IMG/VR virus record: IMGVR_UViG_3300014204_000004 | Span: 1 to 64,000 of that record | Strand: one strand, 5' to 3' | Source: a virus | Taxonomy: Duplodnaviria; Caudoviricetes | Length of the DNA stretch: 64,000 bases | In this document: in pieces, positions 1-64,000 of the stretch | How the letters are laid out: every line of letters starts with the position of its first letter | Position numbering within the stretch: position 1 is the first letter of the stretch | Notes under the pieces: model-generated | What the model was told of the DNA's origin: nothing | The model's database searches: none | Seen by the model: the letters and a program-made list of their open reading frames with translations, nothing else | Position numbers and translations under genes: made by a program

Positions 1-684
1 GTAGGAGACGAGATTGTACAGGTCGAATCGATAAGCTTAACTACCAATGTCATAACAATCAAGCGTGGTGTCTTAGACACTGTACCTGCTGACCATGCGG
101 TAGATGCAAGAGTGTGGTTTGCAGGTACGCTCAGTGCTTCAGATAACATCGAGAACATTGCAGGTACAACTCTCAATGCAAAAGCGTGTACGAAGACTTC
201 TCTTGGTACACTGGAAATAGGTGATGCGAGTATCGCAAGCTACGTATTTAACTCTCGTTATATTCGTCCTTATCCGCCTGGCAAGTTTCAGATAAATGGT
301 TCGTACTATCCTGCTTACATCACAGGTGCACTTTCATTCTCATGGGCACATCGAGACAGGTTGCAACAGACAGTCACTATGATAGCTCAGTCAGAAAACA
401 GCATAGGACCTGAAGTTGGTACAACATATTCAATTAAGATATATAACGAACTTGGTGTATTGATTAAGTCTCTTACTGGTCAGAATGTAACGTCTTTTGC
501 ATACACACTGGCAGATGAAATAACGGACAGCGGTTTGGGAAGACCTAACGAATCTATGAGGGTAGAGTTGTGGTCATCGAGAACAGATGCTAAAGGTACA
601 TACGAAAGCTGGCAACACCAAGACCATGTCATACCTGAATGTAGAGGCTATGGCATGTTCTATGGCGCTTATTACGGCGAATAA
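1..684 (+). CDS. Phage tail / host-specificity protein, C-terminal part (5' truncated by the window)
   Basis: Frame 1 is open from base 1 (VGDEIVQVESI...IKRGVLDTVPADH...). The RG..DT.PA.H motif is typical of GTA-like tail tip proteins, and the gene is followed by a DUF2793 gene. Confidence 0.75.
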   Translation, partial: VGDEIVQVESISLTTNVITIKRGVLDTVPADHAVDARVWFAGTLSASDNIENIAGTTLNAKACTKTSLGTLEIGDASIASYVFNSRYIRPYPPGKFQINGSYYPAYITGALSFSWAHRDRLQQTVTMIAQSENSIGPEVGTTYSIKIYNELGVLIKSLTGQNVTSFAYTLADEITDSGLGRPNESMRVELWSSRTDAKGTYESWQHQDHVIPECRGYGMFYGAYYGE

Positions 685-695
685 CGGGAGGATAT

Positions 696-1445
696 ATGGC
701 TTCAACAGACCCTAATTTTGGATTATCTTATGGCTGGGCAATGCGAGAATCTGGTTGGAATACCGGAGTAGATGCGAACTTCAAGAAGCTTGGTGCAATA
801 GTGCAACTGAGCGTCTTAAGTATTCTTAATGACCCACCCGCTACACCTACCAACGGTGATAGATATATCATTGGTGTAGGTACAGGTGCATGGGCCGCTA
901 AAGACAATCAGATTGCAGTGCGTGTAGCAGATGCGTGGGAATACTACACGCCTGGTACAGGTTGGGTTGCATACAATCAAGCTACTGACAAACTGTATGC
1001 CTTTGACGTAGCATGGAATGTCATAACTGGTGGTGGAGACACAGACCTCAATGCTTCACCGGCGGTAGACCATACTGTATCTGGTGTAAGAATAACGCTG
1101 ACAGCAGGCGAAGCACTCGCGTTTGGTGACCCCTGCAGAATAGCTTCGACAGGTAAGGTGGTTAAGGCAGCCGCAGATGTGATTGCAAACGCAGGTGTAC
1201 AGTTGATGTGTGCCGCCGATACTATCGCAGAAGACGCTGAAGGCTACTTCTTAGTAGGACCAGGCATAGCCAGAGATGATTCATGGAACTTCACGGTCGG
1301 TGGTATATTATACTTATCTACCACAGGTACGATTACACAGTCGGCTCCCAGCGGCTCGAATAATGTGGTTCAAGTTATCGGTGTTGCTTCAGCTACTACC
1401 AAGATTCTTTTCAGACCTGAACTCACAATGATAGAGGTGGCATAA
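696..1445 (+). CDS. DUF2793-domain tail-associated protein
   Basis: DPPATPTNGDRYIIGVGTGAWAAKDNQIA...WEYYTPGTGWVAY matches the DUF2793 signature; GGGAGG RBS. Confidence 0.8.
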   Translation: MASTDPNFGLSYGWAMRESGWNTGVDANFKKLGAIVQLSVLSILNDPPATPTNGDRYIIGVGTGAWAAKDNQIAVRVADAWEYYTPGTGWVAYNQATDKLYAFDVAWNVITGGGDTDLNASPAVDHTVSGVRITLTAGEALAFGDPCRIASTGKVVKAAADVIANAGVQLMCAADTIAEDAEGYFLVGPGIARDDSWNFTVGGILYLSTTGTITQSAPSGSNNVVQVIGVASATTKILFRPELTMIEVA

Positions 1446-4021
1446 TGAGCGTATTTTATGTAGATTTTGAACTTGGCGACGATACAAAAGACGGAACTTC
1501 GTGGGCAAATGCTTGGAAGACTCTGACCACCGGTGCAACTGCGGCACGTATTGCTCCTGGTGATATAATTAAAATCGCTAAGAGCCCTGTCCCTTATTCG
1601 ATAGGTAATGCGAAATGGTTCGCAGGTCCCTTCGTGAGTACTATTCAAGCAGTAGAATCATCTACTGATGCGACACCAATCGTCATTAAGTCTACTAATC
1701 ATGGTAAAGTTACAGGCAATATCGTGCAGATTTCCAATCATACGACCAATATAAATGCCAATGGCGTGTGGAAGATTACACGAGTTGATGCAGACAAATA
1801 CTCTCTCGACGGCTCAGTTGGTTCTGGTGCAGGTGCAGGCGGGTACACTGGTAACTGCATACTCTTTAATGGCAAAGCAGTTCTGCTTAGTACGTCAGGT
1901 TTAACTAAGAAGATAGACGACTGTGACAAGCTATGGACCTTAGCCAATTCTGCTAGTGTAGTTTTAGAAGCGTATGCTTCCGCAAAGCAGGGTGCTGGTG
2001 CGGTCAAAATTACATTGCCTGCCTCAGTAGCTACTGGCACAAAGTATGCGTACAAGGCTACTGGAGCGTTAGACCTGTCTGATTATCAGAAAGTATCCTT
2101 TTGGCTATTAAATGGTACTGCTTTCATAGCTGACAGATGGAAACTGTGCCTGTGTTCAGATACTACTGGTGATACAATAGTAGACACCATAGATATACCA
2201 GCAATACCTTCAAATAGTAACCGGGTTTCTCTTACAATCGCAAGAGTTGGTGGAGGCAATCTTAGTGACAGTATTCAGTCTATTGCACTCTATACGGCCG
2301 GTACAGCACCGACAGGCTCATCATATCTTCGTCTTGACAACATCATTGCCTGTACCACAGATGGTCTTAATTTGCAGACTCTTATCTCAACAGAGACAGA
2401 AGTTCAAGGTGGTACGCACGGCTGGTATCCTATTCAGTCAATCGATGATACAATAGTCATTCTTGATTGTGGGATTGCTACACCCTCTAATGCTGGCAGA
2501 GGCTATGACGGTGCTGAAGAAATAGATGTGGCTACATATGGGCGAGAGACTACAAAGACAGTACTAGAAGCCAGCACCGGTTCCGCCACCACTGCCACAA
2601 TAAACGACAGTGGCACAGCCGGTAACTTAATTGAATTTCAGGGTGGCTATGACAGAGTATCAGGACTGCAGGACGGCGAGACATTCGTTGACTGGCGTAA
2701 TGGCTGTAGCCAAGGTTTCTATTCGTCTAAGGACTACATCAAATTTAATTATCTCAATGCAGTTAGAAGCTATTATGGTTTTAATGTTTCTGGTAATACT
2801 GTATCCTTTGGCAGAGTAGGAGCCTTTGGCTGTAATTATATAGGCATAAATCTCACATTTCTCACGACCAATACGTTTACGGCGGAAGATTTAATTGCTA
2901 TGTGTAATGACAACGACAACATATATTTTGGATTCTTTCACTTTGGACATATAACCAAGATTACAAAAGCATCCAACAGTCGTTTAGGTCGTGGTATAAA
3001 TGTGTATCAAAGCAATGATTTACTTGTGAATGAGATAGTAGGTTGTGAAAACAATTTTTCATATGGCATAGATTTAAGCGGTGGGGCTCCTTACTCAGAA
3101 AGACCATCCTTTCCTCTTATAAGAAGGCTTAACAAAAATGTTGGTAGTGCTATCATGTTCAACAACACTAGAATTGCCGATATAGGTGTCATAGAAAAGA
3201 TGAATAACGGTGGAGGAGTGAATGGTGTTTTTTATTTCTGGTATGCTTATGGTATAACTGTAAAAGAAATAACACAAGTAAACAATTCGTTGGCTACAGT
3301 AACCTCTATTTTTAACTTCGTCACTTCTAATAATATTAGAATAAAATATGTCGCTGAGTGTAACAACAATACGACGGCCAGATTATATAAAACAGCTGGC
3401 TCTATGAACTGTAGAATAGATAAGGTAACTACAACCGGGAACGCCGGTATAGCAGACGTTCAAGACGGTTATTCTGTATTATTGAACAACGCAAATTGTG
3501 CCGAAGCAGAATCAAGTTTCATGTACTTACCAGCGCATTATGTGTACAAAGACCAGTGTGCAAAGTTCACAAACTTTGGTAACAACGCAGACGACAACAG
3601 AATATATACTAATGGCGGTAGCTTCAAGAGTGACACTACCGTAAGACACGCTGAAACTGGCATAGCGTGGAAGTTCTCATTCAGTAATGCCACGAGAAAC
3701 ATCACTTACCCTCTGCGTTTTCCCGTTGCTCGTGTAGCGTTTGAAGCAAACAAACTCGTTACAGTGAAAGCCTTTGTACGCAGAAGTGCTGACACAATAG
3801 GCGCCAAGCTACGTATCTTCGGTTACTCTATACCAGGAATAGGTTTAGACGACTTGGTGGCTACTGCAGGCGTAAACTCAGTTGGTGCGTGGGAAGAACT
3901 GACGCTTACCTTTACACCAACTATTAGAGGCGTGGTTGAAGTATTCGCTGAAGCCTATTACATATCGTCTTTCGCTGAAAATGCGTGGATTGATGATATG
4001 ACGATAACACAGGCAGATTAA
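1445..4021 (+). CDS. Tail fibre/spike protein 1 (beta-helix region, C-terminal jelly-roll/CBM-like domain)
   Basis: 858 aa. N-terminal YVD...GDD..DG.SWANAWKT motif of beta-helix proteins, FCCH-like repeat, N/G-rich beta-helix repeats; tail context. Confidence 0.7.
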   Translation: MSVFYVDFELGDDTKDGTSWANAWKTLTTGATAARIAPGDIIKIAKSPVPYSIGNAKWFAGPFVSTIQAVESSTDATPIVIKSTNHGKVTGNIVQISNHTTNINANGVWKITRVDADKYSLDGSVGSGAGAGGYTGNCILFNGKAVLLSTSGLTKKIDDCDKLWTLANSASVVLEAYASAKQGAGAVKITLPASVATGTKYAYKATGALDLSDYQKVSFWLLNGTAFIADRWKLCLCSDTTGDTIVDTIDIPAIPSNSNRVSLTIARVGGGNLSDSIQSIALYTAGTAPTGSSYLRLDNIIACTTDGLNLQTLISTETEVQGGTHGWYPIQSIDDTIVILDCGIATPSNAGRGYDGAEEIDVATYGRETTKTVLEASTGSATTATINDSGTAGNLIEFQGGYDRVSGLQDGETFVDWRNGCSQGFYSSKDYIKFNYLNAVRSYYGFNVSGNTVSFGRVGAFGCNYIGINLTFLTTNTFTAEDLIAMCNDNDNIYFGFFHFGHITKITKASNSRLGRGINVYQSNDLLVNEIVGCENNFSYGIDLSGGAPYSERPSFPLIRRLNKNVGSAIMFNNTRIADIGVIEKMNNGGGVNGVFYFWYAYGITVKEITQVNNSLATVTSIFNFVTSNNIRIKYVAECNNNTTARLYKTAGSMNCRIDKVTTTGNAGIADVQDGYSVLLNNANCAEAESSFMYLPAHYVYKDQCAKFTNFGNNADDNRIYTNGGSFKSDTTVRHAETGIAWKFSFSNATRNITYPLRFPVARVAFEANKLVTVKAFVRRSADTIGAKLRIFGYSIPGIGLDDLVATAGVNSVGAWEELTLTFTPTIRGVVEVFAEAYYISSFAENAWIDDMTITQAD

Positions 4022-4034
4022 TAGGAGGTGTAAA

Positions 4035-4295
4035 ATGGCTGTCGATTTAAAGACGTTTGATATCCCCTTTGAAGGTGGGCCGTGCTGTGATGTATCTGCT
4101 AAAGATAGTCTTGACCTGAAGACAATGGACTGGTCTGTGGAAGGCCAGCCTTTCGTCAGTAACTCAGGTACATATATACCGCCTGTTGTCACGTATGTCG
4201 TCTCGATAGCAGGTGTGGCAATAGCGTCAGTAGCAAAGTTCGTCTCGGTGGCAAAGGCAAGCATTGCCAAAATCAATGGTACACCACTGAGCTAA
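4035..4295 (+). CDS. Small tail-fibre-associated protein with internal DLKTxDxxxEGxP duplication
   Basis: AGGAGGT RBS; two tandem DLKT.D...EG.P units. Confidence 0.65.
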   Translation: MAVDLKTFDIPFEGGPCCDVSAKDSLDLKTMDWSVEGQPFVSNSGTYIPPVVTYVVSIAGVAIASVAKFVSVAKASIAKINGTPLS

Positions 4296-4296
4296 A

Positions 4297-4325
4297 TTGA
4301 CGGTGATTCCATCGTCTGTTATACT
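4297..4325 (+). promoter_or_regulatory. Sigma70-type promoter
   Basis: TTGACG-N17-TATACT with extended -10 TG, just upstream of the RBS for 4349. Confidence 0.6.
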
Positions 4326-4348
4326 GGTTACAGAGGAGGTAAAAGAAC

Positions 4349-4696
4349 ATGGCAAATGACTTGAGTATGTACAGAGGCGATACTAAAGCTATCGCTCTTC
4401 ACTTTACCAATGCCGATGGTAGCGATAAAGATATCACAGATTGGACTGTGTTCTTTACCTTGAAGAAGAGTGAATTAGACACAGACGCAGAGGCGAAGAT
4501 AGTAAAGAACGTTACGGAACACACTGTACCTTTGGAAGGCAAAACGCAATTCACTATCGAGCCTGCAGATACATTGCACCTTGTCCCTGGCAAGTATGTC
4601 TATGACGTACAGACTAAGAATGGAGACACGATATCTACTCTTGTTAAGGGAGTTCTTACCATCATAGGCGACGTAACCAGAAGAGTGAGTGTGTAA
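4349..4696 (+). CDS. BppU N-terminal-like baseplate/adaptor protein
   Basis: RGDT...DIT.W.V.FT.K...G...F.I...DT..L.PG.Y.YDVQ pattern typical of BppU_N-like phage proteins. Confidence 0.65.
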
Positions 4697-4698
4697 TT

Positions 4699-5592
4699 AT
4701 GAGCGACGACCTGAATATAGAAGTAACAGACCAGACCGCAGTTATAGAGGTTACTTTAGAAGAGGGCCCGCAAATAGAGGTTACTTTAGAAGACACGGGC
4801 CCGCAGGGGCCACAAGGCGTACAAGGCGTACAAGGCTCTCAAGGACCGCAGGGGAGTCAGGGGGTAAAAGGTGAACAGGGCAGTCAAGGCGCTCAAGGTA
4901 CTGTTGGGGATACAGGACCAAAGGGAGACCCTGGACCAAAGGGAGACACAGGTGCGCAAGGTGAGAAGGGTGCGCAAGGTGAGAAGGGCGAAGAGGGTAG
5001 CGTCGGATCACAAGGTGCTCAGGGCAATCAGGGTCCTGCTGGTGTAATTGGACCTCAAGGTGAGATTGGACCTCAAGGTGAGCAAGGTGCTCAAGGTGAG
5101 ATTGGACCTCAAGGACCTCAAGGTGAGATTGGACCTCAAGGACCTCAAGGTGAGATTGGACCTCAAGGACCTCAAGGTGAGATTGGACCTCAAGGTGCTC
5201 AAGGTGCTCAAGGTGCTCAAGGTGCTCAAGGTGCTCAAGGTGCTCAAGGACTGGTCGGGACAGCCATAAGGGTTTTTACATGGGTTATAGCAAATCCTGC
5301 AATTGGTGGGATTCCAGGCCCACGGATAAATCAAGCTCATACAGTAACAAGGGTTGACAGTTATACAACCGCCGCAACATCTGTCACATTCAATATCGAA
5401 GAAAGAGGCGAAATAGGTACGGCAGGGGTTGACATTCTAGCATCAGACCAAGTTGCCGATATTGACGGGGCAAGCATAGAAGCCGCAAGCAATGACAGTC
5501 TGGCGGAAGGGAACTGGTTATGGCTTGATATATCCGCAGTAGAAGGTACTCCGGGTCAGGTAGTGGTAGTTTTAACATGTGAGGTGCAGTAA
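4699..5592 (+). CDS. Collagen-like tail fibre protein
   Basis: About 50 uninterrupted Gly-X-Y triplets ([12 protein letters not shown]). Confidence 0.85.
5049..5247 (+). repeat. Coding tandem repeats of the collagen domain (27-bp and 9-bp units)
   Basis: ggacctcaaggtgagattggacctcaa repeated, followed by six copies of ggtgctcaa. Confidence 0.9.
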
Positions 5593-6047
5593 TGGCTTTA
5601 GAAATTGAAGGGTATGATTACATTACCCACAAGATTGTTCAACGTCCGTGGGGTAAAGAGTGTCGGTTTACAGTAAAGGGGACTAAAGGAAATATAGATG
5701 ATGTGATATCGGTTGCTGAAAATGTTACTGACGAGGAACTGGTTCTTAAGATAAAAAATCATGCAGAATATCGCGAAAGACAAAAAGACCGGGAAGACAG
5801 AACATGCCAGGTATTTGATAATACCGGGCCAGAAGTTAGGCAAGCCCTTAATTGGATTGTACGTTATATCAAAGCCAATCCGACGAAGAATAAAAGCCAA
5901 GTAAAACAGGCTTTTGGTAATGCTTTTACAACAAGCGTTTTTGATTTTGACAATTTCGTTGATTACCTTATTATGCAGACGGAAACAGGCAAATGGAGTT
6001 CGTTTGTAGTTTATGTGACAAATCACTTCTTTGAGGAGATTGACTAA
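5592..6047 (+). CDS. Hypothetical protein in tail-fibre cassette (possible chaperone)
   Basis: TAATG-coupled to both neighbours; GAGGTG RBS. Confidence 0.6.
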   Translation: MALEIEGYDYITHKIVQRPWGKECRFTVKGTKGNIDDVISVAENVTDEELVLKIKNHAEYRERQKDREDRTCQVFDNTGPEVRQALNWIVRYIKANPTKNKSQVKQAFGNAFTTSVFDFDNFVDYLIMQTETGKWSSFVVYVTNHFFEEID

Positions 6048-8032
6048 TGGCTACAATCACGTCAGCACAATCAGGTAATTGGGGAGATGTAGCAACATGG
6101 GTTGGTGGGGCAGTTCCCGTAGATGGGGATGCGGTTATTATTGCTGAAGGACACGCAATACTAATGAATGTTGACCAGTCTGCATTTGTAACAGGAATTG
6201 ATGGGTTAACAATAACTGGGTCGGTGGGTACACCCGGTATGTTATATTTCAAAGATGGTACAGATGGTTATTTAATGATGAAGACTGGGACAAAAATACA
6301 GGGTACGTCAACAACCTATTTTGGGCGACTTCTTGCTAATAGTGATGGGGTATGGGGTAGCGCGGGTTCTTTGGCATACGCAAATAAAGCTGTAATTGCT
6401 TTACAGGGGTCTGCTCAGATTGACGGGAGTTACCTAGATATTCGTCTGTACTGTTATCAACCGACCCACAAATATGTAACAACGTATAAATTTAAGAAAA
6501 CCGTGCAAAGCGTTGATGTGGATACAAATGTTATTACTTTGACTGAGGCGCATGGAATGACCTCACAAGAGTGCATATTCCTCAGAAGTTCGGGAACATT
6601 ACCTGAACCGCTAGTTCAAGATATGCCATATTTTCTTATATCTACCGGGTCAAATACTCTTAAGATTTGTCTTTATCCGTACAATGCGGAGCTGAACTTA
6701 ACATCGGCTGGGTCAGGTACAATTGAAATTTATTACGGATACGTGACTTATGCTGGAGTTACTACTGTAAATGTAATTGAAGATGTAAGCGCAGAAACCG
6801 GATGGGATACTACTGATGGTCATGACCACGTTGGTCTTTTTAATCATGGTTCCCCCAATCCAAATTTTCAGAAGCAACAATTAACAACCATTAATGCTGA
6901 GTCTATTGTTTTATCAACGGCTCTTGATAGTAAGAAAAATGCTGGTTCGAGGCTGTATCTTGTGAGCAGAAATGTATCAATTAGGCTTAATGTATCTGGC
7001 TATTCCCCGGCAATCACAAATGGGAAAGGGCATGTGCTTCAGTGTGAGATAAGAAATGCCTATGGAACTCCGGGTAATTTTAATGCGACTGGGATATCTT
7101 ATGCCCTAGAGTGTGTTATGTCTGGAGTGCTGGCGTATTTTTACACTGGAGTTAATGGTGGTAATGGGTCGAGTATGTCGGGGAATATGCTTGGTTGTGG
7201 ATTGGTAAGTTGCACCAAAGTAGACATAACAGGACATTTGGTAGGAGCATATACAGCTATGAGCGATGTGTATGGGGTAAAGATGTCAGGTACAATATTT
7301 GGATGTAGTATGGTTTATGGGGCAAAGGCAGAAGAGAGCATTACCACAGGTTATGTAATTGGTAATGGTTATATATACTATTCACAAGGGAGGCATCTGG
7401 CCTTGTCTGCGAAGTTATTTGCTAACATGAGTAATATGCAGGGGAATTGCTGTTTTGCAAACTTCAGAAATATGGCTCCGGGTTGTTCAGGAATACCTTT
7501 GGCTGTTGGTACGCCATATAAAAATAACAGAATAACTCATGAAAACTATAATGGTATTGATGGGGCAATGAAGATTGAAGACCAATTGGGAAATATACTT
7601 AAAACCCTTTGTGATGGAACTGGTGATGCTCCAAGTATTGACCCGGATATGGGAAATGATTATTGCCTAGAAGCGAGTAATATACAGGCATGTCTGACAC
7701 CTACTGTAGGGCCATTAAAAATAATCAATGGAGTCCGGTTATGGGTGCGTGATGGGGAAAGAACAATTGAAATTCCAATCCAAACAACGTATGCGAGTAT
7801 TGCGGCAGGGGGGCTTATCCTACGAGTACAATACGTTGATGTAAACGGGGCTATTACAGAAATTACAAATGCCCCAGCAATTGCTCAACGGAGTGATGCT
7901 ACAGATTGGTCACAATATTTGAGAGTTACCTTTACTCAGGGTTTTGAAGGTTGGGTTACAATATATGTAGAATTGACTAAGTATGAATCGGGCAATGAAG
8001 TTTATGTCTGGCCTATTACGTCAATACTTTAA
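6047..8032 (+). CDS. Tail fibre/spike protein 2 (G8-like N-terminus, beta-helix, CBM-like C-terminus)
   Basis: ITSAQSGNW.D.ATW.GG.VP..GD.V.I..GH is a G8-domain-like start; the C-terminal W...L.VTFT...G.V.I.VE resembles fibre 1. Confidence 0.65.
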   Translation: MATITSAQSGNWGDVATWVGGAVPVDGDAVIIAEGHAILMNVDQSAFVTGIDGLTITGSVGTPGMLYFKDGTDGYLMMKTGTKIQGTSTTYFGRLLANSDGVWGSAGSLAYANKAVIALQGSAQIDGSYLDIRLYCYQPTHKYVTTYKFKKTVQSVDVDTNVITLTEAHGMTSQECIFLRSSGTLPEPLVQDMPYFLISTGSNTLKICLYPYNAELNLTSAGSGTIEIYYGYVTYAGVTTVNVIEDVSAETGWDTTDGHDHVGLFNHGSPNPNFQKQQLTTINAESIVLSTALDSKKNAGSRLYLVSRNVSIRLNVSGYSPAITNGKGHVLQCEIRNAYGTPGNFNATGISYALECVMSGVLAYFYTGVNGGNGSSMSGNMLGCGLVSCTKVDITGHLVGAYTAMSDVYGVKMSGTIFGCSMVYGAKAEESITTGYVIGNGYIYYSQGRHLALSAKLFANMSNMQGNCCFANFRNMAPGCSGIPLAVGTPYKNNRITHENYNGIDGAMKIEDQLGNILKTLCDGTGDAPSIDPDMGNDYCLEASNIQACLTPTVGPLKIINGVRLWVRDGERTIEIPIQTTYASIAAGGLILRVQYVDVNGAITEITNAPAIAQRSDATDWSQYLRVTFTQGFEGWVTIYVELTKYESGNEVYVWPITSIL

Positions 8033-8041
8033 GAGGTTATC

Positions 8042-8194
8042 ATGGAATGGCATTGGGCTGATGGACAATTAGTGTCGACATTAGATTGGCCGACTTATTG
8101 GGCAGACGGGGGGATGTTGCCTTATTATGTCCCTGATGTTGCAACAGCTCCACCAACAACCAATCGGGTTTTAAACGTGATGATAAATTTTTAA
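8042..8194 (+). CDS. Small 50-aa protein with duplicated WADG motif (below ORF-track cutoff)
   Basis: GAGG RBS; MEWHWADGQLVSTLDWPTYWADGGMLPYY...; same position relative to fibre 2 as 4035-4295 has to fibre 1. Confidence 0.55.
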   Translation: MEWHWADGQLVSTLDWPTYWADGGMLPYYVPDVATAPPTTNRVLNVMINF

Positions 8195-8332
8195 GAGGTA
8201 CGATATGGCAGATATAGAGTTGACCTAATATTCGCGTTAAGCCGATAAGTATTGTATAGTTACAAGTACCCTATGTTCAGGCACATCTTGTATGTCTGAA
8301 ATAAGGCTAAGTTTCTACGGAGACATAGAGAT

Positions 8333-8491
8333 ATGACAACAGTAAAGCCAGACTACTGCATACATCCTGAAGAGGAATGTGCAGAGTGTTCGTTTTACTG
8401 GCCAAAGGAAGCTATATGCTCCTTGATGCCAGACGAAGAATTAAAAAGTGCATGGTTAAGAGAAAAGAGAAAAGCTTTTAAGGAGGAATGA
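8333..8491 (+). CDS. Small Cys-rich protein, 52 aa
   Basis: MTTVKPDYCIHPEEECAECSFYWPKEAICS...; stop overlaps the ATG of the next gene. Confidence 0.45.
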   Translation: MTTVKPDYCIHPEEECAECSFYWPKEAICSLMPDEELKSAWLREKRKAFKEE

Positions 8492-9093
8492 TGAAAGAGT
8501 GGTTGTATGCAAGGTACAAAGGCTTCTTAACGTGGTTCGGGGATATCTACTGTGCCTTTGAGCCGCCTCTCGTAAGAGCAAACGAGATTCGCAGAGTTCT
8601 CGCGTTGATTCAGCCTGGTGATGTTATATGCAGAGGCTACAACTACTACCTCGACAGCTACTTTATTCCTGGAGTGTTCTCTCATTCAGGTCTGGTAGTA
8701 GATGCGTTCACCATGATTCATGCAGTAGCAGAGGGCGTATCGAGAATAGATATCATAGACTTCATTAAGGACTGTGATGCCTTTATCATTCTCAGACCTG
8801 TCTTAAGCACAAGCGATTCGGTAAAGGTACTGGCAAGAGCGTTTGAGCATCTCAAGAACAAGACGCCTTATGACTTCACCTTTAAAGACCCCAACAATTT
8901 TTACTGCCACGAGTTCACGCAAGATTGTCTGAACTACGGTGGCATTGAGATAGTACCAACTGAAACGGAATTTGGCATAGGCATATTCAAGTTCAAACGT
9001 ACCTTGTTTTTGGCACAGAACTTGATTGATGCACTCACAACGGTCTATATATACAATCCAGAAAAGGGGGTTTATTTTGAAGCCGAACATTAA
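8488..9093 (+). CDS. Permuted papain-like NlpC/P60 enzyme (YiiX/YebB family)
   Basis: PGDVI...FSHSGL...IHA...PYDFTF...FYCHE, with His before Cys in the permuted order. Confidence 0.8.
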   Translation: MMKEWLYARYKGFLTWFGDIYCAFEPPLVRANEIRRVLALIQPGDVICRGYNYYLDSYFIPGVFSHSGLVVDAFTMIHAVAEGVSRIDIIDFIKDCDAFIILRPVLSTSDSVKVLARAFEHLKNKTPYDFTFKDPNNFYCHEFTQDCLNYGGIEIVPTETEFGIGIFKFKRTLFLAQNLIDALTTVYIYNPEKGVYFEAEH

Positions 9094-9607
9094 CGACTTA
9101 GTACTGCCGGCACAGAAAGTCTTTCACGACTTTGAACAGGAAATGAACAAGGCAAATGTGCTGTTCAAGGTGACGTGCATAAAGCGCACGATTGATGAGC
9201 AGGCGGCTCTCTATGCACAGCATCGCCAGTCTGTTCTTGCAGTGAACAGGCTCAGAGCAAAAGCAGGTATGAGTTCCATATCTGACAGAGAGAATCTCAA
9301 GACAGTTACCTGGACCATGAAGAGCAGGCATCTACCAATAGCGAAAGGTTCAGAGTTCGCAAAGATGTTCCCAGAATGGGTAGGCATGTGCCTCGCGTGG
9401 GATATTGTCATCATGAATGACAAGACACCTCAGTGGGAGATAAAGGTAGATGTTGATAAAGACATGATACCTGATTACGAAGAAGCGGCACGTATAGGTG
9501 AGAAATTGGGATTGGTCGTGGGAGCACGATGGAGAGACAAGCCTGATTATCCCCATTACGAATTTGATATAAGGAGGTATTACGATGCAGTTAATAATCA
9601 GAAGTAA
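9026..9607 (+). CDS. Endolysin, peptidase M15 (L-Ala-D-Glu peptidase-like); probable start TTG 9077
   Basis: RT..EQ..LYAQ.R, VTWT..SRH, AWD and W...DYPHYE motifs. Confidence 0.85.
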   Translation: MMHSQRSIYTIQKRGFILKPNINDLVLPAQKVFHDFEQEMNKANVLFKVTCIKRTIDEQAALYAQHRQSVLAVNRLRAKAGMSSISDRENLKTVTWTMKSRHLPIAKGSEFAKMFPEWVGMCLAWDIVIMNDKTPQWEIKVDVDKDMIPDYEEAARIGEKLGLVVGARWRDKPDYPHYEFDIRRYYDAVNNQK

Positions 9608-9986
9608 AAAATCAGTAGCGGCGCTTGCAGTTATAATCGTACTTATGGTATCTTATGGCTGTGCCGGTTTTGTTGACAACGCTTACAAGACAGCGTTCAC
9701 CACGAACACACTGTACGACGCAGGTATGAAGTCTGTGGCTCAGCTTCAGGCAGATGGCAAGATTACGAAAGAGCAGAGGGTAGAGATAAACAAATATGCC
9801 ACTGCTTATTACGCCTCGTTGCAGGGGTTCGTGGTCGCGCTTAGTACATACAATCAGATGAAAGACAAGAAGAGCCAGGACGCTCTTGCTATTGCGCTCT
9901 CTGCTTTGGTCACCAACTATACCAAGCTTCTTGAGGTCGCCAATGCTTTTGCACCTGGCACGTTTGTTAAAGCGGAGGTGAAATAA
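9585..9986 (+). CDS. Lipoprotein in lysis cassette
   Basis: Basic N-terminus, hydrophobic stretch, then lipobox-like SYGC; helical remainder. Confidence 0.65.
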   Translation: MQLIIRSKKSVAALAVIIVLMVSYGCAGFVDNAYKTAFTTNTLYDAGMKSVAQLQADGKITKEQRVEINKYATAYYASLQGFVVALSTYNQMKDKKSQDALAIALSALVTNYTKLLEVANAFAPGTFVKAEVK

Positions 9987-10153
9987 TGGAAGGCTCAGCA
10001 GATAAAACAATCGTAGAAACGGCTCTTGAACTTGCCATGAAGTTCGGCATACCTGCAGTTCTCGAAGTAATCAAGGGCTGGAACAAAACAGTTATTACTC
10101 AGGCAGACATTGACGCGCTAGCAACGCAGATTAAAAAGCCTGAGGAATATTAA
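9986..10153 (+). CDS. Small 55-aa protein
   Basis: GGAGGTG RBS, TAATG coupling; MEGSADKTIVETALELAMKFGIPAV... Confidence 0.6.
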   Translation: MEGSADKTIVETALELAMKFGIPAVLEVIKGWNKTVITQADIDALATQIKKPEEY

Positions 10154-10187
10154 CCAAGCAACTTCTCTTAGCAACATATAACTTCCT

Positions 10188-10228
10188 CCTCCCCTCTCTG
10201 TTCTCTCTCGGCAGAGGGGGGTTTTTCT
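10188..10228. terminator. Terminator between the convergent late (+) and early/middle (-) blocks
   Basis: Imperfect stem CCCCTCT(CT)G...CAGAGGGGG followed by TTTTT, located at the strand switch. Confidence 0.6.
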
Positions 10229-10229
10229 A

Positions 10230-10526
10230 TTATTTGTCCTCGTATAGATGACGCATTTTTCTACCATGCGTAAACGTGCCGATATACTGAGTGCTGTCCA
10301 AAGGCTTCTTATCGAAAGGTACACCTGTCTTGATTGCTCTGAACTTACGCTCTTTTGATGTAGAGTTAACAGGGTCGTTCATGTATTCGTACCAGATGTG
10401 CACCTTGTTGTAGTACGAACCGACATGAATTATCTTTGCGGTACGAGGCAACGACAGCGTGAACTCATCGAGGTGTATCGGAATCTCCATGCTGTCTACT
10501 AACTTGGTAAGTGTAAGGTCTGACAT
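10230..10526 (-). CDS. Conserved phage hypothetical protein
   Basis: LSLP..AKII.VG...IW...R.F....TG..F...YIGT...HLYE pattern seen in small phage proteins; coupled to its neighbour. Confidence 0.6.
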   Translation of the reverse strand: MSDLTLTKLVDSMEIPIHLDEFTLSLPRTAKIIHVGSYYNKVHIWYEYMNDPVNSTSKERKFRAIKTGVPFDKKPLDSTQYIGTFTHGRKMRHLYEDK

Positions 10527-10795
10527 TATAGTAATCCCTCCTTAGGATTGGCAAGCTCGACTAGCACCTCTCCATGACACGCATAAGGCTTGCACCAACA
10601 GCCAAGTACCTTGCCTCTCAGTTCATGAATGTCTGCCATGAGCTTCTTGTTGTTCAAGATGTACTCGCGGTACATTTTGATGCACTCTTCACGACCGTAT
10701 TTCTCTACGCTGAACGGGTTACCCCACTTGCTTGGTCTGCCTATGTAAACGTCATATGCTTCTGTCTGACAATTAACTACTCGTGACACACTCAT
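10526..10795 (-). CDS. DUF4326 protein
   Basis: YDVYIGRPSKWGNPF...LRGKVLGCWCKPYACHGEVL. Confidence 0.9.
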   Translation of the reverse strand: MSVSRVVNCQTEAYDVYIGRPSKWGNPFSVEKYGREECIKMYREYILNNKKLMADIHELRGKVLGCWCKPYACHGEVLVELANPKEGLL

Positions 10796-10796
10796 C

Positions 10797-11078
10797 TTAT
10801 AACCACTCTCGTCTTAGATTGGGTGGTGCATCCCATGTAGTTATACGCGTATTAAACTTTCTTCGCAGTTCTGTTACAAAGGCGTTCAGTTCCGCTATGT
10901 TGTTGAACTGCGCGTCAATGTGGCGCAACTGACCACCTTTCAGTCTTGAGTATATGAGTATCATATGTGGGTGAGTGAAGTGTACGTCTACACCAATGTT
11001 AACAAGGTCTTTTATCTCTGACTCAAGACTGTCTATACCTAACCACGCTCTTAGCCTTTTCTTTAACCAGTTCTTCAT
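10797..11078 (-). CDS. Hypothetical protein
   Basis: Start MKNWL with GAGGAG RBS overlaps the stop of the SbcC-like gene. Confidence 0.55.
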   Translation of the reverse strand: MKNWLKKRLRAWLGIDSLESEIKDLVNIGVDVHFTHPHMILIYSRLKGGQLRHIDAQFNNIAELNAFVTELRRKFNTRITTWDAPPNLRREWL

Positions 11079-12955
11079 GCTACGTTCTCCTCTATGTGTG
11101 TGCCTGTTGCATCTTTGCATACTGTTATTATATGGTCGAATGTGCCCATACTTTCGAGGTCTCTGTGGTCTATTACCAATACGCGTCGGTCTAATGCCGC
11201 GGCTCTTTGTGCCAGTGTTTCAATGAGATTCGTTATACCTGCATTGCTGAGCCACGTGGTAGGTTCATCGTATATCTCCATGTCGAACTCTATGTTGTTG
11301 TAGTTCTGTATGAAGTCTATCAGACCAAGAATACCTGCCAATCGTAATCTCTGACCTTCACCACCAGACCATACGTTAAAAGGCACAGTCATCTTCTCAC
11401 CTTCTTCTGTGGTGGTGACGAAGACTGATAGCTCACGTCTTATCGAACCAGATTTGGTTTCAGACTCTACATCGAGCATGACCTTCCAGTTATCAAGACC
11501 TAAGCTGACGAGGTTCATATTCACATACGATTCAAACTCTTTTAGTGCCTGTTGAATGAGCATGATGCGAATATCTTTGAACCCTTTCTTCCAATAGTTC
11601 TGTGCCACAAGTTCTAGGTCCATCTCTGTTATCTCATCGAGCATCGAGGTGGCTACTCGATTGAGCAGTTTTCGCTTGTTTTCTGTTTTTCGTATCAGTG
11701 TATTGTATTCGTTGGGCTGGGATTTGAGAGCCTCTATGTCCCCTTTAAGCGTTTGCAACTCATCTACACATCTACCCTTGTTTGTCACTAAAGTCGATTC
11801 TGAGTGCTCTACCGTCGAAAGTGTGTGCCGCATATCTTCTATCTTGTCTATTACCTCACCTCGCATGCCTTTCATCTTTTGAAGCTCATCTCGTGCCGTC
11901 TCTTTTATTACCTCATCCTCTTTCAAGGTACGCCTCTTGACCTTCAGTTCTGCTTTGAGCAGTATGCGTGCCTGTCTCTTTGACGCCTCATCTGTTTCTT
12001 GCATACAGGTCGGACAGCGAAACCCTAGTTCATCTATCTGTGTCAATCTCAGTTCAAGATTTCTAACCTCTGACCGTGAGGTAATAAAAGCCTCGACAGC
12101 CAGTTGCTTGAGGTTATCGAGTCTCTCGACCTGTTCTTGCAACCGCGCCTTGTCAATCTCAAGCACCTCAATTTGTTTGACGCATGACCTCTTCTCAATC
12201 TTCGTTTCTGCAAGCTGTTCGTTCAACAGACGCTTTTGCTTTGAGGCGAGTACGAGCTTCTTTCTCACCTCAATAATGTTCTGGTTTCTCTGTAGCTCAA
12301 AGTCTCGTGACAGCTTCTCGTACTCAGTGGTGGATTGAGCCTGAAGAAAGCCTATCACTCTGCTCTGTTCTTGTGCGGCATCCTGCAGTAGTCTGGTCAG
12401 TTCTGCGGCACGGTCCTTTGCTTTGTCTGCATATACGACCCACTTGTTAAGCGACTCTTCCATGATTGAGGTAAAGAGACTTAGCTTCTCAGTAGGTGTG
12501 AGGTCGAAGAACCTGATACCAAACTGCGGTATGTAGACCAACCAGATAAACGAATTGAAGTCGAGACCGAGCAATCTGTTAACGTCTGCTTGTGTAGATG
12601 TGCGCCACTCGTCGTGCTGAAAGATTCTGAGACCTGCAGTTTGAGCGGTACGTTCTATCTGTATTGGTTCGTCATCGATGCTGAGTCTTACTCTGCCACA
12701 AATGGACCTCTTTGATTCTCCCCAAGTAACCAACGTAGGCGTCTTTATATTGCGTGAGTTCTGACCATACAGCGTCCAGACCAGTCCCTCGAACAGACTT
12801 GACTTGCCTGCGCCATTGGCACCGAGCGAAGGCTCAACGTTGTTCTGACCAGAAACAAAAATGAGACCTGGTTCAACTGCTGACAAGTCCCAATCTATGT
12901 ACTGTATTGAACGAAAGTTTTTTAGGTACAACCCTTCAAGCTTTACTCGGCTCAT
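11075..12955 (-). CDS. SbcC/Rad50 (T4 gp46-like) ATPase
   Basis: KNFRS, Walker A GANGAGKSS, coiled coil with CPTC zinc hook, signature SGGEGQR, Walker B IYDEP. Confidence 0.92.
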   Translation of the reverse strand: MSRVKLEGLYLKNFRSIQYIDWDLSAVEPGLIFVSGQNNVEPSLGANGAGKSSLFEGLVWTLYGQNSRNIKTPTLVTWGESKRSICGRVRLSIDDEPIQIERTAQTAGLRIFQHDEWRTSTQADVNRLLGLDFNSFIWLVYIPQFGIRFFDLTPTEKLSLFTSIMEESLNKWVVYADKAKDRAAELTRLLQDAAQEQSRVIGFLQAQSTTEYEKLSRDFELQRNQNIIEVRKKLVLASKQKRLLNEQLAETKIEKRSCVKQIEVLEIDKARLQEQVERLDNLKQLAVEAFITSRSEVRNLELRLTQIDELGFRCPTCMQETDEASKRQARILLKAELKVKRRTLKEDEVIKETARDELQKMKGMRGEVIDKIEDMRHTLSTVEHSESTLVTNKGRCVDELQTLKGDIEALKSQPNEYNTLIRKTENKRKLLNRVATSMLDEITEMDLELVAQNYWKKGFKDIRIMLIQQALKEFESYVNMNLVSLGLDNWKVMLDVESETKSGSIRRELSVFVTTTEEGEKMTVPFNVWSGGEGQRLRLAGILGLIDFIQNYNNIEFDMEIYDEPTTWLSNAGITNLIETLAQRAAALDRRVLVIDHRDLESMGTFDHIITVCKDATGTHIEENVA

Positions 12956-13968
12956 CGTTCTTCCTCTACTGTATTTAGTGCTATCTTGAGATAGTACGGT
13001 CCAAGTTTGTTCTGGTCTGCAAAACGTTTAACCACGTCTGAAGAAGACATTGCTAAGGTGGACCGCCTGCGTCTGTCTACATCTCTTGCCTTTATGACCT
13101 CTGCCTGCACTCTAACGCACACTGAACCTTTCTCTGTTATGTACTCCTGAATAGTCTTCTTTATCTTAGGCCAGTGAACAAGCTCGGTCTGTGGTATGCT
13201 GACCACGATAGAGAACTGACTGTCCTGATATCTGAAGTTCTCTTGCTCTGTCAGGTGTCGTATCGGGTTAGTATGTGTTATGCGTATCTTCTTCTTCTTT
13301 ATTGGATGTGGTAGATTTATAAACGATTGGCTGCCACCACTGATAAAGAGAAAAGTACCGCCGTCTGCGTCACCAAAGTTTATAGGATAAGGTGCACCAA
13401 TATAATGAATGTGACCTTCTATCGTCTGCCTTGTGTGTACATCACCAGAATATACTGGCACTTTTCTGTCTTCAAAGATGTTGGCGTCCATACCATCAAG
13501 CGTCTGACTGTTTGCCGCTGTTGCACCGCGAACTGTCTGATGCATGTATATTGTTTTGTATCTGCTGTCGAAAGGTCTGTAACTGTCCCAGTCATGTTCA
13601 TTACGTGTGTGTGGCAAGAACAACTCGCCATCGACATTTATCGGTTCAGTTATGTACTGTATTCTGTCGAAGTGTATGAGGAATCTGAAGAAGGCTCTTT
13701 GTGAGGTGATACCACAATGATTGCCTGCCAGTATGATTACGTTTGCATTGCGAAACTGATTACACCACAGTATGAATAAAGCCACGATTCTGTTAACCAG
13801 TTCCTCAGAGTGCCTGTCTTTGTTCTCGGTGATATCACCAAGAACTATTATTCTTCCGATAGCCTGCGGTCTGGTTATTGTTCTGTGCAGATTCAACAGG
13901 GAGTGCCATCTGTACTCGTCTTGCTGTTTATCTGTAAGGTGCAGGTCTGCTATTACTATGTCATCCAT
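12952..13968 (-). CDS. SbcD/Mre11 (T4 gp47-like) nuclease
   Basis: DLH, GD, GNH, H and GDVH metallophosphoesterase motifs; adjacent to the SbcC-like gene. Confidence 0.88.
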   Translation of the reverse strand: MDDIVIADLHLTDKQQDEYRWHSLLNLHRTITRPQAIGRIIVLGDITENKDRHSEELVNRIVALFILWCNQFRNANVIILAGNHCGITSQRAFFRFLIHFDRIQYITEPINVDGELFLPHTRNEHDWDSYRPFDSRYKTIYMHQTVRGATAANSQTLDGMDANIFEDRKVPVYSGDVHTRQTIEGHIHYIGAPYPINFGDADGGTFLFISGGSQSFINLPHPIKKKKIRITHTNPIRHLTEQENFRYQDSQFSIVVSIPQTELVHWPKIKKTIQEYITEKGSVCVRVQAEVIKARDVDRRRRSTLAMSSSDVVKRFADQNKLGPYYLKIALNTVEEER

Positions 13969-14506
13969 GTTTTCTTCTCCTGCGTCTTATTATCGTTGCG
14001 TGTGTGCCATCTTCTTGTGGTACTGTAGCAGGTTGCCCTACTAACGAATCGACTGTTTGTTCAACGACTCTTTGTATCGCACGTTCGGTTGCGCCGACCA
14101 CCGCATCTCTTAGAACGGTATTAGGTACTATAAAGCCACCGTTAGCTTCTCTCGAAGTAGCTACTAATTCACCACCATGATACATGGCACGATGTATTGC
14201 GGGGTTAGGTGCAAGTAGATGTCTTTCCTGTTCTGTGGCATCTGGTTCTCTTGAACCAGGCTCTACGTAAGTGACGTTAAATGGCCCTCGTATATTGACA
14301 GGCGGTGATTGATGTAATTCCTCTACCGGGTCAAAGAGAATGTCTACTATTCTAATGTCGAGTTCTGGAAGGCCGTCAGAATTAACGGTCATATTAATGT
14401 ATGTTACGCCCTCTATAACCTCACCTGTGTCAGAGGCAAGTCTGAGTACATCTTGTCTTCGTCCGCCGCCTGCGTCACGTCTTTCTCTAACAAGCTTAAG
14501 TCTCAT
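13961..14506 (-). CDS. Hypothetical protein with Arg-rich termini
   Basis: 181-aa ORF packed within the operon. Confidence 0.6.
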   Translation of the reverse strand: MRLKLVRERRDAGGGRRQDVLRLASDTGEVIEGVTYINMTVNSDGLPELDIRIVDILFDPVEELHQSPPVNIRGPFNVTYVEPGSREPDATEQERHLLAPNPAIHRAMYHGGELVATSREANGGFIVPNTVLRDAVVGATERAIQRVVEQTVDSLVGQPATVPQEDGTHATIIRRRRRKHG

Positions 14507-14507
14507 A

Positions 14508-15029
14508 TCATAACCTGCAGAAGGCTGAGAAGGTAACGCCAGTACAGAGGTCTTCTAAGTCGTAAATGAATATGGGGTTCTCAAATCTGTAGCATACCAA
14601 GAGAGGTGACAGGTGTTTAACCTTTCTCTGTATGCACACAACCGGGTCTGCGCCGTTCTGTTTGGCAATGAGCATTGGTGATTTGTTGTGCCTCGTGCTT
14701 TCTTCGAGTAGCTTCTTCCAAAACGGGAGAATGGTTTGACCTGAGGTAGGCGTACCATACAGCAACGCATCCCACCTCAGGTTCTTAACGTTCTTGCACT
14801 CGATGATAAAGTCATTGATGAGGATATTGGCTTCTCTGTGACGCTCAACAGCAACAATGTCGCCCATGCCTGTCTTGACACGCTTACCCTTTTGAGAAGC
14901 AACAGTGGCACGCCCACCACTGGTAGCACTACGCCACAACAGGTCGTCGTGTTGATTACGACTGACCCATAATGATAGCGCCTTTGCTACCACTCTCTCG
15001 AACGCTCCACCTTTTCTCTTCGGGTTCAT
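14508..15029 (-). CDS. Holliday junction resolvase (PD-(D/E)xK, T5 D14/Hjc-like)
   Basis: KRKGGAFER.VA..L...RS..SGG...GDI...IECK. Confidence 0.85.
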   Translation of the reverse strand: MNPKRKGGAFERVVAKALSLWVSRNQHDDLLWRSATSGGRATVASQKGKRVKTGMGDIVAVERHREANILINDFIIECKNVKNLRWDALLYGTPTSGQTILPFWKKLLEESTRHNKSPMLIAKQNGADPVVCIQRKVKHLSPLLVCYRFENPIFIYDLEDLCTGVTFSAFCRL

Positions 15030-15032
15030 GTG

Positions 15033-15266
15033 TTACCTCTCTATGATTTCGTATTTGATTGAGTCTTTTGGTATGTTGTGTGCGATGTGATTTGCGACAG
15101 TGGCTTCGATTACCGCTCTCTGTGCTGTATCAGAGAGGTCTTCGTAAGGTGTGCCGTTGTCATCTGCCATGTTCTTGGGGTCTATTACAACCTCGCCCTC
15201 GGCTTTGATGCTGAAGACTGAGATGTGACCATCTAATGTTTCGTCAATCGAAAACTTTACGACCAT
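15033..15266 (-). CDS. Hypothetical protein
   Basis: AGGAGG RBS; 77 aa. Confidence 0.55.
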   Translation of the reverse strand: MVVKFSIDETLDGHISVFSIKAEGEVVIDPKNMADDNGTPYEDLSDTAQRAVIEATVANHIAHNIPKDSIKYEIIER

Positions 15267-15294
15267 GTTTCCTCCTTTAAAGTGTGGTGGGCAG

Positions 15295-16461
15295 TTATCC
15301 CTTGATTACTGCCAGTGGTGTAAGCTCATGCAGTATCTCTACGAGGTCAGATTGCTGTGCCATGACATCCTTGATATCTTTGTAGGCTCCCGTAGCTTCA
15401 TCGAGGTCCGCAACTTCCCTGATGCCATGAACAATTCCCTGGTCATCAAGCCTCTTGATTTCTTCCTCAAGATTCAGTTCCCTTGTCGCCTGCTTTCTAC
15501 CCATGCACCTGCCGGCTCCGTGAGAACAGCTATTGAAGCTCTCTTTGTTGCCCTTCCCCTTGACGATGTAGCTCTTTGTACCCTGTGAACCAGGGATTAT
15601 GCCTGTGTTGTCTTCTCCTGCGAAGGTGGCCCCTTTTCGGTGAACAAGGACGTTCTCACCATAGTGGTGTTCCATTCTTGCGTAGTTATGGGCTATGTTA
15701 ATCATGAAGCCGAAAGATACATAAGGAAAAAGTTCTTGAAAGATATTCTGAATTCTCCCCATCATCAATTTCCTGTTGGCAAAAGCAAAGGCAACGCAGT
15801 ACTTCATTTCCGTCATATACTCTTTATACTCAGGGGTATCCATTGGAAGAAATGCCAATTCCCAACTCTTAGGAATTGAAGAGTACCACCTCTCATTCAG
15901 CTCTACAGCCAGTTTGTTATAATGGTCTGCTACTTTCTTTCCAAGATTTCTGCTCCCGGAATGAATCATTATCCAAATACAGTCATCCGAGCCTTTCTGA
16001 ATTTCAATGAAGTGATTCCCACCACCTAGTGTGCCGAGTTGATGCAGTGCAGACTCATACTGCTGACCAACAATAGAATGATAGAAATGCAAACCATCTG
16101 TACAAGGCATGAGGTCGTTATCCTGAGCATCTTTTTGATGGTTAAACCCCACCGGAATTACTCGCTGTATCTTAAACACAAGTTTCTCAAGGAAATCTTT
16201 GGAGATATGAAGCAGAGAAGTCTTAACAGCACACATCCCACAACCGATATCCACACCAACTGCATTGGGAATAACTACCCCTCTGGTAGTCAAAACGCCA
16301 CCAATGGGCATACCATAACCCTGATGACAGTCTGGCATAATTGCTACATGCTTGAAGACGAATGGCAGGTTAGCCAGATTCTTAGCCTGCGCCTCTGCTC
16401 CTTCTTCAATATCTTCAAGCCACATTTTAATGGGAACCTTCTCTGATGCAATGACTCTCAT
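15295..16461 (-). CDS. rtcB: RtcB RNA 3'-phosphate/5'-OH ligase
   Basis: MPDCHQGYGMPIGG, VGVDIGCG, GTLGGGNHFIE, HSGSR, HNY, HRKGAT and SHGAGR motifs. Confidence 0.97.
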   Translation of the reverse strand: MRVIASEKVPIKMWLEDIEEGAEAQAKNLANLPFVFKHVAIMPDCHQGYGMPIGGVLTTRGVVIPNAVGVDIGCGMCAVKTSLLHISKDFLEKLVFKIQRVIPVGFNHQKDAQDNDLMPCTDGLHFYHSIVGQQYESALHQLGTLGGGNHFIEIQKGSDDCIWIMIHSGSRNLGKKVADHYNKLAVELNERWYSSIPKSWELAFLPMDTPEYKEYMTEMKYCVAFAFANRKLMMGRIQNIFQELFPYVSFGFMINIAHNYARMEHHYGENVLVHRKGATFAGEDNTGIIPGSQGTKSYIVKGKGNKESFNSCSHGAGRCMGRKQATRELNLEEEIKRLDDQGIVHGIREVADLDEATGAYKDIKDVMAQQSDLVEILHELTPLAVIKG

Positions 16462-16507
16462 TCAACCCATCCTTTCATAGTAATCTTGGTTGCAGGCTAA
16501 AATATGA

Positions 16508-16629
16508 GGGGCAGAGAGTGTTTACTTCGAGTCTTGTACCAGAGACTCTTTTCAACGCCTACACGCTAACCTGGATACTGACGAATCGTATGCCGACCCG
16601 CCCGTCATAGTCAGAAGCTTCTCTGCCCC
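16508..16629 (-). ncRNA. Structured RNA candidate B (about 122 nt)
   Basis: Closing stem GGGGCAGAGA/TCTCTGCCCC; internal CTGAC/GTCAG, TATG/CATA and GAGTCT/AGACTC stems; no ORF. Confidence 0.55.
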
Positions 16630-16641
16630 GTCTTGTTTTGT

Positions 16642-16818
16642 GGGCACGAGTCTGAGCCTTTCAGCTACACGATATAACCGGCATGCGTAGCCTCCATGAA
16701 GTGCAAACGTTCATAAGAGTATCGCCCTAGCCTTATTAGGCACTCTTACACTGGACTTTAACTTGTTCTCACCAGTCTCACTATCGCTCAGGGGTCATGG
16801 TGCCCTTTACTCGTGCCC
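16642..16818 (-). ncRNA. Structured multi-branch RNA candidate A (about 177 nt)
   Basis: Closing stem GGGCACGAGT/ACTCGTGCCC; CTGAGC/GCTCAG, ACTGG/CCAGT, TAAGAGT/ACTCTTA and GCTAC/GTAGC stems; A-rich linkers on both sides. Confidence 0.6.
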
Positions 16819-16829
16819 TTTATTCTTTG

Positions 16830-16944
16830 AGACAGAGGCGAGGATTTGAACCCCGCATGACCCTAGACTTATGTGCTCCAGTTTACTGGCGTCGAACTTG
16901 GTCTTACTGGAGTCTATAGCGTCTACCCATTCCGCCACCCTGCC
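16830..16944 (-). tRNA. tRNA-like RNA with an insertion of about 36 nt in the anticodon loop (identity ambiguous)
   Basis: Acceptor GGCAGGG/CTCTGTC; D-arm GCG-GAATGGGTAGA-CGC; stem TAGAC/GTCTA; T-arm GCGGGG-TTCAAAT-CCTCGC; inserted CTCCAGT/ACTGGAG hairpin. Confidence 0.7.
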
Positions 16945-16952
16945 ATTACCTC

Positions 16953-17966
16953 TTAATACTTGCTGTAACTTGGTAAGAAGCCTGTTTCAATCTCTTTCCA
17001 TCTATTACGAACCAGTCTCGATATCTTTGACTTCATTCTGTTGTCGCTCTCTGCCTTAATGCGCTCAGACTCTTTAGCCATTGTGCGCGGTGACAGGCCG
17101 AGTTCGTCAAGAGCATCGATTGATTTGAGCCACTCAAGACAGGCGGTAACATCGTCTATGCCATAACCGAACATGATTGGGAACTGACATTCTCTGAAGG
17201 GCAGTGATATCTTGTTCTTCTCGCAACGTGCTTTGATATCAACGCCTACGTTTCTCTTGACCTTGTCCATGACTCTGTAAAGTTTTTCCATTTCGCTGAG
17301 CCACAATACTTGCGAGGTGTAGAAGTCAAGAGCTTTGCCACCGGTACGTCTGTACTTCTTGCCGAAGGTGACACCAATGTTGTCACGAACCTGCGATATG
17401 ATAATGAATAGTAACCGCGTTCTCGCTATGTCATTGGTAAGACGCCTGAACATTTCAGAACTCGTCTTTGCCTTATCCATCTTGTAAGAGCCTTCGTCTA
17501 TCTTACGTTTCTTTTCTTCTCTGGTAGATAGTGAATCCAGCGAATCGACAATGAATATGCCAGGCTCGTCACCTTTTTGCTTGATAACACTGCTCATGAC
17601 CTCAAATAGAAACTCCATCGTGCCGTCGTTTGTAGTGTCTTCAAAGTCATCTGTGGTGAAGGTGACGTTTTCGATTGGTAGCCCAAGTGCTTGTGCGTAC
17701 CCTTTGTCAAAGGCAGATTCAGCCTCGTGATAGTAAGCGTTGCCCATAGGGTACTTACGTAAGAAGTTGATGATTGCTTCGATGGCAAGCAAAGTCTTGC
17801 CTGTTGACTTGTCACCTACTATGTTGACGACGCGACCTATTGGATAGCCCCCACCAAGTACGCAATCGAGAAGAGTAGAACCACTGGAGATTAACTCCAG
17901 TGGCTTATCTTCTACGAAGTAGTTGCCAAGCTTTACTGCTTCTTGACCTCTACGCCGGCGTTCCAT
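16953..17966 (-). CDS. recA: RecA/UvsX recombinase
   Basis: ISSGSTLLD..LGGGYPIGR, Walker A GDKSTGKT, IVDSL, SQVR, TGGKAL.FY and KNK motifs. Confidence 0.93.
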   Translation of the reverse strand: MERRRRGQEAVKLGNYFVEDKPLELISSGSTLLDCVLGGGYPIGRVVNIVGDKSTGKTLLAIEAIINFLRKYPMGNAYYHEAESAFDKGYAQALGLPIENVTFTTDDFEDTTNDGTMEFLFEVMSSVIKQKGDEPGIFIVDSLDSLSTREEKKRKIDEGSYKMDKAKTSSEMFRRLTNDIARTRLLFIIISQVRDNIGVTFGKKYRRTGGKALDFYTSQVLWLSEMEKLYRVMDKVKRNVGVDIKARCEKNKISLPFRECQFPIMFGYGIDDVTACLEWLKSIDALDELGLSPRTMAKESERIKAESDNRMKSKISRLVRNRWKEIETGFLPSYSKY

Positions 17967-17969
17967 GTG

Positions 17970-19151
17970 TTATGACCTGTCTCTCATTTTACGCATGCGC
18001 TCTCTTGAACCCTCTGTTGACTTCTTGGGGGCTTTAAGGTCAAGAGTTTCACAGATGGTTTCGCGCAGTTCTTTGTCGGACATGTCGTCGAGTTCTTCTT
18101 CGGCAATCACGTCTTCATCGAGAGCCAGTGTTTCAAGCTTGCTTCTCTTCATGGTCTGGACGTCATCGTAGGTGACCTTAACCTTGCGACCTTTTTCTTC
18201 GCGTTCAGGCTCGTCATCATCGTCATCGTCCTTTTTGCCGCGCTTTCTTGATGAGGGCTTTTCTTCTTCTTCGTCCTCATCTTCTTCTTCGTCCTCATCT
18301 TCGTCCTTCTTGCGTGAGGATGTACTGCGACGCTCACCACGAGAACGAGGCTTCTCTTCTTCGTCCTCGTCTTTCTCTTTCTGGCGACGTGAAGATTCTT
18401 TTGCCTCTTCTTCATCATCATCCTCGGCCGCTGAGAATATCTTTTTGATATAATCGTAGTCAAAGAAGTTCAGAACAGACGGGATGGGATGGTCTTCAAC
18501 GTACTGAAGCCACTCATCTATCTGTTTGTTGCGACCCAGTGGTGAAGGTCTACGTGCCAAGCTGGAGAAGTACTTCGTCTTCAGCATCTCGCCTTCACGT
18601 TCGAGGTGAATGTCGTAACCCTCGTCAATGTCGTCGATAAAGTAGGTGTCACCTGTCTGCTTGTCAATGGTCTGCTTGCAGATATCTTTATCAACGGTCC
18701 AGGGAGCGGGCCAAATCTTGGGACCTGCGTCTTCGTTGGCTCTGTCGATGACCCACATAAGCACACGTTTGACTGGTGCAAGAGACTTGATGTAATCAGC
18801 GTCACCGCCTTTCTCTGCTCTCTTACGCTCGTCGCAGATGGGGCACTTCTTGCCTTTCATCTTCTCAAGACAGAGGTACGCCGCGTTGTCAGGACCGATA
18901 CCGAAGTGAACATAAACATCGAGTCCCCAATGTTCGGGGTTTTCCCACGTTGCTGGCAGTACACGCAGGTTCTCACCGTCTTTGGTGCTCTTCACTGCGA
19001 GAACGTTGAAGTCCTCTTTAATGAAGTAGTCGCGTGAGCCACCTTGCTGTGATGCCCGTTTCGACAGTGCTTCGCGTGAACGGTAGTTGTACCTTTCACG
19101 TCTGTCTTCACCACGTCCTTCTTTCTTCTTTTTCTTTTCTCGGTCAGACAT
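17970..19151 (-). CDS. ssDNA-binding protein (T4 gp32-like) with long charged tail
   Basis: LRVLP...VH...YLC......KCPIC zinc motif, GYDI.L.REG...TKY, acidic C-terminal region; next to RecA. Confidence 0.75.
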   Translation of the reverse strand: MSDREKKKKKEGRGEDRRERYNYRSREALSKRASQQGGSRDYFIKEDFNVLAVKSTKDGENLRVLPATWENPEHWGLDVYVHFGIGPDNAAYLCLEKMKGKKCPICDERKRAEKGGDADYIKSLAPVKRVLMWVIDRANEDAGPKIWPAPWTVDKDICKQTIDKQTGDTYFIDDIDEGYDIHLEREGEMLKTKYFSSLARRPSPLGRNKQIDEWLQYVEDHPIPSVLNFFDYDYIKKIFSAAEDDDEEEAKESSRRQKEKDEDEEEKPRSRGERRSTSSRKKDEDEDEEEDEDEEEEKPSSRKRGKKDDDDDDEPEREEKGRKVKVTYDDVQTMKRSKLETLALDEDVIAEEELDDMSDKELRETICETLDLKAPKKSTEGSRERMRKMRDRS

Positions 19152-19161
19152 TGAATCCTCC

Positions 19162-19671
19162 TTATCGTCTGGTTCTGCGAGTAGTGCGAGTCTCGTGCTC
19201 TTCTTTAATCTTACCGCGTGCCTGTTTGTAACCTACTGCCTCGACGGACGCATCAGATTTAACTGTCTTCTCGCTGAAGTAGCCTGCAAGAAACAGATTG
19301 CAGACCTCAACGAGCATCTTACCTTTACCTGAGAAAGCATCTTTCATGCTGTACCACAGGTCTGCCGCCAGCTTCTTCTCCAGAAACTCTGCGTTGGCGT
19401 TCATGTAGTCCTCGTCCATCTTCACGAGTTCTTCTACCTTAGCCTCTGTCAGCTTGGTGGAGTTACGCTCTGCGTTGGTGCGTATCTGCTGTGCTGAACT
19501 TGCATACGTCTGTTCAAGCGCAAGCTTTGATTCGTCACGTTCGCTTATAGCGACAGCACATGCTGTACCAATCTTGAAGAGTATCTCGGAATACTGAGAA
19601 CACTCTACGTCAAGATTGTTCCTATCAATGACCAATAGCCTTTGTGCCTCTTCTAATGTGAGGTTGGGCAT
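19162..19671 (-). CDS. UvsY-like recombination mediator
   Basis: L.ID..NLD.E helical coiled-coil pattern, KLTEAKVEE.V..DEDY; synteny with SSB and RecA. Confidence 0.55.
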   Translation of the reverse strand: MPNLTLEEAQRLLVIDRNNLDVECSQYSEILFKIGTACAVAISERDESKLALEQTYASSAQQIRTNAERNSTKLTEAKVEELVKMDEDYMNANAEFLEKKLAADLWYSMKDAFSGKGKMLVEVCNLFLAGYFSEKTVKSDASVEAVGYKQARGKIKEEHETRTTRRTRR

Positions 19672-19712
19672 TTTGAATCCTCCTTATGAATGTCTGTTAA
19701 AATTGATAATAC

Positions 19713-19741
19713 ATTTTATCATACAAAAATACTGTCGTCAA
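19713..19741 (-). promoter_or_regulatory. Sigma70-type promoter (TATGATAAA family)
   Basis: TTGACG-N17-TAAAAT with extended -10 TG. Confidence 0.7.
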
Positions 19742-19771
19742 TACTTAATTTTAGCTTTAGATTTCAATAAC

Positions 19772-20437
19772 TTACGAAGAACTAGACGGCAGTTCGGGAC
19801 AGTTGGTAAGACGCTGAACCAGCGTTCTCAAGTAGGTAACTTCTTCACGTAATATTGCTACCTCTTGTGTAGTCTGGTTCAATCTTTCTGCAGGTCTGAG
19901 ACCTATTATCCAAAGCTTGTTCATAATCTCTTGTACCGACTCTATAGGCAAACGTAACGCGGCCTCGTAGTGAGGTATAACTTCATTTGGGCTCTGGTCG
20001 ATTGTCTCCATTGTTACACTACGCACCACATGTATCCTGTTGCTGTCCCTTTCTCTCATCATCATGTGCATATCAAACATATTGTTTGAAAACACCGATG
20101 CTTGCTCTATTAAAACTCTCATGTTCGTTCTCCTTGATAGCTCAGACGCCAATTCTAAGGTCATTTCACATCTGCCTAATGGCACTATTCTTCGTAAAGA
20201 ATTGTAAGCCTCTTCAGGTATCTCGCCTGCTTCGTTAATAGACCCTGGATGTGCCTGCGATTCTTCACTGGCGAGATTGAATATTCTGTGAAAGGGACTA
20301 TCTTCTTCTGGCGCGTTCGATTCTACATGAAAGTGGTCGTTATCACCTACCACTGTTTCAGGTACACCAAACTCTTTAATAATTACCTTGCGCTCCAGTG
20401 CTCTCTGTTTGTCGAATCTTCTCTTGCGTTCTACCAT
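19772..20437 (-). CDS. Hypothetical protein
   Basis: 221 aa; MVERKRR start; C-terminal Q.IMN.LW..GLRP. Confidence 0.6.
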   Translation of the reverse strand: MVERKRRFDKQRALERKVIIKEFGVPETVVGDNDHFHVESNAPEEDSPFHRIFNLASEESQAHPGSINEAGEIPEEAYNSLRRIVPLGRCEMTLELASELSRRTNMRVLIEQASVFSNNMFDMHMMMRERDSNRIHVVRSVTMETIDQSPNEVIPHYEAALRLPIESVQEIMNKLWIIGLRPAERLNQTTQEVAILREEVTYLRTLVQRLTNCPELPSSSS

Positions 20438-20441
20438 TGTC

Positions 20442-21446
20442 CTACTCCTTGAGTACGCAATCTGCTACATTGAGAATGATATCGTAGAACGCCTGTTTAC
20501 TATATATTGGTTTGCTGAAGTACTGCAACTTGTTCAAGAAGAACAAGGATTCTTTCTCGCTCTTGGCATTGAGTACGCATGAGGTCATGTACATTGCTAC
20601 CACAATACGTATCGATTCGGGGTTCATGTTACGCATACGCTTGAGCAGAGCAACGGCTTTCATCCAGTTCGTTTTGCCATCACGTATGAACTTACACAAA
20701 TCGATGACCTCTGCTGAGTTCTCTGGTGAGTTGAGAAGGTCAGCTACTGCATCGACAGTCTTACAACTTCTGCACTGTGAAAGGTACACAAGAGCCTGAC
20801 GCATGCTACCGAAAGACTCTCTTGCTATTGTGACGAGTGCCTCTTTGGGTACCTTCAGGCTCTCTTCTTTGTGTATGTACTCAAGCATGTCTGTGATATC
20901 ATCGACGCCAAGCTCTCTGAGACTGAAGGTGTGGCATCTGGTCTGCACTGTCTTTGGTATCTTCTGCAACTCTGTGGTGCAGAGTGCAAAGTAAACGTGG
21001 CTTGGTGTGTCTTCAAGAGGCTTGAGCAGTGCATCGAACGCGTTCTTCGACAGTTCGTGTGCCTCGTCAAGAATGATGAACTTGATTCCGTTATGACCAA
21101 GCCCTGCATAATTGATACCTTCGAGCAGTTCTCTCATTGCATCGACACCTGTGTTATTTGCGGCATCTATCTCGATGAAAGGCTCGTCTATGACGACGCC
21201 AGGCTGTAACTTCTTCGCTAACATACGCGCTATTGTAGTCTTCCCTGTACCGGAAGGTCCTGCAAATATCATCGAGTGCGGTAGCTCGTTGTTCTTCAGC
21301 AGTGCCTTGAGCGAATCAATTACGCTCTTGTGACCTGCTAAGTCTTTAAACTTCTCTGGTCTGTACTTCAGATGAAAGTCTCCGTATCTATCATCTACTC
21401 TCATTACGCCTCCTCTATCAGCTTCTTTGTGTGGCATCTCTTGCAA
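20442..21446 (-). CDS. dnaX: Clamp loader, DNA pol III gamma/tau-like (probable start 21404)
   Basis: KYRP..F.DL.GH, GPSGTGKTT.AR, EIDAA, ILDEAH.LS..AFDALLK.LE, T..TRC and GSMR.A motifs. Confidence 0.9.
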   Translation of the reverse strand: MQEMPHKEADRGGVMRVDDRYGDFHLKYRPEKFKDLAGHKSVIDSLKALLKNNELPHSMIFAGPSGTGKTTIARMLAKKLQPGVVIDEPFIEIDAANNTGVDAMRELLEGINYAGLGHNGIKFIILDEAHELSKNAFDALLKPLEDTPSHVYFALCTTELQKIPKTVQTRCHTFSLRELGVDDITDMLEYIHKEESLKVPKEALVTIARESFGSMRQALVYLSQCRSCKTVDAVADLLNSPENSAEVIDLCKFIRDGKTNWMKAVALLKRMRNMNPESIRIVVAMYMTSCVLNAKSEKESLFFLNKLQYFSKPIYSKQAFYDIILNVADCVLKE

Positions 21447-21661
21447 ATCTTGTAAGGCTTACCTGTCTTCTCGTTGTATCTTATAATAAAATCGTGCTCT
21501 ATCGGTTCAGCATGAAAATCAGGATGTGAGGCATATGTCGAACCACACTCGTCACATACCTCGCACTGAAATGGAGCGTCTGAACCAAACGCTGTTGACT
21601 TGCCACACTTGCATCTCCAAAATTGCATATCGTTCTCCTTAGCCTCTGCTTGTGCCTTCAC
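21404..21661 (-). CDS. Small zinc-finger protein
   Basis: CKCG, C..CDECG and CKRC motifs. Confidence 0.55.
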   Translation of the reverse strand: MKAQAEAKENDMQFWRCKCGKSTAFGSDAPFQCEVCDECGSTYASHPDFHAEPIEHDFIIRYNEKTGKPYKICKRCHTKKLIEEA

Positions 21662-21878
21662 CTGACGGTGGGGTAGCCTTCACAACACGACCAGACTGTT
21701 CGTGGTCTTCTTCGCTCAACGAGAACCATCTTACTTGACTCAATGGTATATGTCTATTCTTGCCGTTCAACAGACGCATCCAAAGAAGATATGCGCCGAA
21801 ACGCACTTCAGTACATTTGAATACTTCTCTGTATCCGTCCCACCATCTTACGTTTACAGTCGTAGGTGTATCGTTCAT
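21639..21878 (-). CDS. Hypothetical protein
   Basis: GGAGG RBS; operon packing. Confidence 0.55.
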   Translation of the reverse strand: MNDTPTTVNVRWWDGYREVFKCTEVRFGAYLLWMRLLNGKNRHIPLSQVRWFSLSEEDHEQSGRVVKATPPSGEGTSRG

Positions 21879-21879
21879 T

Positions 21880-22305
21880 TTACTGTGCCTCCCTGATACT
21901 TCTTAAATATTTCAGCGCGGGGTGAACTATCATACACGCACCGTTACAAATAGTACATCTCTGTCTGGGCCAATCGAGGCAAAATACCCACTCACCTGTA
22001 CCTCCACAGTGTTCACACACCACCTCTCCCCAAGAAGGATGCTCGTACAAATAGTCAGCTAGATTACGAAGGTTGAGTTGAGCAGAAAACACAGTTGTCC
22101 ACCTTGGAAGTTTGCTATATGAGATATATTGAATGTGTGATAAGTAATTTTCCCACACTTCTGACATCTCTCGTTCCATGAACTCTTTGACGGGTATAGG
22201 ATTGACGAGGTAGTCAGGATTTAAATCTACGTCCAAGAATGGTTGTTCATGCCATTCCTCGCCCACCATCAATACTAGTGTGCGCTTATATTGTTCATCA
22301 GTCAT
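21880..22305 (-). CDS. Hypothetical protein with DnaJ-type CxxCxGxG zinc motifs
   Basis: CEHCGGTG...CTICNG. Confidence 0.55.
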   Translation of the reverse strand: MTDEQYKRTLVLMVGEEWHEQPFLDVDLNPDYLVNPIPVKEFMEREMSEVWENYLSHIQYISYSKLPRWTTVFSAQLNLRNLADYLYEHPSWGEVVCEHCGGTGEWVFCLDWPRQRCTICNGACMIVHPALKYLRSIREAQ

Positions 22306-22574
22306 TTACGTTTCCTCCTCACCTTTCTGTCTACAATCTCTGCATAAACGTGAATGTCTCTGTAGACCGGGTAGCATCCATTACTGCATCTTCTATGCAA
22401 GCCACAGCCATGTCTGGGATAACCGTAATGCTCTATGTGGTACTTATCGACAAGCTTGTGGTCCTCAGTTTCTACCCACTTAACAATCTTGCCGACCTTT
22501 TTAATCTGTCGAAGAATTGTTACCAACTCAGTCTCGCATCGAAAGTATAGGTTCATGCTGGTCATATTATTCAC
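22302..22574 (-). CDS. Hypothetical protein
   Basis: GGAGGTG RBS; coupled to neighbours. Confidence 0.5.
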   Translation of the reverse strand: MNNMTSMNLYFRCETELVTILRQIKKVGKIVKWVETEDHKLVDKYHIEHYGYPRHGCGLHRRCSNGCYPVYRDIHVYAEIVDRKVRRKRK

Positions 22575-22578
22575 CTCC

Positions 22579-25143
22579 CTACGCGGCTAACACGTTTCTC
22601 ATATCCATGAAGTCGCGTGTCTCGTATGTCTTGAAAGCCTCAACCTCGCCCCACGCTTCGCCTCTCGATACTTCAACTGACAGAGGTACAATCAGCCAAT
22701 CATATGTGAGTGTGGTCATTATCTCAACGATGGTTAAGATATCTTCGTCGAACGATGCCTTCGGTAAGTAGAAGGTCAAATCATCGTGTATGTTCATGAC
22801 CGGCTGAAACTGTGGTTTGTTATGACGATACGCATATCGCGTAAGGGCGTACATTGCATCGAGAACTACGTCAGATGCGGTACCCTGAATTGGTGTATTG
22901 AGAACTTCGTTGGGACTCATCGGGTGTCTTCTCTTTCTACCAAACGAAGAGATAACCAAGCCCGACTGTCTGTAATGTGCAAGTTGTGCCTCTTGCCATC
23001 TCTTTGCACCAGCGAACATGTTCCAGAAGTCATTGAATAACTGACCTGTCTTGTGCTCGTCTAAGCCGATTGCCTGTGCCACTGAAGGTACCTGTGCACC
23101 GTAAAACCAGGGAAATACAAGCGTGTTTTTTATGTCCTTTCTCAGCTTCTTAAGTGCATCTTCAGTTATGTTCTTCAGTATGCCCTTCTTTGCCGCCACA
23201 CGCTTCGCCCAGTCCATGTGTATGTCGTACTCTTCAAAGATTGCCTTAACAAAGAATACGTCACGTGCCACAGATGCGATAACTCTTGCTTCTATTTGCC
23301 CGTAGTCAACAGGTACAATGTAATGGTCGGGCGGTGGTATTACTATGTTACGTGCTCGTTTGTTGTTCCTACTTGGAAAGTTCTGAACGTTGGGGTTAGA
23401 TGCACTCAGCCTGCCAGACACCACGAACAGATGTGAGAACTCGGGGTGTAGTAGACCATCAGGATATATAAGGTCGAGAACTGAATCAACGTAGGTTGAT
23501 TTCTGCTTGGTGGCTTCTCTGTGCTTAACCGTATAGTCTGCAAGCTTTACCCCTTTATCGCTCAGTTGTGCAAGCACCTCTTTATCTGTACTGTACCCAC
23601 CACTCTTCGTTGTCTTGAAGGCACTGACATGCAGTATATCTCTCAGCACATTGGTTAACTGCGTGTTAGAACTTGGTGAGAACTTCTTGCCAAACTTTGC
23701 TTCGTACTGCTTGACCTCTTTGAGATTGGCAATCTTATCTGCCATCTCTATCTTAGTCTTCTCGTACTCTTCACCGAATACGACAGCTTGATGCCTGTCT
23801 ACAATCAGACCCTTCTGCTCGGTAAAGCAGAGTGCCTTTGCTATCTTCACGCGTTGTTTGGTAGACCTTCTGTCATCACGGTCCATCAATCTGCGTAACG
23901 TTGTACTTAGTAGATGTTCGTACTTAGTGTCCATACCGTTGTAATAGAGCAATTCAGGTATAGGTGCCGCAAGAAGGTTCTTTCTGTCTACGTCTGACTG
24001 GTTCTTCAACTCAAAACCAAAATGCAATAAGGTCAGAATATCGAGAGAACTCATGCCCGCGCCTTTCTTACCCGGACGCTCATCGAGTGCTACTGACATT
24101 GCCGCAGTGTCGTCCCATTTAGCATCGAGCACCACTTCTTTGTCGAACATATGAGACAGATGAATCATTTCAAACTTGGCATGATGCGCTTCCTTTATTG
24201 ACTCGTTCATCAAGAAGCGATACATCATGCGTTTCACTTTACGTCTTGCTCTTGCTGATTCCCACCCTCGTGGATGGTCTACAACGAACGCTACTGTGTC
24301 ATCATATGTGCCAATAGCACACGACAGTAGCGTGTAATTACGCGCAAAGGGTGACAGCGCGGTCGTTTCAATATCTATTGCGTATCGCGCACGTCTTTTA
24401 CTAAACCTTTTCAACCGCTTATCGAGGTCAGCCAACTGACTTTCATCTGAGCCGTCGAAGATGGTGATGTTGTCTCTGTAGTTACCTTTGTGTACGAAAG
24501 GCTCAGGTGGGTCCTGCAGAAACTCGTTTATCTTTTTGTGGTCCAGTTCAAACGTGTGCATGAACTTACGGTCTATCTGCTCTCCACCACCCCACTGCCC
24601 TCCCTGTCTTATTACAAATGAGGGATGCAGGTTGAAGGCAATCCAATAGTTATTCATATTGTCGAACGAGATAGGCATTACTCTACCACGCCATGCGAAT
24701 ATCATATCTTTGCCTGTGAAGAACTTGAGAGGTATTGCACCATACGTCATAATCAACGTAGGGTTCATCATCTGTATGTTCTTAATCAACCGTGAACGAC
24801 AACACTCCATCTCGAACTCGGTCGGGTTTCTATTGGCAGGAGGTCTGCAAGCGAGTATGTTGTCGAACGCTATTCTATCAGTGTCTATGTGGTCACGTAA
24901 TGCACCACGTAGCAACTGACCAGACCTGCCTATGAACTGTCGCCCTTCAAAGTCTTCTTGCTCGCCAGGTGCCTCACCGATAACGAGTATCTTGGGGTTC
25001 TCAAGTCTGCCAGTAGGTCGCATCTTGGGGGTGGTCAGTCTGTCCCAGTTATTCTTAAGAGGACAAACATCGCACCCCTGTTCGTGTGCTATGTCGAATC
25101 TGTTATCGACCCTTTCTTCTTTCTTGGTGTAGAAAAGCGCCAT
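22579..25143 (-). CDS. Family A DNA polymerase with N-terminal family-4 uracil-DNA glycosylase domain
   Basis: UDG: CxxC.L, GEAPG.QED..G..F.G.SG.LL, CRPP.NR.P, HPS. 3'-5' exonuclease: DIET. Polymerase motifs: GRLS...PN.QN, DYGQIEAR, K....F..FYG, N.PIQGTA.D, IHDD. Confidence 0.95.
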   Translation of the reverse strand: MALFYTKKEERVDNRFDIAHEQGCDVCPLKNNWDRLTTPKMRPTGRLENPKILVIGEAPGEQEDFEGRQFIGRSGQLLRGALRDHIDTDRIAFDNILACRPPANRNPTEFEMECCRSRLIKNIQMMNPTLIMTYGAIPLKFFTGKDMIFAWRGRVMPISFDNMNNYWIAFNLHPSFVIRQGGQWGGGEQIDRKFMHTFELDHKKINEFLQDPPEPFVHKGNYRDNITIFDGSDESQLADLDKRLKRFSKRRARYAIDIETTALSPFARNYTLLSCAIGTYDDTVAFVVDHPRGWESARARRKVKRMMYRFLMNESIKEAHHAKFEMIHLSHMFDKEVVLDAKWDDTAAMSVALDERPGKKGAGMSSLDILTLLHFGFELKNQSDVDRKNLLAAPIPELLYYNGMDTKYEHLLSTTLRRLMDRDDRRSTKQRVKIAKALCFTEQKGLIVDRHQAVVFGEEYEKTKIEMADKIANLKEVKQYEAKFGKKFSPSSNTQLTNVLRDILHVSAFKTTKSGGYSTDKEVLAQLSDKGVKLADYTVKHREATKQKSTYVDSVLDLIYPDGLLHPEFSHLFVVSGRLSASNPNVQNFPSRNNKRARNIVIPPPDHYIVPVDYGQIEARVIASVARDVFFVKAIFEEYDIHMDWAKRVAAKKGILKNITEDALKKLRKDIKNTLVFPWFYGAQVPSVAQAIGLDEHKTGQLFNDFWNMFAGAKRWQEAQLAHYRQSGLVISSFGRKRRHPMSPNEVLNTPIQGTASDVVLDAMYALTRYAYRHNKPQFQPVMNIHDDLTFYLPKASFDEDILTIVEIMTTLTYDWLIVPLSVEVSRGEAWGEVEAFKTYETRDFMDMRNVLAA

Positions 25144-25146
25144 CGC

Positions 25147-26298
25147 TTACTCCTCGTCGGACGTAGACTCACCTGCTGAATTGGAAGTGCTGTTCTTCAT
25201 GGTAGATGCCAAGATACGTAACAGCCTGTCTTTGCGACCAACATACGCTCTTGCTTTAGCATCTTCATCCGTAACAAAAGCCAGTTCTTCTGTGGTAGAT
25301 ACTGTCTGCTTCAGCAACTCTGCTTTGAACTGCAGGGGCGTTATGCTGATTTCGTTCTTGAGGCTCACGAACTCTTCTACCTCGCCAATGGCACTGGACG
25401 CCTCAATCTTCATCTTGTTACCTTTGAAGCTAACATCTACCAGACCGTCTGTATTGCTTGAGAGTATCACCAAGCACCTGTTGATTGCATCGAGAAAACG
25501 AGGTGACATGGGACAGTATGAATCGCCAGGGTCAAATCTTTTAATGACCTTTTCGTAGTCAGGAAACTCGACTGATTGCGGCGTTTTGGTGAACACATTA
25601 ACTTCGCTGGTCTTGATGTACACCGAGGACTGCCCGATTGCGACTGTCTTGTCTATGAGGTGAGTAGAAAGACTGGCAACTAAGGAGCAGAACTGCTTGG
25701 GTAAGAGAACCTGTATACGACTTGCTGTGCCAAGTTTCTTCACGCTTGCGTCTTCGCATACGTAACGTGCCATGCGTATCGCGTCTGTCGCATACAGCTT
25801 CAGCGAGGTGCCATTTATGTCAAGCATAACACCACTGAGTGCTATGTTGGGCGAGCCTTCGTTGAGTGCTATCGAGGTTGATGCCAAGCCCTCTATCACA
25901 TCGTCTGTGAGTTTGAATGTAAAGAGAGGTTCTCCTGTCAGGTCGTCGAATAGATAGGGCTTGTATAGTTTCACTGCTGTCGAAACCAAAGTGACTCTGG
26001 TCTTAGGCTTTGCTTCACCACCACCTTTCTTGGTTCTCGACGAGGCAATGTTGAGCTCCTGCTTCTTGAGCATGCTGAGTACGAGTTTGTTGGTGGGTAT
26101 CGAGTTCACTATCTTTACGAAAGCGTCGCCGTTAACCACACAGTTAATGTCACCTGTGTCTACTGTTACAGACACGCCCTGCATGCCATTGAAGGATACC
26201 ATACGACCACTGCCTATGTAGATATTCTTCAGTATGGGGATGAGGTCCGATGATGCAATGCAACTTTTTACCACATTCGATGCGTTGTCTATATTCAT
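25147..26298 (-). CDS. dnaN: DNA sliding clamp (pol III beta-like)
   Basis: 383 aa; PILKNI, LSGVML, YATD.IRMA and FPDYEKVI motifs. Confidence 0.85.
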   Translation of the reverse strand: MNIDNASNVVKSCIASSDLIPILKNIYIGSGRMVSFNGMQGVSVTVDTGDINCVVNGDAFVKIVNSIPTNKLVLSMLKKQELNIASSRTKKGGGEAKPKTRVTLVSTAVKLYKPYLFDDLTGEPLFTFKLTDDVIEGLASTSIALNEGSPNIALSGVMLDINGTSLKLYATDAIRMARYVCEDASVKKLGTASRIQVLLPKQFCSLVASLSTHLIDKTVAIGQSSVYIKTSEVNVFTKTPQSVEFPDYEKVIKRFDPGDSYCPMSPRFLDAINRCLVILSSNTDGLVDVSFKGNKMKIEASSAIGEVEEFVSLKNEISITPLQFKAELLKQTVSTTEELAFVTDEDAKARAYVGRKDRLLRILASTMKNSTSNSAGESTSDEE

Positions 26299-26316
26299 TC
26301 CACCCTCCTTAAGATT

Positions 26317-27003
26317 TTACCAACTTGCTGTTGTGCTATTGCTGAATATCGTGGTGTATTTAGGCTGTGCCTTCTTTTCAAAATCGAAACCGTAGTTTTC
26401 GAGAAGCTGAAGTGCCCTGTCGTCAATATCAATCTGCTCTTGGTTTGACTGAATCGCGTGTTTGATGGTCTTGATGTTGTCATGTAAGATGTGCTCGATG
26501 ACACCATCCTTCTTCTTGTTCTTGACCTTGAGAAGGACCTTTTGATATAAACCAGACCGCTTTTTGAGGTGCTTGATTTGTGTGATATGGTCATTCGACT
26601 TCTTGCGAAGCGCAGACTTCATCTCGCCTATGATATCAATGTAGATAATATTTTCGCCTGCCTGGTCGATGAGACTCTGCATCATGTTTTGAATCAGGGA
26701 AATACACGTGGCAAGTTCTGAGTTAGCATTGCGTTCGCTCTCGTCACCAGTCTCGTCATATTTCTTGCGTCTTTCAGGGCTGGACAGTATTGCATACGCA
26801 CGGTGTGCCTCTATGAAGTCTTCTTGTTTGCCTTCATTGCGGTCAGGATGTGTTTCTTTTGCTTTGCGTCGGTATGCTCTCTTGATTGCATCGTTTGCCG
26901 CGTCCTCGTCTACACCAAGAATGTCATAAAGACTCTTCTTACTCAAGTGTGCCTCCTTTCTTGTACCCTTCATCGTCATGATATAGCCACCATATAGTGA
27001 CAC
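26317..27003 (-). CDS. J-domain (DnaJ-like) protein
   Basis: LYDILGV...A....IKRAYR.KAKETHPD...AY.ILS..ERRKKYD. Confidence 0.9.
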   Translation of the reverse strand: MSLYGGYIMTMKGTRKEAHLSKKSLYDILGVDEDAANDAIKRAYRRKAKETHPDRNEGKQEDFIEAHRAYAILSSPERRKKYDETGDESERNANSELATCISLIQNMMQSLIDQAGENIIYIDIIGEMKSALRKKSNDHITQIKHLKKRSGLYQKVLLKVKNKKKDGVIEHILHDNIKTIKHAIQSNQEQIDIDDRALQLLENYGFDFEKKAQPKYTTIFSNSTTASW

Positions 27004-27196
27004 GAGCTATAATGCCAAGGCTTGTCACTATGGTAGGTATTATAGTCCAGCCATATATCGAGCCGTATTTGAATAGCCAGAAACATGCCCCCCACAGGAC
27101 AAACAAAACCACAATCGAGAATATGTAGTTTGGTGACCCCTTAAACTTTTTGCCAAAGTTAACTATGGGCGGAAGAATACGCTCAATGTTCTTCAT
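26939..27196 (-). CDS. Small two-TM membrane protein
   Basis: Two hydrophobic segments; AGGAGG RBS. Confidence 0.55.
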   Translation of the reverse strand: MKNIERILPPIVNFGKKFKGSPNYIFSIVVLFVLWGACFWLFKYGSIYGWTIIPTIVTSLGIIARVTIWWLYHDDEGYKKGGTLE

Positions 27197-27229
27197 TTGA
27201 AGCCTCCTATTGTTTTGAAATCGTAATAT

Positions 27230-27258
27230 ACTTTATCATACCAAATTTATTATGTCAA
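27230..27258 (-). promoter_or_regulatory. Sigma70-type promoter (TATGATAAA family)
   Basis: TTGACA-N17-TAAAGT with extended -10 TG. Confidence 0.7.
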
Positions 27259-27321
27259 GAGAAAAGTTTAAGCTGTTGTTACTTGTAGAGCCTCGATAAG
27301 AGCGCCTTCACATCTTCTTGC

Positions 27322-27879
27322 TCATATCAACCTCTTCGTATACATACCTTTTCTCATGCTCTCAACAAGAGAACCGATACGGCTTGCGGCATCTTCTATG
27401 GTATAATTGTTGGTGAAAACGTAGTCGGTAGCGACACGTTCGTGTTCTGTTTCTGATTCGTGGTCTGTTCTGAGTGCGGTGAATCTTATCACGTTGAGTA
27501 TGAAGCCACCTACTCCCATGTAGTTGAAGTCATACCGTATCGAACTTGCCTCATTGATGAAGCGTACATCTGATACGACCACATCGCTGACTATGCCTTT
27601 CGTTTCAAAGAACTCAATGAGCTTTGGTCTCAGAGCCTTAATCCAGTAGTCCTCATCGACCTGTTTTCTGAAGATGTTTGTGCCAATACGCTGAAATAAT
27701 AGACGCGCCCATTCTGGCTTGGTTATATATGCCTCTTCGTAAGTCATAAGACCTGCCTCTATCAGCATGTTCTTGAGTATGTCACCAAAGGCGAAGCGTG
27801 TGAAGCCATGATTATCACACAACAGCTTCGCCACAGTGTCTTTGCCTGAACCAATATAGCCTGTTATACCGATTATCAT
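27322..27879 (-). CDS. Deoxynucleoside monophosphate kinase
   Basis: IIGITGYIGSGKDTVA, R.L.Q..GT, VVSDVRF.NE and H.SE motifs. Confidence 0.9.
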   Translation of the reverse strand: MIIGITGYIGSGKDTVAKLLCDNHGFTRFAFGDILKNMLIEAGLMTYEEAYITKPEWARLLFQRIGTNIFRKQVDEDYWIKALRPKLIEFFETKGIVSDVVVSDVRFINEASSIRYDFNYMGVGGFILNVIRFTALRTDHESETEHERVATDYVFTNNYTIEDAASRIGSLVESMRKGMYTKRLI

Positions 27880-28368
27880 TTAGTCGTCTCCTCCGCCATC
27901 CCAATCACCAGATGAACCCCCACCGCCGAAGTCTCCACCACCGCCATCGAAGCTCTCACTGACATCGAAGCTCTCACTCTCACCACTATCGCTATCTCTA
28001 TCAGCAAAAGCATCGGCGATAACAGAACCAACAACAACTGTGTCTTGTATGTGCGTGGCTCTTCTTGGTGCGCTATCGTACTGAGACGGTCTTGCTTGTT
28101 GTTTGTATGGTATGTTCGCATGTTTAAGTAACTCTACGACCGGGTCGTGTTTGTACGAGCACTCGTTTGGGTAGGCATACATCTTCAGTGACAGGCAGTA
28201 GCCTTCACGTACAGCACTGGCATAAATACAGTGCTCACATGGTGACTCTTTGGCAAGTCTGTCATGAAGAAGCTCATGATATGTCAAAGTCGGTGGCGAT
28301 TCCACTAAGAGAGTTGGTCTACCCCATTTTCTCGGTCTCATAGGTACATCTCCTGCGTAGTATCCCAT
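27880..28368 (-). CDS. Hypothetical protein with Gly/Ser/Asp-rich tail
   Basis: Ends SFDGGGGDFGGGGSSGDW. Confidence 0.6.
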   Translation of the reverse strand: MGYYAGDVPMRPRKWGRPTLLVESPPTLTYHELLHDRLAKESPCEHCIYASAVREGYCLSLKMYAYPNECSYKHDPVVELLKHANIPYKQQARPSQYDSAPRRATHIQDTVVVGSVIADAFADRDSDSGESESFDVSESFDGGGGDFGGGGSSGDWDGGGDD

Positions 28369-28641
28369 TTATAGCACACCTCTCTCCTTCTTGAGTCTTA
28401 TCAGCACCAACGCTGACTTAGGCTTAGGACAAGACTCTTCAGGCTTACCATTTACAGAGCATCTGTACCTTAGAATACAGATATGAGCCTTGTTCATGAC
28501 TTTGGTCGCTAGACATCCCCAACAATCGCTCTGTTTTGCCATTAGTACACCTTCGGATGGTTCATCGGGCCGCCTGACCTTTTCGCACTTACCACTTCTT
28601 CTACAGGCTTCACCTTTATAATCTGAGCGACTGGTAACCAC
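28369..28641 (-). CDS. Small Cys-rich protein (probable start MAKQSDC near 28542)
   Basis: CWGC...C...C...CPKP. Confidence 0.45.
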   Translation of the reverse strand: MVTSRSDYKGEACRRSGKCEKVRRPDEPSEGVLMAKQSDCWGCLATKVMNKAHICILRYRCSVNGKPEESCPKPKSALVLIRLKKERGVL

Positions 28642-29021
28642 ATTTCAATCGGCTTGTTGTCTTTGTCCAGCTTGGTAGCTGACACCATAACACGAACACA
28701 GCCTGATGACCACGTAGTGAAGCCGGTGATTTTGCCTCTGAATGAGGTTATTGTATCCTGTACCTCATCGAGAAACTTGAAGTCGTGCTTTTCAGCTTCT
28801 ATCACCGTGTCAGCAAAGAGACCTTTTTCCAATATCTCTATGCGCGGTGTCTCATCGAGGAAAAAACACTCCTCTACCTTGCCGGCAAATATCTCCTGCT
28901 TCTGTATGCCGATAGAATCGACATTGTGTAACCACTTGCTTTTGGATAACACGACGCCCTCAAACCCTGTAACTCTGTCTCTTACCCTGTCGCCAAGTTC
29001 TACTACCTTTTCATTGCTCAT
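28542..29021 (-). CDS. Protein with an internally duplicated small beta domain
   Basis: LGDRVRDRVTGFEGVV and FLDEVQDTITSFRGKI are paralogous halves. Confidence 0.65.
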   Translation of the reverse strand: MSNEKVVELGDRVRDRVTGFEGVVLSKSKWLHNVDSIGIQKQEIFAGKVEECFFLDETPRIEILEKGLFADTVIEAEKHDFKFLDEVQDTITSFRGKITGFTTWSSGCVRVMVSATKLDKDNKPIEMWLPVAQIIKVKPVEEVVSAKRSGGPMNHPKVY

Positions 29022-29046
29022 TGTTCCACCCCTTTAATTAGATTTT

Positions 29047-29742
29047 TTAGTAGACCATCTCGTGTACTATATCCCAATACTGAGAGTACAAATGCAGACC
29101 GCTTGAGTACGCAATCAGTGGCCCATCTTCACACTCGAAGGTCAGGTTAGATAGCACGTACTCCTTGACCATTTGCAGACCTGCCAAGTTCTCAGGGAAG
29201 CCTGCAAATAAATCCCACGAACGAAAGAACACGTTGAGGTACAGATGCTTGTTGATTACTTTGAAGTCTACGACACGCAGACAAGGCGGGTCAGCCATGA
29301 CGATAGCTTCAAGACCGCCGATAGATATACATGCCTGATTGGTAGCACCTTTGGTTTGATTCAGCATCTCGATTGCTATGTCTATGGCTGGTTTACGTTC
29401 ACGCTTTGAGGTGTTATGTTCTTCGGTAGGTACACCAACTATGTATGAGCCGTATACGTAGTCCTCATTTACCTCTATCTTATCTGACATGAGATACTTG
29501 ATAAAGTAAAGTTCGATTTTCTCTTCACAGGTCGGTGGTGGGAAAGGTTGCGGTGGTATAACTGCCAGTGGACGCGTCCCGGGATTGCTTATGCGTATGA
29601 CAGCATGCTCTAACTGTCTGCGAAACTGCCCTACGTAAGAGCCTTGTTCGACGCGGTAATCGACACCTTCTTTGTAACACGCGGTGATAGCGTTGCGCCA
29701 CGCGTCATCTATACTGAAGCCTGTAATAACAGCCATTCTCAA
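29047..29742 (-). CDS. thyA: Thymidylate synthase-family protein (short, archaeal-like ThyA type)
   Basis: Catalytic PPCL, FRSWD...GFPEN and SSGLHLY motifs. Confidence 0.8.
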   Translation of the reverse strand: MRMAVITGFSIDDAWRNAITACYKEGVDYRVEQGSYVGQFRRQLEHAVIRISNPGTRPLAVIPPQPFPPPTCEEKIELYFIKYLMSDKIEVNEDYVYGSYIVGVPTEEHNTSKRERKPAIDIAIEMLNQTKGATNQACISIGGLEAIVMADPPCLRVVDFKVINKHLYLNVFFRSWDLFAGFPENLAGLQMVKEYVLSNLTFECEDGPLIAYSSGLHLYSQYWDIVHEMVY

Positions 29743-29966
29743 CCCTCCCTATTGCTCTGTTTCACTACATTGTAGGAACGCACATCATCTGCCACTCTAT
29801 TTATCTTGGCATGTGCGTCGCGCAGACCGTTCTCAACGTACTGTGCGAACTCTGCTCTGACATTGTTTACCACACGTTTGGTTAATATTACAAAGACTAT
29901 GAATTGTACCGTGATGAGCAAGATTGCGGCTATTGAGACCTGTATTGCTGTGATTGAAATTTCCAT
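29739..29966 (-). CDS. Small membrane-anchored protein
   Basis: N-terminal hydrophobic helix followed by coiled coil. Confidence 0.5.
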   Translation of the reverse strand: MEISITAIQVSIAAILLITVQFIVFVILTKRVVNNVRAEFAQYVENGLRDAHAKINRVADDVRSYNVVKQSNREG

Positions 29967-29995
29967 TATCCACCCCTGGATTATAGATTATAAAG

Positions 29996-30120
29996 AGGGG
30001 CCGCTCATAAGGGGTGAGGACTCGAACCTCACAGTGATGAAGACAAGTGTGACTCCCCTTCATTCGGTAGTCCGGACTACTGCGTTCGCCCCTTCGCTAC
30101 CCTCATGAGCATTGGCCCCT
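29996..30120 (-). ncRNA. tRNA-like RNA without an anticodon loop, with an extended acceptor stem
   Basis: Acceptor ATGAGGG/CCCTTAT extended by GCTC/GAGC and AGGGGCC/GGCCCCT; D-arm GCG-AAGGGGCGAA-CGC; GTAGT-CCGG-ACTAC; long variable arm; T-arm GTGAGG-TTCGAGT-CCTCAC. Confidence 0.7.
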
Positions 30121-30124
30121 GTAT

Positions 30125-30781
30125 TTACGTAGCAGGTTCTTCTTTGTTCAAGTCAGTCATGTCTAATGTGCCTGTGCTTCTGTAAGAAGACACGGCGTTC
30201 GACATGCCTTTGCTCATACGCATTATGCCTTTGTCTGTGTTGACATAGTTTGCAGAGTTGCGTATGCCGTACTTGCGTGCCTCTACTATGGAGTCCTGAT
30301 TGGCACCGATGTACATGAACTCCCAGTCGTACTTGCTCGTCTGGTGCTCGATGCGTTCTGCAATGTCTGTGTTTCTGAAGTCTTTGGAGTGGTTCTCCTG
30401 GCCGTCTGTTATGATGCAGAATATGACCTTGCTGGGTTTGTCGTCTTCGCTCAGACTGTCGAGCCTTTTACCAACAGCATCGATTGTGGTACCGATGGCG
30501 TCGAGAAGAGCTGTCATACCAGCAGGTGAATATGTACTGCGCGTCAGCTTCTTTGCTTCTGCGATTGGTACCGCGTCATATACTGTCTCCTGTGACTTGT
30601 AAGATGAGAACAGTACCATCGTGAAGTTTGCCTCGCCTGGCGTCTTCTTCTGCATCTCGATGAACTCGTTAAAGCTCGATATGGTTGACGAACACACGTC
30701 TGACATTGAACCACTTTTGTCCAAGATAACTACGATTTCGGTAAGATTGGGTTTCATTAGTTCTCCTTTACAGTTTGGCAA
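30125..30781 (-). CDS. von Willebrand factor A domain protein (probable start MKPNL 30757)
   Basis: MIDAS motif LDKSGSM, TALLDAIG and ITDGQEN.S. Confidence 0.9.
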   Translation of the reverse strand: MPNCKGELMKPNLTEIVVILDKSGSMSDVCSSTISSFNEFIEMQKKTPGEANFTMVLFSSYKSQETVYDAVPIAEAKKLTRSTYSPAGMTALLDAIGTTIDAVGKRLDSLSEDDKPSKVIFCIITDGQENHSKDFRNTDIAERIEHQTSKYDWEFMYIGANQDSIVEARKYGIRNSANYVNTDKGIMRMSKGMSNAVSSYRSTGTLDMTDLNKEEPAT

Positions 30782-31190
30782 ACTCTTCTTTGAGTACGTC
30801 GAGAGTGGTTTTTTCTATCTTTTCTGCCAGTGTAAGAATAGCGTCTATCGTGTTTGGGTCTGAAACAACCGCTGTACCTACGTGAGCAGTAGATATAAAC
30901 AGCTTATCCGTAGGCGCACTGCGAATCTTTTCAAGTGTCAAGATGTTATTTGACACATCAGTAATGTGATTGCGTAATCTTGTTGCCTGGTTAAATGTAT
31001 CGGTGTCCACGTCATCCTCCTTATATTTTGCAAATATTTGTTTCACCGCATTTGCCCATACATCATTATGTTTGCCACCGACCTCTGTATCTTTATCCGA
31101 GAACCCATACATTTTATTACGTAGTTCTCGTAGAGCCTCTCTGGGCAAACAAGCCAATCGCATGCGCCTCATTACGGTCCAGTATCTCAT
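30768..31190 (-). CDS. Hypothetical protein
   Basis: Coupled ORF, 140 aa. Confidence 0.55.
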   Translation of the reverse strand: MRYWTVMRRMRLACLPREALRELRNKMYGFSDKDTEVGGKHNDVWANAVKQIFAKYKEDDVDTDTFNQATRLRNHITDVSNNILTLEKIRSAPTDKLFISTAHVGTAVVSDPNTIDAILTLAEKIEKTTLDVLKEEFAKL

Positions 31191-31423
31191 CTGTGATGCC
31201 TTCCACCACTGCGCTCTACATGACCGACCTTGTGCTGTTGAGTGTCATAGATGTTGTCGTCTTTGATGGTGTACTTTTTGTTCCAGTTGGTATCGTACAC
31301 TGTACCACCTTTAACATAGCCTCTGAGATTGTTCTGATTGTCAAAGACTTTGGTGGTGTCGTCTGCAAACGAACTTGCAACGTACAACAAGAGACAGGCC
31401 AAGAACAGTATGAACGTTCTCAT
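31187..31423 (-). CDS. Small secreted protein
   Basis: Signal peptide ending SFA; repeated YD.N.N..G.IK beta motif. Confidence 0.6.
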   Translation of the reverse strand: MRTFILFLACLLLYVASSFADDTTKVFDNQNNLRGYVKGGTVYDTNWNKKYTIKDDNIYDTQQHKVGHVERSGGRHHR

Positions 31424-31424
31424 A

Positions 31425-31700
31425 TTACCTCCTCATATACTGAATGGAGAACTCGTGCATCGCTTCAGCCGAGTCAAACAGAGCCGCATATTCGCAGTTA
31501 AGGTCTGTGCCAAGGTCCAATATAGCCTGGTAGGACATTGTGGGTTTCCAGTTGTGAGTAGTACCACTGTTTATCGACGAGAACAACTGCACGAGATAGT
31601 GACCAGGTTCTACCTGACCAAGTATCTCACCTTGATAGACAATCTTGTCTTTGTCAAAGGTGAGTATGAACTTGCCTGTTATGCCAATTTCAATAGGCAT
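31425..31700 (-). CDS. Hypothetical protein
   Basis: GGAGG RBS; 91 aa. Confidence 0.55.
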   Translation of the reverse strand: MPIEIGITGKFILTFDKDKIVYQGEILGQVEPGHYLVQLFSSINSGTTHNWKPTMSYQAILDLGTDLNCEYAALFDSAEAMHEFSIQYMRR

Positions 31701-33137
31701 TTACTTCCTCCTTTTTTCTTTATGTATCAGCTTGCCTCGATACTTCTCGATGGAGTTAAAGTTGATGAACACATCATCGTTAATCCAGTAGTATGTCTTC
31801 GCATCGATTGGTCGAATCTTAAGAAGGTACTTAGCAAGACTCTCTGCGTCCTTCGACAGCTTTATTCTGGTGTACTGCTCAACGAGGTCGAGAAACTCAA
31901 CGTGACTTTTCTTGTTGGCTCTCAGCTTGTCAGCTACCTCTTTTGCATACTCACCATCGTGATTGATTCTCGATGCGTCAATGTCGTGTGCCTTGTAGAA
32001 CTTGGTTAACCTCTTGAACTTTGATGAAGACTTTGGTGCAATCTGCGTCATACCTGCCGCCTCGCAAAACGAAACGTAGTTCGACATGACAGATGAAAGT
32101 ACCACCACTTTCTTATCTACCAGAGGTAGCGTTTCTCTCAGCAATCGTGCACCAAGACCAATCCCTCTAAACGTGGGATGTATTACCACACGACTGATTA
32201 TAACCGTGTTGTTACCTGACACCAATCTTTTCTCGTCTACGTTCAATTCTTCGTATCTCTCCCTGTCATCATCGCTCATGGGAAACGAACCAAGCATGTA
32301 GGTTCGCATCGGGACTGAGTAAACAATCAATCCAACAGGGTACCCTTTGAAAACTGCTGTGAACGTGTTGGTAATCATTGCCGGCATCTTCGTATTCTTG
32401 TAGTGGTACTTCAAGAGTGATATGTCGGGGTTCTTACCTAACTCTACCACAGATATTTCATCCATAAAAGGAGGCACACTACCGTTTCGAGGTAGTCTGT
32501 CTATGTGATGCTCACCAGAATAAGAGAAGGTGATTCTATGTGACGGGTTCAGCGAGTGCGTCAAATCGTTATGTGAGGTGGCAACAATCAGTCTCTTGTG
32601 GTAGCGTCTGAGTGCCTTTGCATAATTATATGCAACGATGTTGGCTGTTATTCTGTCGAGTAACGAGGTAAACTCATCGACCACGATTACGCGGTTTCTG
32701 AGTTCAAGTAATTTGGCGAGGTAGAATCTGTACTTCTGACCTTCTGATAATTGCCTGAAGCTTTTGAAGTAGATAAAAGCCTCTGATAGACCGACACTGT
32801 TCAAAAAGGAGATTGCTTGCTCGAAGGAGTTACCAATGCAATCTATCAGAGGTCTTCTATCTCTTCTCAGGTTTGAGTACATTGCAGTCATGCCATGCTG
32901 TGACGTATCAAAGTTGAAGCGTGTGGCGAGACCGTTGAGCAGAGTACTCTTACCACTACCACTGATACCGGTTATATAAATCACGTCCCACTTACTAGGG
33001 ACCTGTATTTGGTCGATGACCACATGCTCGTAGTCGTCTATGTCAAGACCGAAGGCATCGAATACTTGGTTGACACGTTCTGTTCTTTGTATCTTGCAGT
33101 TAAACGATGCGCTTACGGTATCAATTAGCGATGACAT
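31701..33137 (-). CDS. ABC-type ATPase fused to a GNAT acetyltransferase-like domain
   Basis: GISGSGKST, LSEGQKYR, VVDEFTS.LD and ATSH motifs; then HY and ISRVVIHPTFRGIGLG (acetyl-CoA-binding motif A). Confidence 0.85.
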   Translation of the reverse strand: MSSLIDTVSASFNCKIQRTERVNQVFDAFGLDIDDYEHVVIDQIQVPSKWDVIYITGISGSGKSTLLNGLATRFNFDTSQHGMTAMYSNLRRDRRPLIDCIGNSFEQAISFLNSVGLSEAFIYFKSFRQLSEGQKYRFYLAKLLELRNRVIVVDEFTSLLDRITANIVAYNYAKALRRYHKRLIVATSHNDLTHSLNPSHRITFSYSGEHHIDRLPRNGSVPPFMDEISVVELGKNPDISLLKYHYKNTKMPAMITNTFTAVFKGYPVGLIVYSVPMRTYMLGSFPMSDDDRERYEELNVDEKRLVSGNNTVIISRVVIHPTFRGIGLGARLLRETLPLVDKKVVVLSSVMSNYVSFCEAAGMTQIAPKSSSKFKRLTKFYKAHDIDASRINHDGEYAKEVADKLRANKKSHVEFLDLVEQYTRIKLSKDAESLAKYLLKIRPIDAKTYYWINDDVFINFNSIEKYRGKLIHKEKRRK

Positions 33138-33161
33138 TAAACCTCCGAGTGTGGTAAAAGA

Positions 33162-33262
33162 GCGTACTCAAGGCTGGCTGTTAACCTGATACTGTTGTCC
33201 CACCGGCAAGTAAGTAATAGGGGCGGGTGGGGGTTATGACAACTGTATCACCTTGAGTACGC
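33162..33262 (-). ncRNA. Rod-like hairpin RNA / cis element (about 100 nt)
   Basis: GCGTACTCAAGG/CCTTGAGTACGC (12 bp) plus TGATAC/GTATCA, GTTGTC/GACAAC and CCACC/GGTGG stems. Confidence 0.55.
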
Positions 33263-33280
33263 GGGACGGGCATCATGTTG

Positions 33281-34165
33281 TTATGCGAGTTTACCTTTCA
33301 GTTTCAGGCGGTTGATGACGGCCATTGAAATCTGGTACCTGATACGCATTGTGCTGTCGCTCAGAGCCATCTCTTTCTCCTGTGCGAGTTCTTTTATCTT
33401 CGCAAAGGATTTGGTGTGGTGGTCAGCAACGAGGTACAGAAAGCGTATGCTGTCAGACTCGCCCTGTTTCGGCTTGGTCGACTTCTGCTCTTTGCTTGTG
33501 ACCGGCGTTTTGCCTTTCTTGGGCATGGGCTTCTTCTCTTCGACTTTCGCTTTCTTGCCCTTCTTTGCCGGAGGTGTATCTTCTTCTTCCTCTTCGGCCT
33601 CTTCTTCTTCAGGCTCTTCTTCTTCTTCAGGCTCTTCTTCTTCTTCGGCCTCTTCTTCTTTCGCGGCACGACGTTTGCCTTTCTTGACGGGCTTGGCTAC
33701 TTCTTTCTTTGCTTTGCCCTTGCCTTTCTTGGGAGCAGGCTCTTCTTCTTCGTCTGCCTCTTCTTCTTCGTCCTCGTCCTCTTCGGACTCTTCTTCAGCG
33801 TCTTCTTCTTCGTCCTCTTCGGACTCTTCTTCAGCGTCTTTCGCACGACGTTTGCGGGCAGGCTTCTCGTCCTTCGCTTTCTTCGCTTTCTTCATGTCAG
33901 GGAAGTCAGGTACATCTTCCTGCTTGTCGAGCGCATCAAGCGTTGCGTTGACCCACAACTGTGCCGGCTCTGAGAGCTTCTTCCAGTCTGCGTCTTCAAG
34001 CTGGTCGACTGCATCAGCGAGGCGAGCACGATACTTCTCGTCTGATTCTTTTGCTTTCTGCTTCAGACTTGTTGCCTTTTCCAACTCTTCTCTGATTTTA
34101 CTCATAACTTCCTCCTCATTTGATTTAAGATGGCATGAACTGCCTTCTTCTGTTGACTGTGACAC
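33281..34165 (-). CDS. Highly charged low-complexity protein (alternating poly-E and K-rich blocks; probable start MSKIRE 34105)
   Basis: Composition; GAGGAGG RBS before the second Met. Confidence 0.75.
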   Translation of the reverse strand: MSQSTEEGSSCHLKSNEEEVMSKIREELEKATSLKQKAKESDEKYRARLADAVDQLEDADWKKLSEPAQLWVNATLDALDKQEDVPDFPDMKKAKKAKDEKPARKRRAKDAEEESEEDEEEDAEEESEEDEDEEEEADEEEEPAPKKGKGKAKKEVAKPVKKGKRRAAKEEEAEEEEEPEEEEEPEEEEAEEEEEDTPPAKKGKKAKVEEKKPMPKKGKTPVTSKEQKSTKPKQGESDSIRFLYLVADHHTKSFAKIKELAQEKEMALSDSTMRIRYQISMAVINRLKLKGKLA

Positions 34166-34205
34166 CTGATTGCAAAAAGAATTCGTTTAATAAAAAGTGT
34201 AATAA

Positions 34206-34234
34206 AGTTTATCATATCGTTTTTTCTCTGTCAA
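34206..34234 (-). promoter_or_regulatory. Sigma70-type promoter (TATGATAAA family)
   Basis: TTGACA-N17-TAAACT with extended -10 TG. Confidence 0.7.
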
Positions 34235-34245
34235 GAACTAAATTT

Positions 34246-34608
34246 TCAGAATAAATTCGCTGAGTTATCAGCTTTTTTGTGTTTTTTTCTGGTTCGAGCC
34301 TTGCTAACTACCACGTCGCAGATGGGACAGAGGTCGTCATCTTTCGAGGTACGTCGAAAGAACACACCACACTTTACACACAGTTCGTATTGAGAGGTTC
34401 GTTTGGGGTACATCTTGTAATAGCGTTCACCACATTTTGGACACGCTAATACAGGTGAATCACCGCCACCGTCTGTGTCATGGTACAACTCTTCTGTGCC
34501 GCATCTCAGGCACTTTCTCGTCTCCTCCAGGTCTTGCCAAAATTCTTCTGCACACGATGACAGAATTATTCTCCGTTTTCTGAACATCAACTTGCCCCCA
34601 CTCGACAA
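34246..34608 (-). CDS. Zinc-ribbon protein
   Basis: Four CxxC pairs. Confidence 0.55.
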   Translation of the reverse strand: MSSGGKLMFRKRRIILSSCAEEFWQDLEETRKCLRCGTEELYHDTDGGGDSPVLACPKCGERYYKMYPKRTSQYELCVKCGVFFRRTSKDDDLCPICDVVVSKARTRKKHKKADNSANLF

Positions 34609-35578
34609 TAGATTCTTTCGTCATTTCACCAGGATCCTTAAACGCGCCAGGCACCATCATGATTGTCACGTTCTTGGCAAACAAACTGAGTCTCGATTTG
34701 ATTCCCATAGACTGTACTATCGCGTCTTCGTCAAGCAGTATGATTATCTGCTCGTACTTTGGTGAGAGTTTTATAAGAATCTCTGCCTGTTCAGGTGTCA
34801 TAGTTTTGGTGAACAAGCAGGTAACTTTGTCTCTCTCATCTGGAAGGTACCAACCCAATTTCATAGCGTCGAAGTAACCTTCTACTACGAAGAGCCTTCT
34901 ACCACCCTCTGAGATATGCGGGTAATCGAACAGGCAGAACTTGGCGTGGCGAACTGAGGCATCGATGCTGAGGTCTTTATACTTCAAGGTACTGGCTGGA
35001 CTGATGGCCCTTCCTATCCACGTGGCAAGCCTGTTGTTGTAAAAGATTGGGGCTACTATTCTGTACCGCCAATCGCTGTACGTGGCGAACATCAGTTCGT
35101 ACCTTTTAGCCAATGCTTCTGGGTCGTCAAAGCCTCTCTCGAAAAGGTACTTCAAGAAAGGTTCACGATTGAAGCTTGAGTCGTGAAGCCAAAGGGGTCT
35201 CAGTTCAGGTCTGAACTTGAGTCTCTTTACGCCGCCTAACTTACGCTCAGTGCTAACCTCTACATCTTTTTGGGTAAGCATACGCATAGCCTCTGAACCG
35301 AAGTTCGAGGTGTCTGTGAAGCTACCTATACCGAGAATGGAACGAGCCTTGATTACAGATACTCCGAGCAATTTGGCAACAAGCCGCTCTACACGGCGAC
35401 CTCTATGTGTATCGTTACGCCAGCAACCATATATGCCGGTGGTAACATCTATACCCATGTGCTTCGAGGGGTCGTCGGCACAAAAGGGGCACTTCACGTT
35501 GACATTACCTTCTTTAACGTTTGAACCTTGGTCTGCATAATCTATGTTGTGCTCTTTTAATATCTTAAGAATGTCCAC
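34478..35578 (-). CDS. DNA primase (zinc finger plus TOPRIM)
   Basis: CPFC.DD...H...YGCW, RI..PI.....TW.GR, VVEG.FDA, LLDED and KDPGE motifs. Confidence 0.9.
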   Translation of the reverse strand: MDILKILKEHNIDYADQGSNVKEGNVNVKCPFCADDPSKHMGIDVTTGIYGCWRNDTHRGRRVERLVAKLLGVSVIKARSILGIGSFTDTSNFGSEAMRMLTQKDVEVSTERKLGGVKRLKFRPELRPLWLHDSSFNREPFLKYLFERGFDDPEALAKRYELMFATYSDWRYRIVAPIFYNNRLATWIGRAISPASTLKYKDLSIDASVRHAKFCLFDYPHISEGGRRLFVVEGYFDAMKLGWYLPDERDKVTCLFTKTMTPEQAEILIKLSPKYEQIIILLDEDAIVQSMGIKSRLSLFAKNVTIMMVPGAFKDPGEMTKESIVEWGQVDVQKTENNSVIVCRRILARPGGDEKVPEMRHRRVVP

Positions 35579-35579
35579 G

Positions 35580-35987
35580 TTATCCCCCTAACGAGTAACT
35601 GATATTCGGAAGTTTCTTTTTGCTTCTCTTTTTGCCATGTTTTTTAGTGAATCTCTGCCCTGCTTCTTTGTTGCGTATGCGCTTACAGTCAGGACAGAAT
35701 CGAGGCAGGTTGCTGGCGCTCTTGCCTTCTACTGTATAGCCTATCAAGACCTGCTTGTCTTGTTCAAGGCACATCTCACAGTAGATAGGTAAGTCACCTT
35801 CAATCTTCTTTTTCTTTAGCTCCTTTGCTACTATCGTCTTGATTGTGTATCTGTTGTCTCGAATATAACCGCTTGTGTATGCTACAGCACCACACTTGTG
35901 GCACATATATCCTATTATGTTGTTGGGTGAGTCGTCACTGCGCTCCATCTCGTGTCTGCATTTAACACAGTATAATATACCTGACAT
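35580..35987 (-). CDS. Zinc-finger protein
   Basis: CVKC, CHKC, CEMC and FCPDC motifs. Confidence 0.6.
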   Translation of the reverse strand: MSGILYCVKCRHEMERSDDSPNNIIGYMCHKCGAVAYTSGYIRDNRYTIKTIVAKELKKKKIEGDLPIYCEMCLEQDKQVLIGYTVEGKSASNLPRFCPDCKRIRNKEAGQRFTKKHGKKRSKKKLPNISYSLGG

Positions 35988-36005
35988 TGAACCTCCCGTT
36001 AGAGT

Positions 36006-37541
36006 TTACCGCAAGTCGTTGATGTTAACACGACCATCAATAATTTCTTGAAACAGGTTCTTGCCTTCTGCAAGAAAGGATTGTATCTTCTGCTCGACCT
36101 TACTCGCGGTAAAGTCGTAGATGAATGAGTGCTTCTTCTGTCCAGTACGCACGATGCGCCGCTCTGTCTGCTGTCTGGCAATAGGGCCAACTGGTGACTC
36201 GAAGAAGAACATGTAGTTTGCCTCCTGCAGATTGATACCCATACTACCGCTCATCCAGTTCATTATGAATATCTTGCAGTTCGGGTCCTTCTTGAACTTG
36301 TTACGAGCACCTGCTTTATCTTTGGTGGCACCTTCAAGATGCGTGAACTTTATCTTGCGTTCCTTCAGCGCATTTTCTATGAGTCTGCCAGAGTGTACAT
36401 ACTCATGCACTACCACAGCTTTTGAACTGAACGGTAAGCCCTCGATTAAAGTCATGAGTGATTCTAGCTTGGGATTATTCTCGAAGTCAACTAATACGGT
36501 CTCTATGTCATCGAGCTTGTATTTAAAGTAACCAGATGATATCTGCCTCAAGCGAATGAAGCTGTTATCAGTAGCCACCTTGTTGCCTTTAGCCTCTACG
36601 AAGCCTTGAATAGCCTGTTCATAATACGTTCTGTTCTCAAAGGGCAGGTCGAGATGCTGTACTCTTCTGGTGACAGGTGGCAACGTGTTCATCTCTTCCA
36701 ATTCGTACCTTATCGAGCAGTTCGACAGTCGTGTATGCAGTTTGTCGGTCAGCTTCTTGTCGAAGACGTACTCGAATCCGCCCCAGTAGTTCTGCTTTGC
36801 TTTGAAGAAGGCATTGCGGTACATTGTGATGTTGTTGCCGAGAGTCTCGCCATCGTCAATGATTTTAAACTGCGCCCAGAGGTCCATTGGGTCACGACCC
36901 ATCGGTGTACCTGTCAGACCGTACCTGTATTTATATCTTCTCGATATCATCATGCACAGTCTGAAGGTCAACGTCTTGTGGTTCTTGCACAGATGTATCT
37001 CGTCTAGGACTATGGAGTCGAAGTGGTCTGAGAACTCACGCACGTATGAAGGTACAGGCATCATGCGATGGTCTATGTTCTCAGTAGACATTGACATAAG
37101 CCCTGCATAGTTAATGACTGCGATGCCATCATCGAATCTACTGAGCTTGTTGAGCCTTTCGTTTCTGTTACCTGTCAGTTCAATACACGGTATGCGCGAG
37201 TGTACTGCTACCTGCTCTGCAAAGTCAGATATGTTTACAGGTGAAGGTACAACCACGAGAGTCTTTATCAGGCGTTTCTTCTTCCTGTGATACGTAAGAG
37301 TATCAAGCACTATCTTACTTTTGCCACCACCCATGTCTACGAGAAACAAGAACTGCGGGTTATATATGCCAAGCAACAAGCATGCTAACTGATGCTCGAA
37401 CGGCTTGGTCTTGAACTTGAACTTTGGTGCAATCTCTTTCAACTCTGCCTGCATATCTGCAAGTGAGAGTTCCTTTACCCATCTATAATCTTCTAGCTTT
37501 TTATCAAGATAGTCGTTAATGCTGGACTTGGCTATTATCAT
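36006..37541 (-). CDS. SF2 (SNF2-like) helicase
   Basis: PFEHQ, DMGGGKS, DEIH..K, LTGTP, G..GINLQ and Q...RI.R.GQ motifs. Confidence 0.92.
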   Translation of the reverse strand: MIIAKSSINDYLDKKLEDYRWVKELSLADMQAELKEIAPKFKFKTKPFEHQLACLLLGIYNPQFLFLVDMGGGKSKIVLDTLTYHRKKKRLIKTLVVVPSPVNISDFAEQVAVHSRIPCIELTGNRNERLNKLSRFDDGIAVINYAGLMSMSTENIDHRMMPVPSYVREFSDHFDSIVLDEIHLCKNHKTLTFRLCMMISRRYKYRYGLTGTPMGRDPMDLWAQFKIIDDGETLGNNITMYRNAFFKAKQNYWGGFEYVFDKKLTDKLHTRLSNCSIRYELEEMNTLPPVTRRVQHLDLPFENRTYYEQAIQGFVEAKGNKVATDNSFIRLRQISSGYFKYKLDDIETVLVDFENNPKLESLMTLIEGLPFSSKAVVVHEYVHSGRLIENALKERKIKFTHLEGATKDKAGARNKFKKDPNCKIFIMNWMSGSMGINLQEANYMFFFESPVGPIARQQTERRIVRTGQKKHSFIYDFTASKVEQKIQSFLAEGKNLFQEIIDGRVNINDLR

Positions 37542-38958
37542 TGTGTACCCCTGCGTTTGGGCTTGCGGCTAGTGCGATAATCATATCGTCATAGCCCTGT
37601 ATGCGATTAATTCTAGCAGACTGAAGACAAAACTGACCGATGGTATAGTTCTGTGTAAGCAGTATGATGTCACCACGTCTGTCGTTACGTGCCTTGTCTA
37701 CATACAGTCTTGCAAGCCCTCGTTCGAGTTCTTGTGCGGTCTGGTTATAGGTGATTACGTTGTCAGCGATTGCCACTTTGCTGAAGTCTTCTGCGAGATT
37801 CTTTCTCGTCAGCAGTCTCACGCCTTCACCTGCTCTGTTAGCCTGTGATGCTGTTACAACTGCCATGTCATACTCAACTGCAAGACCTCTGAGGTCTTTG
37901 TAGATACGACCTGTGTCTACTCTCACATGTGCCGCATCTAACTGCATGAGGTCAGCATAGTCAATAATCATAACGTCTGGATGAAAGCGATAGAACGCAC
38001 GAAGATTTTCTAAGTACGCTCTCAGCGAATCTATTGTAAGCTGTCCGGTTGGGAACTGCTTGATGACAAGTCGGTGACTTCTTCTGTGCCGTATCAATCT
38101 GTCTGTTATCTGTGCCTCTATATCTGGTTGCTGAAAGTTCTTGATACCCATGATGCGTCGCAGTGCCATAGCTGATACAAGACCGTCTGAGTTCATGTCT
38201 AAGGTCGTGTTTACTATCTCTCGTGCTGTTTTTGATACAGCGAACATGGACTGTACAATTCTCTGTGAGACCTTTGCTTCGCTCATCTCAAGGGTGATGT
38301 ATAAGACGTTCACACGTTGCATGAGATTAGCTTTAGCGGCGTGCATCATAGCCCACGACTTGCCATGACCGGGTAAAGCAACGTACACGAACAACTCACC
38401 TTTAACAGGTGATATACCTAGCTCATCAAGTTGGTCTACACCGCTCGAATATAGATGGTCTTCGTGGTGCAGAAATGCTAGTGTACGTGTAATGTCTTTG
38501 CCGAACATAAGTCCGGGGTCGAAGGTGTTTATTCGTGCTACGCCTATATTCTTTATCTCAAGTTCTGCGGCGTCGAGGTTGCCATCTGTGAACAACTGCA
38601 GGGACTTGGTTACTTTCTTCTTGTACGTCTGATAACGAATGAAGTCATTCAGTTCGTCCATGACGAAACGCTTGTTGATTGAACCTCTGTAATCTAAGAG
38701 TGCTTCTATGACCTTTCGATACTCTGTGCCACCTTTCTTGCCCTTCTTCAGCTTCTTGTGCATCACGTCAGGGAGGTGGTCGCCGACAGGTCGGCTATAC
38801 TGTCGATAATACTTAATGGCGGCGGTTGCAATGTCTCTGTAAATGTCGTTGTCGAATGTATCAGGTGGTACGTTCTCTACAACTGAAGCAATATGCTCCT
38901 CGCTGAAACAGAGCATAGTCAAAACATTTTCTTGAAGCTCAGAGCCCATGTCCGACAT
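37516..38958 (-). CDS. Replicative DnaB-like helicase
   Basis: ALPGHGKS, YITLEMSE, IIDYADLM, VTASQANR and KARN motifs. Confidence 0.9.
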   Translation of the reverse strand: MSDMGSELQENVLTMLCFSEEHIASVVENVPPDTFDNDIYRDIATAAIKYYRQYSRPVGDHLPDVMHKKLKKGKKGGTEYRKVIEALLDYRGSINKRFVMDELNDFIRYQTYKKKVTKSLQLFTDGNLDAAELEIKNIGVARINTFDPGLMFGKDITRTLAFLHHEDHLYSSGVDQLDELGISPVKGELFVYVALPGHGKSWAMMHAAKANLMQRVNVLYITLEMSEAKVSQRIVQSMFAVSKTAREIVNTTLDMNSDGLVSAMALRRIMGIKNFQQPDIEAQITDRLIRHRRSHRLVIKQFPTGQLTIDSLRAYLENLRAFYRFHPDVMIIDYADLMQLDAAHVRVDTGRIYKDLRGLAVEYDMAVVTASQANRAGEGVRLLTRKNLAEDFSKVAIADNVITYNQTAQELERGLARLYVDKARNDRRGDIILLTQNYTIGQFCLQSARINRIQGYDDMIIALAASPNAGVHNDNSQVQH

Positions 38959-38961
38959 TAC

Positions 38962-39852
38962 TTACCCTCCGATTATTTTAAACGCAGAGTGCATACGTTG
39001 GTGTATCTCTATCCCGTCTCGCATCAAAACTCGAGCCACGTTGCGCTCTGTGTATCGAGCCTGTACTATCTCTGGTGGTGGTATGTCGTTTGATATTGGT
39101 AAGCGTATTAGCTTGATGTACAAATCGAGGTCAGCTTTGTGCTTTGCATAGAACTCCTCATATGCTTTATCATCTCTGACAATCTTCTTTGCCTTAACCT
39201 CACCGAAGTTCTTGATGCCCGGTACAGCATTGTGTGTGCCTGCTATTGCTAACATCTTCACGTACTGAACAGTGGTCATACCGCCGTACTCTTCGAGAAA
39301 CTGTTCTCTGCCGTAATTGGTAATCTTGCCCAAGTGCTTGCGCCGTATATAAACGCGGCGATACTTTAGCAACTGCACAAGGTCGCTGTCTGTACTGGCA
39401 ATGACAATCTCTTCTGTGTTGTCTTTGTGGTGCTGAATTGCGGTAGCGATTAAGTCGTCAGCTTCGTACCCTTTAACAGAGTACACTGGAAGCTCAAGAC
39501 AGGCAAGAAGGTCGAAACATACCTGTCGATTGAACTTACCAATCGCCTGTCTCTCATCGTCTATCTCACGTCTTCGTTCCTTGTATGCACGAAACATCTT
39601 ACTCCGTATGTAAGGCTTCTCGTCGTTGCAAATGACAACGTGCGTGGGCACAACATCATTGATAGTTTCGCAGAACTGTTTGATAAAACCAAAAGCACCC
39701 ATGATAGGTACATCGGCTCGTGTTGACATGAGACCTGTATTGACAACGTTCATAGCCTTGTAAAACAGATTGTTGAAATCTACCAACAGTAGTCTCTTCA
39801 CGAGTTCCTCCAAAGTCAATTTGATGTTATAAAGTGTAATAGACTTTATCAT
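38962..39852 (-). CDS. 5'-3' exonuclease / RNase H (FEN-like; probable start GTG 39801)
   Basis: LLVDFNN, YKERR, EADDLIAT, STDSDL.QL and H3TH VPGIK..GEV.A motifs. Confidence 0.9.
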   Translation of the reverse strand: MIKSITLYNIKLTLEELVKRLLLVDFNNLFYKAMNVVNTGLMSTRADVPIMGAFGFIKQFCETINDVVPTHVVICNDEKPYIRSKMFRAYKERRREIDDERQAIGKFNRQVCFDLLACLELPVYSVKGYEADDLIATAIQHHKDNTEEIVIASTDSDLVQLLKYRRVYIRRKHLGKITNYGREQFLEEYGGMTTVQYVKMLAIAGTHNAVPGIKNFGEVKAKKIVRDDKAYEEFYAKHKADLDLYIKLIRLPISNDIPPPEIVQARYTERNVARVLMRDGIEIHQRMHSAFKIIGG

Positions 39853-39872
39853 AAAACGAGTAGTAATGTCAA
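39843..39872 (-). promoter_or_regulatory. Sigma70-type promoter (TATGATAAA family)
   Basis: TTGACA-N18-TAAAGT with extended -10 TG. Confidence 0.65.
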
Positions 39873-39910
39873 AATTATTTTTAAGTGTTAATTTTTCGAG
39901 AACTTACGTG

Positions 39911-40477
39911 TCAAATTAGGTCTTCGTCATCGAGGCACATCTTGTTAGATTCAAGTACCAGATTAATTGCACCACCTTCGATGTAACCAGGGAACGCTTT
40001 ATCAAAGTAACCAGGGAACGACTCGTGCATTGCTAAGACTGTTCGCAAGGTAACTGGTACGTTATTCAAATACGAGATGTTGGTAATCATGAGGTCGGAA
40101 TAAATGACGTACAAACGACCACGTTGTGTCAAGGTAGGTCTTCTGTTATTCATGGCTCTGAAAAGCCACCTGTCTAAGAAACGAGGAACAGATTCTAGCA
40201 AAGAGAATACGTACTTGTTACGTGTACCCCTACTGTACACGTGTAAGGTAGAAGGTAGTTCTTGGTTAAGATGAAGTAAGAACTGAGAACACAAAGCACG
40301 ATAAAACAATTCCATTGTAGGTAGTATGCTACTGTTCTCTCTCTTCCCCTCCAAAGTTAGTTCTATCTTTGCCTTTTCTGCTTTTAGTTCTTTTACTGTC
40401 ATTTCAGAATAGTCTTTTTTACCTATTTCTTTTAACTCTTTTGTGGTAATACTTCTCAACTCTTTTTTCTTACTCAT
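39911..40477 (-). CDS. Hypothetical protein next to the origin
   Basis: 188-aa ORF with RBS. Confidence 0.6.
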   Translation of the reverse strand: MSKKKELRSITTKELKEIGKKDYSEMTVKELKAEKAKIELTLEGKRENSSILPTMELFYRALCSQFLLHLNQELPSTLHVYSRGTRNKYVFSLLESVPRFLDRWLFRAMNNRRPTLTQRGRLYVIYSDLMITNISYLNNVPVTLRTVLAMHESFPGYFDKAFPGYIEGGAINLVLESNKMCLDDEDLI

Positions 40478-40539
40478 TTACCTAACCTCTCTTCTATTCT
40501 GATAATGCAAATTTTTCTGTGCCACACTCTGTTTTTGAT

Positions 40540-40615
40540 GCTGTGAAAAAAGTGTTTGAGGTTTCTTTTACTACTTTAAAACTATAACTACTTTAAAGAA
40601 TAACTTTAAAGGATT
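40540..40615. other. AT-rich unwinding element candidate with ACTTTAAA repeats
   Basis: Three ACTTTAAA copies in an AT-rich stretch next to the iterons. Confidence 0.55.
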
Positions 40616-40652
40616 GGGAAGTCTTGATACTCTAAGCTTCCCAGTCGATTTT

Positions 40653-40717
40653 GTGTACCGAGACACAATAGTTTTGTGTACCGAGACACAATAGTGGGTG
40701 TACCGAGACACAATAGT
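40653..40717. repeat. Iterons (replication origin): three copies of GTGTACCGAGACACAATAGT
   Basis: Perfect 20-bp direct repeats at 40653, 40676 and 40698 (23/22-bp spacing), immediately downstream of the rep gene. Confidence 0.85.
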
Positions 40718-40757
40718 TTATTATCACTTGTATTATCATAACCACCAGAGGTACAGT

Positions 40758-41516
40758 CTACTCTTTCTTCTTGAAAGTCACCACGTCATTCTCGTCTATC
40801 TTGTAACCAAAATGCTCGAAGCCTGCAATCTCTCTTATCTCTTTCTGTGCCGCGTCGAGCGACCTGATTGCATCTCGCCTCTTGTCATACGTGATAGCGA
40901 GTTTGCCCTGCAGTTTATCTAACCCTATGAACCATGAGTTACTGCCTATTATCTTGCAGGCAATCTCAAACAGTCTGAGTGCTACGGGATTGGTGAACTT
41001 CATGATGGTGGCTATAGGGATATTTCTGGTGAACTGCATTTCGTGTAAATCTAAGAAAGCCTGCTCGACAGTCACGCATATCTTGTCGCGTGAGAGAAGG
41101 AGGTCGCCCACTATGGCGAGACTTCGTACAGATTTAGACTTACTACTCGTCTCATAGAAAGATTCGTCTGTAAATTCGAGCCTCGTGTTTGCAAGGCGCT
41201 TAAGGGACCTGTCTACACGGCGGTAACTATCTATGCACATAGTGAGTCCCATTGATTGTACCAGTTCATACACAGATTTAAACTCAATCACATTTGTGCC
41301 ACGCTTCTGTGCCTCGTACATCAAGAGGTACAGCATCTTCTTGTCGAAGATAGTAGGCAGACCATACTTTACAGTCGTTAGCGTGAACCCATTGTCATCT
41401 GTGTAGTGGTCCAGCTTCGCTTTCTTTGATGAGGCAACGAACAGAGGTCGGTCTAACAGATTTATGTTGTGCCTCACCTTCTTTACTACATCGTGTTTCT
41501 TGATTCGTCTTTTCAT
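40758..41516 (-). CDS. Plasmid-type replication initiator (RepA/RPA winged-helix family)
   Basis: NLL..PLF, GLPT.FD...L..L, S.YEL...G......Y.R...SL.RL..T.L and ALRLFE motifs; adjacent iterons. Confidence 0.75.
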   Translation of the reverse strand: MKRRIKKHDVVKKVRHNINLLDRPLFVASSKKAKLDHYTDDNGFTLTTVKYGLPTIFDKKMLYLLMYEAQKRGTNVIEFKSVYELVQSMGLTMCIDSYRRVDRSLKRLANTRLEFTDESFYETSSKSKSVRSLAIVGDLLLSRDKICVTVEQAFLDLHEMQFTRNIPIATIMKFTNPVALRLFEIACKIIGSNSWFIGLDKLQGKLAITYDKRRDAIRSLDAAQKEIREIAGFEHFGYKIDENDVVTFKKKE

Positions 41517-41965
41517 AACAGTCTACCTCCAGACCGCAGTGCTTCTCGTATGTTCATAATCATGATGCCCAGTCTGTTCTGACCTACACTGGTCATCAAG
41601 TCTACACCCCAGAACGTATCGTGCCACGTATTGCCTTCAACTATGCCTTCGTTATCTGTGGCAAGCAACAGTTCTTTGAAGTAGTCCTGATTAAACTTTT
41701 GGTTCAGTAGCTTACGCATCACACGAACCTTAATCACATCCCAGCGTGGTGTAAGAACAACGTGTTTGCTGAATGTCTTGCATACCGCAGGTGACTTGTT
41801 CGCACAGAACTCCTTCCACTTGAGGTCGGGGTTCTTGGCAGACTGATATGCGTTCTCTACTGTCTGATACTTCATGCCATCAAGCTCAACTAAGCAAGGG
41901 TAGAAATTGCTCAGCCATTTATAGTCGTCTACGAATTGATTTATCATGACTACGCCTCGATGCAC
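41513..41965 (-). CDS. NADAR family protein
   Basis: LSNFY, TVENAYQ..K, W...K..VM...L..KF, LL.T....IVE....D.FWG and GQN.LG motifs. Confidence 0.92.
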   Translation of the reverse strand: MHRGVVMINQFVDDYKWLSNFYPCLVELDGMKYQTVENAYQSAKNPDLKWKEFCANKSPAVCKTFSKHVVLTPRWDVIKVRVMRKLLNQKFNQDYFKELLLATDNEGIVEGNTWHDTFWGVDLMTSVGQNRLGIMIMNIREALRSGGRLL

Positions 41966-42258
41966 ACTGCCTCGTCAATGTCGAGGTAGTAGAAGGGATG
42001 GTCTGCGTTGAAGTAGTGTACGTTCTTTAAGGTCTGCAGGGTCACGCCCAGTACCATACCACCTTCTTCTGAGTTAGACTCATACATCATGACAGGCAGG
42101 TTCTCATCATATGTCTTCAGCTTCTCGATAAGTTCTTTCACTGTTATTGGTTTCGCCATTTTCTCGGAACACTTAACGCGCCTTTCTTTTGGAAGTCTGT
42201 CTTCTTCTCGCATGCCTTCTTCTTCTTCGGTTGTGGTGGTGTTCTCTTCTTCGTTCAT
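41950..42258 (-). CDS. Hypothetical protein
   Basis: TVKELIEKLK.YD..LPV motif common in small phage proteins; RBS before MNEEE. Confidence 0.55.
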   Translation of the reverse strand: MNEEENTTTTEEEEGMREEDRLPKERRVKCSEKMAKPITVKELIEKLKTYDENLPVMMYESNSEEGGMVLGVTLQTLKNVHYFNADHPFYYLDIDEAVCIEA

Positions 42259-42284
42259 GTTATTCCTCCCGTGTGTGCAAACTA

Positions 42285-42312
42285 AAGGGCTACCTGTTTC
42301 CAGATAGCCCTT
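42285..42312 (-). terminator. Hairpin terminator
   Basis: AAGGGCTATCTG-GAAA-CAGGTAGCCCTT followed by TAGTTT. Confidence 0.55.
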
Positions 42313-42347
42313 CACCTCTGACTCTACCCCTATACCCCCGTATAGTT

Positions 42348-42569
42348 CTACTTTAACTGCTTGAGCAAATCGTTGAAGCCTTCGCTCTTTAAGGCATACT
42401 CAAGTGCAAATCTCATAAGCTCGGCACGTGACATGTTATGCTTCTCTGCTGTCTTGTCAAGAATTGCGATTGTATCTTCTTCCAAAGGCACAGAAAGGTT
42501 CTGTTTTCTCTTACGTCTTTGAAAGTTATACTTCGACAAATCCTCTTTGTGTCTCTTCGTAGTGGGCAT
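42348..42569 (-). CDS. Ribbon-helix-helix (CopG-like) regulator
   Basis: LSVPLEE.....LD..A....MSRAELMR.AL. Confidence 0.8.
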   Translation of the reverse strand: MPTTKRHKEDLSKYNFQRRKRKQNLSVPLEEDTIAILDKTAEKHNMSRAELMRFALEYALKSEGFNDLLKQLK

Positions 42570-42604
42570 CGTAATGAACCTCCTTAATGCAATGTTTACT
42601 ATAT

Positions 42605-42633
42605 ACTGTAACAGTTTTCGTATTATATGTCAA
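42605..42633 (-). promoter_or_regulatory. Sigma70-type promoter for the RHH gene
   Basis: TTGACA-N17-TACAGT with extended -10 TG. Confidence 0.55.
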
Positions 42634-42986
42634 GTCATCGTGTTCGGGACGTTGGTAATCTTTTCCCCATGATAGTAAATCTCTCGTGGGTACACCTTCT
42701 TTCTTACTATTCTTATGTCCCATAGTGCCAACAACTTATCTTCTACCTTCATGAAGTTCGCGTTATGTTCTACACCTACCATGCAGTGTGTCAATTCATG
42801 TACTGCATAGTATATACGAAAAGACACATCGTAGCGGCTTATCCAGGCAGGTAGCTCTATCTTCTTCTCTAAGAACCAACCTCTGCCAGAACTGAGTAGC
42901 TCGTTTACTACCACGCTGACCGGTTTCTTGTAGTTGACCCAACGTCTAGTCGAGTTGACTACATGCTGATAGCCTTTCTGGTGCAT
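42630..42986 (-). CDS. Zincin metallopeptidase-like protein (YgjP/SprT-like)
   Basis: YYAVHELTH...H...F. Confidence 0.7.
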   Translation of the reverse strand: MHQKGYQHVVNSTRRWVNYKKPVSVVVNELLSSGRGWFLEKKIELPAWISRYDVSFRIYYAVHELTHCMVGVEHNANFMKVEDKLLALWDIRIVRKKVYPREIYYHGEKITNVPNTMT

Positions 42987-42996
42987 TAGTTCTCCT

Positions 42997-43185
42997 TTAC
43001 ATGAGGTCTGTGACAGTGCTCAGTATCAGACAAGTGGTACACAGACCCTCGCCTTCGCTGACAAGTGCACCACATCTTGGGCACACCACATCTTCACAGA
43101 CCTCTGCCTCTTCATTAATACTCTCGTCATCAAGAAGGCTTGATTTCATCTTGTCTGGGTATGTGTAGTCCCGTGACATTTTCAA
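42997..43185 (-). CDS. Small zinc-ribbon protein
   Basis: CPRCG...LCTTC. Confidence 0.5.
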   Translation of the reverse strand: MKMSRDYTYPDKMKSSLLDDESINEEAEVCEDVVCPRCGALVSEGEGLCTTCLILSTVTDLM

Positions 43186-43477
43186 ACTCCTTCTCTTCTC
43201 TGTCCTTGATATATGTCTGTATTATGCCGTGCAATGTGTTTGCCAATTCGTGCATCGTCTTGAACTGTGCCTGCAGAGTAATGTATCTCAGTATCAACTC
43301 CAGGTGTTTCAAGAAGTTGAAGAGGCACAGCGCATAAACAAGCGGTATTAAAATATAATGTGTCCCAGGTACAAACTTCATGACACAGTATACGGTGGCT
43401 GAACAGGTTATAAGTGCTATTAGCCCTTTGAATAGAGCGTTGTCCAAGAAAGCATCTAACATAATAATAAATCTCAT
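43130..43477 (-). CDS. Two-TM membrane protein
   Basis: Two hydrophobic helices. Confidence 0.55.
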   Translation of the reverse strand: MRFIIMLDAFLDNALFKGLIALITCSATVYCVMKFVPGTHYILIPLVYALCLFNFLKHLELILRYITLQAQFKTMHELANTLHGIIQTYIKDREEKEFENVTGLHIPRQDEIKPS

Positions 43478-43491
43478 TGCGGTCTCCCCTC

Positions 43492-43914
43492 TTAGTCTAT
43501 ACCCATCAGCCCGTTTTTTCTATCGTACAGAATGGACCAAGTGGTTATACCTGATTTGATGTATACTACCAGACCTGAAATACCAACTACTGTGCCTTCT
43601 TCGATAACCCAACGCGGGCCAGAACGCGTCTTGAACTTAACAACGTCGCCTTCTTTGACCTTAACTCGCGGGTCAATCCTTGCTACCACGTGTGCCTTGC
43701 CGATTACTTGCTTTGCTCCCGCCTCTTCTTGCGTTCGATAATTCTCTTGTGTCTGGTGGTGTCTGCGGTGACGAGGTACTGCACCTCCCTTCGGTACATC
43801 AAAGAGAGGCGCGTCGTTGATGTCAGTTACCTTACCGCGAGTGACAATCTTAGCCTTAGATGATTCGACTGAAGAAGCCGCTCGATTCTTTCTGCGATGC
43901 CTTTCTATGGACAT
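43492..43914 (-). CDS. Hypothetical basic protein
   Basis: MSIERHRRK start; AGGAG RBS. Confidence 0.6.
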   Translation of the reverse strand: MSIERHRRKNRAASSVESSKAKIVTRGKVTDINDAPLFDVPKGGAVPRHRRHHQTQENYRTQEEAGAKQVIGKAHVVARIDPRVKVKEGDVVKFKTRSGPRWVIEEGTVVGISGLVVYIKSGITTWSILYDRKNGLMGID

Positions 43915-44092
43915 AAATTGCTCCTAATAAAGGTTTTACTGTAGGCTTCAACTCGCCTATCCAGTTAGTGAGGTGCTGTGTCGTGACAGACGCACATACC
44001 GGACACGCATCATGCTGAAGTGCATCGTACACGTTTTCGCAATTCAAACAAACCATCGCACTGCCTACCGGTATGAAAGCTGTCATTGACAT
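43856..44092 (-). CDS. Small zinc-ribbon protein
   Basis: CLNCE...CPVC. Confidence 0.5.
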   Translation of the reverse strand: MSMTAFIPVGSAMVCLNCENVYDALQHDACPVCASVTTQHLTNWIGELKPTVKPLLGAIYVHRKASQKESSGFFSRII

Positions 44093-44610
44093 TAGTTACC
44101 TCCATTTCTCTTGATTGCCCTTTTGATATCTTTGTCGAGGGCTTTCTTGTGTGCATCTCTTACTTTACGAGATTGTGCTGTCTTGGCCCAGTTACGCAGT
44201 TTCTTCATGCGTTCCTGCCATTCGTCTTCGTCTATGTCGAGTTCTCGTGCCACCTCATTCATGGTCAAGAACAAGATGTTGAAATTGTCCTGCAACCTGC
44301 GTATGTCTCTGTGTTTACAACCATCACACATCTCTTGCGACATGGTGTTGGCAACCTTGAACTGCTCAAGGTCTACCTCAGGGAATCTAGTACCACGCTT
44401 GCGTATGCCAACGTCTGAGGTAACTTCGCGTCGTCTTCTGCGCGGTACTTCTGGTTCGTCATCAACATCTCTGACAGAGCCGTGTACGTTTATCTTCTGC
44501 ACACGAGCACTGCTAGAATCAGGAGTATTATCAGGTCCATGACGCCTCCTTCTTTGTGGCACCTCTTCTACTTCTTCATTGCGTCTACGTCGTTCAACCA
44601 TGTTCTCCAC
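44092..44610 (-). CDS. Arg-rich hypothetical protein
   Basis: Three RRRR blocks; GGAGG RBS. Confidence 0.6.
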   Translation of the reverse strand: MENMVERRRRNEEVEEVPQRRRRHGPDNTPDSSSARVQKINVHGSVRDVDDEPEVPRRRRREVTSDVGIRKRGTRFPEVDLEQFKVANTMSQEMCDGCKHRDIRRLQDNFNILFLTMNEVARELDIDEDEWQERMKKLRNWAKTAQSRKVRDAHKKALDKDIKRAIKRNGGN

Positions 44611-44631
44611 CCCTCCGATAGTGTGAGTTGT

Positions 44632-45087
44632 TTATACGATAAAAGGACTGTTCATGGCCCAGTAGATGTGCTTTTCGATAATGATGCCGCATATCACCTG
44701 TCTGACACGTTCGCTCGCCGTTGTTGTTTCTGTTGCGCCGTAGGTGGCTATGTTAACTTTGTGAAGATGACCGCGTGCCATAGCGTCTTTATGAATCAGA
44801 CGTGAGGCGGCGATGAACCGACCCTTTGCTTCGATGTACTTGTCTTTGGGCGACTTGAAAGAGAACGCCATGATTTTGGTGTTGTTAATCTTCTTGAAGG
44901 CTACGACAGCGCCGCCGTATTCTTTGCTGGTGTCGTCTTCGCTCTTGTAGATATGAAACCTGCGAAAGCGGATGTCAGGGTGCTGTTCAAGAATTGCATT
45001 TAAGGCTTCTTCATAATCAAACTTCTTGGGCATGACTTCCTCCTTATGATTGTAGTGTGCCGTTACCGTTCTCGTCGTCTTCGTCAT
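44632..45087 (-). CDS. Hypothetical phage protein (probable start MPKKF)
   Basis: GG..VA....AFS..SPKD.Y...KGR.IA..RL pattern; AAGGAGG RBS. Confidence 0.6.
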   Translation of the reverse strand: MTKTTRTVTAHYNHKEEVMPKKFDYEEALNAILEQHPDIRFRRFHIYKSEDDTSKEYGGAVVAFKKINNTKIMAFSFKSPKDKYIEAKGRFIAASRLIHKDAMARGHLHKVNIATYGATETTTASERVRQVICGIIIEKHIYWAMNSPFIV

Positions 45088-45604
45088 TCGTTGGTAGAAT
45101 GATTGCTGACGGTCTGGCAGATATCTGCCTCGTCTGTGCTTCTGTCTGTATTGCTACGTTGTCCTCTCTGAGCGCAGGGTCGTTAACCTTAGCATAGCAT
45201 ACGACCTGCTTGTTTGAGAACTGGCTGAACATCTGAGCGACACGGCTGAAGCCAAGCTCACTCAGAGTCCTCTGCAAACGTTCGTGTTCGAGCCACGCGC
45301 CTGTCACGATGACCGGTGTATTGATGAGGTTCAGAACATGCTGGTACAACTGCTTCACGATGAACTTGCCTTTGTACTCAGGCTCGACATGAGCGTGAAA
45401 TATCTCGGTCGTGTACACTGAGTGCATGAATACGCAGATGCGACCAACGATGCGTTCTGCTACTTCAGGAGGCGCATCTGGTGTGACCACTATCTTGGCA
45501 ACGAACATCATGCCACCCGCAAAGCACTGATGACGAAGCGCATCATTCGTCATGAAATCGCCGTGAATCTCAGGGTTGTAAGGCTCGATGGTTACTGGTT
45601 GCAT
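45044..45604 (-). CDS. GNAT-like acetyltransferase
   Basis: IVG...EI....V.PEYKGK.I.KQL...LGF. Confidence 0.6.
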   Translation of the reverse strand: MQPVTIEPYNPEIHGDFMTNDALRHQCFAGGMMFVAKIVVTPDAPPEVAERIVGRICVFMHSVYTTEIFHAHVEPEYKGKFIVKQLYQHVLNLINTPVIVTGAWLEHERLQRTLSELGFSRVAQMFSQFSNKQVVCYAKVNDPALREDNVAIQTEAQTRQISARPSAIILPTNDEDDENGNGTLQS

Positions 45605-45627
45605 ACTTCCTCCTTATATGTTTTGGT

Positions 45628-46377
45628 TTATGATATCAAACGACCGTAGTCTTCGTCTTGGAACTCGTAGTTGTCGTCATCGTCACTGTCGTCTTCTGCA
45701 CGAGCAGAGGGATTGTACCTCACTGACAGTGGACCACCGCTTGATATACTTCCCTTCTTGCCTTTGCCACCACCACCTGATGATGTATGTACACCGCCCT
45801 TATCTCTGTATGCTCTCTTGTAAGACAGGTTGCTGTACAAGATGCCGTTGTCGTTGGTGAAGTCACCTGTGATATCGATGATATCGTTGGTCATGAACAC
45901 GAACTTGCCAGCGTTGAGCATGGGCAGTACGTTCTTGCCCAGATGTGCTGTCATTATAGCCATGAACCTCGTGTCACTGAAGTCACCATCAGGTATGACC
46001 AACTTGTTGTTCATGAAGAAGTCGAGCATCATACCCTTCCAGTTCGACAGCACGCCGTTGTGAAAGAGAAGAGGCAACTGACCCTGATACTCGGTGATGT
46101 TCGGGCTATCATAGTCAACGATGTAAGGGTGCGTAAGCTCAGGACACACCCTGCTCGTGGCATTTCTGAAATGCACAACGTGAGGTAATATCTTACGCAT
46201 GCCCTTCTCTTTGTATGCGGCGATTATATCGTTTGCTGTCATGTAGCCCTTGCTGTAATTGATGAAGCCATCGGCGGTGGACCAAGCAAAGCCTGCACCG
46301 TCATCGTTCATATCGAAGGCATCTCTTATTTCCTGGTTTGTCATGCCTCTTGTTTGACATACTGCTATTACACACAT
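45628..46377 (-). CDS. Class II (Ntn) glutamine amidotransferase
   Basis: N-terminal MC, N.DGAG, HFR.AT, HP, FHNG and SDT motifs. Confidence 0.88.
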   Translation of the reverse strand: MCVIAVCQTRGMTNQEIRDAFDMNDDGAGFAWSTADGFINYSKGYMTANDIIAAYKEKGMRKILPHVVHFRNATSRVCPELTHPYIVDYDSPNITEYQGQLPLLFHNGVLSNWKGMMLDFFMNNKLVIPDGDFSDTRFMAIMTAHLGKNVLPMLNAGKFVFMTNDIIDITGDFTNDNGILYSNLSYKRAYRDKGGVHTSSGGGGKGKKGSISSGGPLSVRYNPSARAEDDSDDDDNYEFQDEDYGRLIS

Positions 46378-46379
46378 AA

Positions 46380-48482
46380 CTATACCTCCTCGTTTTGTGT
46401 TACTACTGGTTCGCTTATTGCCGTGTTATGAATAAGCAGTTGCTCTAACGTGTCTACGATTAACGGTATCAAGTTACGAGCAACGCTTACGTCCTGTCTG
46501 AATATGTTAGGCATGCCCACGTTCAGTGATATTGAGTTGACGTTCTGGTGCGTCACAACTTCATGCGTTGATTGGTCTCTGAACACTACGACAGTAGGTG
46601 CCGCACCTAAGGGCGGTGCGCCTTCTGCCACTGCTTCGGCATCGTTGATGCGATGAATGTCTGTCATGTACTCTCTCAATGCTACAGGTGCAGGTACAGG
46701 AAGATTCGATACGAACCCTCTCGCTCTTCTGTAACCAAAGAGTACGAGGTTCACATGCTTGAGCAATCTTTCCGGTATTATTCTCTCACGCAGAGCACTT
46801 GTTAGACTGTTTCTCACGCGCAGGTCCCATTCATCTCTGTACGTGAGATGCAAAGCTCTTACAGAGGGGCTATCTGGTACCTCCTCATCATAATCGTCGT
46901 CCTCATCGCACTCTACACCAGGCTGAGAATCTTCTGGCATTGCGTTTACTCTGCCAAGAGGATGTTGTGCTGATACTCTGCCTGTGTTTATGGTCGCGTT
47001 AGGGTCGGCAGTCAGCATAGGCTTATCTACTCCCCACTCGACAAGCATCCTGTCGTTACGTGCGCCCACTCTTACGAGCACGTTGTTTATGAAATTCAGG
47101 TACGTCTGCGCCTCTTCTGGTTCGAGACCTGCTGTATCAACAAGCTCTTTGAACCCAATTGGATACTTGTACGTGAACTCTTTTACTCCGTTAACGAATC
47201 TGTTGGTGATATTCTGTGCTATCTTGTACGCAAGCCTCGTTATCTCAGGTGTCATGAAGATTAAAGCAGGAGCACTGCGATACTCGAAGCCCCAACCCTT
47301 AGTCTCATAGGCACCGAGTGTCTTGTAACCTGAACGTGCCTTACCTGACAGATTGAGAGTAGGTGCGCCGATGAAATCGTCCAACATCTTAACCAGATGT
47401 TGAGGCGGTACATATGTTCTACCGACACCGATGTGTATGTGACCACCTAAAGGATAACTGTGGCCTGCTACACCTAAGTCATACGCGGGGTACATGCGAT
47501 AGAACCTTTCAAGCAGGTGCTTGAGAATATCGACAGCTTCTTCGGGTGTAGTTGCGGCACGAGGTCTAAGCTCGACCTGTGAACCAGCACCGTCTCTGCC
47601 TAACCCACCTTCAGGGTGCGACGTGGTTTTTATCTTGCTTGAAGCGTTAACCACCTCGTTGCTGTACCGACTTACAAGCTCGAACTCTGGGTCAGAGCCT
47701 AACTGAATCATAAGTCTGGGGCGTCTGCGCTTTCTGATAATGACTCTCTGAAGAGGCATGAGGTCGAGTCTGTCTACTAACGCATCATAGAGTATCTTGT
47801 CGATGAAGCGTATGCCATAAGCAGAGTGCGACCAGTCACCAACGATGAGTATGTTGTTGTTCGGTATGTACAGACCCATGAATATATTGCGCCCTCTTGC
47901 AGGTCTGTCGCTACTCTCGCCATAGCGCACTGATACACGCATGACAATCTTTACCGCCTCGAACACGGTAACAAAAGGGCTAATGCCGTTCTGCTCGTCT
48001 GTCAGTTCTTCGTTGATAATCATAGCCTCTAGTGCCGGCTTGGCTGAGGTGGCTCTGTGCGAATCGTTGTCGTAAGAGAACTCGCCTCTCTTGGGCTTCT
48101 CTGCTACCATATCGAAGAACTTTCCATACAGCAGATGTTTGTACGTTGCAAAGTGCGTGAGTCTTGGCATACGAACCGTGCGTATTATCTTGAAGCGTAC
48201 AGTGTCACGCAGGTTCTTTGGTTCGCAGAAAGCGTACACAGTATTGTTCCAGTTTTCGCTGAGATTGAGGTACGCGTGTGCTCTGCATTTGTTGAAGTAG
48301 TCCTTCATAATCTCGAACAGACGACCAACGTATTCTACGTTGTTGTGGTCCGGGAGTTGCAGGCTACCGTCAGCGTTTCTGTTAGGGTCTCTGACCCAAT
48401 CGGGCAACTGTGGTATGACTATACGAGTAGGTCTACTGTCTGATACTTCGTTTCCCATATGATTGATGGTCACGTCACTCAC
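46380..48482 (-). CDS. COOH-NH2 ligase (amidoligase, phiEco32-like type 2) domain protein
   Basis: LGSDPEF, G.DG...ELRP, GGHIH.G, YETK.WG.EYRS motifs; GTG start. Confidence 0.8.
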   Translation of the reverse strand: MSDVTINHMGNEVSDSRPTRIVIPQLPDWVRDPNRNADGSLQLPDHNNVEYVGRLFEIMKDYFNKCRAHAYLNLSENWNNTVYAFCEPKNLRDTVRFKIIRTVRMPRLTHFATYKHLLYGKFFDMVAEKPKRGEFSYDNDSHRATSAKPALEAMIINEELTDEQNGISPFVTVFEAVKIVMRVSVRYGESSDRPARGRNIFMGLYIPNNNILIVGDWSHSAYGIRFIDKILYDALVDRLDLMPLQRVIIRKRRRPRLMIQLGSDPEFELVSRYSNEVVNASSKIKTTSHPEGGLGRDGAGSQVELRPRAATTPEEAVDILKHLLERFYRMYPAYDLGVAGHSYPLGGHIHIGVGRTYVPPQHLVKMLDDFIGAPTLNLSGKARSGYKTLGAYETKGWGFEYRSAPALIFMTPEITRLAYKIAQNITNRFVNGVKEFTYKYPIGFKELVDTAGLEPEEAQTYLNFINNVLVRVGARNDRMLVEWGVDKPMLTADPNATINTGRVSAQHPLGRVNAMPEDSQPGVECDEDDDYDEEVPDSPSVRALHLTYRDEWDLRVRNSLTSALRERIIPERLLKHVNLVLFGYRRARGFVSNLPVPAPVALREYMTDIHRINDAEAVAEGAPPLGAAPTVVVFRDQSTHEVVTHQNVNSISLNVGMPNIFRQDVSVARNLIPLIVDTLEQLLIHNTAISEPVVTQNEEV

Positions 48483-48519
48483 TTTGTATCACCTCACTGT
48501 TTGTTTTTGATGATAATAA

Positions 48520-48549
48520 AGTTTATCATAAAGTTCGTATTAAAGTCAA
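48520..48549 (-). promoter_or_regulatory. Sigma70-type promoter (TATGATAAA family)
   Basis: TTGACT-N18-TAAACT with extended -10 TG. Confidence 0.65.
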
Positions 48550-48589
48550 TAACAAAAAACTCTAATAAATTCGATATGTTAATCGATAA

Positions 48590-48633
48590 GAGAGAAAAGA
48601 AAAGGGTGGTCAACTTAACGTCAACCACCCCTT
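48590..48633 (-). terminator. Rho-independent terminator
   Basis: GGGTGGT/ACCACCC stem followed by TTTTCTTTTC on the - strand. Confidence 0.65.
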
Positions 48634-48650
48634 GCCGGATTCAATTAGGT

Positions 48651-49085
48651 TTAATCTTCAAGGCTGTTGTCTGGTGCTCCGAAGCCTGCGATGTATTCTA
48701 TCCAGTCTTCAATCAGAGTCTCTTCGCGTAAGATGTGCTCCTGTGGCAGGACGTGATAGATGATGCCTTTGACAGTCAACACATTGCCTGCGTCATTTGT
48801 TATCTCAACAGCGATAACCTCTTTTTTGTAACCGAAAGGTAGCTCCAGATTGTCGAGCATCTTTTCGACCACTGCGTTTACTTCGTATGCTTCTACCACG
48901 AATGAGTGCTCGCCTGTGCCTTCTCTGTCGAGCACAGCTTTCGGGTAACCGCCGACGTTGTACATCTTGCCTTTTACTCTGCCTTTGCCGAGACAGGTCA
49001 CTTTGTTCGTTGTGCCTTTCTCCTGAAGTAGATAGTGATTGTAACTACCTTTGCGTAGCGTACCATAAACAAATGCGTTTTTCAC
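48651..49085 (-). CDS. Gamma-glutamylcyclotransferase (AIG2-like)
   Basis: FVYGTLRKG..N, GGYP and E.YEV......LD.LE..Y motifs. Confidence 0.88.
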   Translation of the reverse strand: MKNAFVYGTLRKGSYNHYLLQEKGTTNKVTCLGKGRVKGKMYNVGGYPKAVLDREGTGEHSFVVEAYEVNAVVEKMLDNLELPFGYKKEVIAVEITNDAGNVLTVKGIIYHVLPQEHILREETLIEDWIEYIAGFGAPDNSLED

Positions 49086-49369
49086 GTAAACCTCCCCTTG
49101 AACATATGATGTTGTAAGAGGTGAGCGTTCTGCCTTCTGACGACATTGATTTGAATTGCAATAGGGTAGTCTATGTGCTCTCGTATCTTTGCAAGCCCGT
49201 CACGCATTGCCTTTTCAGTCTGATACACTATCGTAATCTGATTGCTGGCTCTAAACTCTTTCGTATTGCCAGCGTACAGCTTGATAGTGTTGACCTCTGG
49301 TAGCTGAGATATCGTTATGATAACCTCGAAGTAGTCATGCTCTGGCCATTCTTTGAAGTCTACCTTCAC
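49082..49369 (-). CDS. Hypothetical protein
   Basis: Coupled ORF. Confidence 0.5.
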   Translation of the reverse strand: MKVDFKEWPEHDYFEVIITISQLPEVNTIKLYAGNTKEFRASNQITIVYQTEKAMRDGLAKIREHIDYPIAIQINVVRRQNAHLLQHHMFKGRFT

Positions 49370-49382
49370 GCTTTCTTCCTTC

Positions 49383-49796
49383 TCACGCGTGTCTTCTTCT
49401 CACGCGTGTCTTCTTCTCAGGCACAGGCTCTTCTTCTACCACAGGTTCAAAAACAGGCTCTTCTTCAACAACAGGCTCTTCAACAACAGGCTCTTCGTCA
49501 ACTGCAGGTACTTCCTCTTCGACTGGTTCAGATTCTTCCTCTTCGATTGGTTGTTTAGATTCTTTCTCTTCGACTTCTTTGAATCGTATCTGAGGTGCAT
49601 ATCCCGGCATATTGTGCGTGTCTTTGGTCCACAACTTGCAGATGTTCTCTGCTACTTCTACCGCCTCTGCTTTGTCCTCGAAGTGTTTGTACTCTTTGAG
49701 GTAGCAGGCAGGTAGCATATCGATGGAAGGTTCGCTGTTTGTTACCTCTACTATTCTCAACCCGCCAGTTTTGTACTGTCTTGTTACTGTCCACAT
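49383..49796 (-). CDS. Hypothetical protein with EEPVV repeats
   Basis: AGGAGG RBS; acidic repeat tail. Confidence 0.6.
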   Translation of the reverse strand: MWTVTRQYKTGGLRIVEVTNSEPSIDMLPACYLKEYKHFEDKAEAVEVAENICKLWTKDTHNMPGYAPQIRFKEVEEKESKQPIEEEESEPVEEEVPAVDEEPVVEEPVVEEEPVFEPVVEEEPVPEKKTRVRRRHA

Positions 49797-49904
49797 ACTT
49801 TCCTCCTATGATAGAATTATTAGGCGACGTTGATAAGAACCGCCGCCTAAAAAATTCTACAACATAGCGTAGATAAAAGCAAACTGAACAGTAAGTGACC
49901 TAGG

Positions 49905-50641
49905 TTAGCTCTGCCTAAACAGTGCGTTACGACCGGGACTGTGCAAAACCACAACAAAGCCCTGCCCTACTCTACCTGCACTATACATTAGCGCACTTTA
50001 CTTTACCCCTCACTTTGCTCAACCAAACTTTACTGTCGCCTCGCACTTACTTAACTCTGCGATGAGACACCTTACCCTTGCCGTACATAACCGAGCTTTG
50101 CTCACACAGTACAGTGCTAAACCACACCATGACATTACTTTACAGCACCTTGCGACACCTTCACAGTACCAGAACAGCATATAACACTGCGGTGCCATAC
50201 CTAAACTTCACTTAAGTGCGCTCCGCTTTTACATTACAACACAAAACTATACTCATACATCAGTATACTGAACCATACCTGCACGATATATAACTAAACA
50301 ATGCCGTACCAACGCCTTACGTGACAGTGCTGTGCCATTACCATACATCATCAAACAATGCAGTACCTTCGCCTTCACGTAACATCTCTATACGATGCAA
50401 AACCACCACGCAACACTGCCGTGCAATACCATAACTGAACCATCCATACAATACCTTTACGTGACATCTCTATACGATGCAATTACTTTACGTATCTATA
50501 CAGTGCCTCTGCGATACTATTCTTTACCCTTACCACAAGAAACTGTGCAATACCAACGCTATGCTATGCTACGCCTTTACGAAACATTGGGTAGTATAAC
50601 CATACCTTTACTTCACTTTACGGTGTCGAGCTTGCGCTAGA
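49905..50641 (-). ncRNA. Pentamer-periodic array (GY-NNN)n downstream of the RAMP gene; candidate guide-RNA array
   Basis: On the + strand RC recurs every 5 nt, with a 6-nt step every 4-6 units, e.g. from 50279: ctgcac gatat ataac taaac aatgc cgtac caacgc cttac gtgac agtgc tgtgc cattac catac. No plausible ORF. Confidence 0.8.
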
Positions 50642-51292
50642 CTATGCTGTGAGCCTTTCTTTGACAGGCTCGATGGCGAGTACCTCGAAGCGGCCGTAAC
50701 CGCCGTTTCTGAACTGACCAAGACCAGCAAGCTCACCATAACTTAGCAACTCGATGAGCATGTCCCAGGTTATCTCTTTGTTCTTGAGAAGTTTGATGGT
50801 GAAGCCGAGTATCAGACCTGCGTTGACATAATCACTACGTGCCAGTGTTACACGCGGGCCCTGAGGTGTCATAACGCGAAGAGGTCTTTCTATGTAGCCG
50901 TCAGGCTGGCTACAGCCGAGGTAGATGCGACGAGGTGTGACGAACACGTACTTGTCTACCTTGCCACGTATACCCTTCATCTTCTCCATTGTGGCGGGTT
51001 TGCCTTTCTTTTCTTTCTCGACCAGAAAGGTCTGCTGAAGAACTTCGCCGGCATTCTTGAGAAATCCGCGAATCATGTAGTCATATATGAAAAGCCGGTC
51101 GGTTTCTTTCTCTCTGTGAAACCCCGTCCAGCCCTTTTCCTCTGTCTTGTCTACTGTCGCGCTCTCGTCTTCTTCGATATTGGCAGGCTTCTTCGACTCG
51201 ATGTAGGTCTTGTAAACTTCTGGGTCTTTTGATACTGTGCCGAGCATCTCTGTTACTAACTGAATATTTACCATGCGTTCATCAAAAATCAT
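50642..51292 (-). CDS. Stand-alone Cas7/RAMP-superfamily protein (Vipr-like)
   Basis: 216 aa. N-terminal strand I.L.TEMLG, helix YMIRGFLK.A, central ERP..R...RSD segment, and C-terminal glycine-rich loop GLGQFRNGGYGRFEV typical of RAMP/Cas7-Csm3. Confidence 0.8.
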   Translation of the reverse strand: MIFDERMVNIQLVTEMLGTVSKDPEVYKTYIESKKPANIEEDESATVDKTEEKGWTGFHREKETDRLFIYDYMIRGFLKNAGEVLQQTFLVEKEKKGKPATMEKMKGIRGKVDKYVFVTPRRIYLGCSQPDGYIERPLRVMTPQGPRVTLARSDYVNAGLILGFTIKLLKNKEITWDMLIELLSYGELAGLGQFRNGGYGRFEVLAIEPVKERLTA

Positions 51293-51324
51293 TCGCCACC
51301 CCTTTTAGTATTTTTATTTTTTGA

Positions 51325-51605
51325 CACGTGGTACCACCACAGCCAGTAAAGACTTTACCTCACCTCCTTAACGATTACACTACAACACAATACCGTAACT
51401 ACTCTGTGCATAACCTCAGCAGAACATCGCATTGCCAAAACTGTGCCTTGCTATTCATTACCTTAGCCGAACTGTTACTTAACCTTCACTTTACTTTATC
51501 CACTAAACATAACAAAAGGAGAAAACAAACGCTCTCACTTTACCGCTAGTGAATAACTTTGCAAGAGGAGAATTACGAACACCATTACACTACCAAACTT
51601 TACAA
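51325..51605 (-). ncRNA. Second pentamer-periodic array upstream of the RAMP gene
   Basis: tgtgc ataac ctcagc agaac atcgc attgc caaaac tgtgc cttgc tattc attac cttagc cgaac...: same 5/6-nt grammar as the downstream array. Confidence 0.7.
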
Positions 51606-51683
51606 TGGAGGTGTTGATATGAAAAACTAAACAGGCGATACTGTTACTTTGCTCTCCTCTTGCATTATGTATTACACATCATA

Positions 51684-53033
51684 CTACAACTCAGGCTTAT
51701 CATCAATGTTCATGTTCAGAGCATAAGCCTTGAGCAGACCCTCGTGCGTCAGTACCTTTTCGGCAGGTACAACCTCTGTACGATAGCCGTCGGGATAGTG
51801 GTCGAGATATGATTCTTTGGCGTAGAAGGTCAGACCCATCTCGTTGGTTACAACTCCTTTCTTCAGTACAGCGCCGTCTTCGGCCATAGCGTAGACGAAT
51901 GTTGGGTACGCGGTACGCATCGGGAAGATGTACACTACAGGCTTGTCAACGTCAGTGGTGTCAAGGTCAGGTAGCAAATCGTTCTTGGAAAAGAAATTCT
52001 TGAACTCTTTCTCACTCATGGTAATACCCTCAGGTGTTGTAGCAGGCACACGTTTAGGTGCTTGCTTCACCGGTTTGTTGAGAGCAAATAGCCTGTTCAT
52101 GTGCACCTCATCCCATATCATGGAATACATGTTTCGCTCTCCGGGCACACACTTGATGCCAAGTTTATCGCTAAGTATGTGCGCTAAATCTGCGAGTGAA
52201 CCTTGAAGAACGTGCGTTGGCGATACCATTTCGTTGTACCGTCTTCTTATCCAGAACAGACGCAACATGCCGCCCTTTACTTTCTTTTCTCTGTGTAGCT
52301 TGTACATGGTTTTGATAAGAGCAGACTCAAGCTGGTCAGACAGTGATAGTGGTACTGGTGGCTCAGCGACAGGATTGAGATTCAGAAATTGGTCGGTAAC
52401 GTCGGTTGTTTTGCCGTTCGATGTTACGTGTAACAATTTCAATAGAGGAATCTCTTTCTTGCTGAGAACTTTGAAGCATATGATTCTGCCAGTAGGCTTT
52501 GTCACCTTGCTAAAGATGTGAGGCAAGATTCTGCACAGAGCATTAAGGTGATTACTGCATTGGCCGTACTTCTCTTTGCTTGCAATAATCACATCATCGG
52601 TAGTGAAGGTTTCAACGCGCAGTGCCAGATTGAATATGGCATTCAGAAGGTTCGCGGTCTGTGTCAAACTGCTGGGCTTGTTTGTTGGTATGATGATGCT
52701 GTCGCCGTTGACAAGTTTCAATCTATTTGATGTTGGTCTCTTGCTATCTTTATCGCCATTGTTTCTGTACTTCTCGAACGTCTCGTAACGTAGCGGCTTG
52801 ATGTGTTCAGAGACCATCATTATGTATTCTGTACGTGAGCCTACGCCGAAGGCCTTCACGACGTGCGGATATAGTCGTACATACTCCTTCAGTATGTCTG
52901 ATATGTACGATGCACTGACCTTAAGCTGTTTGGCTATTTTGTAAGGATTGAATGTCTCGCTAACTGACGAGCATGTAGCCAATGATTCGTGTATGTATCG
53001 CACGACCTTGTTGAACTTTGGTGATGTTGACAT
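51684..53033 (-). CDS. Hypothetical protein with tandem winged-HTH-like repeats
   Basis: FNPYKIAKQLKVSASYISDIL and a second similar helix set; paralogue of 53064-53924. Confidence 0.6.
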   Translation of the reverse strand: MSTSPKFNKVVRYIHESLATCSSVSETFNPYKIAKQLKVSASYISDILKEYVRLYPHVVKAFGVGSRTEYIMMVSEHIKPLRYETFEKYRNNGDKDSKRPTSNRLKLVNGDSIIIPTNKPSSLTQTANLLNAIFNLALRVETFTTDDVIIASKEKYGQCSNHLNALCRILPHIFSKVTKPTGRIICFKVLSKKEIPLLKLLHVTSNGKTTDVTDQFLNLNPVAEPPVPLSLSDQLESALIKTMYKLHREKKVKGGMLRLFWIRRRYNEMVSPTHVLQGSLADLAHILSDKLGIKCVPGERNMYSMIWDEVHMNRLFALNKPVKQAPKRVPATTPEGITMSEKEFKNFFSKNDLLPDLDTTDVDKPVVYIFPMRTAYPTFVYAMAEDGAVLKKGVVTNEMGLTFYAKESYLDHYPDGYRTEVVPAEKVLTHEGLLKAYALNMNIDDKPEL

Positions 53034-53063
53034 AGTAACTTCCTCCTTGTTATTTTGTGACAG

Positions 53064-53924
53064 TCAGCTACCTTGTGATTCTTCCCATCGTATCTTCAAC
53101 TCTTCCTTATGCTCGTCTGCAAGAATAAGAAAAGAGTCAGCAATCTCTTCAGCCGCCATACGACCACGAACAATCTGTACCTCGGCTGATATGAGTCTCA
53201 TTACTTTGTCTTTAAGAGTGAGAGGTCTCTCGTTGGTGCGCTTCTCAACTCTTTCGCCGTTGGGTTCTTGCTTGAGCAGTGCGTTCTTAAGGCCCCGTAT
53301 GACATCATTCGGCATGTTGATAGCATCAGATGTGTCACCACGCATAATGGGAAACATTCTTCGCAACGCTGAGAAGAACTCTTTTACTGTGGTCTCACCA
53401 AGATGAGTGGTCGTGGTTACATCTGAGACCGTCACGCGGTTGTTTTCTTCGGCTATCTCCAAGAAGGCATCACGCATGCGCTCGATGTTAGCAAAGGCGG
53501 CAGGCGTATTGGTTGGCACATGAATGATGACTCGTCCTCTGTGCTGTATTGAATACAGTCTGTTGGGTACGCTTGTCTTGTTGCCAGGCGTATCGAGTTC
53601 ACTGTTGTGTGCCGCACGATACTGGTCATAGTCAGGCCATCTTACCTCTTGTGGCTTGAAACATCTGAACTTCACACCCTGCCCGAACATGGCAATTCTT
53701 TTGAAGATGCCTCTGTTCATGTCATGCAGTGTTTGGCAAATGTCGGTCACGTAGGTTTTGCTGGCGTCTGTATTGTCGACCACGCTGTTGACATGTATGG
53801 TGGTGGTAATTCTTCGCGTGCCGATTAGCTCATTCTTAATATGACTGATTACTTTGTTGTATACTTCTAATCCCTCACTCATCTTTCTCCTCCTCTTCTT
53901 CGTAATGATGACCACGATGTTCAA
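53064..53924 (-). CDS. Hypothetical protein, paralogue of 51684-53033 (probable start MSEGL 53882)
   Basis: Shares the NKV..I...L, Y..DI, NRL...I.PTN.P and AL.R..P blocks. Confidence 0.6.
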   Translation of the reverse strand: MNIVVIITKKRRRKMSEGLEVYNKVISHIKNELIGTRRITTTIHVNSVVDNTDASKTYVTDICQTLHDMNRGIFKRIAMFGQGVKFRCFKPQEVRWPDYDQYRAAHNSELDTPGNKTSVPNRLYSIQHRGRVIIHVPTNTPAAFANIERMRDAFLEIAEENNRVTVSDVTTTTHLGETTVKEFFSALRRMFPIMRGDTSDAINMPNDVIRGLKNALLKQEPNGERVEKRTNERPLTLKDKVMRLISAEVQIVRGRMAAEEIADSFLILADEHKEELKIRWEESQGS

Positions 53925-54525
53925 GCATATACAATGAGGAACTGATATGCTTATCGAACACGTTGCCTATTTTGTGGGTTAAACACCCGCACTTGAACAC
54001 ATCGCCATTAGGCACCACGAACAGTTCGTCACATCTGCAACCTTCTGTGGCTTCTGGTAGCTCAACAGCCCTGCCACATTTCTTTATGTTGCCACTGACA
54101 TCACGTATCTCTCGAAAGTCGTTATCAGACTGACCATAATTGAACGCAGTCTTCTTCGGTCTTTCAAATGCCTTTGAGACCTCTGGGTCTATGGGTTCAT
54201 GGTACACATCGAGCGACAGGCACACAGACAGTATTCCATGTCGAGCAATGTTGGCAAGTCTTAAAGCCTCCTTCTTATTCTTGCCGTTAGTAGCGAGCCA
54301 TATAGGACCTTCAGGTGTTCTGCCCTGAGCTATACCCACCATCTGCCAGAACTTAGGATGTATAGTTGGCTCACCACCACCGATAGATATATACTCACCG
54401 CCGTCTTCAGCAAGGTCACATGCCTTCGTGAAGGTCTTCAGACTCATGTCCTCGCCTACATCGGTACAAGCAAAGCAACAGTGAGCACATCGCATATTGC
54501 ACCGCGTGGTTATCTGTATATACAT
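53875..54525 (-). CDS. Radical SAM protein with short SPASM/Twitch tail
   Basis: CNMRCAHC, GGGEPT.HP, TNG and C....V.PNGDV..C....IGN motifs. Confidence 0.9.
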   Translation of the reverse strand: MYIQITTRCNMRCAHCCFACTDVGEDMSLKTFTKACDLAEDGGEYISIGGGEPTIHPKFWQMVGIAQGRTPEGPIWLATNGKNKKEALRLANIARHGILSVCLSLDVYHEPIDPEVSKAFERPKKTAFNYGQSDNDFREIRDVSGNIKKCGRAVELPEATEGCRCDELFVVPNGDVFKCGCLTHKIGNVFDKHISSSLYMLEHRGHHYEEEEEKDE

Positions 54526-54534
54526 TCTCTCACC

Positions 54535-54843
54535 TCATAGAAGCTCAGATAGCGTGTCAGATATACGCACCATCAGCTTTTCATCCTCGTATATTTCCTT
54601 GCTGAAGGGTATCTCTTTGTCATCGACCAGTATTGACTCGATATCAAACTCTTCGATGAAGTCGTGCCCTCTATCAAAGCCTCTTGCACCGTGACATTCG
54701 TAGTGACCTATGCCGTCGTTGCCAACGAGCACGTCTTTGAGAATGAAAGTAACGTTGGTGTATGTCTTACTCTCTAACATCACCTCGTCAAGAGTAACAG
54801 ACGCGGTGCCAAACTCAATGTTTAATTCAGCGGCTTGCACCAT
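54535..54843 (-). CDS. Hypothetical protein
   Basis: AGGAGG RBS; NDGIGHYE.HG..G.D.G motif. Confidence 0.55.
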   Translation of the reverse strand: MVQAAELNIEFGTASVTLDEVMLESKTYTNVTFILKDVLVGNDGIGHYECHGARGFDRGHDFIEEFDIESILVDDKEIPFSKEIYEDEKLMVRISDTLSELL

Positions 54844-54851
54844 AGTTTCGT

Positions 54852-55298
54852 TTACCTCCTATCTTGGAGTTCTTCTGCCAATCTCTTGGGTAGCTTGCAG
54901 AAATACGAACCGTCTCTGTTGTGGTACACATCGCAACCTTCACGCACACTTACTGGTATAGGTGGCAATGCTGTTGTGTCCTCAAGATAGAGAAAGTTGC
55001 CATCGATTGAGGCAATCTTGAAACACTTCTCTACTATGTTAGGGTTCTCAAGATTGTCTGCAGGCCGCGTGCCTTTGAAGTAGCATATGTAGTCACCAAC
55101 ACTGACAGGTACAAGAGCCTGTGTGTGATGACATGCAAGGTCACCTCTGTCACGCACGAAGATAGCGGTCTTGAGTCTGAGATTCTTCTTATCAAGCACA
55201 AAGCGAGAGGTGAAGGTGTTCTTATATGCACCACCACCAACCCCCAATACGGGACGTCCTGTTCTGCTGAGAGATACAGTCAAACATTCTTGGTTCAT
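54852..55298 (-). CDS. Hypothetical protein
   Basis: GGAGG RBS; upstream promoter. Confidence 0.6.
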   Translation of the reverse strand: MNQECLTVSLSRTGRPVLGVGGGAYKNTFTSRFVLDKKNLRLKTAIFVRDRGDLACHHTQALVPVSVGDYICYFKGTRPADNLENPNIVEKCFKIASIDGNFLYLEDTTALPPIPVSVREGCDVYHNRDGSYFCKLPKRLAEELQDRR

Positions 55299-55327
55299 TT
55301 CAAAACCTCCGATTGTTGATAATATAA

Positions 55328-55356
55328 AGTTTAATACTTTTTCTGTTACAAGTCAA
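55328..55356 (-). promoter_or_regulatory. Sigma70-type promoter
   Basis: TTGACT-N17-TAAACT. Confidence 0.6.
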
Positions 55357-55438
55357 GAGCTATTTTTCTTAATAATTTCAAGAGCTTTTGTATGACACCG
55401 TTACCCGAACACGCGCCTCTTCTTTCATGGTTTTGCAG

Positions 55439-55648
55439 TCAAACAACAGTATCATCAGTCACCTCTTCTTTGTAACATGCGTCACCACCTATCTTCTTGA
55501 ACTCAGGGCATGCGCCGTCTTCGTTATCTTGACATTGAACACCGCAGAATCGGCGAGGTGTATGTTCATCAATCATGGTGACGTTGTTCTCACACTCGAT
55601 GCAGAGGTCGCTATCCTGACCACTGTACTCAATCCAAATAGTTTTCAT
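55439..55648 (-). CDS. Small Cys-rich protein
   Basis: AAGGAG RBS; CIEC...C...C...CP.F. Confidence 0.5.
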   Translation of the reverse strand: MKTIWIEYSGQDSDLCIECENNVTMIDEHTPRRFCGVQCQDNEDGACPEFKKIGGDACYKEEVTDDTVV

Positions 55649-55658
55649 AGTTTTCTCC

Positions 55659-55847
55659 TTATGCTGTGGTGAATGGCATTCTCTGCATACCCAAGACTAT
55701 TGCCACGTTATGTGCCACACAGAAATGCTTTACCTGTTCCCACTGTATATTTGTACCAACGTCGTGGGTGCTGGGTATATCTGACATGAGGTACAATACA
55801 TCGCCTATTAAACGAAACTCAATTACACCTTTCAGTCCTGGTTCCAA
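55659..55847 (-). CDS. Hypothetical protein
   Basis: GGAGGT RBS; TTG start. Confidence 0.45.
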   Translation of the reverse strand: MEPGLKGVIEFRLIGDVLYLMSDIPSTHDVGTNIQWEQVKHFCVAHNVAIVLGMQRMPFTTA

Positions 55848-55853
55848 TGTTAG

Positions 55854-56309
55854 TTACCTCCCCACTCTTATGACTCTGTACCTGAAATTATCTTTGCCTT
55901 TGCTTATGCTTCTGGCACAGAACTCTGCGTCCTCGTATGAGTCGAAGACAAAAGGCTTCAACTCGCCTATCTGACCGAAGAGGCACGCTTCTTCTGGATA
56001 ATCTTTGTCCCAGTAAACGAGCAGACACTTCATAGGAAAGGCAGGCATCTCTGTTACATCATCTGTGTCGAGGTGCACCCAGGAGCATACACCTTTATTG
56101 TCTATCACATCGAATATCTTTGCGCCTTCGTTAAAGGCATTGATTGCTTGCTTGGCGGCTGCTTTTGGCGTGGTGGCTGATACTAATACTTCCCAAAGAA
56201 CTTTGAACAGCTTAATTGACTTTGAACCTTGCGTTTCAGAGTTTGCCATTTCGTTGCCTCCTGTGTGTGACATAATTTTGTAGCTAAATAAGCGTACTTG
56301 TTTGGGCAA
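55854..56309 (-). CDS. Hypothetical protein (probable start MANSE 56249)
   Basis: AGGAGG RBS before MANSE. Confidence 0.55.
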   Translation of the reverse strand: MPKQVRLFSYKIMSHTGGNEMANSETQGSKSIKLFKVLWEVLVSATTPKAAAKQAINAFNEGAKIFDVIDNKGVCSWVHLDTDDVTEMPAFPMKCLLVYWDKDYPEEACLFGQIGELKPFVFDSYEDAEFCARSISKGKDNFRYRVIRVGR

Positions 56310-56383
56310 AATAAGGAGCAGTGCTTATTTTTCGAGCCTCGTTCATGTATCGAAGTCGTCACCTCTGGTTCTGCTAATCAATC

Positions 56384-56620
56384 TTAAGAGTGAAATGAAT
56401 ACTTTCTTTCGTTCTTATCCCATACTGCGCCGATGGTGTACTTCTTATCAGTACCTTCTGCTTCGTAGTGTGCCATCATGTCGTCGCCTGCCTCGTAGAT
56501 ATGCACCTTGTTGTAAAATACGATACCCCATGTGCTGAGGTAACCGATTGCCATGAACGCCTCTTTCGTATCAGGCAGGCGTTCGAGGTCTACACTTAAC
56601 TCAATCGTTCTTTTTGGCAT
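56384..56620 (-). CDS. Hypothetical protein
   Basis: Coupled ORF. Confidence 0.55.
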   Translation of the reverse strand: MPKRTIELSVDLERLPDTKEAFMAIGYLSTWGIVFYNKVHIYEAGDDMMAHYEAEGTDKKYTIGAVWDKNERKYSFHS

Positions 56621-57128
56621 CGTTCTTCCCCCTTACTTTACGTAAACCGATTTCCATAGCCACGTTCATCTCCACCGACCTTGTTGCATACTCGCCGAGG
56701 CAGAATACGTTGAAGTACATATCGAGTACGGTACGTACCTCGTTGTCATCTTTGTCAATCTCAACCTCGCCATTCTCATCGATAGCACCTTCAAAGCCAG
56801 TCTCAAGCATTTCTTGTGCCTTTTGAATGTGCTCGTCGGTCACTGTCTTGTAATGGAAGGACTCGAGCCACTCTTTCGTCATCTTGTAGTTCTCGTCATC
56901 GCCAGTATCAGGCTTAACGTAGTCTTTGTACCTCTTGACAGCATCGACTGCCATCTTGAACTTGTCTGGAAGGAACTCTAAGAGCTTGACGCCGTCCACC
57001 AGATTGTCTTCTGCGTACTCACCTTGAGAGTCTGCCAGTTTAGCAAGCACTGTCTCAGCAGACTCGGCCTCAAATATGTACCACATGGCTTCAAAGTTGC
57101 TCATGACCCACGCTACAAATTTTTTCAT
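56601..57128 (-). CDS. Hypothetical acidic protein
   Basis: AAGGAGGT RBS. Confidence 0.6.
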   Translation of the reverse strand: MKKFVAWVMSNFEAMWYIFEAESAETVLAKLADSQGEYAEDNLVDGVKLLEFLPDKFKMAVDAVKRYKDYVKPDTGDDENYKMTKEWLESFHYKTVTDEHIQKAQEMLETGFEGAIDENGEVEIDKDDNEVRTVLDMYFNVFCLGEYATRSVEMNVAMEIGLRKVRGKNDAKKND

Positions 57129-57129
57129 A

Positions 57130-57474
57130 CTACCTCCTTAGCATTTGTTTATCGAATGACACCGGAATGTATCTCACATAGTCAGCATAGAATTTTCCAG
57201 GTGCCGCTCCACGTATCTTGGCTAACTCTGCCGCCGCCTCTGGATGTGAATCACGTTTTTGAAAGCAGAGCCACACACGGCAGGACAGTAGCTTTATGGT
57301 ACAACCTGTCTCCTTGTTGAGATACTCACACCCTTTACAGCACCAGTGAGTATCACAATCTTTGCATGGGTTATACTTCTTCAGCACCGCTGTCGCCATG
57401 TCGTACATTTTAAAATAATAGAAGAGCGAATCGTATAGAGGCATTACGAACCCACCTCTGTTTCGATGTACCAC
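57130..57474 (-). CDS. Cys-cluster protein
   Basis: PCKDC...CCKGCEYL...GCT...LSCRVWLC. Confidence 0.55.
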   Translation of the reverse strand: MVHRNRGGFVMPLYDSLFYYFKMYDMATAVLKKYNPCKDCDTHWCCKGCEYLNKETGCTIKLLSCRVWLCFQKRDSHPEAAAELAKIRGAAPGKFYADYVRYIPVSFDKQMLRR

Positions 57475-57944
57475 ATATCGTCTTTAGTATAAGACAACGT
57501 GGTGACACGACCGCCTCTGAACTCATCACCTCGTGAAAGCTTCTGACCTGGTAGTGAGAGCATTTGCTTGGTGCTTATGCAGTATTGTCTGAACAGACGA
57601 CCGTTGAATACCTTTTCAAGAACTTCTTTTGTCACTGCGTAGATGACGCCCTCTTGTGCCTCGATATCGACCACCGTCGCATCGATTGTCTCTGCTGAGG
57701 CGTTAGCCAGAAGACGCATGAGATGTTCAAGTGCCACAAAACTCATTGCCTCCTGACCCTGCAGTATCAGGTGTATTCTGTTCTTGGTTGTTGGGCTTGA
57801 GAACTGAGCCACCACGACCTTGATACCCTGGAAAGGATTGAGCATCATTCTGCCGAGAAACTGTACCAGTTCGTTGTTGCTTTCTTCCTGCTCGAACCCG
57901 TACGGCATGACTGCCATGAGATGCACGTCTTTTACATTGCTCAT
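57444..57944 (-). CDS. Hypothetical protein
   Basis: AAGGAGGT RBS; coupled. Confidence 0.6.
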   Translation of the reverse strand: MSNVKDVHLMAVMPYGFEQEESNNELVQFLGRMMLNPFQGIKVVVAQFSSPTTKNRIHLILQGQEAMSFVALEHLMRLLANASAETIDATVVDIEAQEGVIYAVTKEVLEKVFNGRLFRQYCISTKQMLSLPGQKLSRGDEFRGGRVTTLSYTKDDMWYIETEVGS

Positions 57945-58396
57945 GTTAAAACCTCCTTCTCAGTATATTCAGTAACCACCAATAGACAGTCATCTTTGTA
58001 CTCCATTACTTTGCCTGTCACTTTCTCGTATATCTCAGCGATATACTCGCCAGTTGTCTGTGCAAGCACCTCTTTTATCTCTTCGATTGCCTCGTCACAG
58101 GTCATGGTTCTTGTCGAGAACATTGTGCGAACCTCCTTTTTGACACGCTTGCAGTCGGGGTCTACCAGACCGACAGGCTTGTCGATATGCTTGTCGAGCA
58201 GTGCCTTAAAGTCACGTCTGAAATTGTTCTGGTCACTGAGCAGTTCGTTCAGAATATACTGTACCTCGTTGGCTTGAAAGTCGTTGGCATCTGTGACGTG
58301 TGAGTCCAGATACTCTACTGCAAACTCTCTGAGCATACTTGACTCAATGAGGTAATCGTAAATAGCGGCCTTGGTTATGTCTCTCATCTTTGGCAT
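57941..58396 (-). CDS. Hypothetical protein
   Basis: AAGGAGG RBS. Confidence 0.6.
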   Translation of the reverse strand: MPKMRDITKAAIYDYLIESSMLREFAVEYLDSHVTDANDFQANEVQYILNELLSDQNNFRRDFKALLDKHIDKPVGLVDPDCKRVKKEVRTMFSTRTMTCDEAIEEIKEVLAQTTGEYIAEIYEKVTGKVMEYKDDCLLVVTEYTEKEVLT

Positions 58397-58408
58397 TGAA
58401 CTTCCTCC

Positions 58409-58615
58409 TTATTTATGTGTGACTATGAAAAGTAATCCACCCAGGGCGAGACCTATATTAGAACTCAACCCACCGTATAACGCACCCATCACCGGTGTAG
58501 TATCAGCAGGTGCAATAAGCACAGTGATGGCACCACAGATACAGGCTCCGGCAATCATGTACGCATAAAGCTTAAGCATTGTCCTTGACCTCTTCTTTAG
58601 GGCACTTGTTGTCAC
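58409..58615 (-). CDS. Small two-TM membrane protein
   Basis: Two hydrophobic helices. Confidence 0.5.
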   Translation of the reverse strand: MTTSALKKRSRTMLKLYAYMIAGACICGAITVLIAPADTTPVMGALYGGLSSNIGLALGGLLFIVTHK

Positions 58616-58744
58616 CTGTCATGAAGCAGTAGCCGTTTATCTTCTTATCTGTAGCACCAACATAGAAGCCTACGTATGGGCAGTCGAATGTGTCAGCGTC
58701 TTTCTCGGTACAGGGTACTGGTAACTTAGGACATATCATCATGG

Positions 58745-58915
58745 CTACGCCACCCTGTGAGAACGATGCTTCTCACCGCATTTGGGGCACTTGAATGTCA
58801 GCACGTCACGACCTATATAATCCTCTTCTATGTTGAGCACCTCAACCTCGCGCTCGTCAATCCATTCTTTGGTGCATGACAGCAACACTTGTACTGGAGC
58901 ATAATAACGTGCCAT
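58745..58915 (-). CDS. Small zinc-ribbon protein, 56 aa (below ORF-track cutoff)
   Basis: MARYYAPVQVLLSCTKEW...EED..GRDVLTFKCPKCGEKHRS. Confidence 0.5.
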   Translation of the reverse strand: MARYYAPVQVLLSCTKEWIDEREVEVLNIEEDYIGRDVLTFKCPKCGEKHRSHRVA

Positions 58916-59284
58916 TTAGCACCCCCTTATATCTGATATGCCAGTCAGTGTGTAGTTGTCCTCCCATTTACACTCACAATCGAGGCACACGCAAGCCAAG
59001 GTAACAGCGCCAGACTTGATGACAGGCAAACCGTAGTCTGTTACTGCATCTGTACGACCACAGAAGGGGCAGACTAGACCTCCTGCTTTGAGGTACTCTT
59101 TCTTCTGTTCCTCCGAGAGAGGCAGCCTCACCCATTGAAGATTGAACTCGTTCTTGGGCAGGTGAATCTTGCTCTTTTCAGCATACGCAAATTTTTTGGC
59201 AGGGGAACTATCACTAGTCCAGCCCTTCTCTTGCGACCAATATAACACGTCTTTGCCTTCTTGCTTTCTGGCTATGACCCACAT
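58916..59284 (-). CDS. Zinc-ribbon protein
   Basis: YL..GG..CPFCG...C.DC...W...Y. Confidence 0.6.
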   Translation of the reverse strand: MWVIARKQEGKDVLYWSQEKGWTSDSSPAKKFAYAEKSKIHLPKNEFNLQWVRLPLSEEQKKEYLKAGGLVCPFCGRTDAVTDYGLPVIKSGAVTLACVCLDCECKWEDNYTLTGISDIRGC

Positions 59285-59305
59285 CTTGTTCCTCCTTATT
59301 GATTC

Positions 59306-59668
59306 TTACGGGTTGAGCTTTCTGTTTATGTAGTCGAGCCTGAACCTGAACGCATCGTTCTCGTGCTGAAAGTAGGCGAAGATACCGCCGAACTCATCAG
59401 ACGACACCGCGTACCAGTCTTTAGGACCAATATCATTGTGCCACTGACCCGGTGCATGTACCGTTACATTGTCAAGCAAGTCAAAGAGGTCATCTATCTC
59501 AACCTCTTCGAGTTCATAGTCATAGTAGCGTGACTTAGGGAAGGCATGGTCTTGAAAGAACAGTGTGTACAGTTTTTTGTCACCACTGACCTCCAGCTTA
59601 ACCATCTTACCCAGCTTGTTATAATGAGGTGTGCTTGGTACTCTAACGCGATACATTTTCTTCGGCAT
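59306..59668 (-). CDS. Hypothetical protein
   Basis: AAGGAGGT RBS. Confidence 0.6.
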   Translation of the reverse strand: MPKKMYRVRVPSTPHYNKLGKMVKLEVSGDKKLYTLFFQDHAFPKSRYYDYELEEVEIDDLFDLLDNVTVHAPGQWHNDIGPKDWYAVSSDEFGGIFAYFQHENDAFRFRLDYINRKLNP

Positions 59669-60947
59669 TCTTTACCTCCTTATCGATTTCTTTGAGCCAC
59701 TTTGATACGACCTTGTTCTGCTGTGATGTGCATGACTTGTTGCATGACTGGAACTTCTGCACGATGCGCTTGGTTGCAGGGTCGTACTGTATATCAACCT
59801 CGCGCTTGTCATTGAGACGCAGACTAATGATAGGATATTTGCCATCAGAGTAGCCAGCTACACAGTTGTGCATCTTCTTGCCTTCAGACACGAACTCTTC
59901 TTCGCTGGATAGCAAAACGAAATCGTAACCATCGATTGTTCTGTTGAGGTACTGATACGCCTCGACTGTTCTTTCCAAGGTCATCTTGCGCCTGTCTATC
60001 TCTGCCTTGTCACGTATGGCACGCATCTGTTCTTCGATACGTATATGCTCAGTGACAATTCTACGCAGGGCTACAACGTTCAGACGTAGGTCATCAAAGG
60101 TGGTGTGCGTGATGAAGCAGTGGTCTACGAACGTACTGTTGTGTCTGTTCAATATTGGAATGAGCTTATCACAGTCCTCTTTGCTGAGTAGCCTGTCAAT
60201 AAACTTGTTAGTGACCTCTTCTTGCGATGCGAGATACGTTAACTGAATCACGTGTGTCTTGGACTTAAGCGTTCTCAAGGCACGTAGTATATGACCTTTG
60301 TCAAGATACTGCATACCAGATTTAATGTGCCGTATATAGTTGGCGTTCAGATGCCTGACTTCTTTGTATATGGATTCAGGCAGACGAACCATGTTTGCAG
60401 GTGTCAGTGCTTTGAGGTCAACAAAGTCGTTAGCACACCAGTTTCTATAGGACAGGCGCACGAACTTGTTAGTGAACGTAGGCACATCATTCAGAAGGTA
60501 GGTAATCTGAGGTGATTGCACTAAGTACCACATGAACACAAGGTACTCTCGCAGACCATCGTAGCACTTTTTGACAGGCACTAATGCCTCAAGCATATCG
60601 AGATTGAGTGGAAAGAGTTTGCCAAAGACCGTGTCATACAGACCAAACAGAGCATCGATGACTTTCACTGCCTGATTGTTGTGTCTGGTCATTCTAGGCA
60701 GACGACAATCAGCACTTGTGGACCACTTGAAAGGCACTACGTCTATGAACACGCCGTACTTAGGTGACTTTGTAAGTGTTGCTTTGCCATTTCTGAGCAA
60801 TAGACTGTGTATATCCATGCGATGAAAGTCAAAGATGAGGTAGCGTTCGTCAGATTTATCTAGTCCATCGAACATGAAATTTTTGAGGATGAATATGCCA
60901 TGCTCTTCGTCTAACCAGTACTGACCACCAATATCAAATTGCTTCAC
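59643..60947 (-). CDS. PcfJ-like domain protein
   Basis: C-terminal EG..MHNCV.GY...I.SLR......I.......I.Q....CN. Confidence 0.75.
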   Translation of the reverse strand: MKQFDIGGQYWLDEEHGIFILKNFMFDGLDKSDERYLIFDFHRMDIHSLLLRNGKATLTKSPKYGVFIDVVPFKWSTSADCRLPRMTRHNNQAVKVIDALFGLYDTVFGKLFPLNLDMLEALVPVKKCYDGLREYLVFMWYLVQSPQITYLLNDVPTFTNKFVRLSYRNWCANDFVDLKALTPANMVRLPESIYKEVRHLNANYIRHIKSGMQYLDKGHILRALRTLKSKTHVIQLTYLASQEEVTNKFIDRLLSKEDCDKLIPILNRHNSTFVDHCFITHTTFDDLRLNVVALRRIVTEHIRIEEQMRAIRDKAEIDRRKMTLERTVEAYQYLNRTIDGYDFVLLSSEEEFVSEGKKMHNCVAGYSDGKYPIISLRLNDKREVDIQYDPATKRIVQKFQSCNKSCTSQQNKVVSKWLKEIDKEVKNAEENVSR

Positions 60948-60977
60948 GTGTTACCTCCTTTCAAATGGAGTTGCTTA

Positions 60978-61190
60978 TTATAGTTCTACCTTGCAGGATA
61001 CGCCTACAATGATATCTCTGTACCTGCTGTCACCCAGAATCAACATAGAGACTGTCTCGCACCTGATATCCGATACATCAATGCCTGTTATGTTCTTGAA
61101 CTCTGTGATTGCCGCCATTATCTTCTTCTCTGCCTCTTTCCTTGCATGTAAAATCTCAGCCATTGTGGGATTCTTCTCGTTCGCGCTCAT
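60978..61190 (-). CDS. Hypothetical protein
   Basis: Coupled small ORF. Confidence 0.5.
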   Translation of the reverse strand: MSANEKNPTMAEILHARKEAEKKIMAAITEFKNITGIDVSDIRCETVSMLILGDSRYRDIIVGVSCKVEL

Positions 61191-61504
61191 CTTATATACA
61201 CCTCGTCAAGTGTCTCAAATTTTTCCCACTCACCATCGAGTGGCAGGTTGTACTTCTCTTTCTCAAGGTGAGTAAACATATCGTAGAACATATCGACCCA
61301 ACCCCATATATTCGACCAGTGCAGATTGTGGTCGCTCTTGCATCGAATGATATACAGTTCTACCTCACCTTTGCCGTCACACGTTCTGCATCCAACGAGC
61401 ACACCTCTGAGCTTACGCATCAAGCGTACCTCGCCTGTCTTCTCATCGTAGATAAGCCCGTTGCTTCTGAACTTACCTTTGCCGTCACAATCGAAGCATT
61501 TCAT
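61187..61504 (-). CDS. Protein with CxxCxGxG zinc motifs
   Basis: CFDCDGKG...CRTCDGKG. Confidence 0.55.
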   Translation of the reverse strand: MKCFDCDGKGKFRSNGLIYDEKTGEVRLMRKLRGVLVGCRTCDGKGEVELYIIRCKSDHNLHWSNIWGWVDMFYDMFTHLEKEKYNLPLDGEWEKFETLDEVYIR

Positions 61505-62091
61505 TATGCGCTTTCCTCCGTGCCGCTGGTAGCGTGTTGTTTACTCTCAGCCTCAAGTTTACGCTCAGCCTCACGCTCGATTTTTCTAAGAGCTACACTG
61601 TACTCATACTGTCGGTCTCTGAGCGTCTGATTCAAGTCGCCCAGGCTACGCCGTGCCTCTGCAAGTAGATTGAACAGATGCTTGTCTTTCTCGTGACAAC
61701 TGGCGGCATTTCTGATTGCGTAGGTAGTGGTCAACCTATCGGTAATAATCTTGGTCACGCTATCGACCGCCTCTTTCACGTACCTCGCGTCCCAGTCTTT
61801 GATTTCGATATGCACATCGTTGAGGTCTACGATGTGTTCCATCGCGTCTTCTATTCCGTTGGCCACGTACCACGCCAATGCTGTGCTTAAGTCGAGGTTG
61901 GGATTGCAACCACACTCTTTAGGACAGCTACGCACCTTAGACAGATTTGCAGGTGTCACCTCAGTCTCGCACTTGTGGCACAACAGACGCAGACCTGCCT
62001 CGGCTTTGTTAATATCGGCTATGTACTTCTCGAACTGCTTCTTGGTGGGCAACAGTATTCTTTTCAGCTTGTTGTCTTCCTTACTGGTCAT
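61504..62091 (-). CDS. Hypothetical zinc-binding protein, paralogue of 62081-62647
   Basis: CHKC...CPKECGCN..L...TALAW. Confidence 0.65.
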   Translation of the reverse strand: MTSKEDNKLKRILLPTKKQFEKYIADINKAEAGLRLLCHKCETEVTPANLSKVRSCPKECGCNPNLDLSTALAWYVANGIEDAMEHIVDLNDVHIEIKDWDARYVKEAVDSVTKIITDRLTTTYAIRNAASCHEKDKHLFNLLAEARRSLGDLNQTLRDRQYEYSVALRKIEREAERKLEAESKQHATSGTEESA

Positions 62092-62647
62092 TGCTTGCCT
62101 CCTTCTTAGCCTCTTGGTACTTTATGTACTCCAGGTCACGATTGTATGTGCTCAACCTACTACTCAGTTTGCGTATCAAGGTGCGTATCCAGAAGTAGGT
62201 GTCGTTGCACATCTGACCAAGCTTGTCGGTCTGTTCGTGCTGGTCACAGACACGCATGAACGAGAAGATGATAGACGCGATGTTGGTAAGTTCCTTTATG
62301 GCGGTATCGAACTCGTATGTTATGTCGTTCGTTTCAAAGTGGCTTGGTGCGGCACACATATCTTTGAGGTACTTCATTGAGTCGTCTGCTTTTCTCAGTA
62401 ACTCAGCTATCTCCCAGGCAAGTGCGGTGTCTGTGCCAAGGTCCTTATTACAGCGGCACTCTCTTGGACAGAGAATCAACGCGTGAAGTTTGGCTTTGGT
62501 GTAAAAGCCAAGTGCAGACTTGCACTTGTGGCAATATGCTCTGAAATTGTACTCCCTTGTACCTATGTCTTTGATAAACTCGTTTATGTCCTTGACCTTG
62601 AATAACAATCTGCTCCGTTGCAACTTGCGAACCTCTTTGTCAGTCAT
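62081..62647 (-). CDS. Hypothetical zinc-binding protein, paralogue of 61504-62091
   Basis: CHKC...CPRECRCN..L...TALAW. Confidence 0.65.
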   Translation of the reverse strand: MTDKEVRKLQRSRLLFKVKDINEFIKDIGTREYNFRAYCHKCKSALGFYTKAKLHALILCPRECRCNKDLGTDTALAWEIAELLRKADDSMKYLKDMCAAPSHFETNDITYEFDTAIKELTNIASIIFSFMRVCDQHEQTDKLGQMCNDTYFWIRTLIRKLSSRLSTYNRDLEYIKYQEAKKEASNDQ

Positions 62648-62840
62648 CTGTCACCTCGTTTGTCTTTTCGTAACACACCTCACAGTACAACTTGCCATCT
62701 TCCTCACTGACAATGCTATCGTCTACATTGTACCACTGACCACACTTGGCGCATTTGAACTCGTCAACGTAGGTACGGTAGGTCATGTCGCTACTTCTGC
62801 GCCTCATACCATCTTCACTGTACCTCACCTCACGGGGCAT
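62640..62840 (-). CDS. Small zinc-finger protein
   Basis: CAKCG...YCEVCY. Confidence 0.5.
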   Translation of the reverse strand: MPREVRYSEDGMRRRSSDMTYRTYVDEFKCAKCGQWYNVDDSIVSEEDGKLYCEVCYEKTNEVTDD

Positions 62841-63064
62841 GTCGTCACCTCACGCAGTATTTCTCTGTCTCGTAGAATCTTCACGTACTGGTTATACACA
62901 GACTGTTTGTTGCCTCGCAGACCAAACTCTTTCTTGATTGCACCATAAGCAGACTTGCCACTGCTATGTGCCATGCCTTTAATCTCAAGTGTAAGAGCCG
63001 CCTTAAGAGCGAGTAAACGGTAAGCTTCGATACTTGAACCAGTTAAAACTTGCGTATCATTCAT
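62825..63064 (-). CDS. Hypothetical protein (start MNDTQ; the ORF-track extension runs into the structured RNA)
   Basis: AAGGAGG RBS before the ATG at 63064. Confidence 0.6.
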   Translation of the reverse strand: MNDTQVLTGSSIEAYRLLALKAALTLEIKGMAHSSGKSAYGAIKKEFGLRGNKQSVYNQYVKILRDREILREVTTCPVR

Positions 63065-63085
63065 GTGCCCTCCTTCGGCGCGTAT

Positions 63086-64000
63086 AAAAAAGAGAGGTGA
63101 GGTAGACGAGGAGAGGTGAGCTTGTCGTTTCATCAGGCCACTCATGATCGCCCTCCGCGGTAGCTACGCGCTACACTCACCTCGACACATTCTAATGCCA
63201 CCTCAAGGTTGCGACCCTTGCTCAGTAAAGATGACAATTGTGCCACTACCTCATCTACCTCTTATAACCCCTCAAATACAACCACTACTCTTGTACTACG
63301 CCTCGATATTATAAACTACTCTGGTTACTACGGATCAGTTTGTATACTCTCACAACTCAAGTAAGCCACGAACTCAGCGTGGTACTCACTACACAAATGG
63401 TGCAGGTTCAATGTGAGCTAGAATAAATTCTACCTCTGCAACATAACCACACTCACCAGTGGTACATCTATATGCACCACGTATTACAAAGTTTAATACC
63501 TGAACTACCTAAAACCTCGTATTAAAATGCACGTAAAACCTCATTAAACCAATAACTCAGGTTATTAATACCTGTACATGATATTACCTCCTTATATTAC
63601 CACTAACCAAACCACATCAGCCACCTAACCACAGTCTAATAAGGTAGAATTGAACCAGTCTAGCCACGAAAAGAGCATACTACGGGAAGCACTGATAAAC
63701 CTGAATAGTATAACTTCCCTGCGTATGTATACTTATACTCGTTATTTCTTTACTTACCTCTTTAACCTCTATTCTTTTCAATCTACTCTTGCATATTCAC
63801 ACACAGTAGAGAACATAACAAAATGAGGTAAGGGCATAGTCAAGTATAGCCAAAAGTATGCCAGGTTATAGTCAAAATTACGTTTCCATGTATAAAACGT
63901 GTATAAAAGGTGGCACGGTCTAATCCTTATTTGTACCTAGCCCTCTACCTCGTCTGACATGGTAGCAAGGGAATCAGCTATACCTACTACTTCAGCCTTG
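63086..64000 (-). ncRNA. Large multi-domain structured RNA candidate (may extend beyond the window)
   Basis: No ORF of 60 aa or more. Many stems with G-U pairs on the - strand, including long-range 63249-61/63099-111 (13 bp), 63642-51/63426-35 (10 bp) and 63825-32/63753-60 (8 bp); ends in U6. Confidence 0.6.

What the first reader, a model, noticed from the sequence alone, without database searches (positions are those of the whole stretch)
16508..16944. Three tandem structured RNAs between recA and rtcB
Seen in sequence: the 490-bp recA-rtcB gap is fully tiled on - by a tRNA-like RNA (16830-944), a 177-nt multibranch RNA (16642-818) and a 122-nt RNA (16508-629). The last two are each closed by a perfect 10-bp terminal stem, and the three are separated by short A-rich linkers (AAAGAATAAA, ACAAAACAA). 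Established knowledge: RtcB ligates 2',3'-cyclic-phosphate or 3'-P ends to 5'-OH ends. Inference: a polycistronic precursor is cut at the linkers into RNAs with juxtaposed ends that may be RtcB substrates (splicing, circularisation or repair) or decoys for host anticodon nucleases.
Basis: partly seen in the sequence, partly recalled or inferred. Interest (0 to 1): 0.75.

Follow-up and report, generated by a model that had tools for sequence, protein, structure and literature searches.

The report
Phage small-RNA island beside RtcB ligase
The gene-free stretch in front of this phage's RNA-ligase gene holds three small folded RNAs: one is a non-decoding leucine-tRNA look-alike of a kind common in phages (phage T5's RNA1 is a relative), and two have no known relatives, so this adds to a long-known but unexplained class of phage RNAs and is not a new system.

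Summary
The 491-bp gap between a UvsX/RecA-like gene and an intact rtcB has no credible ORF. On the minus strand it is tiled by a 115-nt tRNA-shaped RNA, a 177-nt RNA and a 122-nt RNA. The last two are each closed by a perfect 10-bp stem (two such stems in 1 of 3000 shuffles).

The first RNA is not a decoding tRNA. It is a strong member (69 bits) of a phage-enriched family I assembled here, built on a leucine-tRNA frame: 7-bp acceptor stem, tRNA-Leu D arm, 6-bp T stem, and a variable 41-83-nt cargo in place of the anticodon and variable arms. Phage T5's annotated "RNA1, tRNA-like stable RNA with unknown functions" also matches the model.

The other two RNAs resemble T5/T4 stable RNAs in layout only. 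I found no homologue.

Three relatives have recA followed by a PDDEXK nuclease gene. The RNAs, rtcB and a 77-aa ORF therefore form one inserted block here. But only 2 of 27 phage records with such tRNA-Leu-framed RNAs encode RtcB, and five RtcB-bearing relatives lack them. The RtcB-substrate or circle idea is thus untested and has no family-level support.

Earlier notes of this scan describe the same kind of RNA in other phages.

The parts
16830..16944 (-). RNA 1: tRNA-Leu-framed, non-decoding RNA (115 nt). Acceptor stem 16944-16938 with 16837-16831, discriminator U at 16830, D arm 16935-16919, cargo 16918-16857 (62 nt), 6-bp T stem with UUCAAAU loop 16856-16838.
   Evidence: Read by hand. Family model R3, built from 13 other phage RNAs, scores it 69.4 bits over the full length. 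The script finds a 7/7 acceptor stem and a 6-bp T stem. Default ARAGORN and Rfam find nothing. Relaxed ARAGORN calls it tRNA-Met(CAU) with a 36-nt intron.
16819..16829 (-). Linker 1 (11 nt, A-rich).
16642..16818 (-). RNA 2: 177-nt multibranch RNA closed by a perfect 10-bp stem (GGGCACGAGU with ACUCGUGCCC). No relative found.
   Evidence: In the source metagenome, extra contig depth is confined to 16645-16824, a hint of a look-alike in another context. No relative was found in any search.
16630..16641 (-). Linker 2 (12 nt, ACAAAACAAGAC).
16508..16629 (-). RNA 3: 122-nt RNA. A 10-bp terminal stem plus a 5-bp stem lead to a junction with three hairpins. No relative found.
   Evidence: (z -3.8). 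No relative was found.
16462..16507 (-). rtcB leader with a Shine-Dalgarno-like AGGA about 9 nt before the ATG.
15295..16461 (-). rtcB, intact 3'-phosphate/5'-hydroxyl RNA ligase.
   Evidence: Pfam PF01139, E 3e-112, and PHROG tRNA splicing ligase. The alignment to P. horikoshii RtcB keeps the conserved blocks PD.HQGYG, the C of GCG, GGNHF, HSGSR, AHN and SCSHGAGR. My recall that these hold the metal and guanylate ligands is from memory.
15033..15266 (-). 77-aa ORF of unknown function, probably part of the same insertion.
   Evidence: No Pfam or PHROG match. Not found by tblastn in L013, L015 or L016.
16953..17966 (-). UvsX/RecA-like recombinase; upstream border of the insertion.
14508..15029 (-). 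PDDEXK/RusA-like nuclease; downstream border of the insertion.

Best explanation
The gap is a small-RNA island of the kind long known, and still unexplained, in the tRNA regions of phages T4 and T5. It is most likely transcribed with recA and rtcB and then cut into three stable RNAs. RNA 1 is a leucine-tRNA 'scaffold'. It keeps the acceptor stem, D arm and T arm, which host RNase P, 3'-end nucleases and probably modification enzymes recognise. Its anticodon and variable arms are replaced by a 62-nt cargo arm, so it cannot decode. The frame would give processing and stability, and the cargo would carry the unknown activity. RNAs 2 and 3 are unrelated folded RNAs whose 5' and 3' ends are locked in GC-rich 10-bp helices, which would protect them from exonucleases. 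Shown here: the RNAs' existence in the sequence, the family membership of RNA 1, and the block's status as an insertion carrying rtcB. Inferred: co-transcription, processing by host tRNA enzymes, stability, and any role in conflict with host RNA-targeting defences.
For: An exact 18-nt D-arm scan of IMG/VR gave 50 loci. Of 47 usable copies, 31 are not canonical tRNAs, against 28 of 123 in bacterial genomes, where most of the 28 are fragments or intron-bearing tRNA-Leu. At least 13 viral copies share a 7-bp acceptor stem, the same D arm, a 41-83-nt cargo that nearly always ends in AU, and a 6-bp T stem. Their stems covary: 10 of 16 pairs change on both sides, and covariation is 0.70 against 0.19 in shuffles. 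These members were picked by a pairing filter, so the 99% paired figure is partly built in. A model made from them scores RNA 1 at 69.4 bits and T5 RNA1 at 33.8 bits. T5 is annotated with tandem stable RNAs of 103-172 nt, two of them 'tRNA-like', all of unknown function. Several fold with long terminal stems, and T4 has rnaC and rnaD. No promoter or terminator was found in the gap on the gene strand. The insertion is shown by synteny in L013, L015 and L016.
Against: There is no expression data, because no RNA run is listed for this phage. RNAs 2 and 3 have no homologue, so their folds rest on thermodynamics and the terminal stems alone. The cargo fold of RNA 1 is ambiguous. This phage has no canonical tRNA at all, unlike T4 and T5, where such RNAs sit among real tRNAs. 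Host tRNA-enzyme processing is inferred only from shape. The discriminator base varies in the family, so charging by LeuRS is doubtful.
Confidence: 0.6

Rival explanations
1. This is an RtcB-coupled cassette. The RNAs are produced or damaged with 2',3'-cyclic-phosphate and 5'-OH ends, for example by host anticodon nucleases or other metal-independent RNases. The neighbouring RtcB then seals them, repairs them after they act as decoys, or circularises them across their juxtaposed ends.
For: The RNAs, rtcB and orf77 form one block that is absent from three syntenic relatives. RtcB keeps the conserved sequence blocks seen in solved RtcB structures. Other phage rtcB genes abut RNA genes: a tRNA-Met starts within the rtcB stop codon in L001, a tRNA-Pro starts 1 nt after it in L007, and a 134-nt structured element follows rtcB in L002. 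All three RNAs bring their ends together in a helix.
Against: Only 2 of 27 records with tRNA-Leu-framed RNAs encode RtcB, in neither was it in the stretch around the RNA, and 0 of the 7 records that are at least 90% complete have it. Five RtcB-bearing relatives have no framed RNA. No nuclease that makes such ends, no archease and no ribozyme was found. The linkers carry no bulge-helix-bulge motif.
Confidence: 0.12
2. RNA 1 is a real tRNA-Met/Ile(CAU) precursor with a 36-nt intron in the anticodon loop, and RtcB rejoins its halves.
For: Relaxed ARAGORN with introns calls tRNA-Met(CAU), intron 36 nt. The sequence CACAUAA lies next to a 5-bp stem. L001 has a canonical tRNA-Met(CAU) right after rtcB.
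Against: The call appears only at a lowered threshold, which also gives spurious calls. The spliced loop would lack U33. The T stem has 6 bp, giving 13 stacked pairs. The frame is that of tRNA-Leu, not tRNA-Met. Family cargos of 41-83 nt share no anticodon loop. There is no EndA and no bulge-helix-bulge motif. The genome has no other tRNA.
Confidence: 0.05
3. The RNAs are Y-RNA-like partners of a Ro60-type protein, as in the Salmonella rsr-yrlBA-rtcBA operon.
For: Structured RNAs with paired ends lie directly upstream of rtcB. YrlA also contains a tRNA-like module (PMC4201824).
Against: There is no TROVE/Ro60 gene in the complete genome and no Rfam match at E<=10. RNA 1 has open acceptor ends, not the permuted YrlA layout. 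An ACAGCAA handle motif, reported in earlier notes of this scan for other phage Y-like RNAs, is absent from the three RNAs on the RNA strand.
Confidence: 0.05
4. RNAs 2 and 3 are not free RNAs. They are cis elements: a structured leader that controls rtcB translation or mRNA stability, or DNA-level inverted-repeat (MITE-like) insertions.
For: They lie between two co-oriented genes with no promoter or terminator. The phage has other intergenic elements of about 100 nt with 11-13-bp terminal repeats. A look-alike of RNA 2 seems to sit in another context in the same metagenome.
Against: The elements share no sequence with one another, so they are not a repeat family. There are no target-site duplications. 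The minus strand folds are clearly more stable than the plus strand folds. The tiling right after a tRNA-shaped RNA matches the T5 arrays of free stable RNAs.
Confidence: 0.15

Closest known systems
Phage T5 RNA1 and RNA2 ('tRNA-like stable RNA with unknown functions', AY543070 30501-30644 and 32959-33083)
   Same: RNA1 has a tRNA-Leu-type D arm, a T arm and an acceptor stem, with an enlarged middle that cannot decode. It matches the family model at 33.8 bits. It sits in tandem with other stable RNAs.
   Different: T5 RNA1 has a 5-bp T stem and keeps a variable arm. T5 carries many real tRNAs around it and no adjacent rtcB. The window RNA has a 6-bp T stem, only AU before it, and no true tRNA anywhere in the genome.
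T5 RNAI, RNAIII, RNAIV and RNA2H, and T4 rnaC and rnaD (species 1 and 2 RNAs)
   Same: They are stable RNAs of 103-172 nt and unknown function, packed head to tail next to tRNA-like genes. Several are predicted to close with 8-12-bp terminal stems, and RNA2H is 172 nt and multibranch.
   Different: They have no sequence similarity to the 177- and 122-nt RNAs. The likeness is in layout only.
Salmonella rsr-yrlBA-rtcBA operon (Y RNAs YrlA/YrlB with Ro60; PMC4201824, PMC7790460)
   Same: Small structured RNAs, one with a tRNA-like module, are encoded directly upstream of rtcB.
   Different: There is no Ro60 here. YrlA is a permuted tRNA mimic with its ends in the Ro-binding stem, whereas RNA 1 has ordinary acceptor ends. 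No model match was found.
Engineered 'tRNA scaffold' for expressing recombinant RNAs in E. coli (recalled from memory as Ponchon and Dardel 2007; not checked here)
   Same: A cargo RNA replaces the anticodon arm of a tRNA, so that the host processes and stabilises it.
   Different: That is an artificial design. Here the arrangement is natural and the cargo's function is unknown.

Membership tests
Canonical decoding tRNA (Rfam RF00005) | Detected as a cloverleaf by tRNA finders and the Rfam model | tested here: not met
   Default ARAGORN finds 0 genes. Rfam finds nothing at gathering score or at E<=10. RF00005 is not found in the whole genome.
Canonical decoding tRNA (Rfam RF00005) | 7-nt anticodon loop on a 5-bp stem, and 7+5 = 12 stacked acceptor/T pairs | tested here: not met
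   A 62-nt cargo sits between the D arm and the T arm. The T stem has 6 bp, giving 7+6.
Phage tRNA-Leu-framed non-decoding RNAs (family assembled here; T5 RNA1 is a relative) | 7-bp acceptor stem, U8, and a tRNA-Leu D arm containing the 18-mer GGCGGAAUGGGUAGACGC | tested here: met
Phage tRNA-Leu-framed non-decoding RNAs (family assembled here; T5 RNA1 is a relative) | Cargo of tens of nt ending in AU, followed by a 6-bp T stem with a UUCRAAU loop | tested here: met
   The cargo is 62 nt and ends in CAU. The T stem is GCGGGG/CCUCGC with loop UUCAAAU.
Phage tRNA-Leu-framed non-decoding RNAs (family assembled here; T5 RNA1 is a relative) | High score against a covariance model built without it | tested here: met
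   It scores 69.4 bits, E 6e-17, over the full length. Canonical tRNA-Leu genes score about 40-53 bits. The shared 18-mer was used to collect the family, so it inflates all scores.
T5/T4 stable RNAs other than the tRNA-like ones (RNAI, III, IV, 2H; rnaC, rnaD) | Sequence or model homology | tested here: not met
   blastn finds only 7-9-nt chance matches. Models R1 and R2 find nothing in L074 or L075.
YrlA/YrlB Y RNAs | A Ro60 (TROVE) gene in the genome, usually adjacent | tested here: not met
   PF05731 is absent from the complete 103.7-kb genome.
YrlA/YrlB Y RNAs | A permuted tRNA module on a Ro-binding terminal stem | tested here: not met
   RNA 1 has open acceptor ends. RNAs 2 and 3 have no T loop or D loop. 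No Rfam match was found.
Enzyme-spliced pre-tRNA (archaeal/eukaryal type) | A bulge-helix-bulge motif at the intron borders and a splicing endonuclease | tested here: not met
   No bulge-helix-bulge motif is seen in the sequence. PF01974 is absent.
Small self-cleaving ribozymes (hammerhead, twister, pistol, hatchet, HDV-like) | A match to the family models | tested here: not met
   No such family appears at E<=10 in 16350-17100. Theta-type minimal HDV-like ribozymes may not be in Rfam, and I checked them only by eye.

The most novel reading that the evidence does not exclude
The three RNAs and RtcB work as one mobile cassette. The RNAs are sacrificial targets for, or products of, an RNase that leaves cyclic-phosphate ends, and RtcB reseals or circularises them across their paired termini. 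This would give a phage without any tRNA gene a renewable decoy against host tRNA-cutting defences.
Probability: 0.12. Interest if true: 0.8.

Novelty: new member of a known kind. Interest (0 to 1): 0.48.

Why it matters
The small stable RNAs of T4 and T5 have had no assigned function since the 1970s. This locus adds a clean case: a complete phage genome with no real tRNA, one leucine-tRNA-framed RNA and two orphan RNAs, all inside a 1.9-kb insertion that also brought an RNA ligase. The scans done here also show that the leucine-tRNA frame with exchangeable cargo is common in uncultivated phages and rare in bacteria. I found it in no Rfam family or paper searched. A short cassette like this is easy to clone, so processing, end chemistry and dependence on RtcB can be tested directly.

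Tried and rejected
The closest relatives (RtcB 75-79%, RecA 78-80%, Logan contigs) therefore could not be fetched, and no covariation test of RNAs 2 and 3 was possible.
- No RNA holder is listed among the sequencing runs. Laying the contigs showed no joints in the RNA region.
- blastn against GenBank phages and plasmids found no match.
- The RNAs translated as pseudo-proteins, to exploit degenerate pattern scans, gave nothing real. The single hit, L023, proved spurious on alignment.
- Exact DNA words of RNA 2 and RNA 3 in IMG/VR gave 0 hits and one chance hit, L079.
- Single-sequence covariance models R1 and R2 found only themselves in 572 kb of loci and in five relatives' records.
- There are no paralogues in the genome and no shared motif among the phage's terminal-stem elements beyond chance.
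- A 26-nt word of RNA 1 in bacterial genomes gave 0 hits.
- The 18-mer occurs in tRNA-Leu of many phyla, so it gives no clue to the host.
- I looked by eye for RNase P RNA, 6S, HDV-like and hammerhead cores and found none convincing.

Full report
**Setting.** The window is the first 64 kb of a complete 103.7-kb IMG/VR phage genome with direct terminal repeats. It was assembled from a landfill metagenome, and identical fragments occur at low depth in a groundwater run. Around the finding all genes lie on the minus strand and form a T4-like replication and recombination block:
- a clamp-loader gene and a gp32-like gene;
- a UvsX/RecA-like gene (16953-17966);
- rtcB (15295-16461);
- a 77-aa ORF;
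- a PDDEXK/RusA-like nuclease gene;
- Mre11-like and Rad50-like genes.

RtcB keeps the conserved sequence blocks of solved RtcB structures and looks active.

**Observation.** The 491-bp gap has no ORF above 43 aa. On the minus strand it reads: recA stop, 8 nt, a 115-nt RNA, 11 nt, a 177-nt RNA, 12 nt, a 122-nt RNA, then 46 nt with a ribosome-binding site and the rtcB start.
- The 177- and 122-nt units are each closed by a perfect 10-bp helix.
- In 3000 dinucleotide-preserving shuffles of the gap, 4% show one such helix and 0.03% show two.
- Fold energies are unusual: z -3.8 for the 122-nt RNA and z -2.6 for the 177-nt RNA. Both favour the minus strand.
- The scan found no sigma-70-type promoter or intrinsic terminator in the gap on that strand.

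The only correction is that the second linker is 12 nt, not 9.

**RNA 1.** Default ARAGORN, Rfam at gathering score and Rfam at E<=10 all miss it. Read by hand it has these parts:
- a 7-bp acceptor stem;
- U8 and a D arm typical of bacterial tRNA-Leu;
- a UUCAAAU T loop on a 6-bp stem;
- 62 nt where the anticodon and variable arms should be.

Relaxed ARAGORN forces it into tRNA-Met(CAU) with a 36-nt intron. That setting also produces plainly spurious calls, the spliced loop would lack U33, and the cargo has at least two competing folds.

I scanned IMG/VR for the exact 18-nt D-arm word and obtained 50 loci.
- Sixteen of 47 usable copies are ordinary tRNAs, nearly all tRNA-Leu; 31 are not.
- In bacterial genomes the same word sits in ordinary tRNA-Leu in 95 of 123 cases. 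Most of the remainder are gene fragments or tRNA-Leu with group I-like introns, with a few framed RNAs such as the one in L140.
- At least 13 viral copies share one plan: a 7-bp acceptor stem of any sequence, the same D arm, a 41-83-nt cargo that nearly always ends in AU, and a 6-bp T stem.
- On their alignment, 6 of 7 acceptor pairs and 4 of 6 T-stem pairs change on both sides. The covariation score is 0.70 against 0.19 in shuffles and at most 0.20 for slid partners.

These members passed a pairing filter, so the fraction paired is partly built in. The variety of pair types is not.

A covariance model built from the 13 members, without the window, scores RNA 1 at 69.4 bits over its full length. 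That is third among the matches outside the training set. T5 RNA1 scores 33.8 bits, and the window's second tRNA mimic (30006-30106) scores 23.6 bits. RNA 1 is therefore a member of a phage-enriched family of non-decoding RNAs on a tRNA-Leu frame.

**RNAs 2 and 3.** They share nothing with each other, with the rest of the genome, or with the phage's other terminal-stem elements beyond chance. I found no relative by any route:
- GenBank phages and plasmids;
- IMG/VR, by degenerate and exact patterns;
- the large protein collection, by pseudo-translation;
- 572 kb of fetched loci and five related records, by covariance model.

These searches are insensitive below about 90% identity, so they do not show absence. 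One hint of a relative exists. In the source run, extra contig depth of about 7 is confined to 16645-16824, almost exactly RNA 2, while both flanking bins stay at the depth of the single phage contig. I could not retrieve that contig.

In layout the two RNAs match T5's RNAIII, RNAI, RNAIV and RNA2H (103-172 nt, several folding with terminal stems, packed next to tRNA-like RNA1) and T4's rnaC and rnaD. All of these are annotated as stable RNAs of unknown function. There is no sequence similarity.

**Link to RtcB.**

*Evidence for a link:*
- Three relatives keep the backbone without rtcB and without an RNA gap: L013 (RecA 61%, PDDEXK 63%) has gp32-like, recA, PDDEXK and Mre11-like genes in order, and L015 and L016 have recA, PDDEXK and Mre11-like genes in order. 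The RNAs, rtcB and orf77 are therefore one block of about 1.9 kb that is present here only.
- Other phage rtcB genes also touch RNA genes. A tRNA-Met(CAU) begins within the stop codon in L001, a tRNA-Pro begins 1 nt after it in L007, and a 134-nt folded element (z -2.3) follows rtcB in L002.

*Evidence against a functional dependence:*
- None of the 50 framed-RNA or tRNA-Leu loci carries rtcB nearby.
- Only 2 of 27 whole records encode it, in neither within the stretch around the framed RNA. None of the 7 records that are at least 90% complete has it.
- Five RtcB-bearing relatives have no framed RNA.
- The phage encodes no splicing endonuclease, archease, Ro60 or CCA-adding enzyme.
- No known ribozyme model matches.

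**Reading.** The best-supported account is an RNA island transcribed with its neighbours and cut into stable RNAs. The tRNA frame of RNA 1 would recruit host RNase P and 3'-end enzymes and protect a cargo arm. The sealed ends of RNAs 2 and 3 would protect them from exonucleases. What the RNAs do is unknown. A role in conflicts over tRNA cleavage is attractive, given the ligase next door and the lack of any true tRNA, but nothing tested here shows it. I put about 0.6 on the processed-stable-RNA account. I put about 0.12 on a true RtcB-coupled mechanism (sealing, circles or repaired decoys), 0.15 on cis-acting or DNA-level elements for RNAs 2 and 3, and 0.05 each on a spliced tRNA-Met and on Y-RNA-like partners.

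**Relation to earlier notes of this scan.** Notes found describe sealed or non-decoding leucine-tRNA look-alikes, and RNA islands beside RtcB, in other phages. They point to T5 RNA1 and RNA2 as the nearest known RNAs. I tested those leads here and they hold. The notes' point that such RNAs are not specific to ligase-bearing phages is also borne out.

**Limits.** There is no expression evidence and no close relatives. The family was collected through one exact D-arm word, so its true size and diversity are underestimated.

Noticed in passing
window 29996-30120 (-): A second tRNA mimic. It has a type II cloverleaf with a 6-bp T stem, a 4-nt cap where the anticodon should be, and an acceptor stem extended to about 17 bp, so there is no free 3' end. 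Its fold z-score is -4.9, and it matches the tRNA-Leu frame model weakly (23.6 bits at 30006-30106).
   Followed up: partly
window 33162-33262, 43003-43104, 51560-51664, 10941-11031 (-): Four more intergenic elements of 91-105 nt, each closed by a perfect 11-13-bp terminal stem (z -7.1 and -3.5 for the first two). They are unrelated in sequence to one another and to the RNAs of the finding.
   Followed up: partly
L001 4155-4230; L007 1607-1680: In two phages with related RtcB (68% and 56% identity), a canonical tRNA starts within or 1 nt after the rtcB stop codon: tRNA-Met(CAU) in L001 and tRNA-Pro(UGG) in L007.
   Followed up: partly
L002 4151-4284: A 134-nt element closed by a terminal stem lies directly downstream of rtcB in another phage (z -2.3). 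It resembles the window RNAs in layout only.
   Followed up: no
L140 about 1773-1885 (Lactiplantibacillus daowaiensis); also L167, L174: tRNA-Leu-framed RNAs with the 6-bp T stem also occur in a few bacterial genome records. They may lie in prophages, which I did not check.
   Followed up: no
L131 2972-3451 (Colwellia maritima): Four tandem copies of a tRNA-Leu-like gene carry the same D arm, but ARAGORN does not call them at the expected start. Their 5' acceptor strand looks unusual.
   Followed up: no
L062 627-649 and 748-770: Two tRNA-Leu-framed RNAs lie in tandem in one phage contig.
   Followed up: no
window 16565-16573 vs 16366-16374; 16492-16500 vs 16382-16390: There are 9-nt complementarities between RNA 3 and the rtcB coding region, and between the rtcB leader and that region. 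Matches of this length are expected by chance (113 such pairs in the genome).
   Followed up: no
window 15295-15511 and 16316-16466: A 2022 groundwater metagenome run holds fragments identical to this phage's rtcB at low depth. The phage, or a near-identical one, therefore also occurs outside the landfill sample.
   Followed up: no
window 16830-16827, 16641-16639, 16507-16505: Each of the three RNAs is followed by one base and then CA (U-CAA, A-CAA, U-CAU). The other family members do not share this. It may be chance.
   Followed up: partly

What the first reader, a model, noticed from the sequence alone, without database searches (positions are those of the whole stretch)
49905..50641. Second-level periodicity: a 6-nt step every 26-31 nt or so divides the array into guide-sized units
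Seen in sequence: runs of 3-5 pentamers (NNNRC on +) are interrupted by a hexamer that usually begins with C (ctaaac, cacaac, ctgcac, ccttgc, catgac, cttcac, caacgc, cattac, caccac, cataac, ctttac, ctctgc, ccttac). On the coding strand this reads GY-NNN-GGY. It yields roughly 25-28 units, mostly of 26 or 31 nt. Inference: the hexamer is a processing site or filament boundary that separates individual guides. It would play the role of a CRISPR repeat but be encoded as a register shift rather than a repeated sequence.
Basis: partly seen in the sequence, partly recalled or inferred. Interest (0 to 1): 0.85.

Follow-up and report, generated by a model that had tools for sequence, protein, structure and literature searches.

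The report
G-punctuated VIPR guide-RNA array, phage
The extra base every 26 or 31 bases is real and conserved: it splits the five-base-repeat guide-RNA array of a phage VIPR system (a CRISPR-related RNA-guided DNA silencer first described in 2026) into short blocks, so this is a well-measured new example of a known kind and not a new system.

Summary
Observation confirmed. On the - strand, 49905-50647 is 143 tandem units. There are 112 pentamers (96 start G-Y) and 28 hexamers, 21 of which end in an extra G. They form 31 blocks, 20 of them 26 or 31 nt. The spacing is far more regular than chance (P about 0.0004). The same grammar lies beside homologues of the adjacent 216-aa gene in 27 other viral arrays (blocks of 4-7 units; sixth base G in 79-86%).

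The gene encodes a minimal Cas7-like RAMP, homologous over its full length to the SUSP1 Vipr family. The locus is therefore a VIPR system (bioRxiv 10.64898/2026.04.26.720920) with the YNNNG repeat variant. It has no 3' tails and no conserved accessory gene.

Successive block lengths are serially independent, so there is no long-range 5.2-nt lattice. This argues against a DNA-helix or per-turn reading and favours discrete units that reset the register.

Cleavage at the extra G, the pairing rule and the targets are untested: no RNA data and no target were found. The VIPR authors mention "staggered arrays", which is probably this layout. Earlier agents of this scan reported the same punctuation in several other phage genomes. 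Novelty is modest.

The parts
50642..51292 (-). vipr gene: 216-aa minimal Cas7-like RAMP with the C-terminal G-loop GLGQFRNGGYGRF
   Evidence: No Pfam, PHROG or PADLOC hit. AF2 model has pLDDT 84.6. VIA Z is 11.7 (rmsd 3.4, 140 aligned) to type VII Cas7 8yhd_A and 11.3 to Csm3 9g9a_D. All top Foldseek hits are Cas7/Csm3, best E 3e-6. hhalign to the SUSP1 Vipr family gives Prob 83.6, E 8e-6 over 177 columns.
49905..50647 (-). Downstream vrRNA-type array: 143 units of G-Y-N-N-N (YNNNG in the paper's notation), starting at the stop codon of vipr
   Evidence: As RNA it is no more structured than shuffles (z +0.41). No Rfam family or ribozyme is present.
50606..50611 (-). Example junction hexamer GTAAAG. 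The 31 register steps have these low coordinates: 50632, 50606, 50575, 50554, 50528, 50507, 50481, 50455, 50446, 50430, 50404, 50373, 50367, 50336, 50310, 50279, 50253, 50227, 50201, 50170, 50159, 50128, 50102, 50076, 50045, 50034, 50007, 49976, 49950, 49931, 49915
   Evidence: Viterbi/EM segmentation. 21 of 28 hexamers end in G.
50455..50480 (-). 26-nt block GCATC GTATA GAGAT GTCAC GTAAAG, repeated with two changes at 50373-50398
   Evidence: blastn-short and segmentation. Both copies end at a hexamer, and the first copy is exactly one block.
51368..51494 (-). Short upstream array of the same G-Y pentamers (24 units, mean 5.29 nt) in the 5' leader of vipr
51558..51664 (-). Structured leader element closed by a 13-bp stem (GCAAGAGGAGAG / UUCUCCUCUUGC), 5' of the upstream array
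   Evidence: MFE -33.2 kcal/mol, z -4.58, 0 of 200 shuffles fold as well. Its role is unknown and it could not be found in the two closest loci: L012 holds only 62 nt upstream of the gene, and in L014 that space holds called genes.
49812..49850 (-). GC-rich hairpin (AGGCGGCG..CGUCGCCU) about 55 nt after the last array unit, before the next gene
   Evidence: Read directly. The terminator scan does not call it because no U-run follows it. A role as a 3' end is inference only.

Best explanation
The stretch is the main guide-RNA (vrRNA-type) array of a phage VIPR system. The adjacent 216-aa Vipr homologue probably polymerises along the transcript, one protomer per Y-N-N-N-G unit. It would hold the G-Y anchor and present the variable bases for DNA recognition.

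In this clade the first G of the canonical GGY is degenerate. This fits the absence or change of the two SUSP1 residues that read it.

Every 4-7 units (here mostly 5 or 6, giving 26 or 31 nt) one extra base, nearly always G, sits between two complete protomer footprints. It shifts the pentamer register by +1. The most likely role is punctuation: it interrupts the exact 5-nt spacing that protomer-protomer contacts need. The long tail-less transcript would then be read as about 30 short Vipr mini-filaments or guide units, and possibly trimmed or cut there.

Shown here: the grammar, its conservation, the protein's fold and homology, and the serial independence of the blocks.
Inferred: filament breaks, RNA processing, the pairing rule and the targets.
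For: - Grammar and regularity.
- Same-strand arrays with the same punctuation lie next to homologues in 27 clean arrays out of 44 distinct loci. Block sizes are 4:124, 5:208, 6:175, 7:60 and >=8:44. The sixth base is G in 79-86%.
- The junction has its own composition. In the first unit of a block, position 3 is A in 0.60 against 0.44 elsewhere (p 1.5e-10).
- Block lengths are serially independent: pooled lag-1 r 0.014, p 0.76, n 466; block-shuffle Fisher P 0.24. Each block therefore resets rather than keeping a lattice.
- The L035 and L037 arrays (86% identical) differ by one 26-nt indel that is exactly one block.
- In the window and in L034 the duplicated segments are single blocks.
- The protein has the Cas7/Csm3 fold and full-length profile homology to SUSP1 Vipr. 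SUSP1 H17 falls in a 5-residue segment that this family lacks. D177 corresponds to Q193, W178 to F194 and R179 to R195.
- Three copies are predicted to pack head to tail: ipSAE 0.47, best of 3 controls 0.01. In the calibration, 20 of 30 proteins solved as pairs of one chain and 1 of 23 solved as single chains reached the mark. The runs share at least 37% of contacts and pLDDT is at least 74. The G-loop 194-198 lies against helix 70-75 of the next copy. This pass may reflect likeness to solved Cas7 filaments.
- Published mechanism: one protomer per pentamer, with GGY held jointly by two protomers (10.64898/2026.04.26.720927).
- Published vrRNA grammar, the YNNNG variant and 'staggered arrays' (10.64898/2026.04.26.720920).
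- Canonical SUSP1 vrRNAs keep a strict 5-nt register for about 11-14 units with no hexamer, so the +1 step is a clade-specific feature.
Against: - There is no RNA evidence of any kind for this locus or clade, so ends at the extra G are unproven.
- Internal duplications in L030, L057 and L065 run across junctions.
- L012 and L013 encode the same Vipr but differ by a 1-nt G indel that makes or removes a junction. A junction can therefore appear without obvious cost, or that difference is an assembly error.
- A 5-unit block has only 10 informative bases under the published 2-of-5 code, which seems too few for a specific guide.
- The segmentation anchors on G-Y, so the strength of G-Y next to junctions is partly built in.
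- The figure that defines 'staggered arrays' could not be seen.
Confidence: 0.6

Rival explanations
1. Continuous filament with a hinge. The Vipr filament runs unbroken through many blocks. The extra G is a bulged hinge or a high-affinity GGY seed placed about once per helical turn. It lets a very long filament adapt between 6 and 5 protomers per turn, or nucleates assembly, and does not separate guides.
For: Block size (mode 5, then 6) equals the number of protomers per turn reported for SUSP1 Vipr: six in the binary complex and five with DNA. Some duplications cross junctions. A 1-nt G indel between strains is tolerated. Single blocks carry little information under the 2-of-5 code.
Against: There is no compensation between successive block lengths in 27 arrays. 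Block sizes range from 4 to 7, with some of 1-3 and 8-13. SUSP1 filaments of 12 protomers need no extra base.
Confidence: 0.22
2. DNA-level phasing. The 5.2-bp period is half the B-DNA helical repeat (10.4 bp), and the array is a double-stranded DNA site for a protein coat or a structural element.
For: Mean periods of 5.11-5.28 nt in 27 arrays double to 10.2-10.6 bp.
Against: The periodogram has no peak near 10.4 nt, only 5.2 and its harmonic 2.6. There is no long-range phase keeping. In every array analysed, the G-Y motif was found on the gene's strand, usually from the stop codon; the opposite strand was not scanned for arrays. The partner protein is an RNA-binding RAMP homologous to Vipr. 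The period follows arithmetically from 5 + 1/n with n = 4-7.
Confidence: 0.03
3. Neutral slippage. The hexamers are tolerated 1-nt insertions with no function.
For: A G indel polymorphism exists between L012 and L013.
Against: Gap CV is 0.37 against about 0.90 for random placement. 17 of 27 arrays are individually regular. The inserted base is G in 79-86%. The junction has its own composition.
Confidence: 0.04

Closest known systems
VIPR systems with alternative YNNNG repeats and 'staggered vrRNA arrays' (bioRxiv 10.64898/2026.04.26.720920, methods and fig. S18 legend)
   Same: A phage-borne lone Vipr RAMP. Flanking same-strand arrays of pentamers with a fixed G-Y anchor. [quoted passage not shown] Seven types share six vap genes, so one type has no vap gene.
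   Different: The figure is not held, so it is not certain that 'staggered, 1-nt overlapping' means the +1 G step seen here. That layout was not among those the authors confirmed by small-RNA sequencing. The block-length distribution, junction consensus and serial independence reported here are not in the text I could read.
Type II VIPR of Escherichia phage SUSP1 (Vipr + Vap1 + four vrRNAs; cryo-EM in 10.64898/2026.04.26.720927)
   Same: Homologous protein (hhalign Prob 83.6, E 8e-6, full length). The same G-loop core, G-x-G-[DQ]-[WF]-R. Pentamer repeats on the gene strand both upstream and downstream of vipr. Predicted head-to-tail packing.
   Different: SUSP1 vrRNAs are about 100 nt, with about 11-14 strict GGYNN units and a conserved pseudoknot tail, and a vap1 gene follows vipr. 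Here there is one 743-nt tail-less array of xGYNN units with a +1 G every 4-7 units and no conserved neighbour gene. The residues that read G1 are absent or changed.
Non-canonical VIPR repeat motifs such as WGT/NN (bioRxiv 10.64898/2026.10.21.760802)
   Same: Read as W-G-Y-N-N, the unit here matches the reported class of motifs that are degenerate at one position of the fixed trinucleotide. These also lie next to Vipr-like folds.
   Different: That survey describes about 10 repeats per element and does not mention second-level punctuation.
Cas7 backbone filaments of type III / VII CRISPR-Cas (Csm3, Cmr4, type VII Cas7)
   Same: The best structural matches (Z 10-12). The same G-rich loop. A helical filament on a guide RNA with periodic base flipping.
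   Different: CRISPR filaments have a 6-nt period with 5 paired bases. Their guides are delimited by repeats and Cas6/Cas5 handles. They also have further cas genes and adaptation genes. Here there are no repeats and spacers, and no cas genes were identified within 2.5 kb.

Membership tests
VIPR system | Vipr protein: small single-RRM RAMP with G-loop and thumb, homologous to characterised Vipr | tested here: met
   The fold is Cas7/Csm3-like. A profile-profile match to the SUSP1 Vipr family gives Prob 83.6, E 8e-6 over 177 columns.
VIPR system | Adjacent same-strand non-coding array of tandem pentamers with a conserved GGY-like anchor and variable positions | tested here: met
   There are 143 units, with G 0.90 and Y 0.95 at positions 1-2. 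This is the YNNNG variant named in the paper's methods. The array is conserved beside homologues.
VIPR system | Array is transcribed and the RNA co-purifies with Vipr | not testable with these tools
   No RNA holder was listed, and only contigs could be laid.
VIPR system | Noncontiguous target pairing (variable bases pair, one target base skipped per unit) | tested here: inconclusive
   Eighteen rule variants were searched against the phage genome and 17 loci. None gave a hit above shuffled controls. The host and competitors are unknown.
VIPR type II (SUSP1-like) | Discrete vrRNAs of 9-16 strict GGYNN repeats, each capped by a conserved structured 3' tail; vap1 next to vipr | tested here: not met
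   The array has no tails and no structure (z +0.41) and no Rfam hit. A register step occurs every 4-7 units. No neighbour gene is conserved across 44 loci.
VIPR 'staggered vrRNA array' layout | Tail-less array in which adjacent vrRNAs abut, offset by 1 nt | tested here: inconclusive
   The +1 G step fits the wording of the fig. S18 legend. The figure is not held, and the authors did not list this layout among those confirmed by sRNA-seq.
CRISPR-Cas class 1 effector | Repeat-spacer array, 6-nt guide periodicity, further cas genes | tested here: not met
   The period is 5.2 nt, with no 6-nt peak. No direct repeats are present. Neighbours within 7 kb gave no Cas family in Pfam or PHROGs, and vipr itself gave no PADLOC hit.
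Helically phased DNA element (10.4-bp) | Long-range phase keeping with the DNA helix | tested here: not met
   The periodogram has no 10.4-nt peak. Successive block lengths do not compensate.

The most novel reading that the evidence does not exclude
Each block may be a quantum of one helical turn. On this reading, 5-6 Vipr protomers (the number per turn seen by cryo-EM with and without DNA) form a single-turn, ring-like clamp on DNA. Because this clade has lost the pocket for the first G, three bases per unit would pair (a GY/NNN code). That would give 15-18 informative bases per block, a step between the VIPR 2-of-5 code and the CRISPR 5-of-6 code. The extra G would be the only separator such a system needs.
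Probability: 0.15. Interest if true: 0.7.

Novelty: new member of a known kind. Interest (0 to 1): 0.38.

Why it matters
VIPR was described only in 2026, and only type II (discrete vrRNAs with pseudoknot tails) has been studied at the bench. This clade has more than 590 homologues in metagenomes. It pairs a lone Vipr with long tail-less arrays whose only internal mark is a +1 G every 4-7 units.

If those marks delimit guides, specific DNA recognition would be achieved with 4-7 protomers. That is a much smaller unit than the 9-16 repeats known so far, and the separator would be a register shift with no repeat or structure. This bears on how guides are defined without Cas6-like processing, on the minimal size of a programmable Vipr tool, and on the proposed path from VIPR to CRISPR.

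The loss of the G1-reading residues together with the xGY repeat is a testable example of protein-RNA co-variation.

Tried and rejected
- Pfam, PHROGs and PADLOC gave nothing for the 216-aa protein.
- blastn of the array against 50,697 phage records gave no match. tblastn found only five distant unannotated or hypothetical hits.
- RNA evidence: no RNA holder was listed. The one run labelled RNA-Seq is probably DNA and covers only the gene end. All runs are contigs, so no ends could be read.
- Rfam at E <= 1: no family and no hammerhead between blocks.
- The terminator scan found none. Four promoter-like sites are no more than the shuffles give.
- Target search under 18 pairing rules (informative positions 3-4, 4-5 or 3-5; target skip 0-2; junction skip 0-1) against the phage genome and 17 loci. 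The best hits were 16-17 of 18 or 20-22 of 27 against shuffled tops of 15-17 and 20-22. The single best hit was 17 of 18 against 15 in only two shuffles, which is expected by chance across 18 rules.
- Pattern scans of the large collections were not attempted. A single block has too few specified bases for an exact-match scan to be specific, and two-block patterns presuppose the rival model.
- Phase-locked 5.2-nt lattice (DNA helix or per-turn compensation): considered because of the very sharp 5.20 peak, and rejected by the block-order tests.
- Host inference: genome contigs holds only 10 homologues, all in MAGs of unrelated phyla.
- hhalign of the family against the single SUSP1 sequence matched only the G-loop (Prob 51). 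A family-against-family comparison was needed.

Full report

The region 49905-50641 is ORF-poor and strand-skewed (C 225, G 100 on +). The identity autocorrelation peaks at lags 5, 10/11, 15/16, 21, 26, 31 ... 52, 57. The periodogram has a single sharp peak at 5.20 nt (power 23, window median 0.65) with its harmonic at 2.6. No other place in the 103,709-bp genome shows it. Written in rows of 26 on the - strand, the G columns stay in register over 28 rows.

An EM/Viterbi segmentation gives 143 units between 50647 and 49905. There are 112 pentamers, 96 of which start G-Y. There are also 28 hexamers, one heptamer and two tetramers. Position frequencies are G 0.90, Y 0.95, then A-rich/C-poor, G-poor, and mixed.

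Blocks closed by a non-pentamer measure 26 nt (12 times), 31 nt (8 times), and 16, 21, 11, 6, 9, 19 or 27 nt for the rest. Shuffling the order of the units reproduces so tight a lattice in 0.04% of trials. Only the count of units (31 blocks against '25-28') is slightly off.

**2. What is it?**

The array begins at the stop codon of a 216-aa gene (50642-51292, - strand) that has no Pfam, PHROG or PADLOC match. The family is large: 598 database proteins at E <= 0.001, all unnamed.

An alignment-based AF2 model (pLDDT 84.6) matches Cas7-type RAMPs and nothing else at the top. Matches include type VII Cas7 8yhd_A (Z 11.7, rmsd 3.4, 140 aligned), Csm3 9g9a_D (Z 11.3), Csm3 6ae2_B (10.8) and a Cmr-beta complex chain, 6s6b_I (10.7). 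Foldseek E-values start at 3e-6. A sequence profile also touches type VII Cas7 and Csm4 through the C-terminal G-rich loop.

A literature search found that this combination was described in 2026 as VIPR. In VIPR a phage-borne minimal RAMP (Vipr) polymerises on vrRNAs made of GGY/NN pentamers. The paper's methods name alternative repeats NNNGG, YNNNG and NNNNG (10.64898/2026.04.26.720920).

I fetched phage SUSP1, read its vrRNAs and built a profile of its Vipr family. Profile against profile, the two families align over 177 columns (Prob 83.6, E 8e-6). The window therefore holds a VIPR system of the YNNNG (x-G-Y-N-N) kind.

In that alignment the two SUSP1 residues reported to read the first G behave as follows:
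- H17 falls in a five-residue segment that this family lacks.
- D177 is Q193 here.
- The G2 and Y3 contacts persist: W178 is F194 and R179 is R195.

This gives a simple reason why GGY has become xGY. It rests on an alignment, not on a structure.

Three copies of the protein are predicted to pack head to tail:
- The score (ipSAE) is 0.47 and the best of 3 controls is 0.01.
- In the calibration, 20 of 30 proteins solved as pairs of one chain and 1 of 23 solved as single chains reached the mark.
- The runs share at least 37% of contacts, and pLDDT is at least 74.
- The G-loop of one copy lies against helix 70-75 of the next.
- This pass may simply reflect likeness to solved Cas7 filaments.

**3. 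Is the second-level rhythm a property of the family?**

Two scans of IMG/VR and three exact look-ups gave 44 distinct loci with homologues. In 42 of the 44 an array of G-Y pentamers lies on the gene's strand. It usually starts within about 0-25 nt of the gene's end. In a few loci it lies upstream or on both sides. No neighbouring gene is conserved, so this clade has no recognisable vap gene. The paper lists six vap genes for seven types.

In 27 cleanly delimited arrays:
- The mean period is 5.11-5.28 nt.
- The gaps between hexamers average 5.33 units with CV 0.37; random placement would give about 0.90.
- 17 arrays are individually more regular than their shuffles at P < 0.05.

Block sizes over all loci are 4:124, 5:208, 6:175, 7:60 and >=8:44, plus short ones that come partly from poor arrays. 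The sixth base of the hexamer is G in 79-86%.

The junction also has its own composition, which the segmentation model (it scores only positions 1-2) cannot create. The first unit of a block has A at position 3 in 0.60 against 0.44 (p 1.5e-10) and is depleted in C. The closing hexamer is A-rich at position 4. The junction consensus is roughly G-Y-R-A-W-G | G-Y-A-W-N.

By contrast, the three downstream SUSP1 vrRNAs keep a strict 5-nt register for about 11-14 units. The +1 step is therefore specific to this kind of array.

**4. How does it most likely work?**

The sharp 5.20-nt peak suggested two continuous-lattice readings:
- Half the B-DNA helical repeat (10.4 bp).
- One extra base per turn of the Vipr filament. 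Cryo-EM shows six protomers per turn without DNA and five with DNA (10.64898/2026.04.26.720927).

A lattice predicts compensation: a long block should be followed by a short one. In the window there is a hint of this (31 followed by 6 or 11; block-shuffle P 0.05-0.08). Over 27 arrays there is none: pooled lag-1 correlation 0.014 (p 0.76, n 466), Fisher-combined block-shuffle P 0.24, mean z 0.02.

The array is thus a string of blocks whose lengths are drawn independently from a narrow distribution. Each junction resets the register. This is what discrete units predict. Together with the missing 10.4-nt peak and the constant strand, it disposes of the DNA-helix reading.

Parsed by protomer footprint (Y-N-N-x-G, as in the paper's YNNGG), the extra G lies between two complete footprints. 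The two protomers that flank it would therefore be 6 nt apart, not 5.

Other evidence is mixed:
- For discrete blocks: L035 and L037 (arrays 86% identical) differ by one 26-nt indel that is exactly one block, GTATT..GTGTAG. The internal duplications in the window (50455-50480 / 50373-50398) and in L034 are single blocks ending at hexamers.
- Against: duplications in L030, L057 and L065 cross junctions. L012 and L013, with identical Vipr, differ by a single G that makes or removes a junction.

The array RNA is no more structured than shuffles (z +0.41) and holds no ribozyme or other Rfam family. If the RNA is cut, the cut is not made by an embedded hammerhead as in some published VIPR arrays.

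My reading: punctuation into short Vipr units is the best explanation (about 0.6). A continuous filament with hinges or seeds comes next (about 0.2). Whether RNA is actually cleaved is open.

**5. A caution on 'guide-sized'**

Blocks of 26-31 nt look like CRISPR spacers. Under the published code, however, only two bases per pentamer pair. A 5-6-unit block would then carry 10-12 informative bases, against 18-32 in characterised vrRNAs.

Either three bases pair in this clade (conceivable, since the G1 pocket is gone), or several blocks act together, or low specificity is tolerated. I could not decide between these. A search under 18 rule variants against the phage itself and 17 related loci gave nothing above shuffled controls. 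The host is unknown: only 10 homologues occur in 185,579 species genomes, all in MAGs of unrelated phyla. No RNA data exist. The runs show only that the same phage occurs in a landfill sample, which may be the sample this DNA was assembled from, and in two groundwater samples.

**6. Comparison and novelty**

The system is a member of the VIPR family but not of type II: it has no tails, no vap1 and no strict register. The repeat variant (YNNNG, also reported as WGT/NN in 10.64898/2026.10.21.760802) is known.

[quoted passage not shown] This layout is not among those they confirmed by sRNA-seq. It is probably the same layout, but the figure is not held, so I cannot be sure.

Earlier agents of this scan reported the same G punctuation in several other phage genomes. 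I treated those notes as leads only.

- The family-wide block-length distribution.
- The junction consensus.
- The serial-independence test.
- The absence of a conserved accessory gene.
- The link between the lost G1-reading residues and the xGY repeat.
- The remark that block size equals the protomers per filament turn.

Verdict: a real, conserved feature and a new member of a known kind. Interest is moderate, because it poses a sharp and testable question about the smallest VIPR guide.

Noticed in passing
window 51555-51670 (- strand): A 116-nt stretch at the 5' end of the vipr leader folds into an element closed by a 13-bp stem (GCAAGAGGAGAG / UUCUCCUCUUGC). MFE is -33.2 kcal/mol and z is -4.58. 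It lies upstream of the short upstream array. It could not be found in the two closest loci: L012 holds only 62 nt upstream of the gene, and in L014 that space holds called genes.
   Followed up: partly
window 46380-49085 (- strand); also L012 2099-3698: A phiEco32-like COOH-NH2 ligase (700 aa) and a gamma-glutamyl cyclotransferase (144 aa) lie just downstream of the array. They keep this position in the closest relative, L012. A radical SAM gene sits at 53875-54525.
   Followed up: no
window 49383-49796 (- strand): A 137-aa protein with a strongly acidic EEEPV-repeat C-terminal half directly follows the array and hairpin. It has no family match. It is not conserved next to vipr across the family, so it is not an obvious accessory gene.
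   Followed up: partly
window 51684-53924 (- strand): Two unannotated genes (449 and 286 aa) upstream of the VIPR module have no Pfam family; the 449-aa one has a weak PHROG hit of unknown function. No further search was run on them.
   Followed up: no
L034 1542-4733; L025 1901-2351 and 3050-3309: Some relatives carry far larger or double arrays. L034 has about 600 units spanning both sides of vipr, and L025 has arrays on both sides.
   Followed up: partly
L040 and L042 (same contig IMGVR_UViG_3300016457_000282, 150 kb): One viral contig holds two copies of the vipr homologue in opposite orientation about 27 kb apart, with near-identical downstream regions.
   Followed up: no

Follow-up and report, generated by a model that had tools for sequence, protein, structure and literature searches.

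The untranslated spacer upstream of the − strand gene at 62825–63064 ends in a strand-specific structured RNA element of approximately 185 nt. We tentatively read this 3′ domain, with a probability of about 0.4, as a cis-acting branched terminator or attenuator at which an early transcription unit ends, 9 nt ahead of the next RBS.

Position of the spacer and structure of its 3′ domain

The window, a stretch of 64,000 nt, comprises bases 1–64000 of a 103,709-bp virus genome with a 123-bp terminal repeat. This tailed phage has a capsid of the HK97 type, and its large terminase, portal, protease, and major head genes are found from 72.1 kb on the + strand. Genes on the − strand include those for a family A DNA polymerase with a fused UDG domain, for DnaB-like and SNF2-type helicases, and others of this sort. 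Strand skews and ORFs delineated a single long − strand gene arm running from ~70 kb down to ~10 kb. A divergent control region with 47-nt repeats was located at ~70.0–70.6 kb. Its tandem repeats of ~47 nt (ATGGATAGGGTAATG...GGCTAACCTCAGAACT...) occupy ~70.3–70.46 kb of the genome, with the leftward arm on one side and the structural genes on the other. It is at this repeat-bearing divergent region near 70 kb that the leftward arm truly begins, ~6.5 kb upstream of the spacer. The initial annotation had placed the candidate at the head of the early region. Inspection of the sequence beyond 64000 did not bear this out, since − strand ORFs (63937–64209, 64412–64684, 64800–65405, and beyond) persist upstream to ~70 kb, which places the spacer inside the arm. 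The features of the spacer and its borders are as follows.

63937..64000, − strand: 3′ end of the upstream 90-aa ORF (genome 63937–64209), basic and Cys-rich
63274..63936, − strand: 5′ untranslated part, C-poor and U-rich, without excess folding
63092..63273, − strand: 3′ structured domain, MFE −79.4 kcal/mol
63267–73/63092–98, − strand: basal stem, 7 bp, pair probability 0.67 (970-nt partition function)
63249–61/63099–111, − strand: main closing stem, 13 bp, pair probability 0.98–1.0 (970-nt partition function)
63184–63244, − strand: arm A of the 3′ domain
63113–63183, − strand: arm B of the 3′ domain, a multiloop closed by GAGGUGAGC/GCUCACCUC
63143..63156, − strand: alternative in-frame start, with GGAGG at 63152–63156 (hairpin loop, arm B), 6 nt, and ATG at 63143–63145
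63086..63091, − strand: U6 run directly 3′ of the basal stem, a terminator-like tail
62825..63064, − strand: downstream gene, 79 aa, phrog_19182, with the SD GGAGG at 63069–63073

The length of the spacer depends on the start of the downstream gene. A start at 63145 adds 27 residues and puts the U6 run within codons (Phe-Phe). Public gene calls disagree on this point, giving 106 aa (JGI, upstream ATG) versus 79 aa (the other assembly). The PHROG match covers residues 32–86 of the 106-aa reading. The homologues in an IMG/VR relative (L003) and in Bdellovibrio phage phi1422 are 71 aa long with a start near ATG 63064, and the 27-residue extension is missing from them. Judged from these sequences, ATG 63064 is most likely the start, and the untranslated stretch would thus be 63065–63936 (− strand, 872 nt).

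No − strand frame of more than 52 codons, stop to stop, was present between 63146 and 63936, and reading TAG, TGA, or TAA as sense opened no ORF in the spacer. A comparison of the stop-to-stop frames with PHROGs gave nothing significant (best E 0.006). The region had been described as ORF-free, which is correct for 63146–63936 (longest frame ≤52 codons) and incorrect for 63937–64000, where the 3′ end of the upstream ORF lies. No family match was found for this 90-aa ORF, and Pfam and protein atlas searches with the small proteins nearby were uninformative. We rejected an intron or a split gene; the flanking ORFs are complete, separate genes, each with its own SD and stop codon.

In the 3′ domain, the 7-bp basal stem and the 13-bp stem are separated by a 5-nt bulge and together close a three-way junction. 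Arm B contains three small hairpins, one of which presents GGAGG in its loop. The 62 pairs of the domain consist of 33 GC, 23 AU, and 6 GU pairs, and two CUCACCUCUC anti-SD-like words are found in its 3′ strand. Past the U6 run, 9 nt are followed by GAAGGAGGG and then by ATG, so that the SD and the ATG lie 9 and 22 nt after U6, respectively. The stems that the initial annotation had drawn in this domain were recovered at exactly its positions, including the inner GAGGUGAG/CUCACCUC, GUAGC/GCUAC, and CAAGG/CCUUG stems and the U6 run at 63086–91.

The segment 63086–63280 gave a folding z value of −4.86 on the − strand, where none of 200 shuffles folded as well, and −2.83 on the + strand. That the − strand scores better points to RNA of − sense, the orientation of the genes, as the target of selection. 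The MFE structure accounted for 9.5% of the ensemble (frequency 0.095) versus a median of 0.14% and a maximum of 6.3% in the shuffles, and the ensemble diversity was 17 versus 48±18. The domain adopted the same fold alone and in the full 915-nt context. When properly framed, it ranked 5–10 among the 2071 − strand 200-nt windows of the genome (top 0.5%), and complementary 6–8-mers were strongly over-represented in it (p≤0.017, word test). We conclude that a strand-specific structured RNA element of ~185 nt at the 3′ end of the spacer is real.

Other structured pieces were observed in the same arm. The spacer at genome 64189–64429 (− strand), between two 90-aa ORFs (64210–64411), had an MFE of −80.5 and a z value of −7.8 and was the most significantly structured among the pieces folded individually. 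It contains two perfect 12–13-bp hairpins, one of which is followed by UUUCU, and may mark sites at which the early transcript is processed or terminated. Since this neighbouring spacer (64210–64411) is also strongly structured, structured punctuation recurs in the leftward arm. A GC-rich multi-stem spacer at genome 65559–65769 (− strand) reached −80.3 kcal/mol, but its z value was only −1.6 (10 of 200 shuffles as good), which indicates that the stability comes mostly from composition. The top − strand window of the genome-wide folding scan was 32720–32960 (z −6.2), a stem of nearly 30 bp inside a 478-aa ATPase-like ORF (31701–33137).

Folding, composition, and motifs of the 5′ part

The 5′ part showed no excess folding. 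The z values were +0.29 (− strand) and −1.20 (+ strand) for 63281–63660 (380 nt) and −0.19 (− strand) and −0.76 (+ strand) for 63661–63940 (280 nt). Every window across 63281–63936 was ordinary in the genome-wide 200-nt scan, and inverted words were not in excess in the 5′ 650 nt (p 0.08–0.6). Over the full 915 nt, the − strand reached a z value of −2.5 and the + strand one of −2.8, each from 20 shuffles only. A “middle domain” had been proposed on the basis of a closure between 63642–51 and 63426–35. The two strands are a genuine 10-nt complement, but their pair probability in the 970-nt partition function is 0.001 and the 380-nt segment to which they belong is the one with z +0.29. With respect to the four further hairpins that had been listed, those at 63459–80 (z −3.3) and 63753–832 (z −3.1) were modestly unusual, and those at 63361–89 (z −0.8) and 63684–719 (z −1.95) were ordinary. 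The expectation of folding beyond that of shuffles therefore held for 63086–63280 and failed for the remaining three quarters of the candidate. Ornate structure had been claimed over at least 0.9 kb, and only ~185 nt proved exceptional, the other 650 nt being without a folding signal. The description of the spacer as a 0.9-kb ornate RNA is not supported.

The composition of the spacer is unusual. The − strand contains A 0.27, C 0.154, G 0.249, and U 0.327, compared with the coding block, where C is 0.21 and U is 0.23, in agreement with the G/U skew noted in the initial annotation. Only one 850-nt window on the − strand is poorer in C than the spacer. That window, 49760–50660 (C 0.139), is a non-coding, pentamer-periodic array with zero copies of GAGGT; base periodicity like that of the 50-kb arrays was absent from the spacer. 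Direct 6–8-mers were in excess within the 5′ 650 nt (p≤0.01, word test), and paired repeats ~32 bp apart were found in the spacer at 63875/63843 and 63330/63297.

The pentamer GAGGT, the core of the Shine-Dalgarno sites of this phage, occurs 10 times in the whole spacer versus 1.16 copies expected from composition (p 4e-7), which corresponds to 11.7 per kb versus 2.5 per kb in the coding block. This density is the maximum of the genome on either strand (10–11 per 850 nt; the next highest elsewhere is 7). Six of the 10 copies fall in the 5′ part, which is also rich in AGGUA words, and nothing longer than micro-ORFs follows the GAGGU copies there. The other motifs of the 5′ part are listed below.

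63565..63593, − strand: putative mini-ORF of 4 codons behind an ideal SD, AAGGAGGU, 6 nt, AUG UAC AGG UAU UAA (UAAUAA end), overlapping a 5-bp hairpin
63670..63677, − strand: boxA-like word UGCUCUUU, just 3′ of the hairpin 63684–63719
63650..63659, 63034–63043, and genome 64401–64410, all − strand: exact 10-mer ACTGGTTCAA, each copy after TAG or TAA
63308..63313, − strand: perfect TATAAT, ~35 nt upstream of the 3′ domain and without a −35 element; chance expectation ~0.6 per region
63485..63498, − strand: GTATTAAACTTTGT, identical over its first 12 nt (GTATTAAACTTT) to the −10 region of the strong phage promoter at 55333

The word UGCUCUUU is the sole sense-strand copy in the 10–70 kb − strand block, and its 5 occurrences in the window versus 3.5 expected correspond to chance frequency. 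Compared with the boxA consensus (UGCUCUUUAACAA in rrn; CGCUCUUA in lambda), the site at 63670–63677 agrees at 8 of 13 positions and then diverges, so that the boxA-like word may be taken as a lead only. The 10-mer ACTGGTTCAA has 4 exact copies in the 103.7 kb, three of them within 1.4 kb, where ~4e-4 such triplets would be expected by chance; neither flanking similarity nor terminal inverted repeats were found at the copies. At 63485, GTATTAAACTTT has no TTGAC −35 element, unlike the promoter at 55333. A scan with the sigma-70 consensus detected no − strand promoter in the spacer. Tandem TTGACTAT repeats were rejected as promoter parts, with spacers of 20–21 nt to any −10 element. Two DnaA-box-like TTATACA words, 11 bp apart, were at chance level. 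Individually, none of the TATAAT, boxA-like, GTATTAAACTTT, and ACTGGTTCAA oddities is decisive.

Known families and relatives

The spacer had been proposed to be a GOLLD- or ROOL-type RNA or a new ornate class, and a cmscan against Rfam (GOLLD, ROOL, OLE, introns, RNase P, tmRNA) had been suggested as the check. This search returned no usable match. At the gathering score, cmscan of the whole window gave 0 matches, and a permissive scan of 62800–64000 (E≤10) gave only rli43 at chance level (E 3.8). GOLLD (RF01998) and ROOL (RF03087) were rejected, as neither covariance model matched even at E≤10. OLE, group I/II introns, RNase P, tmRNA, 6S, known riboswitches, and ribozymes were likewise rejected, with no match in Rfam 15. 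ARAGORN found no tRNA or tmRNA in the window and no tRNA in the rest of the 103.7-kb genome.

GOLLD and ROOL usually lie in or beside phage tRNA islands, and GOLLD combines a conserved 3′ region with a looser 5′ region (PMC12286853). The spacer resembles them in being phage-borne, non-coding, and several hundred nt long. However, GOLLD and ROOL are elaborate over 580–800+ nt, whereas only 185 nt are structured here, and they occur with tRNA islands, whereas this genome is without any tRNA. Against the proposal stand the lack of an Rfam match, the lack of a tRNA island, and the 650 nt without a folding signal.

We also searched for relatives of the spacer itself. No match was obtained by blastn against 50,697 phage records (GenBank), and exact 16–19-nt words in viral, metagenome, and genome collections gave chance seeds only, without extension. 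The downstream protein led to one relative in IMG/VR (L003, 45% identical), in which the DNA upstream of the homologue is unrelated and lacks a large gap, and the phi1422 locus has no comparable element upstream of its homologue of the downstream gene. No relatives were found in IMG/VR via the DNA polymerase, and a PcfJ-like neighbour protein matched only itself among 5.8 billion proteins. An alignment of TerL led to 80 IMG/VR loci at 37–66% identity; the nearest terminases are 56–58% identical, and the phage is an orphan. Neither blastn nor nhmmer detected the spacer in these 80 loci or in those retrieved with the word scans. With a covariance model of the 3′ domain, the only hit in the whole genome, the 80 TerL-related IMG/VR loci, and the two loci that carry a homologue of the downstream gene was the domain itself, and no paralogues of the domain were found within the genome. 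The phage occurs in landfill and groundwater, and there are only two near-identical assemblies of it. The DNA contigs of a landfill run, the possible source, and of two groundwater runs are identical wherever the spacer is covered, so that there is no sequence variation to exploit. The sequencing runs listed for this phage included no RNA run.

Possible roles of the 3′ domain and the spacer

The transcriptional layout of the arm provides the setting for the terminator or attenuator reading. A TTGCAT-17-TATAAT promoter is present near 65.5 kb, upstream of the spacer, and six further promoters were found in the − strand block.

27258, 34234, 39872, 42633, 48549, and 55356, − strand: strong sigma-70-type promoters, TTGAC(A/T)-N17/18-TAAACT/TAAAGT then TTAT

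Several of the six carry an extended −10 TG, and each lies 30–45 nt ahead of an SD and a start; by their sequence, they look like host-polymerase middle promoters, spaced every 3–8 kb. No recognisable − strand promoter was found between 63.06 and 55.4 kb. The genes in this interval would therefore require read-through or antitermination if the 3′ domain terminates. Canonical terminators with a hairpin and a U-run are rare in the − strand block. The only textbook intrinsic terminator in the genome lies at 10200–10230 (+ strand; CCCCUCUCUG...CAGAGGGGGG then UUUUU), where the gene arms converge.

In the preferred reading, the large branched stem and U6 would end or attenuate the upstream early unit, which has its promoter near 65.5 kb. 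The 3′ domain would control access to the ~8 kb of genes that follow, reached by read-through or antitermination, and it would probably also be a 3′-end protector. The 5′ 650 nt are a C-poor untranslated RNA studded with orphan Shine-Dalgarno-like GAGGU words and, being C-poor, would be a poor substrate for Rho. We infer termination, read-through, and Rho resistance, and the function of the 3′ domain is read from the layout alone.

The 3′ domain shares with intrinsic terminators and attenuators a G+C-rich stem followed by a U-run, a place between co-directional genes, and a position just before the next RBS. The G+C-rich 7+13-bp stem stands directly before U6. However, canonical intrinsic terminators have loops of 3–8 nt, whereas the stem of the 3′ domain encloses a 137-nt branched core, and a consensus terminator scan does not call the domain. 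Neither an alternative antiterminator pairing nor a ligand-binding family was identified in the 3′ domain. Three further considerations speak against a terminator: an efficient one 9 nt ahead of an RBS would silence ~8 kb of genes unless an antitermination mechanism exists; the start at 63145, if used, would place U6 in a coding frame; and the excess of SD-like words is not accounted for.

Processive antitermination leaders, such as lambda nut/N, rrn boxB-boxA-boxC, and the HK022 put RNA, are long untranslated stretches at the head of phage or rRNA transcripts that must take RNA polymerase past terminators lying further downstream. The spacer hairpin followed by UGCUCUUU resembles the rrn order of boxB and boxA, but only 8 of the 13 boxA positions match, and no homologue of N, Q, or put was found. 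In the early region of T7, stable RNase III stems lie between early cistrons of a polycistronic transcript and are simple ~60-nt hairpins with internal loops. At 20 bp, the predicted stem of the 3′ domain would be of sufficient length for RNase III, and strong structure is also found in the neighbouring spacer; unlike the T7 sites, the 3′ domain is large and branched. In STAB-SD and polypurine 5′ stabilisers and other SD-motif RNAs, orphan SD-like words bind 30S subunits without productive translation (PMC4113751, PMC3997798). The spacer is similar in carrying orphan Shine-Dalgarno-like words in untranslated RNA, and by analogy these may bind 30S subunits. The known stabilisers differ in having a single site near the 5′ end, whereas the spacer has 6–10 copies over 0.85 kb.

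Several other explanations were weighed against the terminator or attenuator reading, and two of them also centre on the 3′ domain. The domain could be a stand-alone sRNA gene of ~200–215 nt, transcribed from a promoter in the spacer (e.g., TATAAT at 63308–63313), ending at U6, and acting in trans. Its compact, well-defined fold with a terminator-like tail of its own, the perfect −10 hexamer ~35 nt upstream, and the two CUCACCUCUC anti-SD-like words in the 3′ arm are consistent with such a gene. However, the TATAAT has neither a −35 element nor an extended −10, it is expected ~0.6 times per region by chance, and neither homologues nor genome paralogues were found; we regard an sRNA as unlikely. 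It is decidedly unlikely that the domain is a translational control leader, in which the loop SD at 63152–63156 would be shown and the ATG at 63143–63145 buried so as to set the ratio of the 106- and 79-aa products or to couple translation. The homologues of 71–79 aa lack the extension, whose low-complexity sequence is dictated by the stem and U6, and an open frame of 27 codons is not unusual by chance. These points outweigh, in our estimate, the two in-frame SD and ATG pairs and the split of the public gene calls between 106 and 79 aa.

The remaining explanations concern the whole spacer. The genome-maximum density of GAGGT (10 versus 1.16 expected, p 4e-7), the C-poor and G/U-rich composition, and the excess of short direct words would fit one ncRNA of ~0.85 kb belonging to a new class, made early, with an unstructured, Rho-resistant body that carries about ten anti-16S-complementary GAGGU sites and serves as a decoy for 30S or an RNA-binding protein or as a self-stabilising scaffold. 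The branched 185-nt 3′ domain would then be the anchor, protector, and terminator of the same molecule. We consider this very unlikely in view of the 650 nt without a folding signal, the absence of an Rfam match, a homologue, and a promoter from our searches, and the location inside an operon and not beside tRNAs. A role at the DNA level, as a protein-binding array, replication origin, or other genome landmark, is suggested by the excess of direct but not inverted repeats in the 5′ part, the repeat pairs spaced by ~32 bp, the three copies of ACTGGTTCAA within 1.4 kb, and the two DnaA-box-like TTATACA words 11 bp apart. This role is highly doubtful; folding of the 3′ domain is much better for the − strand RNA than for its + strand counterpart, which argues for selection at the RNA level, the repeats are imperfect and of small size, the DnaA-like words match no better than chance, and no replication initiator gene is adjacent. 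It is just as improbable that most of the spacer is without function, being the remains of gene decay or of an old insertion, and that it ends in a terminator. Phage genomes rarely retain 0.65 kb of junk, the composition does not resemble coding sequence that has decayed or been inverted, the search for remnant protein similarity found none, and the GAGGU excess is strongly non-random, although the sequence is an orphan and its 5′ 650 nt folds ordinarily.

The main value of these results lies in correcting the first reading of the region, which neither is a GOLLD/ROOL-like giant RNA nor heads the early region. The cluster of orphan Shine-Dalgarno words would be a further curiosity in its own right. 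If the branched stem and U6 truly end or gate transcription, the 3′ domain would be an unusually elaborate terminator or attenuator and would mark the early-to-middle boundary of an uncharacterised orphan 104-kb phage.
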